Source of the DNA: an archaeon
GTDB taxonomy: Archaea > Iainarchaeota > Iainarchaeia > Iainarchaeales > Iainarchaeaceae
Direction of reading: 5' to 3'
DNA length: 64,000 nt
NCBI GenBank assembly: GCA_035289625.1
Contig: DATDWP010000028.1
Coordinates: forward strand, 9,840-73,839
Part shown: positions 1 to 64,000 of the stretch, in pieces
How positions within the stretch are numbered: the stretch's first letter is position 1
Layout: each line of letters opens with the position of its first letter
Notes under the pieces: generated by a model
Databases searched by the model: none
Seen by the model: only the letters and a program-made list of their open reading frames with translations
Told to the model about the DNA's origin: nothing
Program-made: the position numbers and the translations under genes

Positions 1-36
1 TTTATTTACAATTCACTAACAATTGCCCTGCCACTG

Positions 37-465
37 ATGGTCGGATATGGGCTTTTTTTACTATATTCAAATAGCAAAGAGGGCGCATTCAAAGAAACTA
101 TTGAAACTCAAAAACTAGAGGAAGGGATGGTTGTTGATAGCTATATTGTGGAAGATGACGGAAAAATAGAGTATGTAAAGGGGCCTTCAATAAAAACAGT
201 TATAAAGCAGTTAATGGATAATAAGATGGAAAAAGGATTACTTGAAGATTTTAAAATAAAAGGAAAAGTTATAAGCGGCCCGAACCAAGCTGGCGGGATC
301 AGTGAGGAGGATGCAAAAAAAATAAAGGAGGCGGCAAAAAAAGGCCTTGCACCAAAGACAATTGTAATAAAGAAAACAATGGCTTTTGTGCCTGCAATAC
401 TATTCGCCTACATCGCGCTGCAGCTTAGCGGGGATATTTTATGGAACGTTCTTTTTTATCGCTAA
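37..465 (+). CDS. hypothetical protein with C-terminal hydrophobic segment
   Basis: ORF track; no recognisable motif; hydrophobic C-terminus (AFVPAILFAYIALQL). Confidence 0.3.
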   Translation: MVGYGLFLLYSNSKEGAFKETIETQKLEEGMVVDSYIVEDDGKIEYVKGPSIKTVIKQLMDNKMEKGLLEDFKIKGKVISGPNQAGGISEEDAKKIKEAAKKGLAPKTIVIKKTMAFVPAILFAYIALQLSGDILWNVLFYR

Positions 466-965
466 ATTCAAAAGGCCAGGCAACAATTGAATTTTTACTG
501 GTAATGATTGTTGCGCTCACCTACATTATTGTTGTAGTGCAGCCAAATGCCGACATTGCAGGATTTGCAGCAGAGGATGTTGCAAACATTTCAAAATTCA
601 AATTATCAACCGAAAAGCTTGCAAATGCAATACAATATGTTTCGATTTCCGGGCAGGGAACAAAAGAGAGCATGGTGTTCTTTTTACCAATCGGTTCAAC
701 CCTCTCCTGCACATCCCCTGCAAACCAACTCACAATAAATTATCCATTAAGATCAAAAGGCAGCACCGGGTGCTTTAATGATGATGACGCTGCAGGCAAT
801 GATCCTAACAATCTCAAGAACTGTAAAAAAATAATAAACCCCGGTGTTGATTTTAGCTGCACCCCTTCAAGCGGGGTTGGAAGCGCGCAATCAACAAGTT
901 CACGAACATATACAACATATGTGCAAAAAGATAGTGCCGGCACAATCAGCGTGCATTTCACGTGA
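441..965 (+). CDS. archaeal type IV pilin-like protein (class III signal peptide)
   Basis: N-terminus SKG|QATIEFLLVMIVAL resembles the prepilin/archaellin class III signal peptide (K/R-G followed by Q and a hydrophobic helix). Confidence 0.55.
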   Translation: MERSFLSLNSKGQATIEFLLVMIVALTYIIVVVQPNADIAGFAAEDVANISKFKLSTEKLANAIQYVSISGQGTKESMVFFLPIGSTLSCTSPANQLTINYPLRSKGSTGCFNDDDAAGNDPNNLKNCKKIINPGVDFSCTPSSGVGSAQSTSSRTYTTYVQKDSAGTISVHFT

Positions 966-971
966 TATTTT

Positions 972-1337
972 ATGAAAGGGCAGGCTAGCATTGAAATAAT
1001 ATTCATAGTTTCTGTTGCAATAGTTCTCGCATTTTTTGTACTCTCAAAATTTGTATCGGTGCAAGATGATGTATTTGTTTCAGCAGCAATTCGCCAAGAA
1101 CTAATCGGGCAGATTGAAAAACTTGATGCAAAATATGAACTTCAAGAAATCCACAGCAGTATGTGCAGAGCAAACCCACGCGATATAATCAAAGTAGTGA
1201 TTCTAATCCAGCCAACACCTAGCGGCCCTGACCAAAGTACACTAACTAGGACAACTACTGCTGCTGTGCAAAAAGTAACAGGACCTTCAAAGGATGTTAC
1301 AGTAGCATACAATAACCTCGCAGCACTCGCCTGCTAG
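972..1337 (+). CDS. archaeal type IV pilin-like protein (class III signal peptide)
   Basis: N-terminus MKG|QASIEIIFIVSVAIVLAF. Confidence 0.55.
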   Translation: MKGQASIEIIFIVSVAIVLAFFVLSKFVSVQDDVFVSAAIRQELIGQIEKLDAKYELQEIHSSMCRANPRDIIKVVILIQPTPSGPDQSTLTRTTTAAVQKVTGPSKDVTVAYNNLAALAC

Positions 1338-1384
1338 GCTCGTCAATCGTCGAATTTTTAATACTTTTATTTCCTAATCCCTAA

Positions 1385-1732
1385 ATGGAACTGGGGGCAG
1401 TAAAATACGCAAGCCTTGCAATCGGCATAGCTGGCCTTTTACTCTTGGGATTTTTTAGCGGGGAAGAGAACCAAGAAATCAGCAAAATCGGAAAAGAGAG
1501 CATTGGCAAAAAAGTTAATCTTTCAGGAGTTATCAGAAACCTTGAAATAAGAAAAGGAAATGCATTTTTCGAACTAGAAAACCAAGGAAGGCTGCAAGCT
1601 GTTTATTTTGGCCCAAAAAGAGAACAGCTCTTAATTTTACAAAACGGCACAAAAATATCAGTGCAGGGCACAATCTCACTCTACAAAAATAAGCTGCAAA
1701 TAATAGCAAGAAGCGTGGGAAAAATTGATTGA
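1385..1732 (+). CDS. membrane-anchored OB-fold domain protein
   Basis: N-terminal TM helix, then an OB-fold-like (tRNA_anti-like) segment VNLSGVIRNLEIRKGNAFFELEN...ISVQGTISLYKNKLQI. Confidence 0.4.
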   Translation: MELGAVKYASLAIGIAGLLLLGFFSGEENQEISKIGKESIGKKVNLSGVIRNLEIRKGNAFFELENQGRLQAVYFGPKREQLLILQNGTKISVQGTISLYKNKLQIIARSVGKID

Positions 1733-2900
1733 ACAAATAACCTTTGCAATACTTGGAATAATTGCAGGTACAATAACCGGGCTAATTCCGGGAATTCACT
1801 CAAACACTATTGCAATTGCTTCTTTGCACCTTCCATTGCAAAACCCACAAGGGCTTGCAATATTTATTGTCACAATGAGCATTACAAATTCAATTGTGGA
1901 TTCGATCCCCTCAATATTTTTAGGAGCCCCTTCAGAAGAGAGCTCAATAAATCTTCTCCCCGGGCATCGCATGCTGCTTGCAGGCAGAGGACTTGAAGCA
2001 CTCTCACTTTGCACATTTAGTTCACTTTGCACATCACTTTTTTCGCTCCTTCTTTTGCCGATCTTTTTTATAATGGCAACAAATTACACTGAAGAGCTAA
2101 ATTCAGTAATACCTAGCCTAATTGCCCTGACCACTATTCTAATGCTATTGCATGAGAAAAATAAAATAGCGGCTCTCATTGTAATTGCACTCTCAGCTTC
2201 ACTTGGAGTAGTTGCGCTCGGTGCCGGAATTTCCGATCCGCTCTTTGCGCTAATTAGCGGTTTTTTTGGATTTAGCAGCCTTGCAGAATCAATATTTTCA
2301 AAGACAAAAATCCCAATCCAAAAAAAGCAGAGGGCAAGAAAAGAAAAATTGCAAAGCGGTTTTTTGCCGGCTGCAATATCAGGTGCGCTTGCACTATTTC
2401 CCGGAATCGGCCCGGCACAGGCAGCAACAATTGCTGGGGCAGTTTTTTCAAAGCGGTTAAGCGGCAAGGGATATCTTATGCTAACATCAGGAGTAAATAG
2501 CGCAAATTTACTGGTTGGCATTCTAATGCTCTTTGCCCTTGAAAAAAGCAGAACCGGAATGGCTGCATCTATTGCACAAATCATTGAACTTGACAGCACA
2601 ACACTTTTCATTCTCCTTGCCGCTGCAATAAGTGCTGTTGGATTTGCCTGCGCAATAGTTGAAATTCTTGCAAAACCATCAATTGCACTTTTACAAAAAA
2701 TAAATTACCCGCTAGCTAGCGCGGGAATAGCAATATTTCTAATATGCCTTGTTACCCTCTTTTGCGGCCCTCTTGGGCTGCTTGCTAGCATTAGCGCGTG
2801 CGCTATAGGGATTTTTGGGATAAATTCAAAAGTGCAGCGCAGCCAGTGTATGGCATTTTTGCTCCTGCCCACATTTTTAATATATCTTGGAATTGCATAG
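1725..2900 (+). CDS. TctA/DUF112-family polytopic membrane protein
   Basis: Multi-pass hydrophobic protein with MIEQITFAILGIIAGTITGLIPGIHSNT start typical of DUF112/TctA. Confidence 0.45.
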   Translation: MIEQITFAILGIIAGTITGLIPGIHSNTIAIASLHLPLQNPQGLAIFIVTMSITNSIVDSIPSIFLGAPSEESSINLLPGHRMLLAGRGLEALSLCTFSSLCTSLFSLLLLPIFFIMATNYTEELNSVIPSLIALTTILMLLHEKNKIAALIVIALSASLGVVALGAGISDPLFALISGFFGFSSLAESIFSKTKIPIQKKQRARKEKLQSGFLPAAISGALALFPGIGPAQAATIAGAVFSKRLSGKGYLMLTSGVNSANLLVGILMLFALEKSRTGMAASIAQIIELDSTTLFILLAAAISAVGFACAIVEILAKPSIALLQKINYPLASAGIAIFLICLVTLFCGPLGLLASISACAIGIFGINSKVQRSQCMAFLLLPTFLIYLGIA

Positions 2901-3021
2901 ATGCAAACCAAAAAAACAAGCCCTACAACGCCCATAAATGATTTCAAGCCCATAAATTTAGAGGCCGGACAAGTCAGACTAGGCCTAGTAGGTTTGAATG
3001 CCCCATAACTTTTAAATCCGA

Positions 3022-3402
3022 TTGAGAAGTAAATCTTGTATGTACCAAATAAAGCGCCTTACAATTGAATCAATAATAATTGCCGCAAAAAATACCTACC
3101 CACTTGAATTTTTCTCAATGCTTGGTGGAAAAAACAAAACAATCGAAGAACTTGTGGTTGTACCTGCAACTTTTGGGGAAAATTACTCATCATATAGACC
3201 AGATCTAATTCCATTTGACCAGGCAATAATTGGCACAATACACTCCCACCCATCTATCTACAATCACCCATCGGAAGCAGACCTTGATTCATTTGAAAAA
3301 TTCGGGCAAGTGCATCTTATCATCAGCTACCCATACGAATTAAATACGGTCCGCGCTTTTGATAATAAGGGCAAAAAAATCACCCTGAAAGTGATAGAAT
3401 GA
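3022..3402 (+). CDS. JAMM/MPN+ metalloprotease (JAB1/Mov34 family)
   Basis: Perfect JAMM motif H-x-H-x7-S-x2-D (HSHPSIYNHPSEAD) and upstream E (PLEFFSMLGG). Confidence 0.65.
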   Translation: MRSKSCMYQIKRLTIESIIIAAKNTYPLEFFSMLGGKNKTIEELVVVPATFGENYSSYRPDLIPFDQAIIGTIHSHPSIYNHPSEADLDSFEKFGQVHLIISYPYELNTVRAFDNKGKKITLKVIE

Positions 3403-4082
3403 CTAAGCTTGTTCTGGTGCGCCATGGAGAGAGCTTGTGGAATCTTGAAAACAGGTTCACCGGGTGGATCGATATTGACCTATCCGAAAAAGGAATTGAA
3501 GAGTGCAAAAGGTGCGCGCAAATACTTCTCAAAAACAACTACAAATTTGACACAGTTTACACTTCCGTACTAAAAAGGGCAATACATAGCGCCTCGATAA
3601 TACTTGGCACAATGGATCTTAGGGTGCCAATAATTGAAAACTGGCGCTTAAATGAGAGGCACTACGGAGCGCTTGCCGGGCTAAATAAACAAGAGATGCG
3701 GAAAAAACACGGAGAGAACCAGGTCTTTATGTGGAGAAGAAGCTATGACATTGCCCCTCCTGCACTTGGAAAAAATGACCCAAACCCTGCAAAAGACCCA
3801 AGGTATAAATCATTAAAAAAAAGTGAAATACCTCTCACCGAGAGTCTCAAAGATACTGTAGATCGAGTTATACCTTACTGGAAATCTGAACTTGCCCCTG
3901 CCTTAAAGAGCGGAAAGAGCATACTAATTTGTGCCCACGGAAATAGCATTCGCGCGCTAATAAAACATATTGACAAAATTTCAAATGAAGAGATACCAAA
4001 ACTAGAAATCCCCACAGGAAAACCACTTGTATATGAATTTGGGAAAAACCTAAAACCTATAAAACATTACTATCTGGAATAG
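3399..4082 (+). CDS. gpmA: 2,3-bisphosphoglycerate-dependent phosphoglycerate mutase
   Basis: LVRHGESLWNLENRFTGW catalytic His motif and CAHGNSIRAL second His motif; ATGA overlap with upstream JAMM gene. Confidence 0.85.
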   Translation: MTKLVLVRHGESLWNLENRFTGWIDIDLSEKGIEECKRCAQILLKNNYKFDTVYTSVLKRAIHSASIILGTMDLRVPIIENWRLNERHYGALAGLNKQEMRKKHGENQVFMWRRSYDIAPPALGKNDPNPAKDPRYKSLKKSEIPLTESLKDTVDRVIPYWKSELAPALKSGKSILICAHGNSIRALIKHIDKISNEEIPKLEIPTGKPLVYEFGKNLKPIKHYYLE

Positions 4083-4123
4083 CGGCGCAAGCTTTATCAA
4101 TAAGAAAAACCTATAAAGTAAAA

Positions 4124-4534
4124 ATGCACTCAGACGGCCAGACAAGTATTGACCTGCTACTTACATTCATGGTCGCGCTTGTACTTTTCTCATTTCTGAG
4201 CGTACATTTTGATGATCTTAGCTCTCAAATAGAGGAGGAATCAAAAAGAAACTCCGCCAAATCAATACTGCTTGATGCATACGCTACTATAGGATCGGTA
4301 AAAGCGTACTCATTGCGAGATGTGGAGTACACATCCCCCACACTTAAAATTGCCCAAACCCAAGAGTTGCTCAATTGCCGAATAAGCATAAACCCCGGAG
4401 CATCTACACTACAAGTAACATCAACTACACTACCATCACCCGTGGAATACAGAAGCATTGACCTAACAGGCGTGACATTTTCTGCACAAAGTTTTGACTG
4501 CGGCAGCAGAATAACCATAAGCGCAAACACGTGA
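4124..4534 (+). CDS. pilin-like protein with atypical class III signal peptide
   Basis: MHSDG|QTSIDLLLTFMVALVLF; D instead of K/R at -2. Confidence 0.4.
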   Translation: MHSDGQTSIDLLLTFMVALVLFSFLSVHFDDLSSQIEEESKRNSAKSILLDAYATIGSVKAYSLRDVEYTSPTLKIAQTQELLNCRISINPGASTLQVTSTTLPSPVEYRSIDLTGVTFSAQSFDCGSRITISANT

Positions 4535-4538
4535 GACA

Positions 4539-5072
4539 ATGACAAAAATGCAAAAAGGCCAGATATTTTCAATCGATTTTTTGATAGCGGCAACACTCAC
4601 AGTTCTTGCAATTGGCCTTCTTCTCGGATATTATGAAACAGCAGCAACTTATGAAAAAGAAACCAGAATGAAAAATGAGTTCACTGCAATAGCCCTAAAT
4701 GCGAGTTCAATACTACTTGAAAAAAACCCCTGCATTCGAAGCGCTGGATTTAGTTCACAAGGATATAATGTTACTGGCTGCTCTGAGGAGACAAATTTTA
4801 ATAATTTCTCCAAAACGCAGCTCATGATACCTACTGGATTTAATTGCTACATCCACTGGGAAGGCCCTGACCCTTACAATGGGACACTGGGTGGCTGCAA
4901 TCAAACGGACCCCGGGACAACCCCATTAGACATTGTATCAATACAAAGGCCATTTGTCTCCCCACCACTCTCAACCGGCCTAACAAAGGCAGGTTATGAA
5001 AAATGCATTGAGGAAAATAATTGCCAGGATACTTACCTAGAATTCACACTCACGGTGAAAATATGGAAATGA
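4539..5072 (+). CDS. archaeal type IV pilin-like protein
   Basis: MTKMQKG|QIFSIDFLIAATLTVLAIGLLL. Confidence 0.55.
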   Translation: MTKMQKGQIFSIDFLIAATLTVLAIGLLLGYYETAATYEKETRMKNEFTAIALNASSILLEKNPCIRSAGFSSQGYNVTGCSEETNFNNFSKTQLMIPTGFNCYIHWEGPDPYNGTLGGCNQTDPGTTPLDIVSIQRPFVSPPLSTGLTKAGYEKCIEENNCQDTYLEFTLTVKIWK

Positions 5073-5353
5073 AAGGGATAATATTCACAATAGATGCAGG
5101 GCTTGCAATTGCAATAGTGATAATGACACTTGCAGCAATTGCCGCGCTCAGTTTCTCAGGATCTGGCGACGCTGCAACCAAAGGGCTTCTTTTCTACAAA
5201 TCAGCAGATGATGCTGTGCAAAAATATTTAGATAACAGTACTAGACCCGAGCCAGATGTTAGCGGAAACAATGTCCACTGCTATCAATTATACGGATATG
5301 CAGGAGATGGAACTGTCAACGAAAAGGTGGAGATATGCCAAAAAGCGGGATAA
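5063..5353 (+). CDS. archaeal type IV pilin-like protein
   Basis: MEMKG|IIFTIDAGLAIAIVIMTLAAIA; start moved to an internal Met of ORF 5021..5353. Confidence 0.5.
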   Translation: MEMKGIIFTIDAGLAIAIVIMTLAAIAALSFSGSGDAATKGLLFYKSADDAVQKYLDNSTRPEPDVSGNNVHCYQLYGYAGDGTVNEKVEICQKAG

Positions 5354-5856
5354 AGGGAACAATTGCAGCAGTAGTTGCGGCCGGCGCAATGATACTTATC
5401 ATATTCACATTCAATATATCGCTCTCCGGGGAAAATAACAATGAGACATTTACCAAAATACAGCTTGCAAGGGATAATTCCCTAAAAACCGAGAACATAA
5501 TAAGGCTACTTGACAAAGCCACAGCCGACGGATACTACGACAGGTTAGACATTTCATGCAATTCATCAGATTCAAGTCTTGTAAATAGCTATTTCACCCA
5601 AGTAATATCAAATACAACCCAGGGCTCTGTTGGAAAGGAGACATTCAAATGCACATTCACATCAGGCCCTAGTTTTAATGCGCCTAATCTTACGGCAAGC
5701 GGGACACTTGAATGCACATCCAAGATAGGAGACTTTACAACAAAGCATCGCAGGTTTTTTTCATTTGATAAGACTGCGGTCTCTAGTGGTGGAGCGTGCA
5801 CAATAATAGATGCTATCTCAGGATGCATGGAGCAGCCAACATTTAGCTGCCCTTAA
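5335..5856 (+). CDS. pilin-like secreted protein
   Basis: MPKSGIKG|TIAAVVAAGAMILIIF followed by a Cys/Thr-rich mature part. Confidence 0.45.
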   Translation: MPKSGIKGTIAAVVAAGAMILIIFTFNISLSGENNNETFTKIQLARDNSLKTENIIRLLDKATADGYYDRLDISCNSSDSSLVNSYFTQVISNTTQGSVGKETFKCTFTSGPSFNAPNLTASGTLECTSKIGDFTTKHRRFFSFDKTAVSSGGACTIIDAISGCMEQPTFSCP

Positions 5857-7261
5857 ATAATTTTGAAACAATCTTTTGCGACCCTGACCCATACTGCATT
5901 GCCTTCTTCGGTTTCATTGCAATAGAAGATGGGACCCCAAAAAGTACTGCAAGTTCTCTTATGGGGGCTTTTCGCAACCCATCATTTGCAGAAAGAATTT
6001 TTTGTGAAGGCTCAATTGCCATTGCCTTTTGCAAAAAATTTAGTGAGAGCAAAGGAACCCTCAATTCTAGCGAATTTGCAGCAAACACCAAATCATCCCT
6101 ATAAAGATTTCTAGACCACATGCGCATTAGTGAAACCCAAATCTGCTCTTCAACTCCGGTATAGCCCTTCTCTTTGAGAACTGAGAGATAATTTGAGTAA
6201 CCTGCAAATACCTCATCGCTTCCTTGCCCGCAAAAAACTACTTTATAGCCATCTTGCGCAATTCTTTTAGCGCAGGCTAGCTCCGGGACAGCAAGGGCTA
6301 TTTGCATCTCATCAAAAAATGAGAGTATTTTTACCGATTCAAGTGCAAGTTTCTGGATATCTTTTTGCGACATCACAATTTTTACCAATGGAAGGCCTAG
6401 CTCTTTTGCTGCTATTTGCGCGCTTTTTAAATCATAACTCCCTTTAGTTCCTGCAACATAGAGCTTTGTATTTTTTACTTTTTGGGAAACTGCACGCGCA
6501 ACAAGAGACGAATCCACCCCTCCACTAAAAATCACTGCAGCAGACTCTAACCCATCACACTGCATCGCAATTGTTTTTTCAAATTCGTTTTTTAGGGAAT
6601 TGATAGACTGTATTTGCGGAGCTGATTTTTTAAAATCTTCAAGAGTGAAAATTTTTTTAACCTGTAAACCTGACTCTGAAATTTCAAGTACATGTCCCGG
6701 TTCAAGAGGCCGTGGAAATAGGATATCAATTTTCATCAAAGCTGCAGGCTCTGAAGCAAAGGCTGCACAAGAACCATTCTCCCCATACCAGAGCGGCTTA
6801 AATCCCACTGGATCGCGGAATGCGTACAATTTTTTCCCGTGCAAAATTCCAACTGCATACTCTCCAATTGCTTTTTGCATAAATTCCAAAAGCGCAGAAT
6901 CAAAATCAATCTTTAACTTTTCATCAAAAAATCTTGCAATCACCTCTGAATCTGAAACTAGAGGTTTTGCGGAAGGATTCAAATCTTTGTAGTTGTAGAT
7001 CTGGCCATTGTGCGAAATTGAAATATCACCAGAACTAAGTGGTTGGATCCCATATCCGGTAGTTGAGAGAAGGCAATGAGCAAGAGCTAAATTAGAAGAT
7101 GGAAGGGGAAGAAGAGCTTTTGTGGATTTTGCTTTTCTTTGATCATTTGGTGTTTTTATGCCAAATGCTTCTGGGCCTCTGTGCAAAAGGCTGCATATGA
7201 GCTTGTGGGCGAGCATGGGCGCATCCGAGCGCTTTGAATAAACCCCTATAACAGAACACAT
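5843..7261 (-). CDS. asnB: asparagine synthase (glutamine-hydrolysing)
   Basis: N-terminal MCSVIG (class II glutamine amidotransferase Cys2) and PP-loop SGGVDSS. Confidence 0.8.
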   Translation of the reverse strand: MCSVIGVYSKRSDAPMLAHKLICSLLHRGPEAFGIKTPNDQRKAKSTKALLPLPSSNLALAHCLLSTTGYGIQPLSSGDISISHNGQIYNYKDLNPSAKPLVSDSEVIARFFDEKLKIDFDSALLEFMQKAIGEYAVGILHGKKLYAFRDPVGFKPLWYGENGSCAAFASEPAALMKIDILFPRPLEPGHVLEISESGLQVKKIFTLEDFKKSAPQIQSINSLKNEFEKTIAMQCDGLESAAVIFSGGVDSSLVARAVSQKVKNTKLYVAGTKGSYDLKSAQIAAKELGLPLVKIVMSQKDIQKLALESVKILSFFDEMQIALAVPELACAKRIAQDGYKVVFCGQGSDEVFAGYSNYLSVLKEKGYTGVEEQIWVSLMRMWSRNLYRDDLVFAANSLELRVPLLSLNFLQKAMAIEPSQKILSANDGLRKAPIRELAVLFGVPSSIAMKPKKAMQYGSGSQKIVSKLFKGS

Positions 7262-7396
7262 AGAAGTGATTTAGCCTAATAAAGATTTAAGAAATAGAGA
7301 GCAGGCGCAAAAATGATCCATAATCTTTGCGGGGAGTTTAGCAATCTGCCTTAGAAAAACCAAAACACTATATAAAGAAGCCCAAAGAAACAAATT

Positions 7397-7633
7397 ATGA
7401 AAAGAAATATTTACGCTGCCCTACTAATTGGCACAATCCTAATAATCGGAGTATTATACATCGAAGGGGTTTTGGGAAAATTCCCTTCACAAACAGAACA
7501 AAAAATACAAATGCAAATAACATCCGATGCGCTAACCGGGAGCGAAAATACCAGTGCTAATGACTCTGAATCTGCCCACAAACAAATTGAACTAAAAAGC
7601 ACAACTGACCATGAAATTTACTTAAAAACTTAA
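7397..7633 (+). CDS. small membrane protein, hypothetical
   Basis: N-terminal TM helix only. Confidence 0.3.
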   Translation: MKRNIYAALLIGTILIIGVLYIEGVLGKFPSQTEQKIQMQITSDALTGSENTSANDSESAHKQIELKSTTDHEIYLKT

Positions 7634-7702
7634 AAATCCCTAATAGGCCTCTTCAGGGCTTAAGGGACTTCTGTGCTTTGGGTGTTTAGAACAAGGATGC
7701 GG

Positions 7703-9493
7703 CTAAACATTATAGTAATATTCGCCACTTCTTTTTTGCTGCTGGTCTAGTTGCGAACCCGGCTTATTTGCCCGCGGCCTACCCGAGCCCGGATCTCGCC
7801 TATAGGTAATATCCATTCCTCGTAAAAATTTATTCATGCCATCTTGCATTGAAACTGCCCCGGCGGCAAACCCCTCAACAGATGCAATGCCATCAAAAAC
7901 AATCAAGCGATCGCTAACATAATCTTGGAACAAAATGTCATGGTCAACTACCATGCAGATTTTTTTATGGGAATCAACAACCGATCTTATTGTATCTGCC
8001 ATTGCAAGCCTATCTTCAATATCAACAAATGCTGAAGGCTCATCTAGAAGCACCATATCGCTCTGGCGGCACAAAGCTAGCCCTACTGCAACTTTTTGTA
8101 GTTCGCCACCTGATAGTTCAGAGAGATTATGATGGGAAAGATCAGTTAGGGCAAGTCTTCTATCCACTTCGCTTTTGAAAATCCCCCTATCAATATCTTG
8201 AGAATCTATAAAATCCCCAACACTAATTCCTTCTTGCGCGCTAATATATTGCGGTTTATATGAAACCTTAAGGCCCAAATCCACTGAACCGGAATCTGGC
8301 TTTTCAATTCCGGCAAGCATTTTTACAAAAGTGGTTTTGCCAATCCCGTTTGGCCCCAAAATGCCCAAAACCTCAGCTTCGCGTAAATCCCCTGGCTCAA
8401 CATGCAGGGAAAAAGAACCCAAAGTTTTTTTGAGGGCAGGATAGGACCCTATGACGCGCTTTTTTTTATAATCAGTTGAGGGCTTTACTTCAAACTTTAA
8501 TTCTTCACGCCTAAACCTCACGTTCTCATCAGAAACAAAGCCTTCCAAAAATTCATTTATCCCATTTTTTGCGCTCTTCTGATTTGACACTATCCCGTAA
8601 ACAGATTTTTTCCCATATAAAATGTTGATATAATCGCTCAAATAATCAAGAACAGCTAAATCATGCTCTATTACCATGACACCTTTTCCGGCATCGGCTA
8701 GAGATCGAATAAGCTTTGCTGCATTGAGGCGCTCTTTTACATCAAGAAAAGAAGTAGGTTCATCAAAAGCATAAAAATCGGCACTCTTGCACGCGGCTGC
8801 TGCAATTGCAACGCGCTGCAATTCCCCGCCGCTCAAATCTGAAATTTTCCTATGCATGATTTTTTCCAAATTGAGCAACTTAGAAACAGAATCAAGCACC
8901 CCCCTCTCATCCGCCTTTTCTAAAAGCTTCTTGCAAGTACCATCAAAAATCTTTGGAATATCAGTGATATTTTGCGGCTTGTATGAAACCTTCAACTTGG
9001 ATTCTTTCAGTCCAAAAAAATACGCCTGCATCTCTTTTCCGGCAAAATGCGAAATCACAGAATCATAATCTGCATCTTTTTCATAGTGCCCTAAATTAGG
9101 GACAAGCTGGCCTGAGAGGGTTTTTAGAATTGTACTCTTCCCAATCCCATTTCTTCCAATAAGCCCTACAACAGAACCATTTTTTACATAAGGGAGGCGG
9201 TAGATACGAAAATTATTTTCCCCAAACCTGTGCAACATATGTTGCGGCGATAGTTCCTGTACAAGATTTTCAATATAAATGCAATCAACCGGGCATTTTA
9301 TCACACAAATATTGCAGCCAATACAGAGATCTTCTGAAATAATAGGAATAATGCGCTTTTGCTCCTCTAGCCCTTCCGGAAGCGTAATGCACTCCTTTCC
9401 CGCCCTATTTACCGGACAGACGTTTCCGCATATATAATTGCACCCATCGCCGTTAATGCAGCGCTCCTGCTCTAGTACTGCTACCCTAACCAT
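7703..9493 (-). CDS. abcE1: ribosome recycling ATPase ABCE1 (RNase L inhibitor)
   Basis: N-terminal double 4Fe-4S Cys clusters (CINGDGCNYICGNVCP, CIGCNICVIKCP) plus two ABC cassettes (GLIGRNGIGKST, GILGPNGIGKTT, LSGGELQ x2). Confidence 0.9.
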   Translation of the reverse strand: MVRVAVLEQERCINGDGCNYICGNVCPVNRAGKECITLPEGLEEQKRIIPIISEDLCIGCNICVIKCPVDCIYIENLVQELSPQHMLHRFGENNFRIYRLPYVKNGSVVGLIGRNGIGKSTILKTLSGQLVPNLGHYEKDADYDSVISHFAGKEMQAYFFGLKESKLKVSYKPQNITDIPKIFDGTCKKLLEKADERGVLDSVSKLLNLEKIMHRKISDLSGGELQRVAIAAAACKSADFYAFDEPTSFLDVKERLNAAKLIRSLADAGKGVMVIEHDLAVLDYLSDYINILYGKKSVYGIVSNQKSAKNGINEFLEGFVSDENVRFRREELKFEVKPSTDYKKKRVIGSYPALKKTLGSFSLHVEPGDLREAEVLGILGPNGIGKTTFVKMLAGIEKPDSGSVDLGLKVSYKPQYISAQEGISVGDFIDSQDIDRGIFKSEVDRRLALTDLSHHNLSELSGGELQKVAVGLALCRQSDMVLLDEPSAFVDIEDRLAMADTIRSVVDSHKKICMVVDHDILFQDYVSDRLIVFDGIASVEGFAAGAVSMQDGMNKFLRGMDITYRRDPGSGRPRANKPGSQLDQQQKRSGEYYYNV

Positions 9494-9547
9494 GTAGCAA
9501 AAATGCCCCTGGAACCTTTAAAAAAGGCTTTTTGACATTGAATAGGT

Positions 9548-10591
9548 ATGCAAATAGTAAAAATTGACCGCAAAAACCACCAATTTGAGGTAGTCCCACA
9601 TAGCTTTGATGACCTGTGGCATCTTGAAAGACTTATTGAAAAAGGGGACAGGGTTAGCGGGACATCTGAGAGAAAAATCAAACCCAAAGAGGAAGGCGAC
9701 AAACCCTATAAAGAAAAAATATATGTCGAACTCGAGGTTGAAAAAGTAATATTTCACGAATCTACAAACCAACTACGCATACAAGGAACTGTAGTAGCGG
9801 CAAAGCCGGAAGAACTAGTGCCACTAAAATCCCACCACACAATAGAAGCAGAAGTGGGAAAGAGCATCAATGTTACAAAAAAATCACTCAAAAATTTCCA
9901 TGTTGAGCGGCTTCAACGGGCAAAAAATGCAAGTGGGCACGAAAAAGTGCTGCTCGTAATAATGGATGATGAACAGGCTGATTTGGTATTTTTAAAAGAC
10001 ACAGGAATTGATACAAAGGCCAGAATAATTGCACAAAAAGAAGGGAAAATGTTTAAAACCGGCGAAAAAGGGAAAACCAAACCATACTTTGAAGAGCTCT
10101 TAAAAAAAATACTCGATCTTGGCAGCTCAAAAATAGTGGTAGCCGGCCCTGGATTTGAAAGACAGAATTTTGAAAAATTTTTAAAAGAAAAATCCCCCAA
10201 ACTACAGGTAATATTTGAATCTACAAATTCAGTTGGCATTACCGGGATAAATGAACTGGTAAAGGGCGGAAAAATCGACAAAGTTATAGAAGGGTTCCAT
10301 TCAACAGAAGAAGCAAAAGCAGTTGAGCGCGTACTTGCTTCAATCTCACAAGAGATGTGCGCTATTGGACAAAAAGAAGTACTCGAATCTGTACAAGCAG
10401 GGGCGTGCCAGGAAATAGTGATTCTTGAGAGCAAAATGCACCAAAAAAACCAAAATATAGAGAAAATATTAGATAGCGCAGAACAATTTGGCGCAAAAAT
10501 ATTTTTTGTAGCAGATAAAAGCGAACCGGGAAAACAACTGGATGGAATGGGCGCAATTGCAGCGGTTTTGCGCTACCGCAAGAAATGGTGA
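9548..10591 (+). CDS. pelA: Pelota/Dom34 ribosome rescue factor
   Basis: N-terminal MQIVKIDRKNHQFEVVPHSFDDLWHLERLIEKGDRVSG typical of Pelota; eRF1-like central and C-terminal domains. Confidence 0.85.
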   Translation: MQIVKIDRKNHQFEVVPHSFDDLWHLERLIEKGDRVSGTSERKIKPKEEGDKPYKEKIYVELEVEKVIFHESTNQLRIQGTVVAAKPEELVPLKSHHTIEAEVGKSINVTKKSLKNFHVERLQRAKNASGHEKVLLVIMDDEQADLVFLKDTGIDTKARIIAQKEGKMFKTGEKGKTKPYFEELLKKILDLGSSKIVVAGPGFERQNFEKFLKEKSPKLQVIFESTNSVGITGINELVKGGKIDKVIEGFHSTEEAKAVERVLASISQEMCAIGQKEVLESVQAGACQEIVILESKMHQKNQNIEKILDSAEQFGAKIFFVADKSEPGKQLDGMGAIAAVLRYRKKW

Positions 10592-10603
10592 AACGCAAAA
10601 ATA

Positions 10604-10969
10604 TTAATTAATTCTCTGCTCAAACCACTCGACTTTTTTTTGCTCAACTAGCTCTTTAATTCTGCGCTGCTTTTGCGATAAGGTTGAAGAGGCGGCTTTG
10701 AACTCTGCAAAAACAATCCTATCATCCTCAAATGCTACTCCGTCAATTGGGCTCCCCAAAAACCTGAAATTTTCTGAAGTGAAAGGGAAACCCTTTGTAA
10801 ATGGTATGAACTGCTCTGTCATCTTTCCATATTTAACTGATTGGGAGGATTTTGAGAACTGCACATTTGCAACAAGGCGCTCAAGAGAAGAAATGCGCAA
10901 GAGCAAAAAAACCACCAAAATAAGTAGGCCTAAAGCAATTGCTGCAAAAAAAAGAACCAAAAAATCCAT
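10604..10969 (-). CDS. membrane-anchored PD-(D/E)xK nuclease-like protein
   Basis: TM helix then PIDGVAFEDDRIVFAEFKA (D...ExK core); start moved to internal Met to avoid divergent overlap with elp3. Confidence 0.35.
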   Translation of the reverse strand: MDFLVLFFAAIALGLLILVVFLLLRISSLERLVANVQFSKSSQSVKYGKMTEQFIPFTKGFPFTSENFRFLGSPIDGVAFEDDRIVFAEFKAASSTLSQKQRRIKELVEQKKVEWFEQRIN

Positions 10970-11053
10970 GGAAGAGAAATGGTCAAGGGAGTTAAAATAA
11001 TAACCGCACACCCCCAAAAGGGCATTAAAGCCTTTTGATAGCAGCTTTTTGGT

Positions 11054-12763
11054 ATGGAGAGCAAAATAGCCAAGTTTTATGAAAAAGTGATAGGCGCAAT
11101 AGAGAGCGGCACTGTCACAAATAAAGAACAACTTGGCAAATACAAGTTAAAGGCCGGAAAACAAATAGGCATTGCCACATTGCCTTCAAACCCCAATATA
11201 TTGATGCACGCAAAAACCCCATCCGAACAGATGGTGCAACTTCTCTCAATTAAGCCCCTTAGAACTCTCTCAGGAGTTGCCCCGGTTGCAATAATGACAA
11301 AACCGATAAGCTGCCCGCACGGAACATGCATATACTGCCCAGGAGGGCCTAAAAGTGTATTTGGCTCTGTGCCACAATCATATACCGGGCACGAACCTGC
11401 TACTATGCGCGCAATTTCAAATAACTACGATTCATACAAGCAGACAATGAATAGGATATGCCAATACTACGCAATAGGCCATAACCCCGAAAAATTAGAA
11501 CTCATAATAATGGGAGGGACATTCCCTAGCTTTCCACAAGAATATCAAAATGAATTTATTGGAGAAGCATTTAGGGCAGCAAATGATTTTTCCGAAATGT
11601 TTTTTGATATGCAAGGAAAATTTGAAGCAGAAAAATTCAGCGAATTCTTCACAAACAAAATGGGAAAAACCCCAGACCTTGCGCAAAACCAAAAACCCTA
11701 TACACTACTAGATGTGCAAAAAGAGCATTTGCGAAATGAAAAATCCCACGTGCGCATTGTAACACTTTGCATTGAAACAAAACCGGATTGGAGCTTTGAA
11801 AAAGAAATAAATTCAATGTTAGAACTCGGGGCAACACGCGTTGAAATAGGAGCGCAAAGCATCTATAATGAGGTGCTAAAATATACAAACCGCGGGCACA
11901 CAATTGAAGATACAATAAAAGTAACCCAACTTCTAAAAGATAGCGCCCTTAAAGTGACATACCACATAATGCCAGGCCAGCCTCAATCAAACCCACAAAA
12001 GGACATTGAAATGTTTTCTGAACTATTTGAAAATGAAAATTATTGCCCGGATGCTCTTAAAATTTACCCCTGCATGGTAATGCCTGGAACTGCACTTGCA
12101 AAATTATATGAAAACAAAAAATTCATACCCCTTACTACTGAACAAGCAGCAGAAATTATTGCACAAGGATTTAGATACATACCAGAATATGTAAGAGTGC
12201 ACAGGGTGCAACGGGACATACCCACAAAATACGCGCTTACCGGAATTGACAAGAACAATCTTCGCCAAATAATAGAAGAAAAAATGAAAGAGCACTCAAT
12301 AGTGCAGCGTGACATACGCTTTCGTGAGAGTGGAATAAAATCCCAAAAAGGAATTTTTACGGATTATTCTAGTGTTGAACTAATCGAGAGAAGATACAAA
12401 GCAAGCGGATCAGAAGAAGTATTCATATCATTTGAAGATACTACAAATGACATCATACTCGGATTTTGCAGGCTACGAAAACCGAACAAACCGTTTAGGC
12501 AAGAATTCACCCCCACTACTGCTTGCATTCGCGAACTGCATGTATTTGGCTCTGAAGTCGGGATTGGAAAGCACAATCAGAGCAGCTCCCAACACAAAGG
12601 ATTTGGGAAAAAAATGGTGGAGCATGCTGAGGAAATTGCCCGCACAGAATTTGGCTACGATAAAATGCTTGTAATAAGCGGAGTTGGAGCGCGAGACTAC
12701 TACTCACGCAAACTAGGATACCAAAAGAGCGGAATTTACATGGCTAAAAATCTAAAAAATTAA
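11054..12763 (+). CDS. elp3: tRNA uridine(34) acetyltransferase Elp3 (radical SAM + GNAT)
   Basis: Radical-SAM Cys cluster CPHGTCIYCPGG and a C-terminal GNAT domain. Confidence 0.9.
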   Translation: MESKIAKFYEKVIGAIESGTVTNKEQLGKYKLKAGKQIGIATLPSNPNILMHAKTPSEQMVQLLSIKPLRTLSGVAPVAIMTKPISCPHGTCIYCPGGPKSVFGSVPQSYTGHEPATMRAISNNYDSYKQTMNRICQYYAIGHNPEKLELIIMGGTFPSFPQEYQNEFIGEAFRAANDFSEMFFDMQGKFEAEKFSEFFTNKMGKTPDLAQNQKPYTLLDVQKEHLRNEKSHVRIVTLCIETKPDWSFEKEINSMLELGATRVEIGAQSIYNEVLKYTNRGHTIEDTIKVTQLLKDSALKVTYHIMPGQPQSNPQKDIEMFSELFENENYCPDALKIYPCMVMPGTALAKLYENKKFIPLTTEQAAEIIAQGFRYIPEYVRVHRVQRDIPTKYALTGIDKNNLRQIIEEKMKEHSIVQRDIRFRESGIKSQKGIFTDYSSVELIERRYKASGSEEVFISFEDTTNDIILGFCRLRKPNKPFRQEFTPTTACIRELHVFGSEVGIGKHNQSSSQHKGFGKKMVEHAEEIARTEFGYDKMLVISGVGARDYYSRKLGYQKSGIYMAKNLKN

Positions 12764-13563
12764 GGCAGCACTAAACTAAAAAAAGAATCGAAGAGCTGGA
12801 ATGGAAGAAGCGAAAAAGTAAAAAATGGAAAACCCGAAAGCGGAGCTGCGAACTTTCCCTTAAGGGTTGGGCGCACATTCAATTCAGACGAGAAACTCTG
12901 CACTATTACATTCTCCTCTTGTGAAAATGCCCTAAAAGTAAAAGGCTGAACTCCCGACGTTTGCGGAGAGACCACAAGCTCAATATCCTCAACACTATTT
13001 GGCTTTAGAACAGCGCCTCTTGAAGAAAACCAATTACTTGGAAGAGAAGAGGAAACAGATACAGTTGCAGGGGCAATTGAAGAATTTGAAATCGTGACAT
13101 TATAAATTACCTTTGCCCCGACATAATAAAACTCATCTCGCGACTTTCTTACAAATGAAACATCAAGAAGATTCTTTTTTACAGCTACTTTAATTGTTGC
13201 AGATTCAACTATCCCTGAATTTTGCGAATTAGAAAATAGCACTTTTAGAGAATAAATATTACTCTGCGCCCCACTTGGAACCTTTATGCGCAAAACAAGA
13301 GAAGTATCAGTTCGCTCTTTTGCAACAACTTCCCAACCAGCAGGAATTGAAGGAGCAGCGATATCAATTGTGTCCCACTCAAATTCATATCCTGAATTGT
13401 CCGAAAAAATCAAATCAAAAGTCTGGCCCCCTGAGAGCTGGCCGGCAGTTATCGAGGCCCCATTTTGCATTGTAATTTCCTGCGGATATGTCATTGTAAT
13501 ATCAGCTAGGCAAATAGATGAAAAAAAGAGCAAAAATGCCCCAAAAAGCAACTTAGAGTGCAT
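12760..13563 (-). CDS. secreted hypothetical protein
   Basis: Signal-peptide-like MHSKLLFGAFLLFFSSICLA, beta-rich body, hydrophobic C-terminus. Confidence 0.4.
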   Translation of the reverse strand: MHSKLLFGAFLLFFSSICLADITMTYPQEITMQNGASITAGQLSGGQTFDLIFSDNSGYEFEWDTIDIAAPSIPAGWEVVAKERTDTSLVLRIKVPSGAQSNIYSLKVLFSNSQNSGIVESATIKVAVKKNLLDVSFVRKSRDEFYYVGAKVIYNVTISNSSIAPATVSVSSSLPSNWFSSRGAVLKPNSVEDIELVVSPQTSGVQPFTFRAFSQEENVIVQSFSSELNVRPTLKGKFAAPLSGFPFFTFSLLPFQLFDSFFSLVLP

Positions 13564-13603
13564 AAAATCTAATATGAAGTAAGACAGAAAGGTAGAAAAA
13601 CAA

Positions 13604-14233
13604 TTGGTTAAAGGCCTCTTAATAGGCGAAAAAATGCAAAAAACAGAGCAAGAAGGCAGATTTGAGATGATAAAGGCAAGGCATAAGGCCACATACCAAA
13701 CCGCCCTACTACAGGGAAAAGTTGACGAGCAGATGAGAGAACTCTGCTCATTTATAGCAGGCACAAAAGGATTTTACACCTCAAGCTGCTGTAGCGGAAG
13801 AATAATGCTACTGGAAAAGCGAGGGGAGAAGAAAAAAGAGAATTTTTTCCACCGCAAATGGCACCGAGAAATTACAAAAGAAGAACTCTTGGAAGGATTT
13901 AAAGAAAAAATAAAAGGGGAACTATGGTTTAAAGTCGAGCCATTTATCCTGCACATTGGCTGCAAAACACTAGAAGATGCAAACAAAATCCTTAGCGCAA
14001 TGAAAAAAGCAGGGGTTAAACGCGGCGGAATAATGATTGCACAAAAAGAAAAATTCCTAATAGAACTGCAAGGCACCGCATCGATTGGGCTCCCAATTAA
14101 AAAAGCAGAAAAAGAACTTGTAACCGAACAATACCTAACCCACTCAGTACTTGGAAAAGCCAACACTTTTATTAGCAACAACTACAAAAGGCTAAAAAAA
14201 CTCGAAGAAGAACTTAGCAAGGATTTGGAGTAG
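13604..14233 (+). CDS. taw3: tRNA wybutosine-synthesizing protein 3 (Taw3/TYW3)
   Basis: SSCCSGRI motif characteristic of TYW3. Confidence 0.65.
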   Translation: MVKGLLIGEKMQKTEQEGRFEMIKARHKATYQTALLQGKVDEQMRELCSFIAGTKGFYTSSCCSGRIMLLEKRGEKKKENFFHRKWHREITKEELLEGFKEKIKGELWFKVEPFILHIGCKTLEDANKILSAMKKAGVKRGGIMIAQKEKFLIELQGTASIGLPIKKAEKELVTEQYLTHSVLGKANTFISNNYKRLKKLEEELSKDLE

Positions 14234-14238
14234 AGAAA

Positions 14239-14772
14239 TTGAGATTATTTTTAGCAGTGCAGATCCCTTCTACAATAAAAGAGCAAATAAATAAACTATA
14301 TCTCAAAAACTTAAATTCTGCACAACTAAAAATTGTCCCTGCAAATAATTTACACATTACTCTTTGCTTTATCGGGCAAAAAAACAATAAAACCGCAAGA
14401 GAAATACTTGGAAAAATAGGAAAAATAGAATTCACTCCTTTCAAAATAAAATTATCCCAACCAGGACAATTTGAAAGAAGGGTTTTGTGGATCGGAATTT
14501 CTCAAGGAACAGAGCAATTGCATTCTCTGCATCAACAAATTTTACAAGCAACAGGAATTGAGAGCAAATTCAGTGCGCATATTACAATTGCAAGAAATAA
14601 AAATATGGAAAAAAAACAATTTTTAGAACTTGAACAGAGGATGAAAAATAGCACAGAACTTGAATTTGTTGCACAAAAAATTTCACTAATGCAATCAAAA
14701 CTAACTTCAAATGACCCTATTTATGAAGAATTAGAAGAGAGCACTTTTTCAAGAACAGATTCCGGCCTGTAG
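14239..14772 (+). CDS. thpR: RNA 2',3'-cyclic phosphodiesterase / 2'-5' RNA ligase (2H family)
   Basis: Two H-x-T-x motifs (LHITLCFIG and AHITIAR). Confidence 0.75.
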   Translation: MRLFLAVQIPSTIKEQINKLYLKNLNSAQLKIVPANNLHITLCFIGQKNNKTAREILGKIGKIEFTPFKIKLSQPGQFERRVLWIGISQGTEQLHSLHQQILQATGIESKFSAHITIARNKNMEKKQFLELEQRMKNSTELEFVAQKISLMQSKLTSNDPIYEELEESTFSRTDSGL

Positions 14773-16283
14773 TAGTACTGCTGAATGAGATTTTCAACAT
14801 CCGGGGCTGCAGAAATATTATTTTTTAGCATCCACTCCAAAACCTTTTGGCGAACATAAATTTCCCTTTCAATTTCTTTTTTTGGCTTGAGGGTTTTTGC
14901 GGCAAGAATATCAAGAACATTCATCGGAACATCTGTTCTTCTAATAGAATCGCTCCTTCTGTCCCACTCATACACATTACTCAAAAGCGCCTGGGATTCC
15001 ATCGAACTAACTTCAGTAACAGCCAAAACCCTTCTCTCAATCCCCTTGCCCTTTACATAAATCCTAAACTGCACCACAATTATATTGAGAAGAGGAATCA
15101 TTGATTCTGGAACGCTCATTGGTTCAGCCTTGAGGCGCAGCAGCATCTCTTTTGCTGAATTACTATGAAGCGTTCCCAAAATGCCCTTATGGCCAGTGTC
15201 CATTGCCAAAAACATTGTCTGGGCCTCCTCGCTACGCACTTCCCCCACAATGAGTCTGTCCGGCCTCATCCTCATGGCATTTTTCAAAAGATCATCCATA
15301 CTAACCCCCTCCTGGCCCTTCATTTTTGGCCGCGATTCCATCTGGATCCAATTCTCCCTCTTACCAAGCTGGATTTCAAGTGTATCTTCAATTGAAATAA
15401 TCCTCTCTGGTTGGCGGATAAAACCTGAAAGGGCATTTAGGGTTGTGGTCTTTCCGGAGCCAGACCCGCCACTAACAATAATGTTCATAGGTTCAATCCC
15501 CACACCTTCAACCATAACCCACATGAACGCCGCAAGCTCGCTTGAAAATGTACTATTTTTTATTAACTGGATAATACTCATCGGAACTGAACTAAATTTT
15601 CTAATAGTAAGGCTTGGGCCAAAAGGGGTAACAAAAGAAAAAGTCGCATTTGCACGATTGCCATCCGGCAATCTGGCATCTAGAAGGGGGCGATCAGCAT
15701 CAAATGTCTTCCCCACGCTCTTTGCAATTTTTTGCAAAATCAAATCTAAAGATTTTTTAGAGCTAAAAGCTATATTTGTCCTGCAGTGGCCATATTTTTT
15801 ATGGAAAACAAAAATATTGCGCTCATAACCATTTACCATTATCTCCTCAAGGCCCTCATCTTCAATAAACGGAGCAAGCACTCCATAACCAACAGAATCC
15901 GCAAGAGAAAGTGAAGCTACCAGCGGGAAATTTCGCATCTTTGGAAAATACTCCTGCAAAATTGACATCAAGGCAAGCTTTGTGGAATTAAAATCATCAG
16001 TTGCCATCAGCGAATCGTGGAAATCGTTGTATGTAATCGGCTTTATTATGCGCTCGCGAAAATCAGCTAAGAATTTTTTTGGAAAAACCTTTGACATTGA
16101 CTGCTCTGCCTGTTCAAAACTAACCTTGCCCAAAATCAGCGAAACCAAAGCATCCTTTAGCTGCGCCTCCTCTTGCGAAAACTGAGGGTCCTTCACAGCA
16201 TATTGCGGATAAGGAAATCCTTCAGAAATGCTCACGCGGCCGTAAGATTCCAATACACTGCCCTTCTGGCCATCATTATCCAT
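14721..16283 (-). CDS. type II/IV secretion-family ATPase (FlaI/PilB-like pilus assembly ATPase)
   Basis: Walker A VSGGSGSGKTTTLNAL; RPDRLIVGEVRSEEA box; 520 aa. Confidence 0.8.
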   Translation of the reverse strand: MDNDGQKGSVLESYGRVSISEGFPYPQYAVKDPQFSQEEAQLKDALVSLILGKVSFEQAEQSMSKVFPKKFLADFRERIIKPITYNDFHDSLMATDDFNSTKLALMSILQEYFPKMRNFPLVASLSLADSVGYGVLAPFIEDEGLEEIMVNGYERNIFVFHKKYGHCRTNIAFSSKKSLDLILQKIAKSVGKTFDADRPLLDARLPDGNRANATFSFVTPFGPSLTIRKFSSVPMSIIQLIKNSTFSSELAAFMWVMVEGVGIEPMNIIVSGGSGSGKTTTLNALSGFIRQPERIISIEDTLEIQLGKRENWIQMESRPKMKGQEGVSMDDLLKNAMRMRPDRLIVGEVRSEEAQTMFLAMDTGHKGILGTLHSNSAKEMLLRLKAEPMSVPESMIPLLNIIVVQFRIYVKGKGIERRVLAVTEVSSMESQALLSNVYEWDRRSDSIRRTDVPMNVLDILAAKTLKPKKEIEREIYVRQKVLEWMLKNNISAAPDVENLIQQYYYRPESVLEKVLSSNSS

Positions 16284-16353
16284 TTTTCTCCCCTACAAAT
16301 AGCTATTTATTATACAATATTTTACTATATAAACACCAAGGATAGTGGACTAA
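16284..16353. promoter_or_regulatory. divergent AT-rich promoter region with TATA-like boxes
   Basis: tttattatacaatattttactatataaacacc between the divergent ATPase and cca genes. Confidence 0.4.
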
Positions 16354-17733
16354 ATGGAAAAGATACTAAAAACGGTTTTGAAAAAAATTACACCTACGCA
16401 AAAGGAAATTTCCGAGCAAAAAAAATTCGCGCAGCTCATAATATCGCGCATAATGAAAATTCCAGGAAAACACCAAAAAGCTGAACTTGTAGGAAGCATT
16501 GGAAGAAGCACACACCTTGCAGGGGATAATGATATTGACATATTTGTATTCTTCCCAGAAGAGCTAAGCCGCGAAGAATTTGAAAAAGAGGGAATTCGCA
16601 TCGGAAAAGCAATCTTTAAAGGCGAGAATTGGGAAACAGCCTACTCCGAACACCCCTACATACGCGGAACAATCGGAAAATACGATGTTGAAATAGTACC
16701 GGCGTACAATGTGCTTGACCCAAAAAACATGAAAAGCGCAGTTGATAGAAGCCCCTTCCACAACCAATACATTATATCGCAAATGATCAGTGGGCAAGAG
16801 CAGCAAGTTAGATTACTAAAGCAATTTATGAAAGGAATAAAATGCTACGGAGCAGACCTTAGTTCAAACGGCTTTCCCGGCTATGTTGCCGAAATACTAA
16901 TACTAAAATATGGGAATTTTGAAAAGTGCATCCAAGAGGCAGCGCAGTGGAAAGAGAAGCAAGTAGTCGATCTTGCAAATTACTACACAAAAGAAGGAGC
17001 AGAACATAAATTCAACACGCATTTTGTAGTAGTTGACCCTGTTGATAAAAATAGAAACGTGGCAGCAGCGCTCTCTCTAAACCAATACGCGCGCTTTATT
17101 GCCGCGGCAAGAGCCTTTTTGGAAAAACCTTCATTCAATTTCTTTTTCCCAAAAAATCACAAACCATGGAGCACAGCTGCCCTTAAAAAATTCCTCAAAA
17201 AAACCGAACTTACTGCAATACATCTTGGCTATCCCAAAGGCGCAGTTGAAGATGTGATGTGGGGAAGCTTGCGAAGGCTTGGCGCAAAAATTGCAACACA
17301 AACACAGGGAGCCGGTTTTATTGTAAAGCGCAGCTCACAATGGCTCGAACACCCAAAACACATGGCAATAATTTTAGAACTCGAATCAACAAAACTAAAT
17401 TCAGTCAAAGTAATAACCGGGCCATCTGTAATGGATTCAAATAACTCTATGAGCTTTATCAAATCCCATCCACACCCACTATCAGGGCCGCGCATTGAAA
17501 ACGGGCGCTGGGTATTGGAAATTGAAAGGGAGCACACACAAATTTCACAGTTCCTCACACACCTTTTCAAAAAACTCAAAAAAGAAGAAAAAGAACTCAT
17601 CAAAAAAGCTATCTCGCAGCGCTTCCAAATACTTAACGAAAAATCAATAATAGGCCTATACAAAAAGAACAAGAACTTCTCCTCTTTTCTCACTGCATAC
17701 CTAAAAGGAAAAGAAGAGTTTTTGGAGCGCTAA
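16354..17733 (+). CDS. cca: archaeal CCA-adding enzyme (class I tRNA nucleotidyltransferase)
   Basis: GSIGRSTHLAGDNDIDIFVFFP nucleotidyltransferase motif; archaeal architecture. Confidence 0.9.
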   Translation: MEKILKTVLKKITPTQKEISEQKKFAQLIISRIMKIPGKHQKAELVGSIGRSTHLAGDNDIDIFVFFPEELSREEFEKEGIRIGKAIFKGENWETAYSEHPYIRGTIGKYDVEIVPAYNVLDPKNMKSAVDRSPFHNQYIISQMISGQEQQVRLLKQFMKGIKCYGADLSSNGFPGYVAEILILKYGNFEKCIQEAAQWKEKQVVDLANYYTKEGAEHKFNTHFVVVDPVDKNRNVAAALSLNQYARFIAAARAFLEKPSFNFFFPKNHKPWSTAALKKFLKKTELTAIHLGYPKGAVEDVMWGSLRRLGAKIATQTQGAGFIVKRSSQWLEHPKHMAIILELESTKLNSVKVITGPSVMDSNNSMSFIKSHPHPLSGPRIENGRWVLEIEREHTQISQFLTHLFKKLKKEEKELIKKAISQRFQILNEKSIIGLYKKNKNFSSFLTAYLKGKEEFLER

Positions 17734-17739
17734 ACCAAA

Positions 17740-18963
17740 GTGGGAATCATGAAGCAGCTAAAAAAAGAACCTGAAAAAGAAGAAAGTCTTACGAAGGAGA
17801 TATTTGTAGAGAAATTAAGTTCATTATTGGGTGCCAAAAAAGAGACCATCTCATTTGGAGTTGTTCGAAACAGCCTTTCACAGAAACAATTTCAAACTGC
17901 TATCTCATATTTTAATATTCTTTTTCCACACCCACAAATAACAGAAGGGTTCACCGGGGCAACTGATGATTTGTTGGATAAAGTTTTTTCCGCGGTCAAA
18001 AATCACAAACCAATTGACATGTACATGGCTTTTGGCGGACGTATTTCTGGCGAAGTTCCCCTCGGTATTTTAAAATATGTTTATTATACTGCGCAGGTTT
18101 CCGAGGAAGCTTCAAAATTATTCGGTAGACACCCAAAAACAACCATTCTTTTGACAAATTCCCATTACCTAAGTGAAATAATGGGGTTTCCTTTAGAGGA
18201 GGCAAAAAAAGCCGAGAGTTTTCAGAGGCACGTATTGGAAAAGGGATTGAATCGTATTTGCACGCGCATAGGTGTCCCGAATACGGCATTTCAAATTGTT
18301 TCTTATGACGAATTACGAAACACCCCAGAAGGACGCCGATTTGTCAAAGAATTTTTAGAAAATAAAAAAATTACGATTGGCAAAAGTGGTTTTGAATCCC
18401 TGGTTAATATGGCTAAAAAAGCCAAACAGGTCGATAGATTTGAAGCTGAACGTCTGGCCGAAAACTACGCTAAAGAACAAGTTGTTGAATCCAGCTTAAT
18501 TATGCATTTGTTCAAACCTGCTTTCAAAATAGTTGAACCAAGCGAAGAAATTTTTGACGTTGTCGAACGGCAAAATGGCTTGCCAGAAGTCACCAAGAGG
18601 CCTTCTATTGTACTAAGAGGCCAGCGGAAAAATGCAACAGATATTCACATTGTTGGGCCAGCATATCACCCACACGACAACCACCCGATTGACAATGTAA
18701 TAAAATACCGTGGCGGTGATATTTCAAGCTTTTTGGCAAAACACAAATTAGTGAGTAGAGGAGACTTAATACGGATGGCAGTGATGCACAAACACGCACC
18801 AAAGCATTTATTGGATACTATGCAAAATAATCCTAATATGACTTATGCCGGTTTGCGAAATACAGATAGAAGCGGCTTTAACAAAGTCCGAAATTTTGTC
18901 AAGGCTTCGCTCACTACATTCCACGAATCAAGAAAAAAACCAAGAAGAAGGGTGCGTCTTTGA
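17740..18963 (+). CDS. hypothetical His-rich protein
   Basis: No known motif; HIVGPAYHPHDNHP and HKHAPKH; CGN arginine codons atypical for this genome; stop overlaps TTG start of the next gene. Confidence 0.4.
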   Translation: MGIMKQLKKEPEKEESLTKEIFVEKLSSLLGAKKETISFGVVRNSLSQKQFQTAISYFNILFPHPQITEGFTGATDDLLDKVFSAVKNHKPIDMYMAFGGRISGEVPLGILKYVYYTAQVSEEASKLFGRHPKTTILLTNSHYLSEIMGFPLEEAKKAESFQRHVLEKGLNRICTRIGVPNTAFQIVSYDELRNTPEGRRFVKEFLENKKITIGKSGFESLVNMAKKAKQVDRFEAERLAENYAKEQVVESSLIMHLFKPAFKIVEPSEEIFDVVERQNGLPEVTKRPSIVLRGQRKNATDIHIVGPAYHPHDNHPIDNVIKYRGGDISSFLAKHKLVSRGDLIRMAVMHKHAPKHLLDTMQNNPNMTYAGLRNTDRSGFNKVRNFVKASLTTFHESRKKPRRRVRL

Positions 18964-19958
18964 AACGTAATCTTATAATTGCAGATTATTCGTCTCTTCA
19001 ATCGCCAGTCACAAAAGATATTTTGAAAATTTTAACAAATGTAAATATTTCGCAATACCCTGACCCACTCTATTCAAACCTAAAAAAATGCATTGCAAAA
19101 TATTGTGGAATAAGCTCAAATAATATAGCGGTAGGAAATGGCGCTGATGACTTGATACAGCTAATTACATCCGTTTTTGGAAAGCGAATTGTAATTCCAA
19201 CTCCGTGTTTCATTACATATTCACTTTCAGCCAAAACCCTTAGAAAAAAAATAAAATTCATAAACTGTATAAAAAAAGGCCGATTTAAGCTTCCAAAAAT
19301 TCGATTAAAAAAATATGATATTCTCTGGATCGCAAATCCAAACAATCCACTCGGAGAATATCTACCTATAGAGGAAATTTTATCCAAAATTTCAGGAAAT
19401 GGAATAACAATAATTGATGAAGCGTACATTGAATTTACCGGAAAGCAAAAAGTGAGCCCACATCTTTTGAAAAAATCGGGTTTGATAATTTTAAGAAGCT
19501 TTTCAAAAGGCTGGCCATTAGCCGGTCTTCGAGTAGGTTATGTTATATCAAACCCAGCAGTAATTCGACAACTCGAAAATCAGAGACTTTTATTTCCAGT
19601 TAATGCAGTGGCAAATACCTTGGTTCCGATTTTATTGGAAAAAAATAAATTATATCAAATAGAAAGGGAAATAGCAAGAAAAACTTCTCTTGATTTTGTG
19701 AAAATTTTTCAAAATAGCGGTCTTCGAACCAGTAACAGTGTAACAAACTTTTTTTGTGTACAATTCCAAAATACAATTCAAGCGGCTAGATTTTATAGAG
19801 AAATTTCAAAACAAGGCGTTCGTATATTACCCCCTAATGACAAGGAATTTGTAGGATTGCCTTCTAACTACCTTAGAATTTGCATCCCTAAAATAAAAAA
19901 TGTAAGCCGCATGAAAGCAGCTATTAAAAAAACACTTCAAACCTTGAAACATAGGTAA
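18960..19958 (+). CDS. class I/II PLP-dependent aminotransferase (HisC/CobD-like)
   Basis: NPNNPLGEY and SFSKGWPLAGLRVGY (PLP-binding Lys). Confidence 0.7.
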   Translation: MKRNLIIADYSSLQSPVTKDILKILTNVNISQYPDPLYSNLKKCIAKYCGISSNNIAVGNGADDLIQLITSVFGKRIVIPTPCFITYSLSAKTLRKKIKFINCIKKGRFKLPKIRLKKYDILWIANPNNPLGEYLPIEEILSKISGNGITIIDEAYIEFTGKQKVSPHLLKKSGLIILRSFSKGWPLAGLRVGYVISNPAVIRQLENQRLLFPVNAVANTLVPILLEKNKLYQIEREIARKTSLDFVKIFQNSGLRTSNSVTNFFCVQFQNTIQAARFYREISKQGVRILPPNDKEFVGLPSNYLRICIPKIKNVSRMKAAIKKTLQTLKHR

Positions 19959-20014
19959 GGTTTCATCCCAGGCAATAGTTACTTGTGGAATCCTTTTTAT
20001 CATCCAATCACTTT

Positions 20015-20090
20015 TGGCGGGCCCGGAGGGAGTCGAACCCTCAACCTTTCGCTTCGAAGGCGACTGCGCTATCCATTGCGCCACGAGCCC
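20015..20090 (-). tRNA. tRNA-Arg(TCG), CCA encoded
   Basis: Cloverleaf folded by hand from reverse complement GGGCTCGTGGCGCAATGGATAGCGCAGTCGCCTTCGAAGCGAAAGGTTGAGGGTTCGACTCCCTCCGGGCCCGCCA: 7-bp acceptor, D-arm, anticodon loop CTTCGAA, T-arm GAGGG/TTCGACT/CCCTC. Confidence 0.8.
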
Positions 20091-20487
20091 TTGGGTAGAA
20101 AGTATTGGGGTCAAGTTCATTATTTAATATCTCTTTTCTTTTGGCATAGGAAATATTTGTAGGGCAAAATCCAAATTTTTGCCAGATCTGATATCTAGAA
20201 ATTTGAGAATTGTTCATAAAACCTATATTCCGAATCCAGCTATTAAGGCTCGAATAACCTCTCAAATAGATGAGATACTTTATATGAGAATATGAATATG
20301 TTGGCTTTGCAACTAATTGAGTGCAATTAAACCCGGTTTTTTGTAGAATAGAAAATACACCATCTGAAAGTTGCTTAGAACAAACACCTAGCTTAATTAC
20401 AGGATAGGAGTGTTTTTTCTTATCCCCATGAACCTTTTTAAAGCTTCCCCACAAGAAAATAGTAGTAAACTTGGAAAGGCAAATTTT

Positions 20488-20640
20488 ATGAAAACATGCA
20501 TTACAACAAACAAGGTCGTAATAAATGACTTTATAGAATTCCACTGCCCGAGCTGCAATGAGCGAATAGTACGAAGCCTTGAAGCGCGCGCAAAGAGCTT
20601 ATCATATAAGTGCCCAACATGCAGCTTTAGCGGCCCATGA
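20488..20640 (+). CDS. Zn-ribbon RNA-binding protein (COG2888-like)
   Basis: HCPSCNERIV...YKCPTCSFSGP; C-terminal CPxCGFxGP-like signature; conserved position upstream of aEF-1beta. Confidence 0.6.
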   Translation: MKTCITTNKVVINDFIEFHCPSCNERIVRSLEARAKSLSYKCPTCSFSGP

Positions 20641-20655
20641 AGATATTTCTATTTT

Positions 20656-20928
20656 GTGATTAATATGCCAGATAAAACATTACTAATTGTTAGAATAAAT
20701 GCAAAAGATATGGAAAAACTTGATGAAACAGTTGAGGCAATTAAGGGAATAAAGAGCGGGGCTGTAAAGGATGTTCGAAAAGAACCCATTGGTTTTGGAG
20801 TCCAGATCATAAAAGCAGGAATATTGATTGATTCAAAAGACCAATCACTCCCGGAAAAAGTGCTAACAGAAATAAACGCGCTAGCAGAAGTTGAAGATGC
20901 TGAAATTGAAGGCATGACACTACTCTAA
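20656..20928 (+). CDS. ef1b: translation elongation factor aEF-1 beta
   Basis: ~90 aa; EPIGFGVQIIKAGILIDSKD...EVEDAEIEGMTLL matches the aEF-1beta pattern. Confidence 0.8.
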   Translation: MINMPDKTLLIVRINAKDMEKLDETVEAIKGIKSGAVKDVRKEPIGFGVQIIKAGILIDSKDQSLPEKVLTEINALAEVEDAEIEGMTLL

Positions 20929-21002
20929 CTTCTAATTTTATTTACTAAAAAGGGCGGAATTCCTTTTTCTTTTAAATTTATTGCACTGTTTTGGGCTATT
21001 TA

Positions 21003-21401
21003 CTATTTGGAAGATGTACTGCCAGATTTTATTCGTTTATAGGTCGAAAAAAGAAAATTTGTAGTTGTTATTGTATAGAGAATGAGTGCTAGCAAAAAGA
21101 AAAGCGGATTTGAATAACCCACTATAAACATCATAACAAATATTGCAAGAAGCAAATTTTTTGAAACAAACATCTCAACTCCCGATATAACAAACCACAT
21201 TGCAATAAAAGTGGTTGCGAGGAAAAAATCATTTATTACATAGGAGATGAAAAAATAGCCAATTAGCACTGCCGCAAAATATAATTGGCCGTTGCCCTTG
21301 CGCGTGAAAATATTTACAACAATTGCAAGATAGATCAGCGCGGTTATCACTAACTTGAAGATTTCAAGCCCTGCTTCAAAAATCTGATCGGACATCAGCA
21401 C
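21003..21401 (-). CDS. polytopic membrane protein, hypothetical
   Basis: Four predicted TM helices; no motif. Confidence 0.35.
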   Translation of the reverse strand: MLMSDQIFEAGLEIFKLVITALIYLAIVVNIFTRKGNGQLYFAAVLIGYFFISYVINDFFLATTFIAMWFVISGVEMFVSKNLLLAIFVMMFIVGYSNPLFFLLALILYTITTTNFLFSTYKRIKSGSTSSK

Positions 21402-21558
21402 AATAAGAAGTGGGAATTATTATTAGTTGCCAAGACCTATTTCTACATAACCCTACCCTGGGCGTTACCCCTTTTGGAAAAAATTAAAAATCACTGCTCC
21501 GTTGGCTTGCATTTTCCCCACTTACAATATATATTCTTTCTTAGGAAAATTAGTTCAG

Positions 21559-23610
21559 ATGATCAAAAGCATTTATTTGGAAAACTGGAAAACCCATTTG
21601 AAGAGCCAATTTGAATTTGCCAAAGGCACGAATGTAATAGTTGGAATATCCGGGGCTGGAAAAACATCAATAACCGATGCAATATCCTACGCGCTATACG
21701 GAACATTCCCCTCACTTGCAGCCCGCAAAGTGAGCCTTGAAGAAACCATAATGTCAAAACCACTAAAACAACAAACAACAACAATAAGGCTAGAATTTGA
21801 TTATTCCAATAAGAGCTACCAAATTGAGAGAACTTCTAGAAGAAACGGCATGAGCGAAGCCACCTTGCGGGAAGGCACAAAAATAATTGCAGGCCCTAAA
21901 ACAACAGATGTCACAAAAAAAGTAACTGAAATACTTGAAGTGAATTATGATCTTTTCAGCAGGGCAATATATTCTGAGCAAAACCAAATAGATTTTTTCC
22001 TAAAACTCTCAGCTTCGCAAAGAAAAGAAAAAATCGATGAACTCTTAGGGCTTGATAGGTATGAGCGCGTGCGAACAAATGCAGTGACGCTTCTAAACCG
22101 CATGAAAAAAATCAACGATGACAAAAAGGCATTTTTGCAAGAGCAGCGCAAGAAAATAAACCCTGTGCAAATTAGTGAATATGAATGGAAATTGAAGCAG
22201 AAAAGAGAGGAAATAGCCCAAAAAGAAAAAGAAATGGAAAATGTACAAAAACTCTTTTTACAAAAAGAACTTGCCGCAAAAGAAATTGAAAAAAAAGAAA
22301 AAGAACACAAATCAATACGCGAACTTGAAATATCAAAAAAATCGAAACTTGAATCACTGCAAGCCCAAATAGAGAATGCGCAAAAAAAATCCCAAGGGCA
22401 TGATCTAACAAGCACGCAAGAGGTTTTACTTAAAATGGCAACGGAGCTTGAAAAACTACATCTTGCAAAAAAATCCCTCGAAGACCTTGCAAAGGCAGCA
22501 CAAAGAGAGGAAAATGGAATAGGTGAAAAACTCGCAGTGCAAAAAAACCTGCTTTTATCAAATGCAAAAAGAATGAAAGAAGCAAAAGACCTTGAAGGAA
22601 AATGCCCAATATGCTGCAGGCCGCTTAGCGAACATGACAAAAAAAAACTGGATGAGGAAATAAAAGGGGAAGAGGAGAGCATTTCCAGGCAAAGTATAAT
22701 ACTGCAAAAAGAACTAGAGCAACAGAGCAAAAAATCCAAAGAGATTATTTCCCAAATAGAAAAGAACACGCGGCAATGCGAAGAGCTACGGGAAAAAATA
22801 CAAACTCTAACACGGCTTTTAGAAATAGCACAGGAGATAAAAGATAAAAAATTCCAAAAAGAAAAACTCGAAGAGGAACTTGCAAAAATACACTCCTCAT
22901 TACTTGAAATGAAATTTGATGAAAAAGATGCAATAAAATCTAGGGAGCAATACTACGAGGCGCGAGAGAAGCACTCCAAAATAAAAATTGAAATAAACGC
23001 AACAAAAGAACTTATAGCAGAACTTGAAACTGCAGAGCGAAGAATAAAGGAAATGCAAAGCCAAATTGAAGAATTGGAAGCGCAAACAAAAATATCTGAA
23101 AAGAATATGGAAAAACTCTCAATGTTCACCTCCGCCCTAAAATCAACACAAGCAGAACTTCGCAATGTAATGATAGATACAATAAACCAGGCAATGGAGC
23201 AGCTGTGGCCCAAAATATACCCATACCAAGATATTCTATGCGTAAAACTTACAGTGGATGAGGGGAGCTATGAAATAATGGTAAGGCAGGTTAGCGGAGA
23301 GTGGATTAGAGTTGAAGGCATACTCTCGGGCGGGGAGAGGAGCAGCGCCGCGCTTACACTGCGAATTGCAATTTCACTAGTGCTCACGCAAAACCTTGGA
23401 TGGATAATACTAGATGAGCCCACACACAACCTTGATGTGAATTCGGTAAAGGAACTATCTGAAATGATGAGAAATCATTTGCCACAATTTATTGAACAAA
23501 TATTTATCATAACCCACGAAAAAGAACTAGAGTATGCAGCATCGGGAAAACTCTACACGCTGGAGCGCGAAAAAGAAAGAGACGGAGTTACGAAAATATC
23601 AATTGAGTAG
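21559..23610 (+). CDS. rad50: DNA double-strand break repair ATPase Rad50
   Basis: N-terminal MIKSIYLENWKTH...GISGAGKTSITDAISYALYG Walker A; central coiled coil with zinc hook GKCPICCRPL; C-terminal LSGGERS signature and ILDEPTHNLD Walker B. Confidence 0.85.
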   Translation: MIKSIYLENWKTHLKSQFEFAKGTNVIVGISGAGKTSITDAISYALYGTFPSLAARKVSLEETIMSKPLKQQTTTIRLEFDYSNKSYQIERTSRRNGMSEATLREGTKIIAGPKTTDVTKKVTEILEVNYDLFSRAIYSEQNQIDFFLKLSASQRKEKIDELLGLDRYERVRTNAVTLLNRMKKINDDKKAFLQEQRKKINPVQISEYEWKLKQKREEIAQKEKEMENVQKLFLQKELAAKEIEKKEKEHKSIRELEISKKSKLESLQAQIENAQKKSQGHDLTSTQEVLLKMATELEKLHLAKKSLEDLAKAAQREENGIGEKLAVQKNLLLSNAKRMKEAKDLEGKCPICCRPLSEHDKKKLDEEIKGEEESISRQSIILQKELEQQSKKSKEIISQIEKNTRQCEELREKIQTLTRLLEIAQEIKDKKFQKEKLEEELAKIHSSLLEMKFDEKDAIKSREQYYEAREKHSKIKIEINATKELIAELETAERRIKEMQSQIEELEAQTKISEKNMEKLSMFTSALKSTQAELRNVMIDTINQAMEQLWPKIYPYQDILCVKLTVDEGSYEIMVRQVSGEWIRVEGILSGGERSSAALTLRIAISLVLTQNLGWIILDEPTHNLDVNSVKELSEMMRNHLPQFIEQIFIITHEKELEYAASGKLYTLEREKERDGVTKISIE

Positions 23611-23615
23611 ATAAA

Positions 23616-23810
23616 TTACTGCGCTTTTGCTTTTGCCTTCTTTCTTGTCAAAAACCCTGCAACCAAATTGCGCTGGGTTGTACTAAGAGGCATTCCTATA
23701 GAATCGACAAATTTTTTATTCTGAGTAAAATCCACACTTACCTGATCGGGATAAGTTTGCATAATCACATTTGCCGTGCTCTTGACTTTTTGCGGAACTG
23801 CTTTTCCCAT
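23616..23810 (-). CDS. rps17e: 30S ribosomal protein S17e
   Basis: MGKAVPQKVKSTANVIMQTYPDQVSVDFTQNKKFVDSIGMPLSTTQRNLVAGFLTRK matches the S17e consensus. Confidence 0.8.
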   Translation of the reverse strand: MGKAVPQKVKSTANVIMQTYPDQVSVDFTQNKKFVDSIGMPLSTTQRNLVAGFLTRKKAKAKAQ

Positions 23811-24017
23811 CTAATTCCCCTCAAATCTTTCAACATGCCCATCCGGAAATTCCCTTAGAACAGTAATCGGAATCACTTTCTTTTCAAGTTCTATTTTTGC
23901 AACTTCAAGAGCATTAGCGCCTTTTGGAGCCTTTGCAAGAGCAGGAGCTCCAAGAGATAATTGAAGAGCACGCGCGCTAATTAGGCGGGTCTTCTCAAAA
24001 CGGGTCAATCTCACCAT
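23811..24017 (-). CDS. rpoK: DNA-directed RNA polymerase subunit Rpo6 (RpoK)
   Basis: LTRFEKTRLISARALQLSLGAP core motif of Rpb6/RpoK. Confidence 0.8.
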   Translation of the reverse strand: MVRLTRFEKTRLISARALQLSLGAPALAKAPKGANALEVAKIELEKKVIPITVLREFPDGHVERFEGN

Positions 24018-24085
24018 AAAAACACTTAAAACAAGGATAAGCCAGTAGTAACTCTTCCACGCAAAGAAATATAAAGCTTAAGTCT

Positions 24086-25591
24086 TTAGAACCGAAGGGC
24101 CCGAACCCCTATAAGACGCCTATCCACACTATACAAATCGGAAAAGCTCTTTAGCACCCCAATTAGCGATTGCGAATCAACCAAGATGCGCGAAAAATTA
24201 GGCGAAGAACTAGGAGTATTTGCGCCCACTAGTGCAACCTGCTCAAAATCCCTCAAAACCCCGCCATTTATTGACTGTATTGCAATTGCAACACTTTTCT
24301 GGAAAAATCCGCAATCCTTACTTGTGAGAATTTGGGGCAGGGAAGTTAGAATTTGCGAGATATTTTTATTTAGAATTTTACTATAAAAAAATGAAGGGCT
24401 TGATTCGATTTGCCGCTGGTAAAATAGGCCATGCGAAGCAACGCTACTGGCCTGCTCAAGCTCTAGCCCAGATTTTGCCAAAAGAAGAATGGATTTTAGC
24501 GATTGCACCTGCTCTGAAAGAGCGCTTTCATTTTGCAAACAAGCCCACATTGGTTTTGAATCTGAAAGTATTTGGACAGAATTTTGCTTTGCCAGCTGCA
24601 GAGCGTCACATAGCAAAATGAACTCCTCACTATTTCTACCAAATGGCCCTATAGGGTAAAAATCATACGAATACTCCGATCTTCTTGCAATCCGCTTTTC
24701 CTTTAGCGCCTTTGAATTGTGAAAATCTTCCGCCCAAATCGGGGAAAGAGAATTGAAGTAAAAACCATCGCAGAGAAATTTCACCTTCACAAGGCTTGAT
24801 GGCAAAACATTCTTATGCGAAATTGATAATGGAGCGCAGCATTTACAATTTAGGGTTTCAAACCCAATATTATTGAAAGGCATTGAGCACATCAGGCAAA
24901 CAATCATTGAAAGATCAATTTCAGATTTTCCCCGGTGCGCCCTTGGAATTTGTGTCTTGCCTTTTTTTTCCAAAACAAGAGGGATTTTTGAAGCAAAAAA
25001 AGAATTTTCAGCAAAAACTTCACCCAGCTCTTTTGGCGCATCCCTTCCGACAAGCGGTATTTTGAGAAGACGCGAGCGCACAATTTTTTCCACCATCTCT
25101 TTTGCAATATTTTTATCTACTACCAAAAGATCCTGCACTGTTTTTTTCAAAGATTCTGAGATAAAATCAAGTTCTACATCAGGAAATTCGCACGAATTCA
25201 CCAGTTCTGGTTCGCCTGAGGAGAAAGAAAAAGAATCAAAATACCCCCACCCTTTTTCGATCAAAAATTGCCGCTCTGGTTCTATCAGATTTACATGCAC
25301 CCCAAAATAAGTGTCAAGAAGATTTGCCACTACTTTTAGATCTGAAAAAGTTGCAGCAAAAATCACCGCAACATCCCCATCAATATCTGCTTTCACACGC
25401 TGCAAATCGTGCTTTGATAAAACTTCCCTAAAAAGCTGCGCTGAAATTCCCCTTAGAGGAAAGTACATTTTCGGGAAGAAAGAGTAGCGTTTTGTGATAC
25501 GCTCTTTTTTGGAAGAAAACTCTGCTAAAACCTGCCTTTTTTGCGCAGAATAGCTAACTCTACAAAGAAACATGTGTGTGCTTGGGAGCAT
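24086..25591 (-). CDS. hypothetical 501-aa protein with Cys cluster
   Basis: No recognisable family; CLMCSMPFNNIGFETLNCKCC cluster; same strand as rpoK-rps17e. Confidence 0.4.
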   Translation of the reverse strand: MLPSTHMFLCRVSYSAQKRQVLAEFSSKKERITKRYSFFPKMYFPLRGISAQLFREVLSKHDLQRVKADIDGDVAVIFAATFSDLKVVANLLDTYFGVHVNLIEPERQFLIEKGWGYFDSFSFSSGEPELVNSCEFPDVELDFISESLKKTVQDLLVVDKNIAKEMVEKIVRSRLLKIPLVGRDAPKELGEVFAENSFFASKIPLVLEKKGKTQIPRAHRGKSEIDLSMIVCLMCSMPFNNIGFETLNCKCCAPLSISHKNVLPSSLVKVKFLCDGFYFNSLSPIWAEDFHNSKALKEKRIARRSEYSYDFYPIGPFGRNSEEFILLCDALQLAKQNSVQILSDSKPMWACLQNESALSEQVQSLKSILLLAKSGLELEQASSVASHGLFYQRQIESSPSFFYSKILNKNISQILTSLPQILTSKDCGFFQKSVAIAIQSINGGVLRDFEQVALVGANTPSSSPNFSRILVDSQSLIGVLKSFSDLYSVDRRLIGVRALRF

Positions 25592-25704
25592 AGCACACTT
25601 GCGGAACCTGCTTTAAAAAGCGTTTGGAGAGGGACCTCATTGCCGGTGCCAAACAAAAATTTTCCCCATTAACAACAAAATGTTGCCCCAATGTTAAGGA
25701 TGGC

Positions 25705-26310
25705 TCATTTTCGTGCCGCTCTTCTTTTCAAAATTTCATACGCGAGCGGAACAATTGATAGCACAATTATTCCAATTATTACAAGGGTTAGCATTTCCCC
25801 GGCGTTTGGCAAAAGGCTCCCTAAAAAATATCCACCGAGAACAAAAATAAGGGTCCAGAGAATTCCTCCTGCTATATTGTATGTTACAAAAGTTTTGTAA
25901 TCCATTCCCCCAATCCCTGCAACAATTGGGGCAAATGTCCTAATTGCCGGAACAAACCTTGCAAGCACGATTGTTTTTTTCCCGTGCTTTTCATAAAACC
26001 CCTGCGCTTCTTCAATATGCTTTGGGTCAAAAAAGAAAGAGCCCGGTTTATTGAATAATTTTTTGCCAAAGTTAGCGCCTGTCCAATACCCAACTTGGTC
26101 TCCTGCAATTGCGCAAATTGCAACGCCCAATAGCACAATTTTTAGATCAAAAAAACCTGTTGCAGCCAAAATTCCGGCAGTAAAGAGCAGCGAATCCCCT
26201 GGCAAAAAAAATCCGAAAAAAAGCCCGGATTCAGCAAAAACAATTGCAAAAAGTGCCAGATATCCAGAGCCTAAGAGCAGCCCTTGGATAGATTCTGAGA
26301 GATCGAGCAT
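25705..26310 (-). CDS. DedA/SNARE-associated family membrane protein
   Basis: FGFFLPGDSLLFTAGILAA DedA signature; 201 aa. Confidence 0.75.
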   Translation of the reverse strand: MLDLSESIQGLLLGSGYLALFAIVFAESGLFFGFFLPGDSLLFTAGILAATGFFDLKIVLLGVAICAIAGDQVGYWTGANFGKKLFNKPGSFFFDPKHIEEAQGFYEKHGKKTIVLARFVPAIRTFAPIVAGIGGMDYKTFVTYNIAGGILWTLIFVLGGYFLGSLLPNAGEMLTLVIIGIIVLSIVPLAYEILKRRAARK

Positions 26311-26349
26311 AAACTAAAAATTTGCACTGAAACATTTAACAAACGAACT

Positions 26350-29300
26350 TTAGAGCAAATCCTCAATATCTTTTGAAGCAGCATCCTTTGTATCCTCAAA
26401 ATCAACTGCCGCCTTTTCAAGTGTTGTCTCATGGCGCGAATCTTGCGAGAGCTTTTTTCTCACCTTGAAAAAAACAGGAAAGTTCACAGCTTCCCCGACA
26501 ATTAAAGCTTCGCCTGTTCGCATTGTAGTTATCATATCAAGGCTACGCTTATCTAGCCCTTCACTAGTTTTTCCAATATGGTCAAGATCGTAAGGGTTTG
26601 TCACGCGCAATATTATATGAGTGTTGCACTGGGAAAGGGCTGTTGTTGAAAGATTTATCGGGCGCTGGGAAATTAGACAAATTGTTGCCCCGAACTTTCT
26701 TCCCTCGCGTGCAATTGTTTCCAAAATCCCCCTGCTAATTGCACCCTCTTTTGAAACCTTTTCCGGGATGAATTGGTGCGCCTCTTCAAGAACCATTGTA
26801 AAGGGCGCGATTTTTTTGTTCTTTCTTTCATAAAATAATTTTGACGAAAAATACGCAACAATTATCTGCTTTTTTTTCATATCAACAATATCGCTAAGAT
26901 CAACAATTGTAAGCTGCCCAGGCCTTATCAGATCATTAATGCTCGGGCTGTCTGTTTTTGAAAATAACCCAAGCTGCTCAAGTGACATAATCCAACCAAC
27001 AAGTGATTGCTTTGTTGCTTCCTTCATCTCTGTGTCTTTGAAAATTTCCGATTTTACCGCGCTAAAATCAAATGGCCCGAGCCCTTCTTTCATTTCCCTT
27101 TTCAATTTTTCCAAAACGCGCGCAAGATCCCTTTTTTGCGGGGATGTGAGCCCGGGAATAATCGAAGCCAGCATTCCAATTGAGAGCTTTGGGACCCCTA
27201 TCTGAATTTCCGGGGCCCTAATATATCTTGTTTTTGAAGAAAAATCAGCATAGCGAGAATCTGTCGGGGGCTCAGCAAATGAACGGTACTCTCCGTGCGC
27301 GTCCATTACAATTACTGCAATTCTACCATCCTCTTTTTTTCGCGCAAGGAGCTCTTCAAATAAAACAGAAGTTAGATAGCTGTTGTGTACAATAATTTCA
27401 TTTGCTACAAAGTTTGAATTTTCAACTGAAATATCATAAACATATTTATAGGCGGGTTTTATTTTCTGTATGTCTTCTACTGTGTCAAAAAATACATTCA
27501 TTTCACAAAATTTTTTAACTACACTTATCCGTGCTCTTGCATTGATCAAGTTTTGGCTGGATTCTTGTGCAATTTTTTTAAGTGAATCTGCAAAAGACAG
27601 CACCAATGAATTGTCAGCTTGGCCTCTTCCTTTTGAATGGCTATAGAGAAATTGTTTGTAACACCCATTAGTTTTGCACAATCCCTCGGTTGAATAACCC
27701 AAAGACTCGCAAAAAGCCTTAATTTCAGAAAGAGCCTTGTTTCTATCATCAGAACACACCCTTTCAAGGCCATTTAAGTTCCCACCCTTTATCTTTAACA
27801 CATTTTTTGCAAGAATGAAAGTCGTATTTTTAGGGGATGTTATTTCCCGAACAACCCTTCTTGCAGTGGTGCTTGACACCCCACTACCGGCAGCAATTTG
27901 ATTAAAATCAAGACCCTCAGAATATGCAGTTTTTAGTATTTCAAGAGCGTTCTGCTCAGATATAGGAATCAATGTTTCAAATACTGAATTTATTTTTACC
28001 AATGTATTTTCAATCTCTTCTGCCCGTTTTTCAAAAAGCCCAATAAGCACTCTCAAACTTTCCCTCGAAGGATTATCCTTACGGTAAAGGTAATTATTTA
28101 TGCCTGAAGACTCTTTTTGCGGCTGTGGCATTCTTAGCAATGAAAGTATTTCCGCAAGATGCGTATGTGTATGCGGTACAACATCAATATTCGTGTTGGG
28201 TTTTGTATGAACCCATTTATCCAATGCGGATTTTTTGTAATCTATCAGCAGGTTTAAATCGTGCAATTTGCGTATTTCCCCCGAGCCACTCACTAAAACT
28301 CTCTGGTATTCTTCCCCATCCACTATTTTGACACTGCGAAGCGTTATGACCCCTAACTTCGTAAATATTTCCTCTACCCCATCAGCTAGCCTTTTGCCGG
28401 CAACTGTTACATCTAACTCTGATTTATCCGGGTTTACATACCCATCACAATCGATAAAAGCCGAGATAAAATTTTTTAGGACATTTTTTTCACTTTGGAG
28501 AATTTCATCCGGAATGAATTTTGTCCAACTTGATTTGGTAAAACCATAGCCATTTAGGCATCGTGCGAGGACAATAGAATCTATTAATAATTCCCCTTTG
28601 GATTTGGCCTTTTTCACCCTGAGAGCAAATTTTTCTTCACAAATATCGGTAAAGTCTTTTTGTATTAGCTGATTTTCATTCGAGAAATTCATCCTCGATT
28701 TAAGCGTATTATGGCCTTCGGCAATAAGGTAGGCCATAAGTCTTGCAAAGCGTTCATCAACAGAATATAAAAGTTTGGTCGAAATCTTCGACTGTTTTTG
28801 GATAGCATATCCATCTTCCATCTTAACCCCCTTGAATTTTGCAGCTGAAGCAGTGAAATCTATTTGGGACTTTTTCCCAACCCAATCTACTCTTGGCAAA
28901 AATACATAATCATTTACCGAAATATTTTGTGCTTCTTTCCATTCAATTGCCCCGTTAAATACAGGCACCAAATGTTCTGGCGTCACCTCAATTTCTTTTC
29001 CAGTCCTTGTTTTTATCCGAATGGCATTTTCCGGAGCCTTTCTCCTATAATACCCAAGTATTTTCCCCGGAACTACCTTATTGACAGACTCTGAAAGCGC
29101 ATACGCCCTCAAATCAAAATCCTCTTCCCAAAACTCTACTCCATTTTCAACTTTCTTATTTTTTTCCAACACAGAATCTACAATCCCACCAATGGTTTTC
29201 TGTGCGCTATTCTCAAGCAATATTTTCGTGTCAGGTTTTACACATTTACCGGCACCAGACATCGCCAAAATCGCAAGGTGCTTTTGGAAAAGGCGTGAAA

Positions 29301-29799
29301 GATTTAATTTTACCGAAACATCATGATGCTCAATTTCGCCTAGCATTAGCCCTTTTTGCAAATCAAGGCCTAGGAATTTTTCCAAAGTTGCCCTTACTGC
29401 TACGCGCACTTTTGTTCCGGGGGAAGGCGGAAAAGTTGCGCGCCTCATTCTGCCTTCATTATATACACCCAAAGGACGGGTTTTTGCAACCAAATATTCC
29501 CACTCATGAGCAGGAAATTGCTCGAATAATTTTTTTCCGGAAGATTCAAATTCTTTAACACTTTCAAATCTTTCAAAATACCTATTTGTTTTGAGAACAT
29601 CGCCGACAAGGCAAACCATTGTCCCTTCACTATAATCAAGCTCAACAAATTGGCCGCGATGAATTGAACCAGAATATACAACAAAATCCAGTGAACTTGG
29701 GGATGGGCCTTCCATACTGCTAACAACAGTTCCGATTTCACCCTCTTTTAATTGCGGCAGATTTTTTAGCTGCTCATCTGAAATCTGCGTTTCATTCAC
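26350..29799 (-). CDS. herA: HerA-like helicase/ATPase with an intein in the P-loop
   Basis: Exteins (185 + 343 aa) rejoin as ...LAILAMSGAGK|SYLTSVLFEELL (Walker A GAGKS); C-extein has a Walker B/HerA-like core; intein begins with Cys after GAGK and ends VHN|S. Confidence 0.8.
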   Translation of the reverse strand: MNETQISDEQLKNLPQLKEGEIGTVVSSMEGPSPSSLDFVVYSGSIHRGQFVELDYSEGTMVCLVGDVLKTNRYFERFESVKEFESSGKKLFEQFPAHEWEYLVAKTRPLGVYNEGRMRRATFPPSPGTKVRVAVRATLEKFLGLDLQKGLMLGEIEHHDVSVKLNLSRLFQKHLAILAMSGAGKCVKPDTKILLENSAQKTIGGIVDSVLEKNKKVENGVEFWEEDFDLRAYALSESVNKVVPGKILGYYRRKAPENAIRIKTRTGKEIEVTPEHLVPVFNGAIEWKEAQNISVNDYVFLPRVDWVGKKSQIDFTASAAKFKGVKMEDGYAIQKQSKISTKLLYSVDERFARLMAYLIAEGHNTLKSRMNFSNENQLIQKDFTDICEEKFALRVKKAKSKGELLIDSIVLARCLNGYGFTKSSWTKFIPDEILQSEKNVLKNFISAFIDCDGYVNPDKSELDVTVAGKRLADGVEEIFTKLGVITLRSVKIVDGEEYQRVLVSGSGEIRKLHDLNLLIDYKKSALDKWVHTKPNTNIDVVPHTHTHLAEILSLLRMPQPQKESSGINNYLYRKDNPSRESLRVLIGLFEKRAEEIENTLVKINSVFETLIPISEQNALEILKTAYSEGLDFNQIAAGSGVSSTTARRVVREITSPKNTTFILAKNVLKIKGGNLNGLERVCSDDRNKALSEIKAFCESLGYSTEGLCKTNGCYKQFLYSHSKGRGQADNSLVLSFADSLKKIAQESSQNLINARARISVVKKFCEMNVFFDTVEDIQKIKPAYKYVYDISVENSNFVANEIIVHNSYLTSVLFEELLARKKEDGRIAVIVMDAHGEYRSFAEPPTDSRYADFSSKTRYIRAPEIQIGVPKLSIGMLASIIPGLTSPQKRDLARVLEKLKREMKEGLGPFDFSAVKSEIFKDTEMKEATKQSLVGWIMSLEQLGLFSKTDSPSINDLIRPGQLTIVDLSDIVDMKKKQIIVAYFSSKLFYERKNKKIAPFTMVLEEAHQFIPEKVSKEGAISRGILETIAREGRKFGATICLISQRPINLSTTALSQCNTHIILRVTNPYDLDHIGKTSEGLDKRSLDMITTMRTGEALIVGEAVNFPVFFKVRKKLSQDSRHETTLEKAAVDFEDTKDAASKDIEDLL
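27382..29244 (-). mobile_element. intein (621 aa) with LAGLIDADG homing-endonuclease domain inside herA
   Basis: Block A Cys1 (GAGK|CVKPDTKILL); LAGLIDADG-like motifs LMAYLIAEGHN and ISAFIDCDGYV; C-terminal block EIIVHN followed by Ser+1. Confidence 0.75.
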
Positions 29800-29912
29800 T
29801 GCAAATCACCAACCGCAGGCCCTTCATAACCACAATCAGGGCACCTATACTGCCTACCCCCCAAATCCAGAGCTTCCTTCATCTTCTTTGACCTACATCG
29901 CGGGCATATCAT
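29796..29912 (-). CDS. 38-aa zinc-ribbon protein (not in the ORF track)
   Basis: Hand translation MICPRCRSKKMKEALDLGGRQYRCPDCGYEGPAVGDLQ*; two CxxC pairs; its TGA stop overlaps the herA GTG start as GTGA. Confidence 0.45.
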   Translation of the reverse strand: MICPRCRSKKMKEALDLGGRQYRCPDCGYEGPAVGDLQ

Positions 29913-29914
29913 AA

Positions 29915-30385
29915 TTATCTCCTCCTTATAGCAATCCTGGATAAAATTTTCCTTTTTTTCTTTTTAGGTTTTTTAACTCTGTGGTTTATTTCTCTCAAAG
30001 CACGCTTTTTTTTCAAATATTCTCCAATAAAACCATCAGTTGTCACAGAACCCGCATAGCAATGAACATAAATTTTTTTACCTGCAGGAAGAGAGCGAAT
30101 TATCTCAAAAAATTTTAAAAGATCATTTTCTTTAACTGGCGACCCGAGACGCCCAAAACCTACGGCGCCACCAAAATCATAAACTCGCATCCCGTATTTT
30201 GGTGCTACAGCATGATCGACTATCCCTGTAGTACGTCTTCCAGCCATATATCCTATCAAAGAAACTATTGCTACGACACCTTTCTCTTTTAGAAATGCAT
30301 ATTTTGCATTTGTATTTGCAACTCCGCCGGCAAGGACAAAACGATCTATTTCTTTAAACAGGTTTGGCTCCTCCAATTGCACCAT
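29915..30385 (-). CDS. dual-specificity-phosphatase-like protein with atypical P-loop
   Basis: VHCYAGSVTT resembles HCxAGxxR(S/T) but the catalytic Arg is replaced by Thr; Lys-rich tail. Confidence 0.4.
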   Translation of the reverse strand: MVQLEEPNLFKEIDRFVLAGGVANTNAKYAFLKEKGVVAIVSLIGYMAGRRTTGIVDHAVAPKYGMRVYDFGGAVGFGRLGSPVKENDLLKFFEIIRSLPAGKKIYVHCYAGSVTTDGFIGEYLKKKRALREINHRVKKPKKKKRKILSRIAIRRR

Positions 30386-30387
30386 CT

Positions 30388-30801
30388 TCACACAACCCTT
30401 ACTTTTGCCTCTTTCACTCTTTTCCACTCCTTATCGCTCGTGACTGCCGTCGCATCGTTTTCGATAGCTGTTTGTAGTATTATGGCATCAGCCATTGAGA
30501 GATTGAGGTCTGTATGCCTGCTTTTCAAAAATGCCGCTTTCTTTGCTATTTTGAGGGTCGGCTCAATAAAACTCCCAATTTTCTCGAAAAATACCACTGA
30601 TTTTACGGCTGACCTTATATTCTTCCTCTTCAAGGTTGTTATAAGCTCAAAAGCCGAGAGCGTGCTTGCAAGGCAATTAATTTCCTTTTTGCTGCCCTTT
30701 TCAAGTAGGTAACCAACCTTTTTGCTGCCCTTTTCTGCGATAGCGAATTTTACCAGTGCGGAGCTGTCAAAAACCAAATCTTTTTTATCTTTTTTTCTCA
30801 T
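30388..30801 (-). CDS. vapC: PIN-domain toxin (VapC-like)
   Basis: LVFDSSALV N-terminal PIN motif; acidic residues spaced as in PIN; 137 aa; overlaps the upstream small gene. Confidence 0.7.
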   Translation of the reverse strand: MRKKDKKDLVFDSSALVKFAIAEKGSKKVGYLLEKGSKKEINCLASTLSAFELITTLKRKNIRSAVKSVVFFEKIGSFIEPTLKIAKKAAFLKSRHTDLNLSMADAIILQTAIENDATAVTSDKEWKRVKEAKVRVV

Positions 30802-31018
30802 CTTCTTGCCTCATTTTCTTGATATCTGAAGATTTTATGCCGGCCCCTTTTGCGATGCCGTAAAGCGCCGCTACAGGATCTTTTGGAACCGGTATCAAAA
30901 GTATCCCTTCAGGAACTTTTTCCACGACAAATTCCGTGCCAGAAAACCAATCCTCTTCTTCCCTAATTTGCGCCGGGAGTACCAACTGCCCCTTTGAAGA
31001 AAGTATTGTTCTATACAT
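30785..31018 (-). CDS. vapB: AbrB/SpoVT-type antitoxin (VapB-like)
   Basis: 77 aa; LSSKGQLVLPAQIRE swapped-hairpin motif; overlaps vapC start. Confidence 0.7.
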   Translation of the reverse strand: MYRTILSSKGQLVLPAQIREEEDWFSGTEFVVEKVPEGILLIPVPKDPVAALYGIAKGAGIKSSDIKKMRQEDEKKR

Positions 31019-31066
31019 TTTACATCACCATACACAGTTCTTACTTTTACCTATAAAAATCTTACC

Positions 31067-32158
31067 TCAAAACGGCCTATTATCCCTTCGCATCCTCATT
31101 TTCACAGACGCCCCCAATTTATCCATAATTTTATTGTACACAATATCGATTTCGTTGTTATTTAGCTTTGCATGAAAATCGGCTTCAATTAGAACCGAAG
31201 GGTATGCGTACTCGCGATGCAAAGAGCTAAGGGCCGTTGCAACACTTGCAATCTCATCTGCTTTTTCAAAAAGCTCTGATTTATTATGGCAAATAAATTC
31301 GACACGAAGCGGCCTATCAAGAGCCGAGGGCTTTACATACAGCCCATAAATGCCCTCTGCCCATTGTGGATTAAAATCAACTAGCACGGGATGCTGTCGG
31401 ATATTTTTTGTATAAGTAAAAGCGCAACTGCGCTCGCCAACTTGCAGGAAATATTCCAAAAGAGAAGAATCAAAAATCCCATCAAGCTCTTCTTTTCTAA
31501 CACTGCCCATCTTTTCTACTACATTGTCTTGCAAAATCGACCGGAAGCGCGAACCTCTACTATCCTCAACAGTTGCAATAAGGGTAGTGTTGTGCTTTTG
31601 CGCCAAAGCATAGAGAGATTCAAACTCACTTATAATCCCGTGATAATTATCGGTTAGTTCGGATTCTTTTCTTGGCTTGTCCTGGTATTGTGGAACAATG
31701 CTCCCGTCAATAAAAAGATATTTCGGAGAGTACTCTTCAATTATTTTTTTTGAAACGCCAACTTCCTCTTTTAACCTCATAAGGCTCTTGCTCTGCTCGG
31801 CTTCATCATCCTCAAGTGATGCTCCTGCAAGATGGGGCTGCGGGAAATTAAAATAACCCGGATGGTATTTTGCGAGGACCACTTTCCCATCAGAATATTC
31901 AAACAAAACCCCCATTGCTCTAATCAGCACAAGATCAATTGTAGCAAGCCGCTTTGCAACAAAACCCGAATCAACCCCTGCAACAAGCCCATTTGGGATC
32001 CACTTTGAAATTGGAAATACAAGCTTTTTTTCAGCAAGTTCTGAAGAGGAAAAATCTAAATATTTTAGCGGCAAGAGGCGCTGCACCACAAATTTTCTGC
32101 GATTCTCCCCATTTGCTATGACATCAACAGTGTGGTCAATTATTGAAGAGATATTCAT
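31067..32158 (-). CDS. nurA: NurA-like nuclease
   Basis: N-terminal LVAGVDSGF motif resembling the NurA catalytic Asp motif; 363 aa; herA on the same strand. Confidence 0.6.
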   Translation of the reverse strand: MNISSIIDHTVDVIANGENRRKFVVQRLLPLKYLDFSSSELAEKKLVFPISKWIPNGLVAGVDSGFVAKRLATIDLVLIRAMGVLFEYSDGKVVLAKYHPGYFNFPQPHLAGASLEDDEAEQSKSLMRLKEEVGVSKKIIEEYSPKYLFIDGSIVPQYQDKPRKESELTDNYHGIISEFESLYALAQKHNTTLIATVEDSRGSRFRSILQDNVVEKMGSVRKEELDGIFDSSLLEYFLQVGERSCAFTYTKNIRQHPVLVDFNPQWAEGIYGLYVKPSALDRPLRVEFICHNKSELFEKADEIASVATALSSLHREYAYPSVLIEADFHAKLNNNEIDIVYNKIMDKLGASVKMRMRRDNRPF

Positions 32159-32254
32159 AATAACATCAATTCTTCGGAGTTTTTAAAACACCTATAGACC
32201 TCATTGCCGGTGCGGGCTCCAAAAACCATTAAATCAACCCAGTACCCAAAATAT

Positions 32255-32752
32255 AATATGGACAAAATGAAGAGCTACAAAGTTCATCCAAGTGTTCGCA
32301 TTGGCCACATACACCTAACTGTTTCAGATTTGGAAAATTCACTCAAATTCTACAGGGACATTTTAGGATTTGAAATAATGCAAAGATTCGATAGCGCTGC
32401 ATTTCTTTCAGCTGGAGGCTATCACCACCACATCGGCCTTAACACGTGGAATTCACCCGGCGCAAAAAAACCACAGGAAGGGCAAATTGGCCTCTACCAT
32501 TTTGCAATACTCTACCCAAATAGAAAAGAACTGGCAATTGCGCTCAAAAGATTGATAGAGGCAAATTACCCGCTAGAAGGAGCATCAGATCACGGAGTTT
32601 CAGAAGCAATTTACCTAAAAGATCCGGACGGCAATGGCATTGAACTCTATGCAGATAGGCCAAAATCCAAGTGGCCAAAGGAGAAGAAGGGGGAAATCAA
32701 AATGGCGACAATGCCACTTGATATTGAGGATCTACTAAAAGAGGCAAAATGA
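32255..32752 (+). CDS. VOC/glyoxalase-family protein (catechol 2,3-dioxygenase-like)
   Basis: IGHIHLTVSDLENSLKFYRDILGFEI and paired beta-alpha-beta-beta-beta modules with His/Glu ligands. Confidence 0.75.
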   Translation, partial: NMDKMKSYKVHPSVRIGHIHLTVSDLENSLKFYRDILGFEIMQRFDSAAFLSAGGYHHHIGLNTWNSPGAKKPQEGQIGLYHFAILYPNRKELAIALKRLIEANYPLEGASDHGVSEAIYLKDPDGNGIELYADRPKSKWPKEKKGEIKMATMPLDIEDLLKEAK

Positions 32753-32818
32753 GGAAAAATGGCTTAGTATATAGAAATAGTTAAGGTTTTTTAAACGGTT
32801 TTTAGTGGAAATAAGATC

Positions 32819-33538
32819 ATGTCAATATATCGATTCCTCGTGTATTCAGACGAGTCTATTCATGGAGTCAGACTTAGAAAATTAGTAAAGAAAGTAGCCG
32901 ATGAACTTACGCCGCCTATATTAGGAGAAACTCAGAATTTGGACGACGAACACGAAGTTGAAGTTCTATGCAGCGTTCAGGATAAAGCTCATCTTGCGAC
33001 CTTTGTTGCCATTATTATAAAATCAGCAAAAGAAATTGCAGATGTTGATGTGAAAATTGCACAGCCTTTAGAGGTAAATGATTTACATAAATATAAAAAT
33101 TTCAAAGATTTTAAGGTAATTCGTGGAGATGCTTTGAAAGAAATTGAATTGGAAATAGAAGGTGCTGAAAGGTTATTTAGAAAATTACAGGAAAATTTCG
33201 AAAAGTTTATTTTGAAAAGAGAAAATAATAAGTTGAAGGGGCTAGATTATCTATTGAAAACGATAGCCGGAAATTTAAAACCAGACGAACCGAAAGCCAA
33301 ATGGCATACCGCCAGAACTGCAATATCGGATTTTGTCGCTGAACCATTCGATGATGATTTGTTTCAATCGGTACAAGAAATAGACCAATTGTTGTATGAA
33401 TTAGCTGATTTTGAAGGCCAAGATATCAGTAAATTGCCAAAAGAACAAGTTGAAAAATTATTGCGACTAATAGACATTTCCCGTAAGAAAATCGCTGATT
33501 TGCACCGGCAGGAAGGTTCAAATATTATTATTAAGTAG
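32819..33538 (+). CDS. hypothetical protein, candidate toxin/effector partner of the Panacea-domain protein
   Basis: No motif; sits 39 nt upstream of the DUF4065 gene in an AT-rich island. Confidence 0.35.
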   Translation: MSIYRFLVYSDESIHGVRLRKLVKKVADELTPPILGETQNLDDEHEVEVLCSVQDKAHLATFVAIIIKSAKEIADVDVKIAQPLEVNDLHKYKNFKDFKVIRGDALKEIELEIEGAERLFRKLQENFEKFILKRENNKLKGLDYLLKTIAGNLKPDEPKAKWHTARTAISDFVAEPFDDDLFQSVQEIDQLLYELADFEGQDISKLPKEQVEKLLRLIDISRKKIADLHRQEGSNIIIK

Positions 33539-33576
33539 TTAATATAGAGTTCTAGAAGGTTGGTCGGTATTTTGGT

Positions 33577-34035
33577 ATGTCGGAAAATGTTACAGTTAAG
33601 GCAATTGATGCGTACGAATATATTTTTGGAAAATTAAGTTTAGGTAGTTTTAGCAGCCGCTTGATGTTCCAAAAAACAATTTATTTACTAAAATTATTTG
33701 GCGTTCCTAGTTTCCAAGATTTGTCTTATACTTGGTATAAAAGAGGCCCTTATTGTTTCGAGTTAGGCGGGATTTACAGTAAAAAATACCAAGAGAAATA
33801 CTATTTAGATGAAAAGGATGTTGAGTCTATCAAGAATTGTAAAAAAATAATTTTAGAGTTAATATCTGATGAAAAATACGGGGAACTAAATTCTTCAATA
33901 GCATATTTACTTCATGATGAAAAACTTTCTGATGAAGATATCATCAAACGAATGTTCTTAACAAAACCGTGGTTTGAAAAAGCAAACGTAGAATCTGCAT
34001 TGGTAAAATTAAAGCAACTTTTACGCCCTAATTAA
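33577..34035 (+). CDS. Panacea-domain (DUF4065, GepA/SocA-like) protein
   Basis: FQKTIYLLKLFGVPSFQDLSYTWYKRGPYCFEL matches the LQKLLY...G...F.AW..GP core of Panacea domains. Confidence 0.55.
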   Translation: MSENVTVKAIDAYEYIFGKLSLGSFSSRLMFQKTIYLLKLFGVPSFQDLSYTWYKRGPYCFELGGIYSKKYQEKYYLDEKDVESIKNCKKIILELISDEKYGELNSSIAYLLHDEKLSDEDIIKRMFLTKPWFEKANVESALVKLKQLLRPN

Positions 34036-34511
34036 ATTTACAATCTACCCTAATTCATTCAGTTCATGCATAATAACCACAATACGATAATAGAGAATTT
34101 TGAACAAGCATTCATTGATTTGTGCTGCTTTAGTTTTGCCTTTTAGCATACTGAAACTGAGTAGTAGCAGCCTAGACAAAAAAAGAAGCCTTACAACTAG
34201 GACAATGGCACTTGTTTTCCCTTTCTTGAGGGAACTTTACTCTCACGAACGTCTTGGTGATTACAATACGGACAAATCATTTCAATTCTTCCCAATCAAA
34301 TTCACATTCCATTCTATCACTAGTTATTATGTAACTGCAGAGTTTGCAACGCCACTCCACTAGATGAACGGACCCATCCCCCATATACTGAATTAGCTTT
34401 CTAACAGTTTTGAACTTCCCACCACAAGCACAGTAAAACTTTCAACCACTTATTTTAGGCACCTAATAAATATAAGCAAAGATTTAAATAATATAGGTAC
34501 CTAACAACATC

Positions 34512-34673
34512 ATGCGCCTACAAAAACAAATGTCAAGACGAGTAGGGGATGTGGAATATGCAAAATGGGTCGTAGTAATACCCCCAGAAATAGTTGAAAA
34601 AAGCAAATTAAAAGAAGGCCAAGAATTAGAAGCACACGTAGCCGAAGGAAAAATAACTCTAAAACCAAAATAA
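34512..34673 (+). CDS. 53-aa AbrB/SpoVT-like small regulator (not in the ORF track)
   Basis: Hand translation MRLQKQMSRRVGDVEYAKWVVVIPPEIVEKSKLKEGQELEAHVAEGKITLKPK; swapped-hairpin-like V.IP.EI...L.EG.E; palindromes sit directly upstream. Confidence 0.45.
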   Translation: MRLQKQMSRRVGDVEYAKWVVVIPPEIVEKSKLKEGQELEAHVAEGKITLKPK

Positions 34674-35624
34674 CTATTTTAGAGATTTTTTCAAACTATC
34701 AAAACTTTTCTTAAAATTAGCCACAATCTTTTTTGTTTTTGGAAACGATAAGTTCCCGTCATTTTCTAATTTTACTAGATATTTTTTAAATTCATTTTCC
34801 TCTTCAACACTTCTATTTGTTTTACTAACCAATTTTAAAAAAGCGTCATTGGTTTTTGGCACATATAAGATTTGCACCCCTTCACCTACATAATTGTCAA
34901 TTTTTGATTCCTCAATATAATTTATTATAAAACAACCTAATTTTGCCATTTCTTCCATGGTAATTTCATCACTCCACATCGCCTTTAGAAAAGTCTGTGC
35001 ATATGGCGAACCACTACCTATTGCCAAAAAAGTTTTTCTTTTACTATCTAAACAATCAGCAATCTCTAATTTATGTAACTCAGCCTCGCGCCCTGAACGA
35101 AAAGCAATTAAAAGTTGCAATCCATTTGGATATTTTTCCATTATATCTTTGTATTGATTTTTCATTTGAAATAAAATCCCTTCACAATCTTCAACAAACT
35201 GATTTGCATAAGCATATGGACTAATTATCGCATCCAACTCTTCTTGAGTTATTTTTGGATTCTGCTCCTGCATTTGTTTTTTTATTTGTTTTTTCCTTTC
35301 TTCTAAGTTAATGAAAACACGAGCTAAAAATTTATCAAATAATTCAGAAATTCCAGCCCCGCTGAACCCTACGCCCAAAGCATCTACCAAGTAAATTTTA
35401 GGATGTGAAGCAATATCTACACCCTCAACTACTTTTTTGTCGGAAATTATTACTACTCCGTCTTTACAATTTGCCCCTATTACTAATGTCATTTTTTCGC
35501 CATTTTGAGGTTTGTTTTTTAACATTTTCGGCACTTTCTGATAAGTAAGCAAAAACGAAACTATAAATTGTCTTTGATTGCTTATCGGTGTTGACACACC
35601 AAAAAAGTACCTAATTTTAGGCAC
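34674..35624 (-). CDS. HslV/proteasome-beta-like Ntn-hydrolase with an internal insertion and C-terminal extension
   Basis: MTLVIGANCKDGVVIISDKKV...LGVGFSGAGIS and AIGSGSPYAQ match HslV/20S beta motifs (Thr1, Lys33-like, GSG); true start probably internal (MTLVIG near 35492). Confidence 0.55.
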   Translation of the reverse strand: MPKIRYFFGVSTPISNQRQFIVSFLLTYQKVPKMLKNKPQNGEKMTLVIGANCKDGVVIISDKKVVEGVDIASHPKIYLVDALGVGFSGAGISELFDKFLARVFINLEERKKQIKKQMQEQNPKITQEELDAIISPYAYANQFVEDCEGILFQMKNQYKDIMEKYPNGLQLLIAFRSGREAELHKLEIADCLDSKRKTFLAIGSGSPYAQTFLKAMWSDEITMEEMAKLGCFIINYIEESKIDNYVGEGVQILYVPKTNDAFLKLVSKTNRSVEEENEFKKYLVKLENDGNLSFPKTKKIVANFKKSFDSLKKSLK

Positions 35625-35643
35625 CTAAAAGAATAAAAGGGAG

Positions 35644-35922
35644 ATGGTAATGGATTTAGAAGAAGTTAGAAATTTTTTACTCGAAGTAAATAGTTTCTTG
35701 GCTATATTTATATTAACAAAAGACACCGTACCCATTCTTTCTAATAATTGGGAACAAAACATATTTCCTCTAATAACATATGCACTTATTTTAGGAGGAC
35801 TGTCATTTTTAATTGCAAAGTTTATTAAAAACACATTAGCCGGAGATAGAGTTTATGCTCAAGTTATAGCACATATTTTTTTGTTAATTCTATTTACTCA
35901 ATTGCTGACACCTAAATTATAA
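35644..35922 (+). CDS. small membrane protein, hypothetical
   Basis: Three hydrophobic helices. Confidence 0.3.
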   Translation: MVMDLEEVRNFLLEVNSFLAIFILTKDTVPILSNNWEQNIFPLITYALILGGLSFLIAKFIKNTLAGDRVYAQVIAHIFLLILFTQLLTPKL

Positions 35923-35959
35923 TTTGATTAACCACTAGTACAAGAAAATTTTTTTCCGA

Positions 35960-36391
35960 TTATTTTTCAACATATATTTCATCTTGGTTTGGTTTTTTGT
36001 GAATTTTTGCAAAAATAAAACCAATAGCATACGTTATCATTATTATTGATGCGATTAATCCTACCAAAATATTCTGCCATGACTCACCATGCGCCCAATA
36101 AGCATTTCTACCAGCTTTCAATGCAAAATAATACATTGGCCACGTCGCAATCACAATTAGGACATAAGTAATTACTGAGACCGTATTAAAATCGAGAAAA
36201 GCTAAGTAGGGGCTATTAATAAAATTACCCGATACAAAAGCTATTAGAACCCACAAACCCGCCCATAAATATTGTCCAAAAAAATAGATAAGGGCACGTT
36301 TAGTATAATTAAACTGTTTAAACAATTCCATGAGAGCCACATTATTCCAATAAATCCAGATTTTAGCCAATTTGGCTAAATTCTTTACCAT
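35960..36391 (-). CDS. polytopic membrane protein, hypothetical
   Basis: Hydrophobic helices; no motif. Confidence 0.35.
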   Translation of the reverse strand: MVKNLAKLAKIWIYWNNVALMELFKQFNYTKRALIYFFGQYLWAGLWVLIAFVSGNFINSPYLAFLDFNTVSVITYVLIVIATWPMYYFALKAGRNAYWAHGESWQNILVGLIASIIMITYAIGFIFAKIHKKPNQDEIYVEK

Positions 36392-36682
36392 TAAAGAGGC
36401 TTAAAATTATTAAGCTTAGTTATATGCAAATAGGCAAACATAAACCGCTTTTCAGGCTTAAAATAACCGGAGTTAAAACAAATAAATCCAAAAACCTCGA
36501 TCAATTCTACAGCGAACTCGTAGACCTATTAAGAGCTAAAGAATAACCAATTCCGACTTTTTACACAAAACCGACTTATTACACAGCGCTACATAAAAAA
36601 GCGTTGTGTAAATAAGGTTCAAAATTGACGACTTTCTACACAAAAAGCAGACTTTTTACACAGATTACTCCATGATTATTCT

Positions 36683-37435
36683 ATGGGTTTTTACCGAGAC
36701 TTCACGGGAGGATCTTTAGACCCTCCTTCTTCTGGTAGAAGATCTCCAAGAAGAGATGATTGGCACAGACATGACAATTATAGGCCAAGAAGGAAAAATT
36801 ACTTTGAAATGTTGAAGGTTCCTGTAATTTTACTTATTGTTCTGGGTGTATTCTTTTACTTAGCTAATAATGGAGATGCAACATACAACGAAACAATCCC
36901 AAAAATTAATAATGATTTTAATAAAATGGTGCAGGATTTTTTCAAAAATACATTTCCGCCTTCGGAACCTATTGCCGATAAAACCAAAGAGGTTGAGAGA
37001 TTAATATTTTATTACACAAACCAAGAAAGACAAAAGTATGGTGTTTCGTTACTGAGTTGGAATGACAGTTTAGCAGATATTGCACGCGAACATAGTCTTG
37101 ACATGGCCACCAATAATTTCTTTGAACATGATAATCCGAGAGGTGAAGATCCAACTGCAAGAGCGCGTAGACACGGATTTCCAGTTGAAGTGCAATTAAG
37201 TAAAAATGTAACTCAAGTTGGAATAGCTGAAAATATTGGCATGATGCCAACAGGAAACGTACAAGGAATTGGTAGAGTGGGTTCAGATGCCGACAGTGTA
37301 GCTTATGCACATGTCAAATCATGGATGGAAAGTCCTGGCCACAGAACTAATATACTTGACCCAAGCTCTCATATAATAGGAGTTGGAGTTGCCTATTCGG
37401 ATGGGTATTATTATGCAACTCAAGATTTCCAATAG
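36683..37435 (+). CDS. CAP/SCP/PR-1 domain secreted protein
   Basis: TM/signal then GHRTNILDPSSHIIGVGVA and HYTNQ motifs of CAP domains. Confidence 0.6.
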   Translation: MGFYRDFTGGSLDPPSSGRRSPRRDDWHRHDNYRPRRKNYFEMLKVPVILLIVLGVFFYLANNGDATYNETIPKINNDFNKMVQDFFKNTFPPSEPIADKTKEVERLIFYYTNQERQKYGVSLLSWNDSLADIAREHSLDMATNNFFEHDNPRGEDPTARARRHGFPVEVQLSKNVTQVGIAENIGMMPTGNVQGIGRVGSDADSVAYAHVKSWMESPGHRTNILDPSSHIIGVGVAYSDGYYYATQDFQ

Positions 37436-37526
37436 CACAGAAAAAGATTACTTTTTACACAAAACCTACTTATTACACAACGCTACATAAAAAGGAAAAT
37501 ATTTATACTCGCGTGCACTTACTCAT

Positions 37527-37889
37527 TTGATGAAATCACTTTTCGAAGTAAAAACCATAGAAAGCGACTGGAAACCGCCTTTTAAGAAAAACACTTACAC
37601 AAACGAATTTGCAGCTGACCAGGGAGAGGCATTTGATAGAATCACCGGAAACGGCAATGACGAACCCATATTTGAAATACTTGAAAGTGCGGGCGATAGG
37701 GTAAAGGTTCGCTACAGCAGGCTTTTTACAATAAAAGAACCAGACGAGAGATGCGGCAAAGACAAAACAGTCTGGCTCATCCGCGGAATGGAACAGCCCC
37801 TTAGCTATTTATGGGGAGAAAAAGGAGTTACAAAAAAAATAACATTCAAAGGAATAGTAACCCCGGAACCTAGCACGCAGGGCGAATAA
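37527..37889 (+). CDS. hypothetical protein
   Basis: ORF only. Confidence 0.3.
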   Translation: MMKSLFEVKTIESDWKPPFKKNTYTNEFAADQGEAFDRITGNGNDEPIFEILESAGDRVKVRYSRLFTIKEPDERCGKDKTVWLIRGMEQPLSYLWGEKGVTKKITFKGIVTPEPSTQGE

Positions 37890-37921
37890 CAATTTAATTC
37901 ATTGCAAGCCCTCTCATTTTT

Positions 37922-38629
37922 ATGACACAAAAGCTCTACTTGCAAGACGCATACCTAAAAGAGTGCGAAGCCATCGTTACAAAAGCTGACGGAAAATTTG
38001 TAGTACTTGATAGGACTATTTTTTATGCCCAAAGCGGCGGGCAGCCAACCGATACTGGCAAGATCACTTCCCAAAACGGCAAAGAGTACAAGGTAGTATT
38101 TGCAAAAAATATTGGAGAAGATGTTTCACACGAAGTTGATTCTGAAGGCTTAAAGGCAGGGGAGAGTGTGAAGTGCTCTCTTGACTGGCAGAGAAGATAC
38201 ACACACATGAAAATGCACACTTCAGCTCATCTCTTAGCAGCATGCATTATGAAAGAAACAGGAGCATTAATTACCGGAAACCAGCTTGATGAAAAACAAT
38301 CACGAATGGATTTTGATGTAGCTGATTTTGACAAGGAACTTTTGAAGAGCTTTGAACAAAAAGTAAACGAGGCAGTAGAACAAAATATGAAAATCGGCAT
38401 CTCTTTTATGAAAAGGGAAGATGCACTAGCAAACCCAACCCTATTTCGCCTCAAAAGCGTTCTGCCAAAAGACATTCCCATCTTGCGAATTGTTGCAATA
38501 GGCGAATTTGATATCCAAGCAGATGGAGGCACACATGTCGCTAGCACAAAAGAAATCGGAAAATTCAAAATAGTGGACTTCAAAAACAAGGGAGCGCAAA
38601 ACCGCAGGGTTTACTGGGAGCTGGAATAG
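37922..38629 (+). CDS. alaX: AlaX-type aminoacyl-tRNA editing deacylase
   Basis: HTSAHLL zinc-binding motif and C-terminal GGTHV motif. Confidence 0.8.
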   Translation: MTQKLYLQDAYLKECEAIVTKADGKFVVLDRTIFYAQSGGQPTDTGKITSQNGKEYKVVFAKNIGEDVSHEVDSEGLKAGESVKCSLDWQRRYTHMKMHTSAHLLAACIMKETGALITGNQLDEKQSRMDFDVADFDKELLKSFEQKVNEAVEQNMKIGISFMKREDALANPTLFRLKSVLPKDIPILRIVAIGEFDIQADGGTHVASTKEIGKFKIVDFKNKGAQNRRVYWELE

Positions 38630-39247
38630 GTGAAAATAATCGACCTCACAATGCCGCTTGATAATGCAACCCCCGTATATCCGGGCGACCCGCTGCCTCA
38701 AATAAATCAAATAGCAACCATCGAAGAACAAGGATGGAATGAATTGAGCCTCAAATTTAATTCACACTGCGGAACCCATATTGATGCCCCATATCACATG
38801 CTAGCGGATGGGAAAAAACTTGACGAATTTCCGATTGATAGTTTTATTGGCAGCGCAATTGTAGTTGATGGACGCAAAAGAAATGAGAAGAATGAAATAG
38901 TTGCTGGCCTAAAACAAATTAAAGCGATAGATTTTGTATTCTTCTGCACAGGGCATGTAAAAAACCGCTACTCACAAAAATATTTTGAAAATAACCCGGT
39001 GATTTCAACAAAAACCGCCCAAGAACTAATTGAGAAAAAAATCAAAATAGCGGGAATTGATTCCTACACGCCCGATAATGAACCTTTTGAAACGCACAAA
39101 TTACTCTTTAAACACCAAATAAGGATTGTTGAAAACCTGGTTAATTTAGAGCAACTAATTGGCAAAAAATTTGAATGCACAATCCTTCCCCTAAATATCA
39201 AAAATGCCGACGGAGCCCCTTGCAGGGTAATTGCAATCCTCAAGTAA
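38630..39247 (+). CDS. putative cyclase / kynurenine formamidase-like hydrolase
   Basis: HCGTHIDAPYH metal-binding motif of the PF04199 cyclase family; GTG start abutting alaX stop. Confidence 0.75.
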   Translation: MKIIDLTMPLDNATPVYPGDPLPQINQIATIEEQGWNELSLKFNSHCGTHIDAPYHMLADGKKLDEFPIDSFIGSAIVVDGRKRNEKNEIVAGLKQIKAIDFVFFCTGHVKNRYSQKYFENNPVISTKTAQELIEKKIKIAGIDSYTPDNEPFETHKLLFKHQIRIVENLVNLEQLIGKKFECTILPLNIKNADGAPCRVIAILK

Positions 39248-39282
39248 TCAGATTTAAATTCCACCGCAGCCTAATTGTTTGC

Positions 39283-39633
39283 ATGCAATTAAAGCAAGCA
39301 CTTGTGATAAGAACTGACCTTGAGATGGGAAAGGGCAAAATCGCAGCCCAATGCGCGCATGCCGCAATTGAAGCTTATGAAAAAACCCTCACGCAAAATA
39401 GGACGTGGGCAGAAAAGTGGAGAGAAGAAGGAATGGCAAAAATAGTGCTAAAAGTGAATTCAAAAAAAGAGCTACTAGAATTATTTGAAAGGGCAAAAAG
39501 GCAAATCCCAACAGCCCTAATAAAAGATGCAGGAAAAACACAAATAGAAGCAGGGGAGCCAACATGTGTAGGGATTGGGCCGGCAGCTGAAAATGAAATT
39601 GACAAATTTACAAAAGACCTAAAACTTTTATAA
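39283..39633 (+). CDS. pth2: peptidyl-tRNA hydrolase Pth2
   Basis: MQLKQALVIRTDLEMGKGKIAAQCAHAA typical archaeal Pth2 start (internal Met of ORF 39175..39633). Confidence 0.85.
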   Translation: MQLKQALVIRTDLEMGKGKIAAQCAHAAIEAYEKTLTQNRTWAEKWREEGMAKIVLKVNSKKELLELFERAKRQIPTALIKDAGKTQIEAGEPTCVGIGPAAENEIDKFTKDLKLL

Positions 39634-39637
39634 AATT

Positions 39638-39874
39638 TTGATTATGAAAATTTCCCCAAAGCACGCAATAGGCATTTGCACAGCGCTGCTTGCAATATTT
39701 ACAAGCATCACACTGCTCTCATACCTCAATAATTTCCACGGGTTTTTCCTAAAAGAAGACCTTCTGAACTCGGCCAGCCCAGCCGGGATTTTTGTAGTGT
39801 TTGGGCTTTTATTATTTGCCGGCGTGTACTTTTTCAACGCAGCCGGAAAAATAATTAAAGAAACAATAAAATGA
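39638..39874 (+). CDS. small membrane protein, hypothetical
   Basis: Two TM helices. Confidence 0.3.
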   Translation: MIMKISPKHAIGICTALLAIFTSITLLSYLNNFHGFFLKEDLLNSASPAGIFVVFGLLLFAGVYFFNAAGKIIKETIK

Positions 39875-39875
39875 A

Positions 39876-40697
39876 GTGGTAAAAATGGGATATTGGGACC
39901 TTGTAAAAAAAATAATAAGCGAAGCTGATATTGTTGCAGAAATAATTGATGCACGCTTTGCAGCACAGAGCAGAAACATTGACATGGAACAAATGGTAGA
40001 ACGAGCGGGTAAAAAACTTTTAATAGTAATAAACAAATCAGACATGATCTCAAAGCGAGAAGCGCAGCGGCAAAAAGAGCAGATCCCAAAAAGTTGCGTA
40101 TTTGTGTCCGCAAAATATAGGAAAGGAGTTGCAAGACTACGCGTTGAACTAGCAAAACTCTCGGCTGGAAATCAAGTTAAAATTGCAATCGTTGGATACC
40201 CAAACACCGGCAAGAGCAGCGTAATAAACATGCTAAAGGGACGAAAAGCAGCGCGCACCTCAAGCATTGCCGGCTTTACAAGAGGAAAACAATTTGTAAA
40301 AATTGCCTCTAACATGATGCTAATTGATTCTCCCGGAATAATACCTGTTGATGAAAAAGATGAAACACTAATGGTTCTACTTAGCGCAAAAAATGTTCAC
40401 CACTTAAAAGATTTGGAAGGAGCAGGAATTGATGTTGCGCAGTTTTTGATTAAAAATAGCCCCGATAAACTTAGAGCAACATACCAAATAGAAGCTAGGG
40501 ACGGGGAAGAGTTTTTAGAAAAACTTGCACTTAAAAGAAATAAGCTACTTAGCGGGGCGCGTGCTGATCTAAACGCTGCTGCGCGCATCCTAATAGATGA
40601 TTTTCAGCAGGGAAAAATAACCCTAAAAAAGCCCCAAAAGCAAAAAATAGAACAAAAAATGCAAAAAGAGCATAAAAAAGAAAATATTAGCCACTAA
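39876..40697 (+). CDS. circularly permuted ribosome-biogenesis GTPase (YlqF/RbgA/Nog2-like)
   Basis: G4 (VINKSDM) precedes G1 (GYPNTGKSSVINML) and G3 (DSPG). Confidence 0.75.
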   Translation: MVKMGYWDLVKKIISEADIVAEIIDARFAAQSRNIDMEQMVERAGKKLLIVINKSDMISKREAQRQKEQIPKSCVFVSAKYRKGVARLRVELAKLSAGNQVKIAIVGYPNTGKSSVINMLKGRKAARTSSIAGFTRGKQFVKIASNMMLIDSPGIIPVDEKDETLMVLLSAKNVHHLKDLEGAGIDVAQFLIKNSPDKLRATYQIEARDGEEFLEKLALKRNKLLSGARADLNAAARILIDDFQQGKITLKKPQKQKIEQKMQKEHKKENISH

Positions 40698-40820
40698 GGC
40701 ATAAAAAGCGCTAAAATAAGCTCCTAAAGGCCCCTAGAAGCAGAAAACTAAAAACATAATCTATTTTAATCCAAACAACTAAATTATAACGAGCTATAAA
40801 TAGCCAAAAAGCTGGTCTTA

Positions 40821-41549
40821 ATGCCAATAACCAAGAACCAAAGCAATCCGAGTATTATCGAAACCATCGATAAAATGGTAAAGGACGGGGAGAGCGAAGA
40901 AAAAATATTAAATACCCTAAAAGATATTGGCATTAGCCCAGATAATGCGCGAAGACTTCTAATTTTAGGCCAAGCTGATGTGTTCTCACTAATAAAGGGG
41001 GAAATCCGCAAAAACATACACCAAGAACTAGAAAAAGAGGAAACCGAACTTCGAAAAGTCACCCACGATGAAGCGCTTTCTGCAATGGAAGAAGTAAAAC
41101 AACAAATGTCGCGCAACGTACTAAACGAAATAAAAGAATATGAAAAAACACTTGCAACCCAAAACAAATCATTCCAAGACCAACTTGCACAAAAAATGCA
41201 AAAAATAGGCGACTCCCCAGGCGGGAGCATTAAAGGTTCAGACCAACTAAGCGCTCGCATACAGAGCATGAGCGAAACTGAAGAAAAATTACAACAGCGC
41301 CTCAACCAAATGGGGGACTCCGTAAAAAGAATGCAAAGTGACATGGGCGATATTGGAGTAAAGGGCGGCGGCGGAAGAAACCGCATGATAGGGTATGCCG
41401 TGATTTTACTCGGACTGATTTTTGGCGCGGGAACTTTGTACATATTCTACACAGGGTTAGGGCAACCATTCACCACCTACTCACTTGTTGTGATGGTAGT
41501 GATGGCAATAATTACAGTAACACTACTTGTTGTTGGAACTCTAATCTAG
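40821..41549 (+). CDS. coiled-coil protein with C-terminal TM anchor, hypothetical
   Basis: Heptad-rich body, two C-terminal hydrophobic helices. Confidence 0.35.
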   Translation: MPITKNQSNPSIIETIDKMVKDGESEEKILNTLKDIGISPDNARRLLILGQADVFSLIKGEIRKNIHQELEKEETELRKVTHDEALSAMEEVKQQMSRNVLNEIKEYEKTLATQNKSFQDQLAQKMQKIGDSPGGSIKGSDQLSARIQSMSETEEKLQQRLNQMGDSVKRMQSDMGDIGVKGGGGRNRMIGYAVILLGLIFGAGTLYIFYTGLGQPFTTYSLVVMVVMAIITVTLLVVGTLI

Positions 41550-41558
41550 AGGGACAAA

Positions 41559-41894
41559 ATGCCGCCAAATAAACTCTACCATGTAAATAAAGTTCTTGGG
41601 GAACAAAGAGAATTTGAAAACCGCAATTCTTCAGGCAGGTTTCTTGGAATTGACGATACAATGACAAAATATAGATATACCGGTCGACAACGAAGAGCCA
41701 GGATACCATTTCGCTCGCCTATATTTGACTTCCTTCATCATCGACTTAGTAAAGCAAAAATTGGCACACAAGCAATTTATACGAGGAGGCGACCAAAAGG
41801 TATCGAAGAATTTACATACGAAAAAATGGAACTAAGAAATGGATCTGTTATTTACAAACAAATTAGCAGGGTAATGAAACCCGAAACAAAATAA
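41559..41894 (+). CDS. hypothetical basic protein
   Basis: ORF only. Confidence 0.3.
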   Translation: MPPNKLYHVNKVLGEQREFENRNSSGRFLGIDDTMTKYRYTGRQRRARIPFRSPIFDFLHHRLSKAKIGTQAIYTRRRPKGIEEFTYEKMELRNGSVIYKQISRVMKPETK

Positions 41895-42073
41895 TTACCT
41901 ATTCTCAATCGACCCATCTATCTTTGAATATTCACGCAAAGATTTGAGAGCGGTTTCAAGATAGATTTTGCGCCTAATGCTCTTTTCCTTATCATAGAGC
42001 TTTTCAACTTCCTTTACAACAAGCTCAAATTCAATCATCAAATAATTAAGCAATGGACGCTTTTTAAACCAAA

Positions 42074-42517
42074 TTACTCAAGCCCAAATCCGCTTTTTGC
42101 AACCTGCTCGCCCTGCACCGGCAAGGTACTTTGGCTGCCAACAAGAACATCAAGAACAACACCGCAGCGCTTTGCATCTTCAAAAGAAATAGAGTAGTGC
42201 TTTGCCTTTCTAAAATCCTGTGGCTTTAAAAAAAACCAACCCTTATTTGGGTACTTCCAGGCAACAAAAACCTCAGCGCCTGCAATTTCATTCCACTTCA
42301 AAAGTTCGTGCATCTGATCCTGCGCAATTGTTAGGTAATTACTTCTCCAAGCCTTTGCCTCAATTACCATAGACCTACCCTTGCCCATTGCAATAAGATC
42401 CGGCATTGGAAGGGAATTTTTCCCAGAACCAGCTGTTCTTGCAACCGCAAACCCTCGCTCCCAAAAAAGCTTGATCAATTCCCTCTCAGCATTCGCCCCT
42501 TTGTTATACCTAGTCAT
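42074..42517 (-). CDS. hjc: Holliday junction resolvase Hjc
   Basis: KGANAERELIKLFWERGFAVARTAGSG...PDLIA...VIEAK matches the archaeal Hjc core. Confidence 0.85.
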   Translation of the reverse strand: MTRYNKGANAERELIKLFWERGFAVARTAGSGKNSLPMPDLIAMGKGRSMVIEAKAWRSNYLTIAQDQMHELLKWNEIAGAEVFVAWKYPNKGWFFLKPQDFRKAKHYSISFEDAKRCGVVLDVLVGSQSTLPVQGEQVAKSGFGLE

Positions 42518-42793
42518 GCACTAATAATGCTGCTGCACTTTAAATAACACGCCATGTAAAATTTCAAAACCCAAGCACTTGACTCAAAAGAGCAAAATCA
42601 AAAAAGTCCATTTTAGGCCCATTTAAGGGGTTTTAGGACAACTTGAGGCCTGCAGGGACGTTAAATGTCGATTTGGGGACCCATACTCACCCCTTAATAA
42701 TCATTTCCAGCAGCAAATATACTAATGCTCAATTGATGAGCAAAATTGGCATTTAACAAGAATTTAGGTTAATGCATTGAGAATTAGTGATTT

Positions 42794-43081
42794 ATGGTTA
42801 AAAACACGAGCGACGCAATGCTTGATTTGGAAGTGATTCCAAATTCTACGCAGTTTTGCATCCTTGGATACAATCCATGGACATGCGCGCTAAGAGTTAG
42901 AGTGAATGCAAGCCCCAAAAAAGGGCTTGCGAACACAGAACTTGCAAAAGAACTTGAAAAGTTTTTTGGCAGAAGTGTAAAAATAATTCACGGGATAAAA
43001 TCCCGAAAAAAGAAAATCCTAATAGAAGGAATTTCAAAACCACAAATCAACCAAATTCTCATCAGGCATCTCAAAACCTAA
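42794..43081 (+). CDS. DUF167/YggU-family protein
   Basis: L.V.V.P.S and LRVRVNASPKKGLANTELAKELEKFFG...V.IIHG pattern of DUF167. Confidence 0.65.
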   Translation: MVKNTSDAMLDLEVIPNSTQFCILGYNPWTCALRVRVNASPKKGLANTELAKELEKFFGRSVKIIHGIKSRKKKILIEGISKPQINQILIRHLKT

Positions 43082-43097
43082 TTCTGTAAAAAAGGAG

Positions 43098-44459
43098 ATG
43101 GTAAAAGTGGCAAAGACATACATGAACACAGTAAAATATGTCGTGAAAATTAGATTTGAAATAGACGGGATTGTTGATAAGCCTGACATTGTGGGCGCAA
43201 TATTTGGCCAGAGCGAAGGACTTTTAGGGGATGAAATGGACCTAAAAGAACTCCAAAAAAACGGAAAGCTCGGAAGAATAGAAATCACCCACGCAACATC
43301 AATGGGAAGAACAAAAGGAGACATACTAGTCCCATCCTCAATGGATATGGCAGAAACAAGCCTACTTGCAGCAGGAATTGAGAGTGTTGATAAAGTCGGC
43401 CCGTGCGCTGCAAAACTTGAAATTTTAGATATTGAAGACACGCGCACAGATAAGAGAAAGGAAATAAAAGACAGGGCAAAAGACCTACTAAAAAAACTCA
43501 TGGAAAAAAGTTCGCCCGAAACGCAAACACTTAGCGAAGAAATCCGCGAGAACGCGCGCGCAGCAGATATTGAAGAATACGGGCCAGACAAACTGCCGGC
43601 AGGCCCTGACATTGAAATTAGCAATGAAATAATAGTTGTGGAAGGAAGAGCGGATGTACTCAATCTTTTGCGCAACCAAATAAAAAACGTAATCGGAATG
43701 AACGGCTCAAACATTTCCTCAACAATAATTGAACTTAGCAAAAGAAAAGAAATCACTGCTTTTGTTGATGGAGATAGGGGCGGAGAATTAAACGCGCGAA
43801 AACTCTCACAACTAGCACGCGTCCAATACATCGCAAAAGCGCCTGACGGAAAAGAAGTTGAAGAACTCACACGAAAAGAAATTATACAATCCCTCAAAAA
43901 AAGAGCGAAGGCAACTGAAGAAATCCCAATTCCCCCACGAAGGGAATTTAGCCCACAGCCACGCTTTGAAGGCGGCGGATTTAGGCCACGAGAAGATGGC
44001 CCTAGAAACAGATTCCACGATAGACCGCAAAGGGGCCCACCAAGAAGATTTGATGAACGAAGGCCAATGCAGCCCCGAAGGCCTTGGAGAGATGAATCAA
44101 ACCCAATGTTTGAAAGAACCGCATTCTCAGCGCAAGGGGAAGCAAGCGCCCCAGTAGCGCAAAAGGGCGCAATGCTAAGCGCAGAAGAGCAGGCAATCTA
44201 CAAACCAATACTCGAGCAATTAAAAGGCTCAATGAAAGCAAAAATTCTTGATGAAAATAACCAGCAGGTAAAAGAAGTCAAGGTAAAAGACATCGTGCTC
44301 GAAATAGCAAAAGCAAAAAAAGCACACGCAATTGTCTTTGACGGAGTAATAACAAAAAGGCTCCTCGAAGCTGCTGAAAAAGCGGGCGCAAAATACGTAA
44401 TAGGCGCGCGCAAAGGAAAAATAGAAGGAAAGGAAAATATCAAAGCAGCAGCGCTCTAA
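43098..44459 (+). CDS. dnaG: archaeal DnaG primase (Toprim)
   Basis: N-terminal KYVVKIRFEIDGIVDKPDIVGAIFGQSEGLLG archaeal DnaG signature; Toprim IVVEGRADVLNLL; Arg/Pro-rich linker. Confidence 0.85.
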   Translation: MVKVAKTYMNTVKYVVKIRFEIDGIVDKPDIVGAIFGQSEGLLGDEMDLKELQKNGKLGRIEITHATSMGRTKGDILVPSSMDMAETSLLAAGIESVDKVGPCAAKLEILDIEDTRTDKRKEIKDRAKDLLKKLMEKSSPETQTLSEEIRENARAADIEEYGPDKLPAGPDIEISNEIIVVEGRADVLNLLRNQIKNVIGMNGSNISSTIIELSKRKEITAFVDGDRGGELNARKLSQLARVQYIAKAPDGKEVEELTRKEIIQSLKKRAKATEEIPIPPRREFSPQPRFEGGGFRPREDGPRNRFHDRPQRGPPRRFDERRPMQPRRPWRDESNPMFERTAFSAQGEASAPVAQKGAMLSAEEQAIYKPILEQLKGSMKAKILDENNQQVKEVKVKDIVLEIAKAKKAHAIVFDGVITKRLLEAAEKAGAKYVIGARKGKIEGKENIKAAAL

Positions 44460-44550
44460 AAAAGCGTGCTGCTAAATTACTTTTTTTAAAATAATTCAAA
44501 AACTAAGTTCAAAAAATTGGATTTAATTATTTTTAAATTAGAATTAAAAT

Positions 44551-45024
44551 TTACTTCTTTCTCTTGTAAGAAAACTTTCTCTCAGAAGATGGTGGCATTT
44601 CCCTTACAATGCTTCTCTCAAATGGAATTGCAAAATAACCTGTCCTATAGAGGAAATACCCAATGAATAGAACTGCTAGCCAGAGCAATATACTTGCAAT
44701 CGGCGTTAGAAGACCGCTCCAGAATTGGCGCGCGGTTAATTTTGGCGTTTCCGGTCGCACTACAATTCCTGTTGCCTTGTAGAGCGTATCTGCACAATCA
44801 TTAAAACTTGCCTTCTGATCGGCAATTGCTTGATCGGCATCAATCCCCTGGATGCAGGTACCGTAATATTTCATATTGTCCCAAGAATCAAACATCTTAG
44901 CCGACCCTTGCACAAACATCAAAAATGCTGCAAAAAGAATAAATGAACCAATAAGGCGAGGCAGGTGAACTTCCCTTCCAGCAACCCTAAAATATAGAAC
45001 CTTTTTCATAAAAATGCCTTGCAA
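44551..45024 (-). CDS. membrane protein, hypothetical
   Basis: Two TM segments. Confidence 0.35.
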   Translation of the reverse strand: MQGIFMKKVLYFRVAGREVHLPRLIGSFILFAAFLMFVQGSAKMFDSWDNMKYYGTCIQGIDADQAIADQKASFNDCADTLYKATGIVVRPETPKLTARQFWSGLLTPIASILLWLAVLFIGYFLYRTGYFAIPFERSIVREMPPSSERKFSYKRKK

Positions 45025-45260
45025 CTAATATATTCATTTAGTATATAAATATTGCGCGGGCAAAAACGGCATTTCCAGAGGCATTGCGGGCAATTAGGGG
45101 CGTTATTAGCCACATTTTTAACCTTATACAAAGCTAAATTTTAACAAAACGTTATTTTTCTTTTTCGCCAACGTTTTTCTTTTTCTTTAGAAAAAGAAAA
45201 CCTTGCAAACCTAGGGTTTGCGAGGCATCGCAAAACCCAGAAGGGTTTTGCAATGAGATT

Positions 45261-45333
45261 GGGCCGGTGGTCTAGCGGTTATGACGCATCGTTTACATCG
45301 ATGAAGTCGCAGGTTCGATTCCTGCCCGGCCCA
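45261..45333 (+). tRNA. tRNA-Val(TAC)
   Basis: GGGCCGGTGGTCTAGCGGTTATGACGCATCGTTTACATCGATGAAGTCGCAGGTTCGATTCCTGCCCGGCCCA; anticodon stem CATCG/CGATG, loop TTTACAT; T-arm GCAGG/TTCGATT/CCTGC. Confidence 0.85.
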
Positions 45334-45468
45334 TTTTCATTATAGATTGAAAATATATCCACTAAATACTTGATGCACAGCCAACCTAACCAAAGCTAAT
45401 ATATTAAAAGCAAATTCTATTGGAAGTTAAGTATATACGCAGCAAAGTTGCTGCAGGAGAGGTTTGGA

Positions 45469-46020
45469 ATGGCAATTGAACTAATTATAGGCGCAGTTGT
45501 AGTAATCGGTGGGCTGTGGTTTTTACTCTCATACAACGGATTTGTGCAGCTAAAAAATAGAATTGATAATGCGTGGTCACAAATTGATGTGCAACTCAAA
45601 AGAAGATTTGACCTTGTCCCAAACCTAATTGAAACAGTAAAAGGTTATGCAAAGCACGAAAAAGAAACCCTCAAAATGGTTACCGAAGCAAGATCTGCCA
45701 TAACAAAAGCGGGGAACCTAAAACAAAAAGCGGATGCCGAAAACATGCTAACCGGCGCTCTAAAGAGCCTCTTTGCAGTCTCTGAGAGTTATCCGACATT
45801 AATGGCAAACCAGAACTTTCTAATGCTCCAAGAAGAGCTTGCAGGGATCGAATCAAAAATAGCATTCGCAAGGCAATTTTACAACGACAGTGTACTCACA
45901 TACAACACAAAAACCGAGAGCTTCCCTGACAGTGCCGTTGCTGGAATTTTCAACTTCAAAAAACGCGAATATTTTGAAATAGAAGAAGGCGCAAGAGAAC
46001 CTGTAAAAGTGCAGTTCTAA
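45469..46020 (+). CDS. lemA: LemA-family protein
   Basis: N-terminal TM helix then NRIDNAWSQIDVQLKRRFDLVPNLIETVKGYAKHE LemA pattern. Confidence 0.8.
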   Translation: MAIELIIGAVVVIGGLWFLLSYNGFVQLKNRIDNAWSQIDVQLKRRFDLVPNLIETVKGYAKHEKETLKMVTEARSAITKAGNLKQKADAENMLTGALKSLFAVSESYPTLMANQNFLMLQEELAGIESKIAFARQFYNDSVLTYNTKTESFPDSAVAGIFNFKKREYFEIEEGAREPVKVQF

Positions 46021-46046
46021 ATTCCCTACACTGAGGCGGTTTTGGA

Positions 46047-46925
46047 ATGTATGAACAGATAGAGCAAAACAACAGAAACACTATCTTTCTCTTTGCCGCC
46101 TTTTCACTTTTAATAATCTCGCTCTCCTGGGTTTTGGGAGAGTACATATTCGGAATAGGTTCAGCCGGGCTTGTAATCGGCGCAATATTTCTTATAGTAT
46201 ACTCTCTAATTAATTATTTTTTTGCAGACAAAATCGTTCTTGCCGTTAGCGGGGCGCGCGAAGTAAAAAAAGAAGAATACCCATACCTATTCAATATAAT
46301 CGAAGGCCTCTCGATTGCAGCTGGAATTCCAAAACCGCGCGCATATGTAATTGATGATACTGCCCTTAATGCATTTGCAACAGGAAGAGACCCGCAACAT
46401 GCAATGATTGTTGTCACAACTGGAATGCTGCAAAAATTAAATAGGCAAGAACTAGAAGGAGTAATTGCACATGAAATGTCTCACATACAAAATTATGATA
46501 TCCGCGTGATGACAATTACTACTGTATTTGTAGGCCTTAGCGTTCTACTTAGCGATCTTATTTTGCGCAGCGTTCTTTGGGGGAATAACAGAAGAGATGA
46601 CAAAGCCGGCCTTATACTAATTGTAATAGGGCTCGCACTAGCTATCCTCACGCCAATAATTGCAACAGTAATAAAACTTGCAATCTCGCGCCAACGCGAA
46701 TACCTAGCAGATGCTTCAAGCGCTCTTCTTACAAGAAACCCGGATGGGCTTGCAAGCGCACTTGAAAAAATCTCAGGCGATAGAGAAATACTTGAAGCCG
46801 CAAACAAGGCAACAGCACACCTCTATATTGATAACCCACTAAAAAACCGCAAAGAATTTTTTGATTCACTCTTTTCAACTCACCCGCCAATACAAGATAG
46901 GATTGCAAGGCTTCGCAAAATGTGA
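46047..46925 (+). CDS. htpX: HtpX-like M48 zinc metalloprotease
   Basis: HEMSHIQNYD (HExxH) and TM helices; classical LemA-HtpX pairing. Confidence 0.85.
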   Translation: MYEQIEQNNRNTIFLFAAFSLLIISLSWVLGEYIFGIGSAGLVIGAIFLIVYSLINYFFADKIVLAVSGAREVKKEEYPYLFNIIEGLSIAAGIPKPRAYVIDDTALNAFATGRDPQHAMIVVTTGMLQKLNRQELEGVIAHEMSHIQNYDIRVMTITTVFVGLSVLLSDLILRSVLWGNNRRDDKAGLILIVIGLALAILTPIIATVIKLAISRQREYLADASSALLTRNPDGLASALEKISGDREILEAANKATAHLYIDNPLKNRKEFFDSLFSTHPPIQDRIARLRKM

Positions 46926-47084
46926 AAGTTTACAAATTGAGCCATTTGCCCAAAAAACCCCAAAACAATGCCCTGCCCTGTGACGACTCATCTCAAAAGG
47001 GCCCCAGGCCATTTGGTTTATTGGAAAATACTTTTTAAATAGGCCTGCAAATTGCAAATAAATAATAACCCAGTAAACAATTAA

Positions 47085-48824
47085 TTGCTCATGAAAAAAA
47101 TCCTATTACTACTTCTACTAATCCCGCTCTGCAGCGCCCTTGAATTCAACCCAAGCACTGTTGATTCAATGGATGTTACAATAACTACAACTGCTAGCGG
47201 GAGTTTTAGCGGAAATATCACATCAAGAGATGAAATGAAGGTGATGTTTCTTACTATACAAAAATCCGATACGCAAGAAATACTCTCTCTAGAAGAGTAT
47301 ATGCAAATCGGAAACACTAGGCTGCGCGCCTTCAAAGAGGAAAAAAATGGCCTTACTTATGCAACATATACAATAAATGACCTATTAGAGTTTGCTAATG
47401 AAAATGAATTTATAATTGTCAGAAAAGCAAGAATAAAGACCCAGTCGCAAATAGGGCTTGGGCAAGATTACAATTTAGCCGAAGAGATAAAGGGATTTGA
47501 TAAATATATTAACCCTTCAGATTATATTGAATCAAATGACGCGGAGTTAAAGAGCAAAACCGCACTTGAATTTTCAACAGATTCACAAATAGAGGCAATA
47601 CGCAAAATTTCAGAGTGGGTCAATAACAATATTACATACGATTTTGAAAACTACTACAGCGCAATATACAGCGCAAAGCACACCTACAATACCCGCGCCG
47701 GAGTATGTGATGAATTTGCAAACCTTACCGCAGCATTTATGAGAATAAAAGGAATACCGGCACGCTACGTTTCCGGGATTAGCTATGACGGAGAGAGGTT
47801 TGGGTCCCATGGGTGGCTTGAAGTGTTCTTGCCAACAACAGGCTGGATAGGGGTTGATTCAACTTATGGAGAAGCGGGGTTTGTTGACGGAGCACACTTT
47901 TCCATTGCAAAATCAAATGATGCAAATAGTTCAGCCGATCTTATAATTTCAACAAAAACAAGAGAGGAAATAAATGTAATCTCCAAAATACTCCCACCAG
48001 AAGTTGAAATACACTCCGTACACTTTTTTGAAAACCTACTTGATGCTAAAATAAAAAGCCCGGAGGAAACAGAACCTTTGCAAATATTTGAAGTTAGCGC
48101 TAGTATCAAAAATACCACCCAAAAGAGCGCAATATTTCCAATCGAACTTGTACTACATGATGATTTTTTGCAGCTTGATAAAAAAGAGCGGCTTGTGTAC
48201 TTGCAAGCAGGAGAAGAAAAAGAAATAATTTGGGAAATACGCGCTCCGCAAAAAGAGCTGCATAACTCCTACTACACATATGGAATGCTGCTCTTAATGC
48301 CGGATTCAAATCTGCAGAGCACGATAAATCTTGTTCCGAAAAATTCCTCACAAACACCAGGGGCATTTATTAGCGTTGAAGATGTAAGCCCTTTTATTGA
48401 AGGTGAGAAAATCGAAATACAAACAACCCTGCAAAATAGAGGATTGCGAGAAGGAGAAGCTACAATTGAACTCTCAACTGATGGCAACATCCTTGCATTT
48501 GAAAGAGTTAGCCTCAAAGCATTAGAGCAAAAAACCATTTCACTAAAAATTTCCGCAGTTCCTTTGCGAAAAATAATAGTGACAATTAATACACAAAATT
48601 CAGAAAACAAATTCGAACTCACTATCCCGCAAAAAGAAAGCTCGCAAATAGAGGTGCGGGAAATACGCCCTTTACAAGAGCAGTCGATCGAACAAGAACC
48701 ATCGACAAAAAATGAATCAAATTCAAGCAGCGATATAGTGCTGTTGGGAGGAATTGGAATTGGCCTGCTTGCACTAATTATTGCCGCAATTGCAATAGGA
48801 ATTATTATAACCGGCCGAAAATGA
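47085..48824 (+). CDS. secreted transglutaminase-like domain protein with C-terminal TM anchor
   Basis: Signal peptide; TRAGVCDEFANLTAAFMRIKGIPARYVSG...HGWLEVF (Cys-His-Asp transglutaminase core); C-terminal GGIGIGLLALIIAAIAIGIII helix. Confidence 0.7.
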   Translation: MLMKKILLLLLLIPLCSALEFNPSTVDSMDVTITTTASGSFSGNITSRDEMKVMFLTIQKSDTQEILSLEEYMQIGNTRLRAFKEEKNGLTYATYTINDLLEFANENEFIIVRKARIKTQSQIGLGQDYNLAEEIKGFDKYINPSDYIESNDAELKSKTALEFSTDSQIEAIRKISEWVNNNITYDFENYYSAIYSAKHTYNTRAGVCDEFANLTAAFMRIKGIPARYVSGISYDGERFGSHGWLEVFLPTTGWIGVDSTYGEAGFVDGAHFSIAKSNDANSSADLIISTKTREEINVISKILPPEVEIHSVHFFENLLDAKIKSPEETEPLQIFEVSASIKNTTQKSAIFPIELVLHDDFLQLDKKERLVYLQAGEEKEIIWEIRAPQKELHNSYYTYGMLLLMPDSNLQSTINLVPKNSSQTPGAFISVEDVSPFIEGEKIEIQTTLQNRGLREGEATIELSTDGNILAFERVSLKALEQKTISLKISAVPLRKIIVTINTQNSENKFELTIPQKESSQIEVREIRPLQEQSIEQEPSTKNESNSSSDIVLLGGIGIGLLALIIAAIAIGIIITGRK

Positions 48825-48864
48825 GGAATTTAAAAGCATTTGTAAGCGCAAATTCAATGTAAAC

Positions 48865-48963
48865 GCGGGCGTAGTATAGCCTGGTTAGTACTCGGCCTTG
48901 CCAAGAATTTTCCAAAAAATTTGCAACTAGGCCGTGGGTCGGGTTCAAATCCCGACGCCCGCA
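48865..48963 (+). tRNA. tRNA-Gly(GCC) with ~25-nt canonical intron
   Basis: GCGGGCG acceptor, D-arm GTAT/AGCCTGGTTA/GTAC, anticodon stem CGGCC with loop TTGCCA|intron|A and 3' strand GGCCG, T-arm TCGGG/TTCAAAT/CCCGA, acceptor CGCCCGC. Confidence 0.7.
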
Positions 48964-48965
48964 AT

Positions 48966-49472
48966 TTAATTTCCTGCAACAATTTGCTGCAGCTGCTCAA
49001 AAGTTAGCCTTGCAACCCCTTGCTCTGAATTTATTTCACAATACCCCAATTCTTTAATGCAATCAATCCCCACAGGGTGCGAGCCATCAAGAGCGCTAAC
49101 TGAGCATGCGTATACTTTTCTGCTCTCATTCTGCTGCGCAGAACACGAACAACCCCTAACAGCCCAAGCATTGCTCCCCGCACTCTTTTTTGCCTCTGCA
49201 AGGCAATTTTTTTCAACAACAACACTATCGATCATATTCCATAACTCATCGCTGCGACTTGGACCTGGATCAGTTACAGGCGAACTCTCACTTGCCTGCG
49301 GGCTTTGCAAATCGTCAGAAACCGTTGAATTTTGCCCAGATATTGATGGGTGTGGCATTTGAAAAGTGAGGGCGAACACAACTACACCTGCAATTAAAAT
49401 TAGGGCAACAAGCGAACCGGATTGAATTATTTGTTTATTCTCTTCCAAACAATCTCCCCCGCCTTTTTGCAC
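48966..49472 (-). CDS. secreted Cys-containing hypothetical protein
   Basis: TM/signal then Ser/Pro-rich region. Confidence 0.35.
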   Translation of the reverse strand: MQKGGGDCLEENKQIIQSGSLVALILIAGVVVFALTFQMPHPSISGQNSTVSDDLQSPQASESSPVTDPGPSRSDELWNMIDSVVVEKNCLAEAKKSAGSNAWAVRGCSCSAQQNESRKVYACSVSALDGSHPVGIDCIKELGYCEINSEQGVARLTFEQLQQIVAGN

Positions 49473-50053
49473 AGCTCTTCTTCACTTTTCGAAGAATCAA
49501 GAATAATTATATTTTCAGCCGGGAAAGTTTTTTTAATTTGCAAAAAGGAAGCGCGCACTTTTTCCAAAAAATCCTTTTTTTCAAATGCCTCAAGTTGCCT
49601 TCTCTTCTTGTCCCCATTAATTCTTTGCAGCGCAACATCAACTGGAATATCCAAAATAAAAACAATATCAGGAACTGGCATCCCCACATGCAAGGCGCTG
49701 ATTTTTCCAGCAGGTATTTCTTGCAACCCTTGATAGACAAAAGTGCTGTACTTGTATCGGTCACAGAGAATTATTTTTCCCGCGCGCATTGCTGGTTCTA
49801 GCACCTTTTGCACATGCTCTTTTCTATCAGCAACATATAGGTCTAAAAATTGGCGCGCATTCACCTGCGGATCAACACTTAGAGCGAGGAGCTCTCGCAC
49901 CTTCTTGCCATAAAACCCGGAAGTAGGTTCAGCTGTGTGAACTATCGTTTCCTTCTCAAGCCCTTTTTTTAAAAGGAATTTCTCAAGACATGCAATGAGC
50001 GTCCCTTTTCCAGAACCGTCAATTCCCTCAAAGACGATAAATTGACCTTTCAT
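49427..50053 (-). CDS. tmk: thymidylate kinase
   Basis: MKGQFIVFEGIDGSGKGT P-loop; DRY-like motif; 208 aa. Confidence 0.85.
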   Translation of the reverse strand: MKGQFIVFEGIDGSGKGTLIACLEKFLLKKGLEKETIVHTAEPTSGFYGKKVRELLALSVDPQVNARQFLDLYVADRKEHVQKVLEPAMRAGKIILCDRYKYSTFVYQGLQEIPAGKISALHVGMPVPDIVFILDIPVDVALQRINGDKKRRQLEAFEKKDFLEKVRASFLQIKKTFPAENIIILDSSKSEEELCKKAGEIVWKRINK

Positions 50054-50241
50054 ACTAGTAGTAATTAGGAGTGATATTTTAACTATTTACTTCGCCGTCA
50101 GGAAAAAGCGTTTATATTTATGACCAACAGCATGTAGTAACCTTTTTTAAGGTAATCAAACCAAACAATCCTAAGCATACCCTGAAATATAAAATATTTC
50201 GGGAAAGCGGAAAAGTGCCACTCCACAAGGAATTTATTAAA

Positions 50242-50394
50242 GCGGCCGTGGTGTAGTGGTTAGCTTTAAAGGGGAACAAAGAGTTAATCCAACTAAGGCC
50301 CATAAAGCACTAGAGCCTTCCATAAACTTTTCCATTTAAAATTTGTGGGGTTCGGGGTCAGCTCTTAGCCGGGGTTCGAATCCCCGCGGCCGCA
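50242..50394 (+). tRNA. tRNA-Gly(TCC) with two introns (D-arm non-canonical ~44 nt and canonical 37/38 ~37 nt)
   Basis: Hand fold: exon1 GCGGCCGTGGTGTAGTGGTTAGC; exon2 ACTAGAGCCTTCCA (anticodon stem AGAGC, loop CTTCCA); exon3 AGCTCTTAGCCGGGGTTCGAATCCCCGCGGCCGCA; D-stem GTGT/GCAC only pairs after removing the first insert. Confidence 0.55.
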
Positions 50395-50962
50395 TTCTAA
50401 TTTTTCAATTAATTAGAAAATAATTCAAAAAAGAATCAGAATTTTAACTTGAAAATTTGGTTAAAAATTTGGGGGATCTCTCCCCCGATTGTTGCATCGT
50501 ATCACCTCCTTTTTGGTAGTTGCAAAATTCAAAAACAGAATTTTATTGCTGCAAAAAAATCACCTCCATTTTTACTGCAAAAAAAATCAATCATTTTCTA
50601 TAAATCCCCCCTACGAGGGGGAACTTTCACATACATCAATTTTCCTCCGACCCAGATCCGAACCTCGCTATCTGCTGGCAAAAGATGGCCAATCACCCTG
50701 TCAACTTTTTGCTTTTCTTTGCTTTTCATGACACATATTCGTGGGCTTTATTAAAAAGGCTCACGACCAGCAATAGCCCCATAACGGCTAATTTTAGCGA
50801 AAAAATGCCCCTATAGCTAAAAAGATGGGAAAATGAGTAAATTTTAAAAGAACTGAAGAGTTTATATAAAAGGTTTACAAATACCTGCCCAACATGACCA
50901 ATTCTGGTCAAAAATTAACAAATATGATAGGTTTTTATATTAGTTGTAAAATTTATAGTATT

Positions 50963-51691
50963 ATGGGGCGAAATCCGGAACAGGTAAATTCTCTTTCAGA
51001 AGCCGTGAGACAGGAGATAAATATCCTCCCCCACGTAAAAACAGCCCTTTCTGAAGGCATTGTAAACTACTCAGCCCTTGCAAGAAAACTCATGGACAAT
51101 CTTGGTGAAAAACTAGGAAGAAAACTCAATGAAGAGTCCTTAATAGTTGCAATCAAAAGATATGCAGATGAACTTGGCATTGTATCTAACCAGCACTCCC
51201 ACATAGAACTTTTCTCAGAAGGGGAAATTACATTACAAGACAACATGTGCTATGCGCACTTTAAGAAAAAGCCGAATGTACTCTCAAAAATCGAAAAACT
51301 CTTTGGCGAAGAGAACTGGAAGCTAGGAGAAATGCGCGTACTAATACAGGGCGCTGAACAAGTAATGGTTATAATGAAAGAGAATAGGCTAGAAGAAATC
51401 ATGGCAGAACTCTCAGATGATATAATATTTTCGCTGCGAAACAGCGCGCTTCTAACATTTAGAATGCCATTTGAATCCTTTACAACCTACGGAGTACTAG
51501 CTGAACTAACATCGCACCTTGCAAAAAAAGGGATTAGTATAGAACTACTCAGCTCTCCACCAGATATCCACTTCCTTGTTGATGAAAAGGATGCGCAACG
51601 CACCTACTCGGTTCTAAGGCAGCTAATAAACGATTCAAAAAATGCTATGGCACAAAAAGCCTCAAAACCAGCCCAAACAGTTTACAAATAA
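50963..51691 (+). CDS. ACT-like domain protein, hypothetical
   Basis: Weak ACT-like C-terminal pattern; internal Met start. Confidence 0.3.
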   Translation: MGRNPEQVNSLSEAVRQEINILPHVKTALSEGIVNYSALARKLMDNLGEKLGRKLNEESLIVAIKRYADELGIVSNQHSHIELFSEGEITLQDNMCYAHFKKKPNVLSKIEKLFGEENWKLGEMRVLIQGAEQVMVIMKENRLEEIMAELSDDIIFSLRNSALLTFRMPFESFTTYGVLAELTSHLAKKGISIELLSSPPDIHFLVDEKDAQRTYSVLRQLINDSKNAMAQKASKPAQTVYK

Positions 51692-51722
51692 TTATCAACC
51701 CCTTCAGCACTAATTTGATCAA

Positions 51723-52025
51723 ATGAAACACCAAAAAGCCCAGCAAATAGGCCTTGAGAGAATCTACCGCCTCTTTGAACTCGCGCAAGAAGAATTCACA
51801 ACCCACCCCTTGCGCAGCAAACGCTATATCGAACTTGCAATCAAAATCAGCAAAAGGGCAAGGGCAAGAATACCCCCTGAACTCAAAACAAAATACTGTA
51901 AAAAATGCGGCGCGTACCTGCAAAACGGGACGAATGCAAACATCACAAAAATTGGGGCGCTCACAGTGGTGGAGTGCAAAGAGTGCGGGCACATACGGAA
52001 AACTGGAATGAAGGCCGGAAAATGA
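51723..52025 (+). CDS. rnp4: RNase P protein component 4 (Rpp21)
   Basis: Basic helical N-terminus then zinc ribbon CKKCGAY...ECKECGH. Confidence 0.75.
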   Translation: MKHQKAQQIGLERIYRLFELAQEEFTTHPLRSKRYIELAIKISKRARARIPPELKTKYCKKCGAYLQNGTNANITKIGALTVVECKECGHIRKTGMKAGK

Positions 52026-52285
52026 AAAAACTACCTGCAAGAAAAATTGAACAAATAAGAAGAGTACTTGCAGACCAATCAATACATGGAAGAAAAGACA
52101 GATTATATACTAAGGCAGAAAGAAAAGGCCAGTCTATCAAATCCGATGTTTTCCACACACAAATTGCCGGAAAGGCGGTAACAATCAAGGCAAGGGAACA
52201 CGAACTTACTGCAAAAATTAATTCAGAAAAATTGTTTTCTCGCCATCAGAAAGCGGTTAAACAAGGAAAAATAAAGCCAATATGA
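52022..52285 (+). CDS. small basic protein, hypothetical
   Basis: ATGA overlap with rnp4 stop; no motif recognised. Confidence 0.35.
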   Translation: MKKLPARKIEQIRRVLADQSIHGRKDRLYTKAERKGQSIKSDVFHTQIAGKAVTIKAREHELTAKINSEKLFSRHQKAVKQGKIKPI

Positions 52286-52873
52286 TATAGACTCCATAGG
52301 ACAAAATTTTTATTCGCAGATGAAAAACTTGGGAGCGTAACAAAAACAATTGAAGGCGCTGGGATAAATTCTTTATTAACATTTTTATATCATCGGCGCA
52401 CATTTTTAATATCAAAAACCAACCAAAAAGAATATGAAAAAGCCGAACAATTTATTGCAAAACACCCGAATATAACTGAAGGAGAATTAGTTGAAATGCA
52501 TTCAGAATTACAGCACAATTTATTCATAACTTCTGCAGAAAAAGAAAAATTCTCTTATGATTTGATCGGAATGGATAATATCCGTATAATAGACTACAAA
52601 AACGGGGTTTTTGACATAGCACTTGTAGACCAAATCTGGTCAGGAAGAGAAAAACACTATGCAAGAAAGCTAGGCACTGCTGAGCGACCTTAAAGCCAAC
52701 CTGATAAAACCCCCAAAATGACAGTTTTATAAAGCTTTTTAGGGGAAATTACATTTACTTCTAATTCTTAAAAGTTAGGAGTTTTTCGCAATTTGCGAAT
52801 AAAACATTTCCAACTTTCTCCGAAAGGAGAGCAAAGAGCTGGAACCAAAAATCAAACCAAAAAAAGTGAAAAA

Positions 52874-53500
52874 ATGGGAATTTATGATGTGCCCGCAGGG
52901 CTCTTAATCGAAGAGGTCGCAAAAGACCTAAAAACCAAAATAAAAAAACCGGCATTTACAGACTATGTAAAAACCGGAGCGCAAGCAGAGCGCGCTCCAA
53001 ACAATCCGGATTGGTTTTACGTAAGGGCAGCTAGCGTATTATACAGAATTTATAAAGAAGGCAATAGCGGGACCGGCGCCCTTAGAACCTACTACGGCGG
53101 AAGAAGAAACCGCGGAGTACAACCCGAGAAAAAAAGAAAAGCCTCCGGAAAAATAATAAGAACATGCCTGCAAATCCTAGAAAAAGAAGGCCTACTCAAA
53201 AAGGACAAAGCCGGAAGAAAAATATCCCCAAAAGGAGAAAAATACTTATTTGAAAAATCAAGAGTAGTGCAAATAGTATTTGATGAAACACTTCTAAAAG
53301 CAAAACAAAAAGAACAAGAAGAATTTACAAAAAGAGCTGCAGCCGCGCAAAAAATAAGCGCGCCAAAAGTCGAACCTAAAAAGGACCAAAAACCCGAGGT
53401 AAAAAAAGAACAAAAACCGACAGAGCAAAATAAGGCACCGGCACAAAAAGAAGCGGCAGTGCAAAAAACACAAGAGAACAAAGGAGCCACGGAAAAATGA
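52874..53500 (+). CDS. rps19e: 30S ribosomal protein S19e with K/E/A-rich C-terminal tail
   Basis: DWFYVRAASVLYRIY...RTYYGGRRNRGVQP...IIRTCLQILEKEGLL matches S19e. Confidence 0.85.
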   Translation: MGIYDVPAGLLIEEVAKDLKTKIKKPAFTDYVKTGAQAERAPNNPDWFYVRAASVLYRIYKEGNSGTGALRTYYGGRRNRGVQPEKKRKASGKIIRTCLQILEKEGLLKKDKAGRKISPKGEKYLFEKSRVVQIVFDETLLKAKQKEQEEFTKRAAAAQKISAPKVEPKKDQKPEVKKEQKPTEQNKAPAQKEAAVQKTQENKGATEK

Positions 53501-53820
53501 ATGATGATGAACTGAGGCAGAAAAAATTAGAAGAGCTTCAGAACCAATATTCAAAAATGCAGGAGGAAGAGAAAAAACACCAAGAAGCCGAACAAAAAAT
53601 GCAGCAAATGTTAAATAGGCTCCTAGAAGAGGATGCAAAAGCTCGGCTTGCAAACGTTGCACTTGTAAATAAGGAACTTTACATGAAAGCATTCCAAGCA
53701 ATTGTTGAACTTGCACAAAAAGGATACGTAAGAGGAAAACTAAATGACGAACAGGTAAAACAAATCCTCATACAGCTAAAAAATACCAGGGAACCAAAAA
53801 TTAATATTAAAAGAAAGTGA
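53497..53820 (+). CDS. PDCD5/TFAR19-like DNA-binding protein
   Basis: Conserved position after rps19e; helical, K/E/Q-rich; ATGA overlap. Confidence 0.65.
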   Translation: MNDDELRQKKLEELQNQYSKMQEEEKKHQEAEQKMQQMLNRLLEEDAKARLANVALVNKELYMKAFQAIVELAQKGYVRGKLNDEQVKQILIQLKNTREPKINIKRK

Positions 53821-53824
53821 AAAA

Positions 53825-54130
53825 ATGGGAAGAAAAACTCAAGAAGAAAAAGACTTTCTCATATCAACGAGAAAAAAAATAGGGCCAGGAGTAACAAACG
53901 CGCCAGCATGGATACTCCAAAAAGCTGCAAAGAGGATCTGGAACAAGAAGGCAAAGCGCCACTGGAGAGAGACAAACCTTGGACAATTATTTAAGAAAAA
54001 ACAAAAAGAGCAGGGAAAAATAGAGAATATGAAAATGGCAAAGAGCGGAAGAAAAGACAAGAGCAGGCTCTACAAAAACAAAAGACTCAATAAAAGAAGA
54101 AAACTTAGCAAACAAAGAGTGATTGGATGA
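53825..54130 (+). CDS. rpl39e: 50S ribosomal protein L39e (with unusual ~50-aa basic C-terminal extension)
   Basis: MGRKTQEEKDFLISTRKKIGPGVTNAPAWILQKAAKRIWNKKAKRHWRETNLG matches L39e. Confidence 0.7.
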   Translation: MGRKTQEEKDFLISTRKKIGPGVTNAPAWILQKAAKRIWNKKAKRHWRETNLGQLFKKKQKEQGKIENMKMAKSGRKDKSRLYKNKRLNKRRKLSKQRVIG

Positions 54131-54564
54131 AAGGCGAACAGGCAAATTATGTGATCGGGCTTGAAAAAGCATTCCTCTTTCCGCCCAAAACAAGGGTGAA
54201 AAAAGCCATTACCCAAATAAGAAAGTTTGTAAAAAAGCACACACGCATGCAAAACTTTGCTCTTAGCAATGAAGTGAACGAGTACTTACACAAGCACTCA
54301 AAAAACATACCAAAAAAAATCCCCGCAACACTTCTACGAGAACCAAATAGAATAGTCATATTCTTACAAAACGGCAAAGCTCTCCCCGAATACATCAAGA
54401 AAAATGCGGAGAAGAAAAAAGAGCAAAAAGAGAGCAAAAAAGAAGAAAAAAAGGCCACAACCGAAAAAACACCTGAAAATGATACTGAAAAAAAGCTTGA
54501 AGAAAAGAAAGCTAAAGAAGATGCAGCAAAAGCGGCTGACATTAAAAGAAAAACTGGCAAGTAG
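54127..54564 (+). CDS. rpl31e: 50S ribosomal protein L31e
   Basis: RVKKAITQIRKFVKKHTRMQNFALSNEVNEYLHK and RIVIFLQNG match L31e; K/E-rich tail. Confidence 0.75.
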   Translation: MKGEQANYVIGLEKAFLFPPKTRVKKAITQIRKFVKKHTRMQNFALSNEVNEYLHKHSKNIPKKIPATLLREPNRIVIFLQNGKALPEYIKKNAEKKKEQKESKKEEKKATTEKTPENDTEKKLEEKKAKEDAAKAADIKRKTGK

Positions 54565-54574
54565 TGGGTTTTTG

Positions 54575-55237
54575 ATGAACTTTTCACGGGGGACAATCAG
54601 AAGCTCCCCATACGTAGGCGTATTCTGCACAGTAACAGAGCAACTAGCACTAGTGCCGCACTCAGTTGTACCAAAAGAAGCCAAAATGGTTGAAAACATC
54701 CTCAATGTAAAAGTGGTAAGGGCAAACATCGGAAACAGCACCCTAATAGGAGTACTATCCAAAGGGATCAAAAATAAGTTTGCAGTATCAAATTTAATTG
54801 AAGACACGGAAGTTCGCGCCCTTGAAAAAGAAGGCCTTGAAGTTCTAAAAGTACAAGGGTTCACATCCACCGGAAACCTAATAGCGCTAAATGAAAAGGG
54901 GGGAATTGCAAGCCCGCTAATTGCAGACTCTGAAATAGAAAAAATGCACAAGTTTTTTGGAATAAAATTTGAAAAAATGATGGTTGCAGGAAACGATCTG
55001 CCGGGAGCTAGCATAACAGTAACAAATAAAGGGCTTATCTGCCACCCAAATATAGCAGAGAATGAACTTTTAAAGGTTCAAAAAATACTCAGAGTAAATG
55101 GGACCCCGACAACTGCAAACTACGGGGACCTATTTGTCGGAAACAGCGTAATAGGGAATACAAAAGGAGCAATAGCAGGAAGTAACACATCCGGAATAGA
55201 GCTTTCAAAAATAGATGAAGGATTGAGAGGAGAGTAA
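54575..55237 (+). CDS. eif6: translation initiation factor 6 (aIF6)
   Basis: Internal Met of ORF 54404..55237; SPYVGVFCTVTEQLALVPHSV and repeated G-x-x-G-N pentein repeats. Confidence 0.85.
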   Translation: MNFSRGTIRSSPYVGVFCTVTEQLALVPHSVVPKEAKMVENILNVKVVRANIGNSTLIGVLSKGIKNKFAVSNLIEDTEVRALEKEGLEVLKVQGFTSTGNLIALNEKGGIASPLIADSEIEKMHKFFGIKFEKMMVAGNDLPGASITVTNKGLICHPNIAENELLKVQKILRVNGTPTTANYGDLFVGNSVIGNTKGAIAGSNTSGIELSKIDEGLRGE

Positions 55238-55239
55238 AA

Positions 55240-55425
55240 ATGGAACAAAAAACATTCACAATAAAAGGCGCATATAGTTTTAGAGGAAAACCACAAAAAT
55301 TCTCCAAAGAAATAACAGCGCACAACCAAACTTATGCAAAAGAGAAAACACTCTCAGCAATAGGTTCAAAGCACAAAATAAAAAGAAATGCAATACAAAT
55401 CCAAACAATTGAGGAAAAGAAGTGA
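55240..55425 (+). CDS. rplX: 50S ribosomal protein LX (L18Ae)
   Basis: FTIKGAYSFRGKPQKFSKEITAHNQTYAKEKTLSAIGSKHKIKRNAI matches LX; conserved position. Confidence 0.7.
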   Translation: MEQKTFTIKGAYSFRGKPQKFSKEITAHNQTYAKEKTLSAIGSKHKIKRNAIQIQTIEEKK

Positions 55426-55431
55426 AACCAA

Positions 55432-55878
55432 ATGGCCGAGAAAAGAATGAACCTGACAGGAAACCAACTTGCCCAACTAGCAAACCAGGAGAGCGGAAAA
55501 CTCAATGAAATAAACAGAAGAATCAGCTCATTCCAGAACTTCCGAAATGAACTAACAGGCGCAAAAGATGCACTAGAAGAGATCTCGAAAAATGAAAAAG
55601 GGGAAAAAATACTTGTAAACCTTGGCGCAGGAATATTTGTCCAAGCATCCCTTGAAGAGAATGCAAAAGCCATCACTTCAATTGCCGGAAATGTATTCAA
55701 GGAAAAACCAAGCAATGAACTTGCAGCATTACTTGAGAAGAAAATACAAAGCCTTGACAAATCAATTGCAAATGTAGTAGAGCAGCAGCAAAAAACAGCC
55801 TCGCGCCTTAGCCAATTAGAACAAATACTTGCAGCAGGTAGACAGGTTTTGCGCAAGGAAAAAGAAAAAAACAAATAA
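55432..55878 (+). CDS. pfdA: prefoldin alpha subunit
   Basis: Coiled coil - beta hairpin (VNLGAGIFVQASLEE) - coiled coil. Confidence 0.7.
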   Translation: MAEKRMNLTGNQLAQLANQESGKLNEINRRISSFQNFRNELTGAKDALEEISKNEKGEKILVNLGAGIFVQASLEENAKAITSIAGNVFKEKPSNELAALLEKKIQSLDKSIANVVEQQQKTASRLSQLEQILAAGRQVLRKEKEKNK

Positions 55879-55923
55879 TTCTTGCAAAAACTAAAATTTA
55901 GAAAAAAATGCAAAGTTTTACTT

Positions 55924-57252
55924 ATGTTTGATTTTCTCAAGAAAAAAATAGCTAATTTTACCGATAAATTAAAACAAACCCTGCAAAAACAACCCGCAAC
56001 GCAAGAACAAGCAGGAACTGCTCCACCGAGCGAACAAGCACTACCAACAACACAGCAACCCGCAGCAGAGCAAATCCTTTCCGAACAAACCCAAAAAGAA
56101 CAATCGACGACTCAAAGCACCGAGCAACCTACTATTGAAGCGCCACAACTGCCAGCTACCATAATTGAAAAAAGTGAAGAGAAAAAACAGCGTAAAAAAA
56201 AACAAAAAAATACTCCTCAAATTTCTAAAACGCCTGCAACGGAGCAGCAAAAACCAACTACCCAAAAACCTGAGTCAAAACCCTCACAAGAAGAGAAAGT
56301 AGATATTGCAGGGGAGCAAAAAAGCGCAATTGAAAAAGCAACACACATAAGAGAGGATGAAAAAAGGGAGCTAAAAGCAAAGCAAGGAATATTTGGAAAA
56401 ATCGCAGGAATTGTACTTGGCAAAATCAAAATAACAGAGCAAATGTCAGAAGGGTTTTTTGACGAACTAGAACTTAGCCTACTTGAATCTGATGTTGAAC
56501 AAAAAACCGCACTAGCAATTGTTGAAGAACTCAAAAAAAGGCTGGTGGGAGCAGAAATATCCTCACGCGAGGACATTAGCAAATTCCTAAAAGAGCAAGT
56601 GAGAGAGTCATTGCAAACAATAATGCAAACCAAAAAAATCGAAATACTTGCCACACAAAAAAAACCATTCACAATTCTATTCTTAGGGCCCAACGGAGCC
56701 GGTAAAACCACTTCGATTGCAAAAATTGCAAATTATTTAAAGCAAAATGGAAAATCCTCAATACTTGCAGCTGCTGATACTTTTCGCGCGGCAAGTATTG
56801 AACAACTAGAAGCGCATGCAAATGCAATCGGAATAAAAGTGATAAAACACCAATACGGTTCAGACCCAGCAGCAGTAGCATTCGATGCAATAGCTGCTGC
56901 AAAAGCAAAACACATCGATTATGTACTAATTGATAGCGCAGGAAGGCAAGAAACAAACCACAATTTAATTGAAGAATTAAAAAAACTTGAGCGCGTAGCA
57001 AAACCTGACCTCAAACTCTATGTAGGAGAAGCATATACCGGCCAAGCGCTACTTGACCAGGCAAGTGAATTTAACGCGGCAATAGGAATTGATGGGTTCA
57101 TACTAACAAAAATAGATACTGACACAAAGGGCGGAAGCGCAATTTCGCTTCTATATTCTCTGAAAAAACCAATCGTATTTGTAGGAACAGGGCAGAGGTA
57201 TTCTGACATTTTGGAATTTAAGCCCGAATTTATAATTGATAGGATATTGTGA
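55924..57252 (+). CDS. ftsY: signal recognition particle receptor FtsY
   Basis: Q/P/T-rich N-terminal low-complexity region; NG domain FLGPNGAGKTTSIAKIA, DTFRAASIEQL, LIDSAGRQ. Confidence 0.9.
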   Translation: MFDFLKKKIANFTDKLKQTLQKQPATQEQAGTAPPSEQALPTTQQPAAEQILSEQTQKEQSTTQSTEQPTIEAPQLPATIIEKSEEKKQRKKKQKNTPQISKTPATEQQKPTTQKPESKPSQEEKVDIAGEQKSAIEKATHIREDEKRELKAKQGIFGKIAGIVLGKIKITEQMSEGFFDELELSLLESDVEQKTALAIVEELKKRLVGAEISSREDISKFLKEQVRESLQTIMQTKKIEILATQKKPFTILFLGPNGAGKTTSIAKIANYLKQNGKSSILAAADTFRAASIEQLEAHANAIGIKVIKHQYGSDPAAVAFDAIAAAKAKHIDYVLIDSAGRQETNHNLIEELKKLERVAKPDLKLYVGEAYTGQALLDQASEFNAAIGIDGFILTKIDTDTKGGSAISLLYSLKKPIVFVGTGQRYSDILEFKPEFIIDRIL

Positions 57253-57326
57253 GTAAAACCCATAGTCAAAAGAAGAATAAAAATAAATTTTAATATAAAT
57301 TATAAGTTATATATTAGTGGTCTACT

Positions 57327-57698
57327 ATGCAAAAAAAAGTTTTGACAATTGTAATTGGCGGCGATATGGACAAAGATGATGCTGCGCTCTCAAGCGGCAA
57401 ACCTTTGCATAAAACCACGCAGACATCCGATATGCTATACCTTGATTCTTATGATCAGCTTTACCGGATGCTCACCCCGGAAAAATTAGATCTGTTGCAC
57501 TATCTAATGAAAACTACTATTAACAAAAAGCAAAAAAGTGTTTCACAAATAGCAGATGATCTGAAAAGAAAACAAGAAGCAGTGAGCAGGGATTTACATT
57601 ACCTGCAGAGCATCAAGCTTATTGATCTGCGAAAAGAAGGACAAAAAGTTCTTGCGAGCACCCAACTCGAAGCAATAAGCATCAAGGCAGAGGAATAA
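57327..57698 (+). CDS. hypothetical protein, possible winged-helix regulator
   Basis: Weak HTH-like segment KSVSQIADDLKRKQEAVSRDLHYL. Confidence 0.3.
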   Translation: MQKKVLTIVIGGDMDKDDAALSSGKPLHKTTQTSDMLYLDSYDQLYRMLTPEKLDLLHYLMKTTINKKQKSVSQIADDLKRKQEAVSRDLHYLQSIKLIDLRKEGQKVLASTQLEAISIKAEE

Positions 57699-57772
57699 CA
57701 ACCCCTAAAACTCAACTCTTAGGAAGACGCGAACTAGATCAAGAACCCTACAGGCAACCACAAGATTTTTGA

Positions 57773-58390
57773 ATGAGGTTACCTAATATAGATATGCCGA
57801 GTAGAAGAAGACCCAAAATTTCCCGAACTACTCGCACGGAAAAAGTTTTGGGTTTTAACCAGGACATGGTAATTAAATCTTTTAGAAGATTTTGGGAATT
57901 AGAAGGAACTGATACTACATGGAACAGGTATCAAATATGGAAAGTCCCAACAAAACCTCCAAGATATATTGTATATCTAAAAGAGCCTTGGAGAGATGAG
58001 GTGTTTGAAATTGTAAGAATGGAGGACAAAATTCAAGTTAGGTTTGTAGGGGACTTTACAAAAGATTTTGTACACCGTGAGATCAGAGACAGATCATTGC
58101 AAGGATTTGGAATCGGAAGCCTTGCAATTAGAAATTTTTTTGAAAGAGAACGGGTAATACCCCGGAAAACAAATATACAAGTTTCACAAAAAAAATCCGC
58201 TGTGAAGCTTCTTCTCAGACACGGCTATAGGTTAAACCCAGCTAAAACTCTTGTTGTCTCTCTTTTAAAGAAGCGCGGGGTTAGCACTACAGAAGAATTA
58301 GCAAAATGGGTTGAAAGGCAAGAAGAAGAGCTGCCAATTAGCATCCCCCTTATAAAAAGGTTTAGAAGGCAAAACCCCAAACCAACCTAA
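57773..58390 (+). CDS. hypothetical protein with GNAT-like motif
   Basis: RSLQGFGIGSLAI resembles GNAT motif A. Confidence 0.3.
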   Translation: MRLPNIDMPSRRRPKISRTTRTEKVLGFNQDMVIKSFRRFWELEGTDTTWNRYQIWKVPTKPPRYIVYLKEPWRDEVFEIVRMEDKIQVRFVGDFTKDFVHREIRDRSLQGFGIGSLAIRNFFERERVIPRKTNIQVSQKKSAVKLLLRHGYRLNPAKTLVVSLLKKRGVSTTEELAKWVERQEEELPISIPLIKRFRRQNPKPT

Positions 58391-58406
58391 AATTCAAATG
58401 AGAACT

Positions 58407-59195
58407 TCACGCAACCCTAACCAATTTCCCGGACTTTTTTGCGCCGTTAAATGAGAACTGCAGCAGCATCCAACTCCCTACAAGCCATATTACGCTCAGA
58501 AGAATTAGTGAAAACCAATCCGCACTTGCAAGCCCAAATGGCTGTTTTATTAAATTAAATGCGTGCGAACTTGGCAAAAGAAGCGCAATGGAATGGAGCG
58601 GATCCGGGAGCAATTCTAACGGATAATAAACACCGGAAAATATCACTAAAATATCCGGAATTGTCCAGACAAGAAAAATCGCATTTTCACTGTGCGGGAA
58701 AATTATTGCAAGATTTATCAGCCCAATTGAAATCCCAAAAATAAAAAGGAAGAAAAGCGCCGCAAAAAATGAAAATGGGTCGGGGATACTAACTCCATAA
58801 GCAAAATGCATTGTAATGAAAAATAAAACCGTAACAATTGCGCACTTCAAAATCCCTGTCATAATCCCTCCCAATACAAATTCCCAAAGGCGGATTGGTG
58901 TTACTAGAAGATGAGTTAGAGAATGAGACCAAAATTCATCCATATAGCTAACAGCAATTCCCATCTGGGTTTGCTGCACAACCTGCCAACCAATCATGCC
59001 CAAAACAACCATTGCAACAACCATTGGATCATTATTTATCGCGCGCGTGAGAAATACAAAACCGAATAGAAGAGTAAGAGGCCAAATAGTTGTATCCATC
59101 AGACGAAAGAGGTTTTGCGACATCAACTTTGTGTTTTTATAAAATTGGCTATATGCCCTGCCTAAAGAATTATTCATCATCCTCACCTTCCTCAC
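58407..59195 (-). CDS. ABC-2 type transporter permease
   Basis: Six TM helices, ABC-2 topology; overlaps the upstream ATPase. Confidence 0.65.
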   Translation of the reverse strand: MRKVRMMNNSLGRAYSQFYKNTKLMSQNLFRLMDTTIWPLTLLFGFVFLTRAINNDPMVVAMVVLGMIGWQVVQQTQMGIAVSYMDEFWSHSLTHLLVTPIRLWEFVLGGIMTGILKCAIVTVLFFITMHFAYGVSIPDPFSFFAALFFLFIFGISIGLINLAIIFPHSENAIFLVWTIPDILVIFSGVYYPLELLPDPLHSIALLLPSSHAFNLIKQPFGLASADWFSLILLSVIWLVGSWMLLQFSFNGAKKSGKLVRVA

Positions 59196-59922
59196 TTGTT
59201 AGTTTTAGGAAAACCTCTTCAAGGCCGGCTTTTGGCTTTTTTGCCAAACTTTTCAATTGTGAAATCGTCCCTAGCGCAACTATTTTTCCGCTATTAATTA
59301 GCGCGATACGATCACAGAGCTGCTCAGCTTCGCCCATGTAATGGGTGGTTAGAAGAATTGTTTTCCCTTCAACTGAGAGCTTTTTTATTAGCGCTCTTAT
59401 TTTCATCGCGCTCTTTATATCAAGCCCAACAGTCGGTTCATCAAGAAGCAAAACCTGCGGGTTTGACAAAAGCGCCTTTGCAATATAGAACCTTTGCTTA
59501 AAACCGGAAGAGAGGTTTTGCGCGACCTGATCTTTTTTTTGCGCAAGCCCTGTTTGCTCTAGCACCTCTTCAATTCTTTTTTCAAAATTCTGGACAGAGT
59601 AGAGAAGAGAGTAGTATTTCAAAAGATCTTTTACGCTAAGGCCCTGCAATAGCCCCGCAAAACCTGTAACTAAGCCAATTTCTTGCGACACTTCCTCTTT
59701 TTGTGTAAGGCAATCTTTTCCCAAAACAGTAATTTTCCCCCCATCTAATTCTATTAGCCCACAAATTGCAGAGATCAGGGTTGTTTTGCCGGCGCCATTT
59801 GGCCCCAAAAGCCCAAAAATCTCACCCTTTTCAATTTTGAAATCAACTCCGCCAAGGGCAAGAGTATCCCCGTTTTTGCCGGAGAACTTTTTTAGAGCCC
59901 CCTGCACAACAAGCGCGTCCAT
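59170..59922 (-). CDS. ABC transporter ATP-binding protein
   Basis: GLLGPNGAGKTTLI Walker A, LSSGFKQR signature, LLLDEPTVGLD Walker B. Confidence 0.85.
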   Translation of the reverse strand: MDALVVQGALKKFSGKNGDTLALGGVDFKIEKGEIFGLLGPNGAGKTTLISAICGLIELDGGKITVLGKDCLTQKEEVSQEIGLVTGFAGLLQGLSVKDLLKYYSLLYSVQNFEKRIEEVLEQTGLAQKKDQVAQNLSSGFKQRFYIAKALLSNPQVLLLDEPTVGLDIKSAMKIRALIKKLSVEGKTILLTTHYMGEAEQLCDRIALINSGKIVALGTISQLKSLAKKPKAGLEEVFLKLTSEEGEDDE

Positions 59923-60095
59923 TTCAAAAATAGGCAGGTAAATGCTTTTAATTTGCGGGGTGAGAATTGGATTTAAACTAGGATAATTGAAAATAGGACT
60001 CTGAGCATCTGTTCTGGATGAAGAAAATTATCATGTGCTAAACAATTGGTCGGCTAAGTTATAAATATAAATTACTCTATTTTGTTTTAGGTCAT

Positions 60096-60610
60096 ATGAT
60101 TGAAAATATCAGAGTGAAAAAATCAGCTATTGAAGGAGAAGGGGTTTTTGCATCACAAAATTTTAAAAAAGGCGAGACAATCTGCAAAATGCGTGGGGAG
60201 AAGGTGACCTGCGAGGAACTTAAAAGCCGTTATGAAAAAGGGAAGGAGAAAATATGCAACCCTTTGCAAATAAATGAAAAGACCTATCTTGACTTGGGAG
60301 AACCTTATGTGTATGTTAATCATTCTTGCACGCCAAATTGCGGAATAAGAAAAACTGCCGAGTTGTTTGCATTAACAAACATAAATATCGGCGAAGAACT
60401 CACTTATGATTACTCCACCACAGAATGGACCTACGAAAATTTGGCAAGTACAAAGAATGGGCGATGGAATGCAACTGTAATTCAAAAAAATGCAGAGGAA
60501 CCCTTGGACAATTCCCAACACTCGACCCGAAATTAAAAAAGAGATATTATGAGGCCGGGGCACTTCAGGAATTTATCCTCAAAAAACTCGAAAAGAAAAT
60601 GTTTTCATAA
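60096..60610 (+). pseudogene. SET-domain methyltransferase disrupted by a -1 frameshift between the SET and post-SET regions
   Basis: Frame A (60096..60536) has NHSCTPNC and ELTYDYS; the post-SET CxCxxxxC motif (ECNCNSKKCRGTL) lies in the -1 frame (ORF 60425..60610); shift near gaaaattt at ~60438. Confidence 0.5.
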
Positions 60611-60701
60611 TTTGACTCAGTTAAAAGTATCACCATATTGAATTACCACCCACAACAGCATCCATTTAAAAGCATTATTCGACCAAATTCTTGGTGATAC
60701 G

Positions 60702-60992
60702 ATGAAAGTCTCAGAACTAAAAGCAAGAGCTGCAATTGATGAAATTACCCTTGAAATTGTTTCAAAAGCAGAGCCAAGGCAGTGGGCAAATGAAAACGGA
60801 TCCGGAAAGGTCTGTAACTGCGCCGGCAAAGATTCAACCGGTGAAATTAGCGTAAGCCTCTGGAACGACCAGTGCGACCAGGTTGAGGAAGGAAATAAAA
60901 TCAAAATTACCGGTGGCTGGTGCTCAGAATTTCGGGGCCAATTACAGGTTTCAACAGGAAAGCAAGGAAACCTTGAAGTACTCAAGAAATGA
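60702..60992 (+). CDS. OB-fold nucleic-acid-binding protein, hypothetical
   Basis: Beta-rich 96 aa (ISVSLWND...KIKITGGW) resembling SSB/RPA-like OB folds. Confidence 0.4.
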   Translation: MKVSELKARAAIDEITLEIVSKAEPRQWANENGSGKVCNCAGKDSTGEISVSLWNDQCDQVEEGNKIKITGGWCSEFRGQLQVSTGKQGNLEVLKK

Positions 60993-61026
60993 GCTTAAAG
61001 CCCAAAATAACCACTTCTACGCATCC

Positions 61027-61062
61027 CTCACTTTCGAAGGGATGTTTGTGATACAAAATCGG
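61027..61062 (+). terminator. hairpin plus T-tract downstream of the OB-fold gene
   Basis: gcATCCCTCActttcgaAGGGATGtttgtg. Confidence 0.4.
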
Positions 61063-61197
61063 TTGGTTTAAATACTACGTGAGCGGCATATATAGTATAC
61101 AGGATTGGATTCAACAAATACCTATTTTTGAGGTCTTTTTACAAGCCCATATAGGGGTTTGTTGCGTCTGCATCGCAAATTTAGGAGGAGAATTAAA

Positions 61198-61557
61198 ATG
61201 ATGGACAGAGGAAATAGAAGGCCAAATTCAAGATTTGGGGACATACCAGTAAAGGAAGGAGACACATACGATGTTGAAATAGAAGGAATTGGCGAAAAAG
61301 GGGACGGAATAGCAAAAATAAAAGGCTATGTAATAATTGTTCCAAACGTCAAGAAAGGTGACAAAGTCAAGGTCAAAGTCAATGCTGTAAGAGGCAAAGT
61401 GAGCTTTGGCGAAGTCATCGGAGAAGCAAGCGGAGCAGACGAAGAACAAGAAGAAAACCAAGAAGGCGAAGAGGAATCTGAAGACACCGAAGAATCTGAC
61501 GAGGAAGTGGAAGAAGAATCCGACGAGCCTACAATGGATGATGAAGAAGAAAAATAA
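61198..61557 (+). CDS. TRAM-domain protein with acidic C-terminal tail
   Basis: VKEGDTYDVEIEGIGEKGDGIAKIKGYVIIVPNVKKGDKVKVKVNAV TRAM pattern; GGAGGAG SD upstream. Confidence 0.7.
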   Translation: MMDRGNRRPNSRFGDIPVKEGDTYDVEIEGIGEKGDGIAKIKGYVIIVPNVKKGDKVKVKVNAVRGKVSFGEVIGEASGADEEQEENQEGEEESEDTEESDEEVEEESDEPTMDDEEEK

Positions 61558-61583
61558 ATTTAGAGTAAGGGGGGTTTCACAAC

Positions 61584-61787
61584 ATGGCATCTTTAAGTGA
61601 TATAATTGGGCTTGAAGCATCTGAAAAATTCAGGCTAAAGCTCTTAAAGCAGGAATTTAAGCTAAGAAAAAAACAGCCTGAAGCCTGGACAAAAACAAAA
61701 TACAGGCCCTATGCTAACTTTCGCACCAAAAAGAAAGAAGACGAACTTATGGTCGGGGAAGCAACTATCATAAAGGCAAAAGCATAA
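61584..61787 (+). CDS. small basic protein, hypothetical
   Basis: ORF only. Confidence 0.3.
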   Translation: MASLSDIIGLEASEKFRLKLLKQEFKLRKKQPEAWTKTKYRPYANFRTKKKEDELMVGEATIIKAKA

Positions 61788-61900
61788 CAACAGTTTCGTC
61801 TGTTGGGTGCGACGGTTACCCCGCAAATGCGTGGTAAGCCAAAAACCGGTTTTCCACAAAAGGAAAATCGGGACACTAATTTTTTCGAATTCTAATTACA

Positions 61901-62305
61901 CTAGATCTTGACTATAGTCTTTTCAAAAACTGGCCCTTTTATACCTGAAAGATTATGATAAGCAGGAGCATATTTATTTTTTATCAAAAATTTCTCCCAC
62001 TTTTTTAGTGGAAAAATCCTAACGCGAACAAAACCCATATCCAAAGCTTTTTGTTCCAATAAACTAAGAACTTCTGATATTGCCGCAGGATTTTTGAATG
62101 ATAAAAAACTTCGCGATAACCTTAAAACCTCCAGCGTAGGAATATTTTCAAAAGTAAAATTATAATACAAATTGTATTTGGCCCCGCTTTTTGATTTTAA
62201 CGATATTCTACTGGAGCGAAAGATGGCGCGATGGAGCATGTCCCCTAACTTATTGGCAATGCGTACTAAGCCCGGATGAAAGCGCCTTGGTGTTTGCATT
62301 AGCAC
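61901..62305 (-). CDS. hypothetical protein
   Basis: ORF only. Confidence 0.3.
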   Translation of the reverse strand: MLMQTPRRFHPGLVRIANKLGDMLHRAIFRSSRISLKSKSGAKYNLYYNFTFENIPTLEVLRLSRSFLSFKNPAAISEVLSLLEQKALDMGFVRVRIFPLKKWEKFLIKNKYAPAYHNLSGIKGPVFEKTIVKI

Positions 62306-62383
62306 AAATACGCCAAAACCGCTTAATAAATCAGACCAGTATTTTAAGGCTTTTTATGCACAAATAGCATTCTAAGTGATAAT

Positions 62384-63727
62384 ATGGGATTTGGAGAAAC
62401 CTTGCGAAATGCCATGGAAAAGCTGCGCAACAGCTCTTCACTTGACCGCGAAACTGTAAAGGAAGTAATAAAGGAGCTGCAGCGCGCGCTAATATCTTCT
62501 GATGTTGAGATAGCACTAGTTCTCAAACTTAGCAAGGAAATTGAAGAGGAAGCATTCAAGGATTTGCCTTCAGGAATAAACCGAAAAGAGCACATAATAA
62601 AAATTACCCACGACAAACTTGCACAAATACTTGGCGGAAAAGTAGACCCCCCGCAAAAACCTGCTAGAATTCTTCTATGCGGCTTATTTGGCGCAGGGAA
62701 AACAACAACTGCGGGAAAACTTGCAAAATGGTATTCGAAGCGAGGCCTAAAAGTTGGTTTAATTGCAGCAGACGTATTCAGGCCAGCTGCAACCGAACAA
62801 CTAAGAACACTTGCACAGAGGGCAAATGTAGAATTTTATGGAAACGAATCAGAAAAAAATGCCGCAAAAATAGTTGCCCAGGGAGTAGAAAAACTAAAAG
62901 GGTGCGACCTTATAATATGTGACAGTGCAGGGCGCAGCGCTCTTGATTTAGAGCTATCAAAAGAAATGAAAGCAATTGATTCTGTATTTGCAGCAAAAGA
63001 AAAATGGCTAGTAATTGGGGCAGACCTTGGCCAGGTTGCAAAAAAGCAAGCAGAAGCATTCCATGAAATTGTCGGGGTCAACGGAGTTATAATTACAAGA
63101 ATGGATGGTTCAGCAAAAGGCGGCGGCGCTCTTGCCGCTGCAAATAGCACTGGCGCAAAAGTGTATTTTATTGGAATCGGAGAGAAAATGGATGATTTAC
63201 AAGAATTTGATGCAACAAGATATCTTAGCAGAATCATGGGATATGGAGACTTACAATCACTACTAGAAAAGGCCCGCGAAATTGAAGATGAAGAAGGAAT
63301 ATCTGAGCAGATCCTCGAAGGCGAATTTACACTTGAAACCTTCCACCAACAAATGAAGGCTGCCCGCAAAATGGGCCCTTTGGGAAAAGTCATGGACATG
63401 ATGGGCCTTGGGCAGCAGGTACCAAAAGAGATGTCAGAAATCGGGGAGCAAAAACTAAACAAATACGGCTATATTATAGATTCGATGACAAAAAAAGAAA
63501 GGGAGAATGCTGAGACATTAAATAAGAGCAGAATAGCGCGCATTGCAAAAGGATCAGGAACAACACAAGAGAATGTGCGCGAGCTTTTAAAAAATTTCAA
63601 AAAAATGAAAAAAGTATTCAAGCAATTCAGTTCAATTGACCAGCAGAAGATAGAAGAAGGAAAGGGAGTGAATATGCAAAAGCTGCAGAAAATGTTTTCC
63701 AAAAAGAAAAAATTCAAAATCAGGTGA
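62384..63727 (+). CDS. srp54: signal recognition particle protein SRP54
   Basis: GLFGAGKTTTAGKLA, DVFRPAATEQL, ICDSAGR; Met-rich M domain. Confidence 0.9.
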   Translation: MGFGETLRNAMEKLRNSSSLDRETVKEVIKELQRALISSDVEIALVLKLSKEIEEEAFKDLPSGINRKEHIIKITHDKLAQILGGKVDPPQKPARILLCGLFGAGKTTTAGKLAKWYSKRGLKVGLIAADVFRPAATEQLRTLAQRANVEFYGNESEKNAAKIVAQGVEKLKGCDLIICDSAGRSALDLELSKEMKAIDSVFAAKEKWLVIGADLGQVAKKQAEAFHEIVGVNGVIITRMDGSAKGGGALAAANSTGAKVYFIGIGEKMDDLQEFDATRYLSRIMGYGDLQSLLEKAREIEDEEGISEQILEGEFTLETFHQQMKAARKMGPLGKVMDMMGLGQQVPKEMSEIGEQKLNKYGYIIDSMTKKERENAETLNKSRIARIAKGSGTTQENVRELLKNFKKMKKVFKQFSSIDQQKIEEGKGVNMQKLQKMFSKKKKFKIR

Positions 63728-64000
63728 TATGGATAGAAATTTTACTTATACGCGAATTTATTGTAATCCTTGCCAGTGCAATTGCAGCATACACTGATTT
63801 CAAAACAGGGTATATACATGATTGGATAACACTCCCACTAATTGCAGCAGGACTACTACTCAACCTCTATGAAGCACAATACGCAGGAATTGCCCTTGGA
63901 GCAAGTGTATTTGCAATCGGGTATATACTATACTACACCGGCAAAATTGGCGGAGGGGACGTAAAATTATTTACAGGAATAGCACTAGCACTCCCATTCT
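63724..64000 (+). CDS. type IV prepilin / preflagellin peptidase (A24 family), 3'-truncated by window edge
   Basis: Hand translation VIWIEILLIREFIVILASAIAAYTDFKTGYIHDWITLP...GKIGGGDVKLFTGIALALPF with catalytic D...GGGD.KL; GTG start overlaps srp54 TGA (GTGA). Confidence 0.65.
   Translation, partial: MIWIEILLIREFIVILASAIAAYTDFKTGYIHDWITLPLIAAGLLLNLYEAQYAGIALGASVFAIGYILYYTGKIGGGDVKLFTGIALALPF

Follow-up and report, generated by a model that had tools for sequence, protein, structure and literature searches.

A 53-amino-acid AbrB-fold protein and its candidate palindromic operators in an apparently decayed archaeal transposon

The TTAGG-NN-CCTAA palindromes of this region are probably operators of a small AbrB/MazE-fold protein (53 aa) whose gene is at 34512-34673 (we put the probability at about 0.8). 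The window, by which we mean the whole 64-kb stretch of DNA analyzed, appears to hold a decayed copy of an archaeal transposon family undescribed before, in which the repressor, its sites and a peptidase form the conserved core. Binding of the sites by the 53-aa protein, and the repression that results, we infer from comparison with related loci. Autoregulation is well supported by the same comparison; direct control of the peptidase in the window is not, because sites 3 and 4 face a 92-aa gene and stand off from the peptidase. The sequence-only reading of this DNA had proposed an operator set for an autoregulated small regulator. This is strongly supported by three features of the sites: they are conserved, they lie where a repressor would act, downstream of a TATA box and ahead of the start codon, and they co-vary with the protein.

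Palindromic sites and the small regulator

The palindromes had been placed at 34455-34466, 34494-34504 and 35617-35628, with a half-site at 35607-35614, and these coordinates were exact. The first and third are the two copies of TTAGGCACCTAA in the window, the half-site is GTACCTAA, and the TAGGTACCTAA described at 34494-34504 is included in ATAGGTACCTAA at 34493-34504. On both strands of the 64 kb TTAGGNNCCTAA had two exact matches against 0.06 expected, and none of 100 shuffles gave two matches; with one mismatch allowed, the sole extra match was 34493-34504. G[CT]ACCTAA (GYACCTAA) was found exactly four times in the window, always on the + strand and always in one 1.2-kb cluster. The sites of this cluster occupy the promoter regions around a convergent pair, the 53-aa AbrB/MazE-fold gene and a proteasome-beta-like gene. 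The repeat extends past the palindrome, since CTTATTTTAGGCACCTAA (34449-66) and CTAATTTTAGGCACCTAA (35611-28) are identical at 17 of 18 positions. Written as a search pattern, the candidate operator motif is TTMGGYRCCTAA. Other core matches (GGCACCTA at 29840, GGTACC at 44857 and 63418) were taken as chance because they lie inside coding sequence and miss the TA arms. We also considered the palindrome as an RNA hairpin and rejected it, as a 5-bp stem with a 2-nt loop is unable to fold; an Rfam scan of the window gave two tRNAs and nothing else.

Table 1. Features of the regulator-peptidase region (positions in the window)
Feature	Position	Strand	Basis or remark
Decayed divergent transposase gene	34048..34454	-	tblastn, three-frame translation
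Site 1, TTAGGCACCTAA	34455..34466	.	predicted operator between TATA box and old start of the dead transposase gene
TATA-like box CTTATATTTA of old transposase promoter	34467..34476	-	predicted from spacing and related loci
TATA-like box TTTAAATA of AbrB-like gene	34483..34490	+	sequence; putative function
Site 2, ATAGGTACCTAA	34493..34504	.	predicted operator between TATA box and ATG of AbrB-like gene, -19 to -8
AbrB/MazE/SpoVT-fold protein, 53 aa, proposed repressor binding the palindromes	34512..34673	+	PF04014, AlphaFold, Foldseek, orthologues
Proteasome-beta-like Ntn peptidase, 283 aa	34674..35525	-	PF00227, conserved residues, AlphaFold, Foldseek, HLC79999.1
TATA-like box AATTTATAGT, putative peptidase promoter	35560..35569	-	about 40 nt 5' of ATG 35525; predicted from sequence
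Site 3, AAAAGTACCTAA	35603..35614	+	half-site; 14 bp centre-to-centre from site 4
Site 4, TTAGGCACCTAA	35617..35628	+	16 nt 5' of ATG 35644, or 22 nt 5' of ATG 35650
Predicted membrane protein, 92 aa (90 aa from ATG 35650)	35644..35922	+	ORF

Sites 1 and 2 are 38 bp apart centre-to-centre, and site 1 is positionally homologous to the site nearest the transposase in about 40 related loci. Site 3 was classed as a half-site because its right arm alone is conserved. The conserved CCTAA arm of site 4 is directed at the 92-aa gene. No other lineage has an equivalent of sites 3 and 4, which were found elsewhere only in 100% identical copies from the same population.

An unlisted AbrB/SpoVT-like ORF of 53 aa had been noticed at 34512-34673; it exists, and its product matched Pfam PF04014 (MazE/AbrB/SpoVT) with E 1.7e-8 and 34.7 bits (cut-off 24.7). 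The match to the NCBIfam AbrB-domain model TIGR01439 was 20.4 bits, under the cut-off of 28.3. An AlphaFold monomer model (pLDDT 90) showed a beta-beta-alpha-beta-beta topology with strands 2-11 and 14-22, helix 25-31 and strands 39-44 and 47-52. With Foldseek, 16 of the top 18 matches of this model were AbrB, MazE, SpoVT, VapB, C56 or C68, and the other two (5itj, 5itm) are annotated just as histone-like protein. The best were C56/pSSVi, MazE, AbrB-N, SpoVT and C68/pSSVx; probabilities reached 0.99, and the E-values were weak (0.05-3), as expected at such domain size. By its PF04014 match and predicted fold the protein groups with the AbrB/MazE/SpoVT swapped-hairpin superfamily. Orthologues were found in about 40 loci with the N-terminal half conserved, nearly all of 53-58 aa, a few cluster members having 60-92 aa.

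In archaea the distance from TATA box to start is about 26 nt. The TATA-like box of the AbrB-like gene is centred about 26 nt before the A of ATG 34512, so that its mRNA would be leaderless or nearly so. Class A promoters, known from 10 loci, have the consensus ATTTATAAATAAG followed by the site, 7-10 nt and ATG.

Conservation in related loci and transposon origin

Among 41 non-redundant orthologue loci, all 37 with sufficient upstream sequence had one to five sites within 150 nt upstream, intact orthologues without exception having two to five. The 109 sites of the 41 loci gave the consensus T-T-A/C-G-G-T/C-A/G-C-C-T-A-A (TTMGG-YR-CCTAA), and the invariant CCTAA arm is oriented into the regulated gene. 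Site-bearing loci came from Bathyarchaeia, Methanocellaceae, a Methanosarcinales MAG, a Pacearchaeota MAG and metagenomes. The sites in relatives are just 3' of TATA-like boxes and 3-10 nt from start codons. A density count was made separately from the 109-site set, with GGYRCCTA/TAGGYRCC cores in 35 non-redundant loci. It gave 20.7 cores per kb in the 140 nt 5' of the regulator gene, 6.8 per kb 5' of the peptidase gene and 0.12 per kb across 170 kb of flanking DNA. Cores are thus about 175 times as dense upstream of the regulator as in the flanks.

The AbrB-like gene alone is constant beside these sites, and its divergent neighbour varies: a Zn-ribbon IS6 transposase, a SWIM-IS6 transposase, a SWIM-IS5 transposase or a TrmB-like protein. 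At a Pacearchaeota locus (L107), where the regulator stands alone, without a transposase, two sites are still present. Four loci in which all sites are GGCGCC encode regulators with QKRLNRK and WEIDIPP instead of QKQLSRK and YVVVIPP. The central dinucleotide of the operator thus co-varies with regulator residues 6 and 8, the GGCGCC loci being probably a single clade. Four loci (L103-L106) are of the same population as the window, and since their intergenic DNA is 100% identical they are uninformative for footprinting. In the closest distinct relative, L102 (peptidase 58% identical), the motif was absent in the 250 nt upstream.

In relatives the regulator module lies inside IS6- or IS5-type transposons with terminal inverted repeats of 17-52 bp and target duplications of 8-10 bp. 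The transposase of L019 reached the NCBIfam IS6 cut-off (125.3 bits, cut-off 125), and that of L004 was below it with 80.6 bits. Terminal repeats together with 8-10 bp target duplications were found at L019, L048 and L079, terminal repeats only at L069, and a 52-bp repeat at L110/L111. L009, with an IS5-type transposase and the same cassette, has a 17-bp terminal repeat and a 9-bp duplication. The palindromes as transposon ends were rejected, as the real terminal repeats are of different sequence (GGTTCTGTYAA...).

The window itself has no working IS6 transposase, only a 33-codon IS5-like remnant. Residues 368-400 of the IS5-like/SWIM transposase of L009 matched window 34146-34048 in tblastn (54.5% identity, E 1e-5). 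Of this transposase gene the C-terminal 33 codons are kept (34048-34146), the centre is deleted, and upstream there are only ORF fragments rich in Cys pairs. Its old start was probably 34448-34450, because L004, L012 and L013 have the arrangement of site, 4 nt and ATG; this triplet is now AGT, followed by an in-frame TGA. No convincing terminal inverted repeat was detected between the region upstream of the peptidase and the region past the transposase remnant; 35576-35596 resembles a terminal repeat weakly. Site 1 in the promoter of the dead transposase gene, the transposon origin of the module and the likeness of the peptidase to proteasome beta subunits had all been missed in the sequence-only reading.

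The peptidase and the evidence for rival readings

The peptidase had been labelled HslV-like. It resembles 20S proteasome beta subunits, not HslV: its best PDB sequence matches are 20S alpha or beta subunits, its top 50 Foldseek matches are all 20S proteasome subunits (alpha or beta), and its best NCBIfam matches are the archaeal proteasome alpha and beta models. It matched Pfam PF00227 with E 5e-13, and its AlphaFold model had pLDDT 87.7. T13, D29 (Thr1 + 16), K43 and a GSGSPYA motif are invariant; K43 is probably the equivalent of Lys33, with the register off by 2. The propeptide has 11 residues in the window and a conserved length of 11-15 aa across the family, the Thr1 codon being 35487-35489. 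The conserved propeptide and invariant Thr1 mark ATG 35525 as the real start, which is matched with the 283 aa of NCBI HLC79999.1. Two sites had been said to overlap the start region of the peptidase gene, which is true solely with the mechanical ORF start GTG 35624; sites 3 and 4 lie 78-103 nt 5' of ATG 35525. The AbrB-like and peptidase genes meet with a 0-nt gap in the window, and they do not form an operon because they are convergent. No relative of the peptidase was found in IMG/VR that would suggest viral origin, and PADLOC, searched for defence systems, gave no match for any of the three proteins (regulator, peptidase, 92-aa protein).

Control of the peptidase by the regulator, the other half of the earlier proposal, is borne out in many relatives but not in the window. 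A peptidase-proximal site 20-45 nt upstream of the Thr1 codon was present in 19 of the 34 regulator-bearing loci and in none of the 16 that lack the regulator (Fisher p 9e-5, a test that ignores phylogeny), so that the regulon link is real in the family. These canonical peptidase operators are 3' of the TATA box and directed into the peptidase gene. The window has no such proximal site, and the link is unsupported there because its own subgroup (L001, L004, L009, L012, L013, L038, L041, L043, L102) has no site 5' of the peptidase. It is therefore possible but doubtful that sites 3 and 4 are themselves a peptidase operator and control that gene directly from 35603-35628, a reading compatible with the best explanation. 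They do fall between the divergent peptidase and 92-aa genes, in the intergenic region common to both, and 35-65 nt 5' of the putative TATA box of the peptidase; the window site is, however, at -139 from Thr1 and in opposite orientation, where canonical sites are at -21 to -47, and the closest relatives of the window have no site there. By position and orientation, sites 3 and 4 most plausibly occupy the promoter of the divergent 92-aa gene. Its product had no Pfam or NCBIfam match and no homologue in related loci; L001, L038 and L041 have small divergent membrane genes, but these showed no detectable kinship to it.

In another reading the 18-22 nt direct repeat (34446-67, 35608-29) would be a duplication or recombination scar, or a remnant like an attachment site or target duplication on both sides of the two-gene cassette, and sites 3 and 4 would then have no regulatory part themselves. 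The 17/18 identity beyond the palindrome itself, the visible rearrangement of a transposon-derived module in the window and the confinement of sites 3 and 4 to its lineage agree with a scar. We consider it unlikely, as real target duplications are 8-9 bp and sit beside terminal repeats, not operators, and as the copy at 35617-28 retains a perfect 12-bp site with an adjoining half-site where a promoter could plausibly lie; repressor, if made, would bind a duplicated operator all the same. It is more unlikely still that a transposase (Zn-ribbon, SWIM, HTH) or another regulator encoded nearby, such as the TrmB-like protein, binds the palindromes and the AbrB-like protein is a bystander. Transposases often autoregulate by binding near their own promoters, and in many loci transposase start codons are flanked by these sites. 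But the motif is constant across three unrelated transposase architectures and the TrmB-like protein, it co-varies with the AbrB-like protein, the sites are kept despite a dead (the window) or absent (L107) transposase, and the transposon ends carry another sequence. Chance grouping of an AT-rich palindrome has only the low G+C of the window (39%) in its favour and is refuted by the shuffles, by conservation of the motif in about 40 independent loci and by its enrichment over the flanks.

The proposed operators would work as follows. A two-fold symmetric swapped-hairpin dimer would bind each 12-bp site. Because the sites are between TATA box and start codon, we propose that a dimer bound there, next to a leaderless or near-leaderless start, would block recruitment of TFB and RNA polymerase, which is the usual mode of archaeal repressors. 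In the ancestral module one repressor would gate its own gene, the divergent DDE transposase gene and, in many lineages, also the gene of the proteasome-beta-like peptidase, which in relatives converges on the repressor gene and overlaps its 3' end. In the window, site 2 (-19 to -8 of ATG 34512) would serve negative autoregulation, site 1 would act on the promoter of the dead transposase gene, and sites 3 and 4 on the putative promoter of the divergent 92-aa gene. The peptidase may be tied to the repressor only indirectly, through the shared divergent region and through convergent abutting transcription.

A further-reaching reading, which we regard as improbable, makes the module a protease-repressor switch of a new transposon family: the repressor silences the transposase, the peptidase and itself, and the Ntn peptidase is the effector. 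The peptidase might degrade the repressor or the transposase, or be the damaging partner in an addiction or defence module. If this were true, proteolysis would set when the element moves or how it is maintained, and regulator and peptidase would in addition be coupled in antisense through the conserved 3' overlap of their convergent genes.

Relation to known systems and significance

The MazE and AbrB-type VapB autorepressors of bacterial type II toxin-antitoxin operons resemble the 53-aa protein in being small, in the swapped-hairpin fold and in palindromic sites over their own promoter. MazE/VapB-type systems are often carried by mobile elements, Tn3-family transposons among them, and a part in controlling transposition genes has been proposed for them there (PMC7157771). 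Unlike type II toxin-antitoxin systems, the 53-aa gene has no toxin partner and no operon; its constant partner is the convergent, 3'-overlapping proteasome-like gene, and no toxin family (MazF, PIN and similar) adjoins it in the window. The protein lacks the C-terminal toxin-binding extension of MazE/VapB, as 53 aa spans the DNA-binding domain only. The promoter logic here is archaeal, with TATA box and leaderless start, and sites are found also at transposase and peptidase promoters.

C68 (pSSVx), C56 (pSSVi) and Sso7c4 are archaeal AbrB-fold proteins of 50-70 aa, the first two on Sulfolobus mobile elements. To our knowledge, Sso7c4 has no sequence specificity. The structures of C56, C68 and Sso7c4 (7xi6, 3o27, 2l66) were top or near-top Foldseek neighbours of the 53-aa model, but only the fold is common, as sequence kinship is undetectable. 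Sso7c4 is described as a chromatin protein (PMC3159460). In the literature on these three proteins we found no cross-phylum 12-bp consensus operator and no link to a transposase or peptidase. The transition-state regulators AbrB, Abh and SpoVT of Bacillus have a common N-terminal fold with the 53-aa protein and repress multiple promoters including their own. Bacillus AbrB tetramerises via its C-terminal domain, and we know of no clear consensus for it; the 53-aa protein, in contrast, has no C-terminal domain, and the consensus of its predicted sites is sharp and palindromic. Hundreds of genome-wide sites are reported for Bacillus AbrB (PMC3025583).

The related elements are like the IS6/IS26 family in the GG tip, the cTGTt motif and the 8-bp target duplication, according to the family description in PMC7986276. 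They differ in terminal repeats of about 50 bp with two sub-repeats, not 15-20 bp, in transposases with SWIM or Zn-ribbon N-termini, and in carrying variable cargo next to a conserved cassette of regulator and peptidase; only one IS6 member with a passenger gene is listed in the review (PMC7986276). The peptidase, a divergent archaeal proteasome-beta-like protein, may be compared with the prokaryotic proteasome homologues (WPH, PHI, ACC and others) catalogued by Fuchs, Alva and Lupas (2021); in its helical insertion and C-terminal helix it is like the archaeal groups PHI and ACC of that study. No informative genomic context was reported in that survey (PMC8665760), whereas a conserved context of regulator, operator and transposon was found here for the peptidase. 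Our literature searches found no AbrB-proteasome link and no IS-borne proteasome homologue.

For the window itself the meaning is more modest: it is probably a decayed and immobilised copy in which the regulator and the predicted operators are still intact. For the family, the comparison brings out elements of IS6 and IS5 type that combine long terminal repeats with a fixed passenger cassette of regulator and peptidase. It also gives the first conserved genomic context for an orphan proteasome homologue (cf. PMC8665760), with a dedicated repressor, shared operators and carriage by transposons. An archaeal AbrB-fold protein gains a sharply defined 12-bp palindromic candidate operator that is conserved across phyla, and with it a testable model of how this very common small fold may read DNA and repress archaeal promoters.

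Palindromic sites and their neighbouring genes

The palindrome cluster was confirmed, and the site coordinates of the sequence-only reading proved exact when the window sequence was read again. There were two matches of TTAGGNNCCTAA in 64 kb against 0.06 expected, and no shuffle reached two; with one mismatch permitted, site 2 was the sole extra match. The octamer G[CT]ACCTAA occurred four times in the window (34459, 34497, 35607, 35621), on the plus strand only and in this cluster only. The two exact TTAGGCACCTAA copies with their flanks had 17 of 18 bases in common, and the likeness of sites 1 and 4 went beyond the palindrome (34446-34467 versus 35608-35629, 77% over 22 nt), each copy also having a degenerate half-site on its upstream side. 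A duplication of the site-1 region may therefore have given rise to sites 3 and 4.

Coordinates of the palindromic sites and surrounding features in the window
Feature	Position (strand)	Sequence	Remark
Site 1	34455-34466	TTAGGCACCTAA	
Site 2	34493-34504	ATAGGTACCTAA	-19 to -8 from ATG of 53-aa gene
Site 3 (half-site)	35603-35614	AAAAGTACCTAA	
Site 4	35617-35628	TTAGGCACCTAA	16 nt upstream of ATG 35644 of 92-aa gene
53-aa AbrB-like gene (regulator)	34512-34673 (+)		Pfam MazE/AbrB/SpoVT match above threshold
Peptidase ORF	34674-35624 (-)		Neighbour of 53-aa gene; Pfam Proteasome match
TATA-like box of peptidase gene (putative)	35560-35569		
IS5-like transposase remnant	34146-34048		Last 33 residues still encoded
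HerA/DUF87-like ATPase gene	26350-29799 (-)		With intein; just upstream
PIN and MazE-fold VapBC-like pair	30388-30801, 30785-31018 (-)		
NurA gene	31067-32158 (-)		

The 53-aa ORF was found to be real. In the alignment of the peptidase with 11 homologues a short conserved propeptide was followed by an invariant Met-Thr, so the true start would be ATG 35525, giving 283 aa, the length also annotated by NCBI in this archaeal MAG. With this start, sites 3 and 4, which had been described as overlapping the start of the peptidase gene, are 78-103 nt upstream of its ATG. The regulator and peptidase genes are convergent and abut without a gap, which means that they do not form an operon.

The 53-aa gene is preceded, in this order, by site 1, TAAATATAAG, 6 nt, TTTAAATA, 2 nt, site 2 and 7 nt, after which comes its ATG. 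The centre of TTTAAATA is about 26 nt from this ATG, which is the archaeal TATA-to-start distance, so the mRNA is predicted to be leaderless. The opposite strand reads CTTATATTTA, site 1, 4 nt and AGT-GGT-TGA, and in relatives the ATG of a transposase gene occupies the place of this AGT. Only broken ORFs were found in the 420 nt past site 1, including the remnant of a transposase of the type in related locus L009 (54.5% identity, E 1e-5). Because the transposase ATG position is lost and the ORFs are broken, site 1 was probably the operator of a divergent gene that is now dead.

Between the window and L106, a locus of the same population from another sample, there were eight differences in 4251 aligned nt, all within a 71-nt stretch at the convergent junction (34637-34707). 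As a result the peptidase is shortened at its C-terminus and four residues are changed among the final 12 of the AbrB-like protein. A local hot spot, a recombination tract and diversifying selection are all possible explanations. The MazE-fold member of the VapBC-like pair is a second AbrB/MazE-fold protein in the window, and the window scan (exact and one mismatch) gave no TAGG-NN-CCTA site near it.

Conservation of the sites and the candidate binding protein

A search of 5.8 billion proteins gave only 12 peptidase homologues at cluster level. We examined their contigs and, by searching with the alignment, a further 22 loci from genomes and 66 from metagenomes. In about 40 non-redundant loci an orthologue of the 53-aa gene was convergent with the peptidase gene; these loci came from Bathyarchaeia, Methanocellaceae and one Methanosarcinales MAG, and many were metagenome contigs without a taxonomic assignment. 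Every intact regulator gene with sufficient upstream sequence had one to five sites (typically two to five) within 150 nt upstream, in total 109 sites in 41 loci, with the consensus T-T-A/C-G-G-T/C-A/G-C-C-T-A-A. The GG and CC positions were preset by the search pattern, while the right-arm flanking T and A were free; 107 of the 109 sites had the T and 106 the A. The central dinucleotide was TA in 76, CG in 20, TG in eight and CA in five. In a separate count of GGYRCCTA/TAGGYRCC cores in 35 non-redundant loci, the region ahead of the regulator gene had a density of 20.7 per kb, the 70 nt preceding the codon for the N-terminal nucleophile of the peptidase (Thr1) had 6.8 per kb, and the 170 kb of flanks had 0.12 per kb. 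About half of the flank hits were really peptidase-upstream sites that the automatic count had overlooked. The sites in related loci are directly downstream of TATA-like boxes, 3-10 nt from start codons, and the conserved CCTAA arm faces into the regulated gene.

The AbrB-like gene is the only constant gene across the site-bearing loci. The divergent neighbour varies, being a Zn-ribbon IS6-type, SWIM-IS6 or SWIM-IS5 transposase, or a TrmB-like protein in Bathyarchaeia. In a Pacearchaeota MAG neither peptidase nor transposase accompanies the regulator, yet two sites are present, the sole ones in 10 kb. The AlphaFold model of the regulator (pLDDT 90) has beta-beta-alpha-beta-beta topology, and its structural neighbours are C56 of pSSVi, MazE, AbrB-N, SpoVT, C68 of pSSVx, VapB and Sso7c4; the 12-bp palindrome fits a two-fold symmetric dimer of this protein as candidate binder. 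The half conserved among orthologues is the N-terminal one, the DNA-contacting part in the AbrB fold. Four loci whose operators are all GGCGCC have QKRLNRK and WEIDIPP instead of QKQLSRK and YVVVIPP in the regulator, which is suggestive of co-variation, the four probably being one clade. The proposal that the palindromes are the operator set of an autoregulated small regulator is strongly supported by sites upstream of every intact orthologue and by their TATA-to-start placement, and we put the probability that the 53-aa gene is autoregulated through them at about 80%.

Proposed control of the peptidase

Of the 34 non-redundant loci in which the regulator gene is intact, 19 had one site no more than 75 nt ahead of the Thr1 codon; in the 16 loci without a regulator neighbour, no proteasome homologue had one upstream (Fisher p 9e-5, phylogeny ignored). 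As a rule the 12-mer begins between -21 and -47 from the Thr1 codon, most often at -35, downstream of the TATA box and pointing into the peptidase gene. Within a locus, its centre agrees with that of the operators preceding the regulator gene, and is GGCGCC in L069, L079 and L080. So control of the peptidase by the regulator, as had been proposed, is well supported by these comparisons as a family trait. For the window copy it is doubtful: no peptidase-upstream site was detected in the window's subgroup (L001, L004, L009, L012, L013, L038, L041, L043, L102), with propeptides of MKNNKLYLP type, and the window's own peptidase-side site is an outlier at -139 in opposite orientation. By position and the orientation rule, sites 3 and 4 would most plausibly serve the 92-aa gene as its operator; this is a predicted membrane-protein gene for which no homologue was found in the other loci. 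It is possible that they affect the peptidase promoter 35-65 nt away. The earlier interpretation is therefore partly supported.

In most related loci, about 30 of the 39 non-redundant ones, the regulator and peptidase ORFs share 4-27 nt at their 3' ends (for example L004 5795-5798 and L020 ~4766-4783; the gap is 0 in the window, 34673/34674), and T-runs that could terminate each transcript are located within the other gene. The transcripts would thus have complementary 3' ends, with possible antisense or collision coupling. In L001 (~815-865), L038, L040 and L041, in the subgroup without a TAGG-NN-CCTA site there, an inverted repeat AGCCGA-N18-TCGGCT surrounds the TATA box TTTATAAG upstream of the peptidase gene, beside a small divergent gene for a membrane protein; another factor may use this repeat as its operator. 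In Bathyarchaeia loci L016-L018, L020 and L055-L062 the region about 25 nt upstream of the Thr1 codon has no in-frame ATG/GTG/TTG close to Thr1 (...CCTAAACAAATGGAGACCAGAAATTACG ACT...), and the nearby ATG is out of frame; the start codon or processing may be unusual. Upstream of the peptidase gene, L004 (~4790-4975) and L012 (~330-470) share a conserved noncoding block, G+C-rich and about 180 nt long, which starts with GAAAGGGGGTAGAG and is closed by a long-range stem (GGGGGTAG.. / ..CTACCCCC). It had no Rfam match and may be a small structured RNA; the adjoining 92-aa gene of L004 appears, from its sequence, to encode RNase P subunit Pop5.

Transposon context and known systems

The regulator-peptidase module is located inside transposons. 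In L019, L048, L069 and L079, terminal inverted repeats of about 50 bp, starting GGTTCTGTYAA and with two sub-repeats each, enclose variable cargo together with the genes for the transposase, the regulator and the peptidase. The elements are flanked by target duplications, 8 bp long in both L019 (CCCAATAG) and L048 (TGACTTTG) and of roughly 8-10 bp in L079. L110 and L111 hold an identical element with a 52-bp terminal repeat, and in L009, with an IS5-like transposase, the same cassette is flanked by a 17-bp repeat and a 9-bp duplication. The window copy has only a transposase remnant and no recognisable terminal repeat, so it appears immobilised.

Variable cargo is between the transposase and the right terminal repeat: in L019 (3621-4565) a gene with small upstream ORFs looks PemK/MazF-like in sequence, and in L048 (6277-7599) a 440-aa protein looks, again in sequence, like an N6/N4 DNA methyltransferase. 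A methyltransferase adjoins the transposase in L004 too. Integrases and other transposases neighbour the peptidase gene in L001-L003. The closest distinct peptidase homologue (P0002) is preceded by a fragment (L102 1-160) encoding HNINYHIVFIPKYRK, which seems to resemble the conserved N-terminal region of IS200/IS605 TnpA; this is a further association of the peptidase gene with mobile DNA.

The elements are like the IS6 family in GG tip, cTGTt motif and 8-bp duplication, but unlike it in their long repeats and fixed passenger cassette; one IS6 member with a passenger gene is listed in a review (PMC7986276). The peptidase had been labelled HslV-like; it instead resembles 20S beta subunits. Its structure includes a C-terminal helix and a long helical insertion. 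Fuchs, Alva and Lupas have catalogued archaeal groups of proteasome homologues, and the peptidase may be a member of one of these; by their own statement they found no informative genomic context (PMC8665760). A classical antitoxin has a toxin partner, an operon and a C-terminal tail, whereas the regulator lacks all three and so is not one. Its nearest functional analogies are the autoregulated AbrB-type antitoxins on Tn3-family transposons (PMC7157771) and the AbrB-like C68 and C56 of Sulfolobus plasmid-virus elements. We found no literature in which an AbrB-type regulator, the TAGG-NN-CCTA motif and a proteasome homologue are linked with one another and with a transposon. The larger result is a conserved cassette of archaeal transposons, made up of a predicted repressor, its putative operators and a peptidase.

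Follow-up and report, generated by a model that had tools for sequence, protein, structure and literature searches.

The locus described here has its closest known counterparts among relatives of the proteasome and among mobile elements that regulate their own genes. Anbu, one such relative, is encoded in an operon that includes ATP-grasp, alpha-E and transglutaminase-like genes, and the ImmR/ImmA module of ICEBs1 and related phage-like elements consists of an HTH repressor that controls the recombinase together with a co-transcribed, dedicated metalloprotease. Orphan proteasome homologs were catalogued in 2021, and informative genomic context was stated to be absent for every new family; the same work describes Anbu as bacterial and places the PHI insertion after H1/H2, at the pore loop (Fuchs et al., 2021; PMC8665760). 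Insertion sequences of the IS6 family (IS26/IS257/IS240) are described as having GG tips and a cTGT motif, and a single IS6 member is listed with a passenger gene (Varani et al., 2021; PMC7986276). In IS605-family transposons, Arc, a tiny element-encoded DNA-binding protein, keeps the element's own promoters off (Moon et al., bioRxiv 10.64898/2026.09.24.754181).

In the current analysis, we describe a proteasome-like Ntn threonine peptidase, hereafter P, encoded in a 64-kb archaeal window (that is, the whole stretch of DNA that was analysed), and compare it with its relatives in other genomes. We lean slightly towards an explanation in which P is borne by transposons, is governed by a circuit of an AbrB-type repressor and its operator, and acts on the element's own proteins. 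The gene and the upstream segment that was joined to it by mechanical reading-frame calling are as follows:

34674..35492, minus strand: P, proteasome-like Ntn threonine peptidase, 272 aa, N-terminus MTLVIGANCKDG
35493..35624, minus strand: in-frame 5' extension of the mechanical open reading frame (GTG at 35624), unconserved

The first-pass annotation had assigned open reading frame 34674..35624 (minus strand) to the proteasome superfamily, and this is borne out both by Pfam (Proteasome, PF00227; 49.5 bits at E 5.1e-13, the cut-off being 22.4 bits) and by the fold, which is the alpha-beta-beta-alpha sandwich of the proteasome/T1 Ntn-hydrolase superfamily. Of the three motifs that it quoted, the first covers strands S1/S2, which bear Thr1 and Asp17, the second is the Gly47 loop and the third is the G-S-G loop. 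The catalytic positions are T2 (Thr1), D18 (Asp17), K32 (Lys33) and G47 (Gly47), joined by the GSG at 159-161 and by D199 (Asp166). T2, D18, K32, G47, G159 and G203 are invariant among 28 diverse P-family members, at least 90% of which also keep D199. Ser129 (S160) is retained in the window's subfamily and is replaced by His or another residue in distant members, and the equivalent of Ser169 shows no conservation.

A Thr placed straight after the start codon, which had been likened to the N-terminal layout of HslV and Anbu, was found again when 88 loci were scored. The codon before Thr1 is ATG at 58 of these, TTG at 12, GTG at one and ATT at one; the remaining 16, all from Bathyarchaeia, show ACG with an ATT ahead of it. 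The -1 position was scored as a start codon (ATG, TTG, GTG or ATT) in 88/88 loci, and Gly(-1) is absent. Since a start codon lies directly before Thr1, the true start of P is taken to be 35492, not the GTG at 35624, which gives a protein of 272 aa. Two homologs begin exactly at MTL, N-terminal extensions of the others are unconserved, and the GTG at 35624 forms the centre of an operator palindrome; the segment 35493..35624 is most probably promoter or 5' leader sequence and not a propeptide. A conserved propeptide was considered and rejected, because the stretch shared by P0005, P0007 and L007 (..RKDLNR.LGTY..) is a translated TATA box (GATTTAAATA) plus operator (TTAGGTACCTA) and so provides no coding evidence.

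Of the helical insertion of ~90 aa proposed earlier, the existence of extra residues stands and the length does not: only ~26-30 aa are added, within the H1-H2 hairpin, and the longer figure arose because the count took in the canonical helices H1 and H2. Relative to the A. fulgidus beta subunit, residues 75-120 of P stand in place of residues 75-94, a net gain of ~26 aa, and these extra residues are absent from distant P-family members in the 28-member alignment. The Lys-rich C-terminal tail is also present, occupying the last ~55 residues and being mostly helical. In the explanation that we favour, P is read from these features as a propeptide-less, catalytically intact threonine peptidase of the proteasome fold, whose chemistry might be that of a hydrolase or, as with connectase, of a ligase.

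Such features could in principle belong to a canonical 20S beta subunit (PsmB), or to an HslV or Anbu orthologue that looks divergent through fast evolution of its lineage. Among PDB sequences, P is matched best by alpha and beta subunits of archaea (E about 1e-6), and no other proteasome homolog was found within the 64-kb window, both of which speak for this reading; the similarity of P to alpha, however, equals that to beta, and P falls far under the NCBIfam cut-offs, with 37 bits against 224 for arc_protsome_B (PsmB, TIGR03634), 43 against 219 for archaeal alpha and 12.9 against 157.75 for HslV (TIGR03692), which contradict it. P is also distinguished from PsmB by the lack of a propeptide and of Gly at -1, by the ~26 extra H1-H2 residues, by a C-terminus that is ~30 aa longer and by its location on mobile elements, within transposons. 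As regards HslV and Anbu, the HslV equivalog cut-off is missed and the hslU AAA+ partner is lacking; a search for AAA+ or Anbu-operon neighbours found none, with no ATP-grasp or transglutaminase-like gene near P in the window, and identity to Anbu (PDB 5loy) is 13%. Relatives of P were found in genomes of Methanosarcinales, Bathyarchaeia and Nitrososphaerota, lineages that possess normal proteasomes. We therefore hold a canonical or orthologous identity to be very improbable indeed, and the earlier description of P as a non-canonical proteasome homolog is upheld.

At E <= 1e-3, P has 669 relatives among 1.84e9 representatives; its genome matches are archaeal MAGs in 13 of 13 cases, and the NCBI-sourced relatives are MAG proteins labelled 'hypothetical protein'. 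Judged by sequence, P belongs to a small archaeal clade. A viral origin was rejected, as a scan of IMG/VR found no relatives and fold matches in BFVD were only distant phage HslV-like proteins (TM about 0.45). Like ACC and PHI, P is an orphan proteasome-like protein with Thr1, Asp17, Lys33 and Gly47, without a propeptide and with resemblance to both alpha and beta subunits; it further shows the archaeal distribution of ACC, the helical insertion around H1/H2 of PHI and a long C-terminal coiled-coil-like helix. This likeness to ACC/PHI representatives (WP_161937350.1, WP_012956871.1) is one of descriptive features only and is no proof of membership. Unlike PHI, P in its structural model carries the extra residues between H1 and H2; and where the 2021 catalogue gives no informative context for any new family, P is seen with a recurrent AbrB gene, with an operator and within the boundaries of transposons.

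The partner gene and the regulatory sites of the window are as follows:

34512..34673, plus strand: AbrB/SpoVT-fold DNA-binding protein, 53 aa (Pfam PF04014, E 1.7e-8, 34.7 bits, cut-off 24.7)
35615..35630, unstranded: operator palindrome TTTTAGGCACCTAAAA on the P side, with TATA-like CTTTTATTC before it in P orientation (35631-35639)
34453..34503, unstranded: abrB promoter region, with two operators and a TATA box
34453-34466, unstranded: abrB-promoter operator TTTTAGGCACCTAA
34483-34490, unstranded: abrB TATA box TTTAAATA
34494-34503, unstranded: abrB-promoter operator TAGGTACCTA, 8 nt before the abrB ATG

The abrB gene of the window is convergent to P, the two stop codons abutting with a 0-nt gap; against the NCBIfam AbrB-family domain (TIGR01439) its product reaches E 3e-4 and 20.4 bits, under the 28.3-bit cut-off. 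A convergent AbrB/SpoVT gene of 53-57 aa lies beside P in 23/53 distinct loci with enough flank, taken from 100 loci that were drawn by peptide pattern and are not an unbiased sample. The 3' ends of P and abrB overlap in 17 of these 23 AbrB+ loci, which are spread across most of the P-family tree. In approximately half of the distinct loci P occurs without AbrB and without the palindrome TAGGYRCCTA, and in some of these a transposase is convergent to P and abuts it; AbrB therefore cannot be the only or universal substrate of P.

The palindromes noted in the first-pass annotation as bracketing the gene proved to be real and non-random: TAGGYRCCTA occurs three times in the 64 kb (at 34456, 34494 and 35618) against 0.11 expected, none of 100 shuffles of the window reached three copies, and all three lie in the promoters of P or abrB. 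Across 642 kb of loci, 267 matches were counted, clustered at two fixed positions and essentially in AbrB+ loci. The motif stands upstream of P in 18/22 AbrB+ loci vs 0/29 AbrB- loci (Fisher p = 2.6e-10) and downstream of P in 19/23 vs 1/30 (p = 1.3e-9), and a layout of TATA box, TAGGYRCCTA and start codon recurs at the promoters of P, abrB and the transposase; in relatives, the abrB promoter region doubles as the divergent transposase promoter. A reading of the motif as a transposase-binding site or element end was rejected, since its presence follows that of abrB and not that of the transposase: AbrB- loci that have a transposase are devoid of it, and AbrB+ Bathyarchaeia loci that have none contain it.

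The regulated character that had been claimed for the peptidase is borne out to the extent that the repeated palindromes behave as putative operators of the adjacent AbrB-type gene. From co-occurrence and position we infer that AbrB binds TAGGYRCCTA, and an AbrB repressor circuit is well supported on these sequence grounds. Such a role would be analogous to that of Arc, likewise a small element-encoded repressor, although Arc is a ribbon-helix-helix protein whereas AbrB forms a swapped hairpin, the transposon family and the domain of life are different, and Arc is accompanied by no peptidase. ImmR/ImmA resembles AbrB/P as a mobile-element module pairing a repressor with an adjacent protease, and differs in that P is of the Ntn type, the repressor is of the AbrB type, the two genes converge, and P is found without AbrB as well.

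In the window, 125 nt separate the end of the P operator from the P ATG, whereas at other AbrB+ loci the distance to the start of P is 7-39 nt (median 18). A TATA-like box, possibly new, is seen at -75, between the displaced operator and the ATG.

In relatives, P is enclosed by terminal inverted repeats and target-site duplications of both IS6-type and DDE_Tnp_1-type elements, and it is located 80-200 nt inside one terminal inverted repeat. A search reaching up to 700 nt beyond the transposase found no inverted repeats; a whole-locus search found repeats and duplications, as follows:

L014 element: inverted repeat 22/22, 8-bp duplication TCTCACCG
L031 element: inverted repeat 54/54, duplication TGACTTTG
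L033 element, 1385 bp, with only P and abrB inside: inverted repeat 21/22, duplication AAAAAGAG
L035/L038 elements: duplication GTGTTTAG
L071 element: duplication TCCAAGAC
L004 element, DDE_Tnp_1 type: inverted repeat 17/17, 9-bp duplication TATATACGC, transposase PF01609 (E 3e-20)

The transposases of relatives match PF13610 (E about 1e-16) or PF01609; the transposase has an N-terminal SWIM zinc finger and is divergent from abrB. GG-tipped repeats, an 8-bp duplication and a DDE_Tnp_IS240-type transposase were found in L014, L031, L033, L035/38 and L071, which, with the cTGT motif, they share with the IS6 family. They depart from that family as follows: P occupies a fixed position throughout an entire archaeal group, whether abrB accompanies it or not; the transposase bears a SWIM finger; and the module is found combined with an unrelated DDE_Tnp_1 transposase too, the type of the window. 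P-carrying IS6 elements are unusual, since IS6 elements have almost never been seen with passenger genes (PMC7986276). In Bathyarchaeia, the P/abrB cassette measures ~1140 nt and has no transposase, and many loci lack a transposase within reach, partly owing to short contigs. As one part of the explanation towards which we lean, P genes would be integral parts of DDE transposons in a small archaeal clade.

The evidence points to a transposon module in place of the defence or stress link suggested earlier, for which no direct support was obtained. The neighbouring 152-aa open reading frame at 33577-34035 had been taken for a Panacea-domain gene, an identification that finds no support: it has no Pfam match at E <= 0.1, PF13274 included, its 7 homologs are likewise devoid of Pfam domains, no PDB match was found for it, and hhalign gave a probability of 0.3% against a genuine Panacea protein (whose own Panacea match has E 7e-19). 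A reading of P as part of a known defence system was rejected, PADLOC returning no match for P or AbrB.

A related possibility is that P and AbrB form toxin-antitoxin-like addiction or defence cargo, in which P is a harmful protease and AbrB a 'transcriptional antitoxin', the pair stabilising the element or aborting infection. Tn3 transposons that house toxin-antitoxin pairs within their regulatory region provide a precedent (PMC7157771), and the AbrB fold is the classic DNA-binding domain of MazE/VapB antitoxins (PF04014, with weak matches to MazE and a doc partner). The pair stays intact where the transposase is dead, as in the window, or absent, as in L033 and the Bathyarchaeia cassette, and P-bearing elements also carry PemK, Panacea and methylase-Mrr cargo. 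Against this, AbrB has only 53-57 aa, amounts in the window to little more than its DNA-binding domain and lacks the C-terminal toxin-binding extension of the window's 77-aa VapB, P and abrB are convergent and form no operon where type II pairs are co-directional, and the empty PADLOC result applies here as well. Moreover, two unrelated transposase families have P at a fixed site beside the inverted repeat, and AbrB-less elements retain it, abutting the transposase; a core function therefore fits better than optional cargo, and we consider the addiction reading unlikely.

The copy in the window lies in an AT-rich island, as first annotated, with GC of 0.28-0.36 over about 32.8-37.0 kb vs 0.39-0.43 in the flanks, and is surrounded by remnants of an element:

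32800..37500, unstranded: AT-rich island with the decayed element and other small genes (GC 0.28-0.36)
34048..34146, minus strand: DDE_Tnp_1 transposase remnant, C-terminal 33 aa (tblastn E 1e-5)
34160..34280, minus strand: CxxC...CxxC zinc-ribbon pieces with frameshifts, similar to IS6-type SWIM-DDE transposases that adjoin P/AbrB elsewhere
36556..36572, minus strand: terminal inverted repeat copy GGTTTTGTGTAAAAAGT, 16/17 identical to the L004 repeat
37450..37466, minus strand: another copy of that inverted repeat, identical and equally oriented, where the GC content changes at the edge of the island

The 33-aa remnant shares 54% identity with residues 376-408 of the L004 transposase (413 aa), and the zinc-ribbon fragments align locally with the L007 transposase at a score of 61, which 0/300 shuffles equalled (mean 34.8, sd 4.8). 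The first repeat copy is part of an array of ACTTWTTACACA (36556-36662), and the second lies within a 44-nt direct repeat (37450-37493) flanking a CAP-domain gene. No opposite-strand copy was found in the window at up to 3 mismatches, and nothing is visible of the transposase-side end at the GC boundary near 32.8 kb. With same-orientation repeats only and a 33-aa transposase remnant, the hallmarks of a functional DDE_Tnp_1 element are missing; the window copy is, on these remains, a relic of an element of that type. The operator at 125 nt, the one-sided repeats and the dead transposase together mean that this copy may be differently regulated, domesticated or decaying.

It could be supposed from this that P in the window is itself an inert relic, or a domesticated host protease engaged in ordinary accessory (stress) proteolysis unrelated to mobile DNA. 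A transposase reduced to fragments, inverted repeats on one side only and an operator displaced to -125 with the TATA-like box mentioned above would agree with that view, as would the presence of cluster members on several contigs (316-aa proteins of the same 90% cluster on 74-kb and 294-kb contigs, with the 283-aa HLC79999.1 as an additional member on a contig of 150 kb), so that the insertion looks fixed. Yet P (272 aa, free of frameshifts and stops) and abrB (53 aa) are intact, as are the three operators, and P keeps every family-invariant residue; that both genes are undamaged while the adjacent transposase has fully decayed argues for continued selection on P and abrB. We regard the relic or domesticated reading as distinctly unlikely.

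According to the transposon-borne explanation that we prefer, AbrB would bind the operators and keep P, abrB itself and the transposase shut, with mutual interference added by the convergent, overlapping transcripts of P and abrB. Where repression is absent or lost (e.g., on entry into a naive cell), P would be made along with the transposase and, after methionine removal, would act as a Thr1 peptidase. Its target would most likely be the element's own proteins, that is, the transposase and/or the repressor, which is the least certain step; their cleavage might then limit or trigger a burst of transposition.

The most far-reaching form of this proposal, which we advance tentatively and which may well not hold, is that a widely distributed group of archaeal DDE transposons (IS6-type and DDE_Tnp_1-type, with SWIM-finger transposases) uses P as a built-in component, approximately half of the lineages with an AbrB-operator circuit, and that P processes or degrades the transposase and/or the repressor and thereby times transposition. 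P would then be the first case of a transposon gene that encodes a proteasome homolog, and the orphan ACC/PHI-like homologs would gain their first functional context. If P does act on the element's own proteins, transposons would have a novel means of self-control, and the proteasome fold a novel role.

Nothing relevant came up in literature searches for proteasome homologs tied to AbrB, transposases or insertion sequences. An orphan archaeal clade of proteasome homologs acquires a reproducible genomic context, namely a transposon and wiring to AbrB via a palindrome conserved across phyla, and what was an 'unknown accessory peptidase' can be tested directly as a system of three parts (repressor, operator and peptidase) beside a transposase. 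Being compact, the pair of AbrB and its operator could find further use as a portable module for repressing genes in archaea. At three loci (L001-L003), P adjoins a tyrosine recombinase and many small unannotated genes.

The gene called P here lies in an open frame of 316 codons (34674-35624, minus strand) that begins at GTG and matches the Pfam Proteasome family PF00227 (E 5.1e-13; 49.5 bits vs a cut-off of 22.4); solved archaeal alpha and beta subunits also match it (E about 1e-6). Across an alignment of 28 family members, down to 26% identity, T2, G6, C9, G12, D18, K32, G47, G159 and G203 are invariant and D199 nearly so. Because these positions map onto Thr1, Asp17, Lys33, the Gly47 loop, the G-S-G loop and Asp166 of the proteasome fold, the motifs quoted in the first-pass annotation, and its placement of the frame in the proteasome superfamily, are correct. 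All close homologs keep MTL(V/I)xGAxCKDGVV, two of them beginning exactly at MTL, and the codon preceding the Thr in 88 loci is ATG (58), TTG (12), GTG (1), ATT (1) or, in 16 Bathyarchaeia copies, ACG with ATT before it. The Thr thus directly follows the start residue, as first noted: in every case a start codon, never one for Gly, stands before it, which argues for direct initiation without a processed propeptide. The seeming conservation of an N-terminal extension (..KDLNR.LGTY..) in one subclade was rejected as translated TATA box plus operator, and the GTG at 35624 falls at the centre of a regulatory palindrome. The homolog starts, the start-codon pattern and the promoter origin of the extension therefore place the start at 35492, giving a predicted P of 272 aa (34674-35492, minus strand). 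In Bathyarchaeia (loci L009-L012, L037 and L040-L049), no ATG, GTG or TTG precedes Thr1, and the sequence ATT ACG ACA TTA is kept over many contigs, suggesting initiation at ATT.

Profile comparison agrees with the earlier suggestion that P is not a canonical 20S subunit, its scores lying far under the NCBIfam cut-offs for archaeal alpha (43 bits vs 219), archaeal beta (37 vs 224) and HslV (12.9 vs 157.75), with about equal similarity to alpha and beta; no second proteasome homolog was found across the 64-kb window. A profile search run exhaustively over 1.84 billion representatives returned only 669 proteins at E <= 1e-3, 292 of which reach 1e-10; P belongs to a small, separate clade. Among species-representative genomes there were 13 matches, every one in an archaeal MAG (Methanosarcinales, Methanocellaceae, Bathyarchaeia, Nitrososphaerota and Thermoproteota), and HLC79999.1 (GenBank, 283 aa, "hypothetical protein", unclassified archaeon) shares the 90% cluster of the window protein. 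By description, the orphan ACC and PHI families (Fuchs, Alva and Lupas) are closest in kind, and P may be a member of one of them. As for the helical insertion, extra residues are indeed present, but the proposed size of about 90 aa counted in the canonical helices H1 and H2: residues 75-120 of P stand for residues 75-94 of A. fulgidus beta, a net gain of about 26 aa, and the predicted model has a helix at 49-77, a short helix at 83-89 and a further helix at 96-120. These extra H1-H2 residues are absent from distant members of the 28-member alignment. The Lys-rich C-terminus extends about 30 aa beyond that of beta, and its last part is a long amphipathic helix (253-271). Two relatives, P0131 and P0155, carry a P domain fused to a C-terminal tandem-repeat region of about 250-300 aa, NHL/beta-propeller-like by eye, so the family seems to be used in other architectures as well.

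P is accompanied by a small AbrB/SpoVT-fold gene and by copies of a palindrome, TAGGYRCCTA, which we call the operator:
34512-34673, plus strand: abrB, directly downstream of P on the opposite strand, 53 aa (Pfam PF04014, E 1.7e-8, above cut-off)
34456 and 34494: operators in the abrB promoter (motif search)
35618: operator upstream of P (motif search)

The stop codons of abrB and P abut in the window. Among 100 sampled P loci (the window, 6 exact-protein look-ups, 13 genomes and 80 metagenomes), an HMM of the small protein detects a convergent, abutting AbrB in about 45; with P collapsed at 90% identity and at least 220 nt available downstream, AbrB is found in 23 of 53 distinct loci (AbrB+), scattered across most of the family tree. 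The 3' ends overlap in 17 of these 23, typically by 4-21 nt, and so leave no room for terminators. AbrB (M[KR]LQKQLSR[KR]V..EY.K[YW]VV.IPP) is conserved far above P. The window also encodes a VapBC pair (30388-31018, minus strand; PIN-domain toxin PF01850, E 2e-12, with an AbrB/MazE-fold antitoxin), whose 77-aa antitoxin is overlapping and co-directional, whereas the 53-aa partner of P is convergent.

The window has three copies of the operator (TAGG[TC][AG]CCTA) vs 0.11 expected, a count reached by 0 of 100 shuffles. Over all loci there are 267 matches to the core motif in 642 kb, nearly all at two fixed places and in AbrB+ loci only: immediately upstream of the P start (18/22 AbrB+ vs 0/29 AbrB- loci; Fisher p = 2.6e-10) and in the abrB promoter region (19/23 vs 1/30; p = 1.3e-9). 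By this enrichment and distribution, the repeated palindromes noted at first pass are real and behave as putative operators. From Bathyarchaeia through Methanosarcinales, a TATA-like box is followed by the palindrome and then, 7-39 nt on (median 18), by the start codon; archaeal repressors usually block polymerase recruitment from a site between TATA box and start. The gene divergent from abrB begins just past the last palindrome and is usually a transposase or, in Bathyarchaeia, a TrmB-family regulator, of which L009 and L011 have two copies, one at each side of the cassette. Since the motif is missing from AbrB- loci that keep the transposase and present in AbrB+ loci without one, it tracks AbrB, and we strongly infer that AbrB binds these palindromes. 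The P-side operator of the window ends 125 nt from the ATG, vs 7-39 nt elsewhere; the roughly 105 extra nt (35493-35614, minus strand) hold a palindrome, GGTGTGTCAACACC, and a TATA-like TTTATAG, and may contain a secondary promoter that uncouples this P from AbrB.

In 28 loci P has a DDE transposase no more than 5 kb away, typically 216-293 nt past the end of P and divergent from abrB. Two unrelated catalytic types are represented, DDE_Tnp_IS240 (IS6 family) and DDE_Tnp_1, both with a similar N-terminal SWIM zinc finger; in some AbrB- loci an IS6-type transposase is convergent to P and overlaps it. In each locus, a search for inverted repeats shared by the sequence upstream of P and all of that downstream of it revealed clear element ends, with target-site duplications.

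Ends of P-carrying elements in related loci
L014: inverted repeat GGTTCTGGTAACTTTTCGACGG, 22/22; target-site duplication TCTCACCG; span 5180 bp
L031: inverted repeat 54/54; target-site duplication TGACTTTG; span 3799 bp
L033: inverted repeat 21/22; target-site duplication AAAAAGAG; span 1385 bp, P and abrB only
L035/L038: inverted repeat 20/22; target-site duplication GTGTTTAG; span 1944 bp
L071: inverted repeat 24/24; target-site duplication TCCAAGAC; span 6208 bp
L004 (DDE_Tnp_1 type): inverted repeat GGCTTTGTGTAAAAAGT, 17/17; duplication TATATACGC (9 bp); span 3597 bp

Target-site duplications of the IS6 family are usually 8 bp long, and the 8-bp duplications of the P elements agree with this. 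The GG tips and cTGT core of the elements match the published IS6 ends, in a family with only one member listed as carrying a passenger gene (PMC7986276). P always sits 80-200 nt inside one element end, pointing inward. The remaining cargo is variable, and in L027 (7638-8632), L013 (3621-4565), L031 (8247-9569) and L071 (908-1822) includes a genuine SocA/Panacea antitoxin plus an unknown partner, a PemK/MazF toxin, a fusion of an N6/N4 DNA methylase with an Mrr nuclease domain, and a ClpP-like SDH serine protease. A P and abrB block of about 1140 nt recurs amid differing surroundings in Bathyarchaeia. In L001-L003 and L020, the closest well-flanked relative (56% identity) has as neighbours a degraded remnant of AbrB (32 bits) and a tyrosine recombinase, beyond which lie about 10 small unannotated genes and glycosyltransferases; this mobile context is a different one, possibly provirus- or plasmid-like.

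The AT-rich island described around the window copy is confirmed (GC 0.28-0.36 over about 32.8-37.0 kb vs 0.39-0.43 in the flanks) and includes:
32819-33538, plus strand: 239-aa protein, acylphosphatase-like matches sub-threshold only
33577-34035, plus strand: 152-aa protein
34048-34146, minus strand: DDE_Tnp_1 transposase remnant, C-terminal 33 aa, 54% identical to the L004 transposase
35644-35922, plus strand, and 35960-36391, minus strand: small predicted membrane proteins of 92 and 143 aa, no family match
36556-36572 and 37450-37466: L004-type inverted repeat GGTTTTGTGTAAAAAGT, 16/17, both in the orientation of the P-side end
36683-37435: secreted CAP/YkwD-domain gene, bracketed by these two same-orientation ends

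The 152-aa protein had been called a Panacea-domain neighbour, an identification that is not supported: it has no Pfam match, hhalign gives 0.3% against bona fide Panacea, and there is no PDB match. Its likeness is motif-level only, with a weak PADLOC match to DarG (E 3.5e-4); its family is tiny (7 proteins), and no Pfam domains were found in seven homologs. Together with the 239-aa gene it may be leftover element cargo. Frameshifted zinc-ribbon pieces resembling the IS6-type enzyme (score 61 vs 34.8 +/- 4.8 for shuffles) also occur, the transposase fragments lying between the abrB promoter and the 152-aa gene. Both inverted-repeat copies fall within ACTTWTTACACA arrays (36543-36662 and 37437-37509; 6 copies, 7 window-wide, vs 0.75 expected; a 44-nt direct repeat at 95% identity) on either side of the CAP-domain gene. 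In the sister locus L036, three such repeats are followed directly by TATA box, operator and P start; the inverted repeat immediately adjoins the P promoter in L004 and L036, whereas in the window the two membrane-protein genes intervene between array and operator. Because the transposase is in fragments and no opposite-orientation inverted repeat was found in the window, this copy is, judged by sequence, a decayed element with a dead transposase in which P, abrB and three operators are intact. The window copy itself being a relic, the interest of the finding rests mostly on the comparative context.

Building on the observed fold, catalytic residues, absence of a propeptide, gene order, operators and transposon boundaries of the relatives, we propose that AbrB uses the common palindrome to repress its own gene along with P and the transposase, and that convergent, overlapping transcription probably adds interference between P and abrB. 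Where repression is absent, P might be made alongside the transposase and could, as a Thr1 peptidase, act on proteins that the element itself encodes (the transposase, the repressor or both); AbrB cannot be its sole target, because AbrB- elements retain P beside the transposase. The main rival casts P and AbrB as toxin-antitoxin-like addiction or defence cargo, and the persistence of both genes without a transposase in the window, L033 and Bathyarchaeia fits it; against this, AbrB is minimal at 53 aa, the genes are convergent, P holds a fixed position in two transposase families and there is no PADLOC match for the pair. The proposed repression circuit, in its pairing of repressor with protease, recalls ImmR/ImmA, itself a repressor paired with a protease, and the inferred role of AbrB resembles that of Arc of IS605 elements, for which repression of transposon promoters was recently demonstrated (bioRxiv 10.64898/2026.09.24.754181).

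The survey that catalogued the orphan families (Fuchs, Alva and Lupas; PMC8665760) found no informative genomic context for any new family, and our literature searches retrieved no report of a proteasome homolog tied to AbrB or carried by insertion sequences; the fold and the transposon families are known, and the conserved accessory module is unreported. In L093, a second cluster of seven operator-motif matches (about 2130-2240) lies about 3.7 kb upstream of P, with an ORF (3047-3853; 268 aa, AbrB-like segment, 76 bits) about 0.8 kb downstream of the cluster, and the AbrB regulon may here reach past the three core genes.

What the first reader, a model, noticed from the sequence alone, without database searches (positions are those of the whole stretch)
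36556..37493. CAP-domain secreted protein gene flanked by 44-nt direct repeats
ACTTTTTACACAAAACC(G/T)ACTTATTACACA(G/A)CGCTACATAAAAA occurs at 36556-36599 and 37450-37493 with 2 mismatches. A partial third copy (ACTTTTTACACAG) lies at 36644-36656. The copies bracket the 250-aa CAP/SCP gene (36683-37435). This is compatible with a mobilised cassette, a duplication scar, or a reiterated promoter/operator element shared with the next gene (37527). CAP-domain proteins are rare in archaea.
Basis: seen in the sequence. Interest (0 to 1): 0.55.

Follow-up and report, generated by a model that had tools for sequence, protein, structure and literature searches.

The report
Transposon cassette carrying a CAP gene
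The 44-base repeat is the end of a small transposase-less jumping-gene cassette plus its 9-base insertion footprint; the cassette carries the CAP gene and belongs to a large, unnamed archaeal family related to the bacterial insertion sequence IS903 that tends to insert right in front of gene promoters.

Summary
The 44-nt repeat is real: 36556-36599 and 37450-37493, 2 mismatches, none in shuffles. It is not a promoter element or a simple duplication. Each copy is a 35-nt transposon end followed by a 9-bp target-site duplication (TSD), ACATAAAAA.

The CAP gene (36683-37435) is the only cargo of an 885-bp element without a transposase (36600-37484). This element has perfect 12-nt terminal inverted repeats and phased 12-mers, ACTT(T/A)(T/C)TACACA.

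A genome scan with the paired 12-mer returned 120 loci, 102 of them archaeal. Twenty further elements there (66 bp to 6.5 kb) have perfect 9-bp TSDs. About 25 of the loci encode a ~400-aa DDE transposase. Its closest bacterial relative is IS903 (ends GGCTTTGT..., 9-bp TSD).

The upstream 44-mer copy is the right end of an older, decayed element (~33996-36590). That element keeps a 33-aa transposase relic. Both elements used the same 9-mer, just upstream of the TATA box of the next gene.

Across the family, a TATA-like box starts exactly 7 nt after the TSD in 21 of 72 ends.

Two related genomes lack the whole ~5.3-kb island that holds both elements.

The local object is an ordinary kind of thing. 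The family's end architecture and its promoter-adjacent insertion look undescribed.

The parts
36556..36590 (+). Right end of the older element A (RE-A). It has two direct 12-mers (36556-36567 and 36574-36585, 18 nt apart) and the terminal GCGCT. It makes up the first 35 nt of 44-mer copy 1.
   Evidence: It is 33/35 identical to RE-B. Its register (18-nt spacing, 17-nt terminal unit) is the same as in the family ends. Its best matches are ends in L061 and L028.
36591..36599 (.). Target-site duplication, left copy (ACATAAAAA). These are the last 9 nt of 44-mer copy 1.
   Evidence: these are the only two ACATAAAAA in the 64 kb, and they directly abut the two termini of element B.
36600..37484 (+). 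Element B: an 885-bp cargo-carrying transposable element without a transposase (mobile-insertion-cassette type) of the archaeal IS903-like family.
   Evidence: found by the same rule that found 20 other elements with a perfect TSD; I11 (12-nt perfect terminal inverted repeat AGCGTTGTGTAA / TTACACAACGCT); (12-mers at offsets 31, 51, 850, 868).
36600..36662 (+). Left end of B (LE-B). It has the inverted terminal copy AGCGTTGTGTAAATAAG (36600-36616) and direct 12-mers at 36631-36642 and 36651-36662.
   Evidence: The offsets 31 and 51 from the terminus are identical to those in family elements such as L111, L096, L032 and L090.
36683..37435 (+). Cargo gene: a 250-aa protein with an N-terminal cytoplasmic tail, one hydrophobic helix (VPVILLIVLGVFFYLA) and a C-terminal CAP/YkwD domain.
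   Evidence: ORF; PF00188, E 3e-23; TIGR02909 YkwD family, below cutoff; archaeal homologues at 45-62% identity. The membrane topology is read from the sequence and was not computed.
37450..37484 (+). Right end of B (RE-B). It has direct 12-mers at 37450-37461 and 37468-37479 and the terminal ACGCT. It makes up the first 35 nt of 44-mer copy 2.
   Evidence: It is 30/31 identical to an end in L028.
37485..37493 (.). Target-site duplication, right copy (ACATAAAAA).
37494..37508 (+). Promoter of the next gene. GGAAAA is purine-rich and resembles a BRE (TFB-recognition element), and TATTTATAC resembles a TATA box about 27 nt before ATG 37530. This is the family's usual kind of target context.
   Evidence: Read from the sequence. 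Orthologous promoters in L147 and L150 have a TATA box at the same distance from the ATG. Family-wide flank consensus. This site itself scores below my 7/8 threshold (6/8 at offset 18).
37530..37889 (+). 119-aa gene of unknown function, native to this position. Relatives have an orthologue here.
   Evidence: 57-58% identity to the proteins that lie between NurA and AlaX in L147 and L150.
33996..34045 (+). Decayed left end of element A, with indels in the terminal copy and in two 12-mers.
   Evidence: the local alignment to the left end plus transposase 3' end of L032 runs continuously through this stretch (score 87). This is an inference from one alignment.
34045..34179 (-). Relic of the transposase C-terminus. 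Residues aligned at 34048-34146 read ...AQINECLFKILYYRIVVIMHELNELG*.
   Evidence: 40-67% identity to the extreme C-terminus of at least 20 family transposases. Its orientation and its position next to the left end are as in L032.
33996..36590 (+). Element A: an older, decayed member of the family. It contains the left-end relic, the transposase relic, a MazE-like ORF (34512-34673), a divergent proteasome-like ORF (34674-35624, minus strand), small membrane ORFs and RE-A.
   Evidence: G+C 0.324 against 0.397 for the rest of the window. The left TSD could not be verified.
32215..37493 (.). Lineage-specific island of about 5.3 kb between NurA (31067-32158, minus strand) and the 119-aa gene. Related genomes lack it.
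   Evidence: L147 (AlaX 80% identical) has 157 bp between NurA and the orthologue of the 119-aa gene, and L150/L151 (70%) have about 400 bp. G+C of the island is 0.341.

Best explanation
Main claim. The CAP gene is the passenger of a transposable element that has no transposase of its own (element B, 36600-37484). The element belongs to a large archaeal transposon family distantly related to IS903 (IS5 family).

How it would move (inferred). A transposase supplied from elsewhere is inferred to bind the phased 12-mers ACTT(T/A)(T/C)TACACA. One copy lies in each terminal inverted repeat, and further copies lie 18-20 nt apart inside the ends. The transposase would pair the two ends, cut the element out, and insert it with a 9-bp staggered cut in the target. 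Repair of that cut produces the duplicated ACATAAAAA.

What each 44-mer is. Each copy is a 35-nt right end followed by the 9-bp duplication. The downstream copy is B's own right end. The upstream copy is the right end of an older family member (element A, about 33996-36590). Element A still carries a decayed left end and a 33-aa transposase relic.

Order of events (inferred). Element A inserted first into ACATAAAAA, immediately upstream of the BRE/TATA promoter of the 119-aa gene. Element B later inserted into the same 9-mer in the same orientation, because the family prefers a 9-bp target that lies 7 nt upstream of a TATA box. The result reads RE(A)-TSD-[LE(B)-CAP-RE(B)]-TSD-promoter.

Shown by tool results: the anatomy of the ends, the TSDs, family membership of the ends, the transposase relic, the absence of the island from relatives, and the position of the TATA box next to family ends.

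Inferred, not tested: transposase binding to the 12-mers, cut-and-paste chemistry, the order of events, and the cause of the target preference.
For: Anatomy of element B
- A 12-nt perfect terminal inverted repeat lies at 36600-36611 / 37473-37484 (I11).
- The identical 9-mer ACATAAAAA abuts both termini. These are its only two occurrences in the 64 kb.
- The two terminal positions that differ from the family consensus (GGCT -> AGCG) are changed at both ends, so the inverted repeat stays perfect.

The family
By record title, 102 are archaeal, from many phyla.
- With one fixed rule (4 nt + TTGTGTA ... TACACAA + 4 nt, flanked by identical 9-mers), 20 other elements have a perfect 9/9 TSD, all at the same offset.
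- Their sizes are 66/68, 86, 106/108, 442, 2299, 2616, 3575, 5409 and 6506 bp.
- B's 12-mers lie at offsets 31 and 51 from the left terminus. The last two are 18 nt apart. Both features match the family.

The transposase
- The long elements, and about 25 loci in all, encode a ~400-aa protein with PF01609 DDE_Tnp_1 (E 1e-15 to 1e-21).
- Its best NCBIfam model is NF033579, at 137 bits. The same model is best for IS903B, at 356 bits.
- The IS903B copy read here has ends GGCTTTGTTGAATAAATC and a 9-bp TSD. The archaeal consensus end is GGCTTTGTGTAAAAAGT.
- A sister subfamily (L170) has the same architecture and a perfect 9-bp TSD, but a different 12-mer core, CGGGCA. That fits ends co-evolving with their transposase.

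Element A
- A transposase C-terminal relic lies at 34048-34146 on the minus strand.
- The alignment to L032 continues from the relic into a decayed left end.
- Similarity between the two 44-mers begins exactly at the innermost 12-mer.

Target preference
- In 72 non-redundant ends, an 8-mer matching TTTAWAWA at 7 or more of 8 positions starts at offset 16 after the terminus in 21, and at offset 18 in 7.
- Offsets 15 and 17 have 1 and 2. At offsets 14-20 together, 25/72 have one, against 3.9% at random positions in the same loci.
- Of 19 validated elements outside the window, 13 have such a box at offset 14-18 on one flank, next to either end; 12 of them at exactly offset 16.
- An ORF of at least 50 aa starts 20-60 nt after the TATA box in 15/32 ends, against 17/84 without a box.
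- The window reads TSD-GGAAAA-TATTTATAC, then 21 nt, then ATG.

Insertion status
- Two relatives have NurA, then 157-400 bp, then the orthologue of the 119-aa gene, then AlaX. They lack the 5.3-kb island.
- The island is G+C-poor: 0.34 against 0.40.
Against: - No intact transposase lies in the 64-kb window. Whether element B can still move is unknown.
- No empty site specific to B was found. All the contigs of this population that span the site carry it, with the 1149 bp around it identical or differing at 2 bases.
- The relatives that lack the island are only 70-80% identical in AlaX. They show that the island is an insertion, not that B inserted on its own.
- The left TSD of element A could not be verified. 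The 9-mer before the decayed left end matches ACATAAAAA at only 6/9 at best.
- The left end of A rests on one alignment with several indels.
- The window's TATA box scores below my 7/8 threshold: 6/8 at offset 18.
- The target preference could owe something to selection on where insertions survive.
Counts are therefore samples, not a census.
- Binding of the transposase to the 12-mers is untested.
Confidence: 0.85

Rival explanations
1. Tandem duplication scar. Element B plus its TSD was duplicated head to tail, by unequal crossing-over or as a transposon dimer. Most of the left copy was then deleted, leaving only its right end and TSD. The upstream 44-mer would then be a remnant of B itself, not of a separate element A.
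For: The two 44-mers are 42/44 identical and in the same orientation. Abutted right-end / spacer / left-end junctions are what tandem dimers give. This junction forms a 16-pair hairpin with dG -11.2 kcal/mol and z -4.4.
Against: Similarity stops exactly at the innermost 12-mer. The 14 nt before it (AATAACCAATTCCG against CACAGAAAAAGATT) are unrelated. A deletion would have had to end precisely at the boundary of the element end.

Upstream in the correct orientation lie a transposase relic and a decayed left end. These supply an independent owner for this right end.

The family's target preference predicts repeated use of the same 9-mer. A comparable stack that shares one 9-mer is seen in L117.
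Confidence: 0.07
2. Operator array. The 12-mers are binding sites of a host transcription factor, or of a domesticated transposase DNA-binding domain, that co-regulates the CAP gene and the 119-aa gene. Their transposon origin would be secondary. This does not exclude the main explanation.
For: Arrays of 2-4 phased sites lie just upstream of both genes. The copy at 36651-36662 (CTTTTTACA) lies about 29 nt before the CAP ATG, the distance expected for a TATA box of a leaderless mRNA. Across the family the arrays sit at a fixed distance from promoters.
Against: The sites come with inverted termini and TSDs, and they occur next to unrelated genes in many phyla. CAP homologues elsewhere have no such motif. 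No intact family transposase or obvious regulator lies in the window. In other cargo elements the cargo gene has the opposite orientation relative to the ends (L044). There are no expression data.
Confidence: 0.1
3. Site-specific recombination cassette. The 44-mers are attL/attR-like sites of an integrase-mobilised or integron-like gene cassette.
For: Direct repeats flank a single promoter-proximal gene.
Against: No tyrosine or serine recombinase lies in or beside the unit. The element has terminal inverted repeats and a 9-bp duplication whose sequence differs at every insertion in the family. That is the signature of DDE transposition, not of att recombination. The associated enzyme is a DDE transposase.
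Confidence: 0.02

Closest known systems
IS903 / IS903B (IS5 family, IS903 group)
   Same: Both have a DDE_Tnp_1 transposase with the D, D and E residues aligned: IDSTG, D(G/K)AY, RSxAE(T)...K. The best NCBIfam model is the same, NF033579. Both have ends that begin GGCTTTGT and a 9-bp target-site duplication, read directly in L144 for IS903B and in 21 archaeal elements.
   Different: - Identity is only about 25% over the catalytic core, and the score lies just below the NCBIfam cutoff (137 and 117 against 140).
- The archaeal transposase is about 400 aa, against 307-322 aa. It has an extra N-terminal region with a weak SWIM-type zinc-finger match.
- The archaeal ends carry 2-5 phased 12-mers, arranged asymmetrically at the two ends. 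The IS903B copy read here shows none.
- Archaeal members often carry cargo (restriction-modification genes, secreted proteins) and have 66-108-bp miniature derivatives.
- The window element has no transposase at all.
Mobile insertion cassettes (MICs, e.g. MIC231 of IS231) and 'transporter' insertion sequences with passenger genes
   Same: Both are insertion-sequence ends that flank one or a few passenger genes with no transposase inside. They are presumed to be mobilised by a related transposase supplied from elsewhere. PMC3129680 describes these, with MITEs and solo inverted repeats, as recognised derivatives of insertion sequences.
   Different: The classical MICs are bacterial and derive from IS231 (IS4 family) or Tn3. 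This one is archaeal, IS903-like, has multi-site ends and carries a CAP-domain gene. Mobilisation has not been shown here.
MITEs (miniature inverted-repeat transposable elements)
   Same: The family includes non-coding derivatives of 66-108 bp with inverted termini and 9-bp TSDs. Element B's ends add up to the 106-bp type, with 787 bp holding the CAP gene in place of the central 8-nt spacer.
   Different: Element B is 885 bp and coding, so it is not itself a MITE. The miniature elements here differ in size by steps of 20 nt, which reflect the number of 12-mer units.
Transposons with several transposase-binding sites per end (Tn7, phage Mu, Tn5053) - from my own knowledge, not tested here
   Same: They have several phased, asymmetrically arranged binding sites in each end. 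Tn7 also selects its target site specifically.
   Different: They use a different transposase superfamily branch, make 5-bp duplications and need accessory proteins. No such proteins are seen here.
Promoter- or transcription-complex-targeted eukaryotic elements (Ty3, Tf1, P element) - an analogy from my own knowledge
   Same: They insert at a fixed or preferred distance from promoter elements and so avoid coding sequence.
   Different: They are retroelements or an unrelated DNA transposon, and they are tethered through known host factors. For the archaeal family only the positional statistic is shown. The mechanism is unknown.

Membership tests
IS5 family, IS903 group (family level, archaeal elements) | DDE transposase of the DDE_Tnp_1 type | tested here: met
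   PF01609 at E 8.5e-17, 1.3e-15 and 3.4e-21 for the proteins of L090, L032 and L104. The D, D and E residues align with IS903B.
IS5 family, IS903 group (family level, archaeal elements) | Transposase passes NCBI's IS5 equivalog model (NF033579, the model that IS903B hits best) | tested here: inconclusive
   NF033579 is the best model for both archaeal proteins tested, but at 136.9 and 117.5 bits against a cutoff of 140. IS903B scores 356 bits. NCBI names these proteins only 'transposase'.
IS5 family, IS903 group (family level, archaeal elements) | Terminal inverted repeats beginning GGC(TTTGT) | tested here: met
   The family consensus is GGCTTTGTGTAAAAAGT. IS903B reads GGCTTTGTTGAATAAATC. 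The window element has the variant AGCGTTGTGTAA at both ends.
IS5 family, IS903 group (family level, archaeal elements) | 9-bp target-site duplication | tested here: met
   21 elements, including the window's, have perfect 9/9 duplications at one fixed offset, as does L170. The IS903B copy has ATAAAAAAA.
IS5 family, IS903 group (family level, archaeal elements) | Simple insertion sequence of about 1 kb with a single transposase gene and simple inverted repeats | tested here: not met
   The autonomous members found are 3.6-6.5 kb with cargo. Their ends carry phased 12-mer arrays.
Mobile insertion cassette (transposase-less, passenger-carrying derivative of an insertion sequence) - window element B | Insertion-sequence-type inverted termini and a TSD flank the unit | tested here: met
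   I11.
Mobile insertion cassette (transposase-less, passenger-carrying derivative of an insertion sequence) - window element B | No transposase inside; one or more passenger genes | tested here: met
   The only ORF that fills 36663-37449 is the CAP gene. tblastn finds no transposase similarity inside it.
Mobile insertion cassette (transposase-less, passenger-carrying derivative of an insertion sequence) - window element B | A cognate transposase is present in the same genome | not testable with these tools
   Only 64 kb of the genome is available, and it holds only a 33-aa relic. Intact transposases of a sister subfamily occur in another archaeon from the same samples.
Mobile insertion cassette (transposase-less, passenger-carrying derivative of an insertion sequence) - window element B | Presence/absence polymorphism (an empty site) | tested here: inconclusive
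   All contigs of the same population that span the site carry the element. More distant relatives lack the whole 5.3-kb island.
MITE | Short (under a few hundred bp) and non-coding, with inverted termini and a TSD | tested here: not met
   Element B is 885 bp and encodes a 250-aa protein. Relatives of 66-108 bp do meet the definition.
CAP/SCP superfamily (cargo protein) | CAP domain (PF00188) above the gathering score | tested here: met
   83.3 bits against 21.1, residues 110-249. The YkwD-type match TIGR02909 scores 68.7 bits against a cutoff of 171, so that subfamily is not met.
Integron or integrase-type gene cassette | Site-specific recombinase and a conserved attachment core | tested here: not met
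   No recombinase gene lies nearby. The flanking 9-mers differ at every family insertion.

The most novel reading that the evidence does not exclude
This archaeal IS903-like family homes to promoters. It inserts into the 9 bp that end 7 nt upstream of a TATA box, across the BRE, in either orientation.

One possible reason is that its end-binding domain recognises promoter-like DNA. The 12-mer ACTTTATACACA itself resembles a BRE/TATA sequence such as GCTTTATATA. Another possibility is that it reads the TBP/TFB-bound promoter.

Repeated hits on the same site would stack elements and their cargo genes (restriction-modification systems, secreted proteins such as this CAP protein) into islands immediately upstream of host genes, without disrupting coding sequence. 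That would be the first promoter-tethered DNA transposon described in archaea. It would also give a route by which small DPANN-type genomes acquire surface and defence genes.
Probability: 0.4. Interest if true: 0.75.

Novelty: new variant of a known kind. Interest (0 to 1): 0.58.

Why it matters
Locally, this explains how an archaeon with a small genome gained a membrane-anchored CAP-domain surface protein. The archaeon comes from groundwater samples, and its closest named relatives are Diapherotrites. The gene rode in as the sole cargo of a transposase-less transposon cassette, inside a 5.3-kb island that related genomes lack.

More broadly, a 12-mer seen in one window led to a very large transposon family. 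At least 6700 transposase clusters score E <= 1e-20, and they are labelled only 'transposase'.

The family spans Woesearchaeota, Pacearchaeota, Nanoarchaeota, Micrarchaeota, Aenigmarchaeota, Methanosarcinales, Methanoperedens, Thermoplasmatota, Bathyarchaeota, Hydrothermarchaeales and Nitrososphaera.

It has an unusual end architecture and miniature derivatives whose sizes differ in steps of 20 nt. It often carries defence or surface-protein cargo. Its insertions sit at a sharply fixed position next to TATA boxes.

If the promoter targeting is mechanistic, it is directly testable in vitro. It would bear on archaeal promoter architecture, on gene flow among DPANN archaea, and on genome annotation, because these ends could be mistaken for regulatory motifs, as nearly happened here.

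Tried and rejected
- Operator or regulon motif (my first idea). I dropped it once the contexts showed inverted termini and 9-bp duplications next to unrelated genes.
- Origin-recognition boxes, iterons or a CRISPR-like array. I considered these for the 20-nt tandem arrays such as L006. The arrays are bounded by family termini, so I rejected them.
- CAP homologues as cargo elsewhere. The loci of the three closest CAP homologues (P0002, P0003, P0005; L133-L143) contain no 12-mer. The gene is ordinary chromosomal cargo-free DNA in those genomes.
- Empty site within the same population. Look-ups of the CAP, 119-aa and 143-aa proteins returned only filled sites.
- Metagenome scan with the 119-aa protein. 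It found only two distant relatives with no shared gene order.
- More transposase remnants in 33000-37000. A low-stringency tblastn found only the 33-aa C-terminal piece.
- A left end at the left border of the island (about 32215). None was found.
- Rfam over 33500-38000: no match at E <= 1.
- Viral contigs: 8 pattern hits, all unrelated tandem repeats.
- Literature. Four full-text searches and three papers checked found no description of this family or of its promoter-adjacent insertion. Filee et al. 2007 on archaeal insertion sequences is not held, so prior description in ISfinder or that review cannot be excluded.
- Extra insertion sites through multi-contig transposases (P0250, P0302). Each turned out to be one locus seen in many samples. 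L160 showed no recognisable ends.
Full report
**1. The observation**

The 44-mer is present at 36556-36599 and 37450-37493 with two mismatches. No match at up to 3 mismatches appeared in 100 shuffles. It brackets a 250-aa ORF (36683-37435) with a CAP domain (PF00188, E 3e-23).

The repeat has internal structure. It is built from a 12-mer, ACTT(T/A)(T/C)TACACA. Direct copies lie at 36556, 36574, 36631, 36651, 37450 and 37468.

A fourth direct copy at 36631 and an inverted copy at 36600-36616 were missed.

**2. What the 12-mer is**

I scanned one genome per species (GTDB) for two 12-mers 5-9 nt apart. By record title, 102 of the 120 are archaeal, from many phyla.

The contexts show a recurring unit:
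- a 9-nt flank;
- GGCTTTGTGTA(A/T)AAAGT;
- about 14 nt of spacer;
- two to five direct copies of (G)ACTTTnTACACA;
- a last copy extended to ...ACACAAAGCC;
- the same 9-nt flank again.

I then applied one fixed rule: 4 nt + TTGTGTA ... TACACAA + 4 nt, flanked by identical 9-mers.
- It found 21 distinct elements with perfect 9/9 duplications, all at the same offset.
- Their sizes are 66/68, 86, 106/108, 442, 885, 2299, 2616, 3575, 5409 and 6506 bp.
- The 885-bp element is the window's, at 36600-37484, with the duplication ACATAAAAA.
- That 9-mer occurs only twice in the 64 kb, and both copies abut the termini.

The window element also fits the family in detail:
- It has a perfect 12-nt terminal inverted repeat, AGCGTTGTGTAA / TTACACAACGCT (I11).
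- Its two departures from the family consensus (GGCT to AGCG) are mirrored at both ends.
- Its 12-mers lie at offsets 31 and 51 from the left terminus, and the last two are 18 nt apart. This is exactly the family register.
- Across 333 sites the spacing is 18 nt (75 times) or 20 nt (99 times).

Each 44-mer is therefore a 35-nt right end plus the 9-bp target-site duplication.

**3. The enzyme and the known family**

The three longest validated elements (L032, L090, L104) each encode a ~400-aa protein with a DDE_Tnp_1 domain and a weak N-terminal SWIM zinc-finger match. tblastn finds this protein in about 25 of the loci that were recovered by DNA motif alone.

Links to IS903:
- The best NCBIfam model is NF033579 (IS5 family), at 137 and 117 bits against a cutoff of 140.
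- The IS903B transposase hits the same model best, at 356 bits.
- The best plasmid matches are IS903B and IS17, at 23-28% identity.
- In an IS903B copy I read the ends GGCTTTGTTGAATAAATC and a 9-bp duplication, ATAAAAAAA.

The archaeal family thus shares the terminal GGCTTTGT, the 9-bp duplication and the catalytic core with the IS903 group. It differs in four ways: phased multi-site ends, a longer N-terminus, cargo genes, and miniature derivatives whose sizes step by 20 nt.

The transposase family is large. At least 6701 clusters score E <= 1e-20, and sources name them only 'transposase'.

A sister subfamily occurs in a Woesearchaeota genome from the same aquifer samples (L170). It has the same architecture and a perfect 9-bp duplication, GCTGCGAGT, but a different 12-mer core, CGGGCA. 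This fits 12-mers that are transposase-binding sites co-evolving with the enzyme. That reading is an inference.

Other transposase-less cargo elements exist in the family:
- L044, 2299 bp, carries a PQQ/PKD secreted protein.
- L036, 2616 bp, carries a Schlafen/AlbA_2 protein between two miniature elements.

**4. The upstream 44-mer copy**

The window holds a 33-aa relic of the transposase C-terminus at 34048-34146 on the minus strand. It is 40-67% identical to the C-termini of at least 20 family transposases.

An alignment with the left end and transposase 3' end of L032 runs on through 33997-34045. It identifies a decayed terminal copy and two decayed 12-mers. The transposase's orientation, and its position next to the left end, are as in L032.

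I therefore read about 33996-36590 as an older element A, whose right end is the first 35 nt of the upstream 44-mer.

Similarity between the two 44-mers starts exactly at the innermost 12-mer, and the preceding 14 nt are unrelated. This argues against a duplication of element B. The left duplication of A could not be verified.

**5. Why the two elements abut**

In 72 non-redundant multi-copy ends, an 8-mer matching TTTAWAWA at 7 or more of 8 positions starts at offset 16 after the terminus in 21. Offset 16 is 7 nt after the 9-bp duplication. It starts at offset 18 in 7 more.

Offsets 15 and 17 have 1 and 2. At offsets 14-20 together, 25/72 ends have such a box, against 3.9% at random positions of the same loci.

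The flank consensus is N9, then R-A-A-A-N-N, then TTTAWAWA. That is a BRE-like purine run and a TATA box reading away from the element.

Further support:
- Of 19 validated elements outside the window, 13 have such a box at offset 14-18 on one flank, next to either end.
- An ORF of at least 50 aa starts 20-60 nt after the box in 15/32 ends, mostly at 28-31 nt. Without a box the figure is 17/84.
- L170, which was found through its protein and not through the motif, shows the same layout.

In the window the right flank reads ACATAAAAA-GGAAAA-TATTTATAC, then 21 nt, then ATG 37530. This is the same layout with the box shifted by 2 nt, and it scores below my threshold.

The simplest account is that A and then B inserted into the same 9-mer in front of the promoter of the 119-aa gene. 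After the first insertion the right-hand copy of the 9-mer still lies next to the promoter, so it remains a good target. A comparable stack that shares one 9-mer is seen in L117.

The statistic does not say why the insertions sit there. Direct recognition, tethering to TBP/TFB, or selective retention are all possible.

**6. Insertion status**

All the contigs of this population that span the site carry element B. The 1149 bp around it are identical in four contigs and differ at 2 bases in a fifth.

I found the closest relatives through the AlaX protein. L147 (80% identity) and L150/L151 (70%) have NurA, then 157-400 bp, then an orthologue of the 119-aa protein (57-58% identity), then AlaX.

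The window has about 5.3 kb more between NurA (31067-32158) and 37530. This island has G+C 0.34 against 0.40 elsewhere. Element A is the lowest, at 0.32.

The island, including the CAP cassette, is therefore a lineage-specific insertion. The separate insertion of B is inferred from its intact termini and duplication.

**7. The cargo**

The protein has a 44-residue N-terminal tail, one hydrophobic helix and a C-terminal CAP/YkwD-type domain. I read this topology from the sequence; it was not computed. The protein is therefore probably membrane-anchored with the CAP domain outside the cell, not freely secreted.

Homologues at 45-62% identity occur in Woesearchaeota, Methanosarcinales, Methanomicrobia and ANME-1. 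Many of them have an N-terminal AN1 zinc finger. Their loci show no transposon ends.

**8. Verdict**

The object is a new archaeal example of a known kind: a transposase-less, passenger-carrying derivative of an insertion sequence (PMC3129680). It belongs to an IS903-like family. The family's multi-site ends and promoter-adjacent insertion I could not find described. One key review is not held.

No known RNA family matches the region, and the motif is not found in viral contigs.

**Limits**
- Only 64 kb of the genome is available, and it has no intact transposase.
- No empty site specific to B was found.
- The family survey is a capped sample, selected by a two-12-mer pattern.
- Some 'bacterial' records may be mis-binned contigs.
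- All mechanistic steps are inferred from anatomy.

Noticed in passing
Family loci L004-L123; window 37485-37508: Family insertions lie at a fixed distance from archaeal promoters. A TATA-like 8-mer starts exactly 7 nt after the 9-bp duplication in 21 of 72 ends, next to either end of the element. Whether this reflects targeting or survival of insertions is open.
   Followed up: partly
window 32215-33995: The left third of the island that relatives lack holds a glyoxalase/FosA-like gene (32258-32752), a 239-aa ORF with a weak acylphosphatase match (32819-33538) and a 152-aa ORF (33577-34035). The 3' end of the 152-aa ORF runs into the decayed left end of element A. No transposon end was found at the island's left border, so its origin is unexplained.
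   Followed up: partly
window 34674-35624 (minus strand) and 34512-34673: Inside the decayed element A lie a 316-aa protein that matches proteasome subunits only weakly (Pfam E 5e-13; far below the NCBIfam cutoffs) and an adjacent 53-aa MazE/AbrB-like ORF. A divergent proteasome-like protein as transposon cargo is odd. I did not study it.
   Followed up: no
window 26350-29799 (minus strand): The HerA-like ATPase (DUF87) is 1149 aa and carries an intein with a LAGLIDADG domain. The orthologue is 852 aa in L147 and 1133 aa with an intein in L150. The intein is therefore present in some relatives and absent in others.
   Followed up: no
L170 2168-6688 (also L171-L174): A sister transposon subfamily occurs in a Woesearchaeota genome from the same aquifer samples. 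It has the same end architecture and a 9-bp duplication (GCTGCGAGT), but its 12-mer core is CGGGCA instead of TACACA. Its cargo is an N6-methyltransferase/specificity fusion and a MazE-like gene.
   Followed up: partly
L036 2671-5286 (reverse strand coordinates): This is a composite arrangement. Two complete miniature elements, each with its own different inner flank, bracket a Schlafen/AlbA_2-HATPase gene. The outer flanks share the 9-mer CATTGATGG, as if the pair moved as one unit.
   Followed up: partly
L006 754-880; also L092, L093, L034, L084, L108: Methanosarcinaceae copies show expanded runs of up to six or more 20-nt units. They are repeatedly followed by the same flank, CTACACTACGGGATTTGGG..., so they appear nested in another repeated sequence. 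The same flank occurs in contigs binned as Anaerolineales, Neomarinimicrobiota and 'bacterium', which suggests mis-binned archaeal contigs.
   Followed up: no
L047 (binned as Saccharibacteria), L053 (Saccharimonadales): Family transposase sequence occurs on contigs assigned to CPR bacteria: about 52% identity over most of its length in L047, and a 30-32-aa C-terminal fragment in L053. This is either transfer between episymbiont-type lineages or a binning error.
   Followed up: no
L020 (Synergistaceae), L155 and L152-L159 (viral contigs), L011/L029 (Haliscomenobacter): These are pattern hits that do not belong to the family. They are simple 17-18-nt tandem repeats that happen to contain ACTTnnTACACA, without family termini or duplications.
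   Followed up: yes
window 36579-36611: The abutted right end of A and left end of B form a 16-pair hairpin with the 9-nt duplication as its loop (DNA dG -11.2 kcal/mol, z -4.4). In some bacterial insertion-sequence families, abutted ends are hyperactive transposition substrates. That is from my own knowledge, and whether it applies here is unknown.
   Followed up: partly
L131 (ERZ27254845) against window 36566 and 37271: Only two differences were seen among five contigs of the population across 1149 bp. One lies in a 12-mer of the orphan right end (36566 C>A) and one in the CAP gene (37271 G>T). None lies in the ends of element B.
   Followed up: yes
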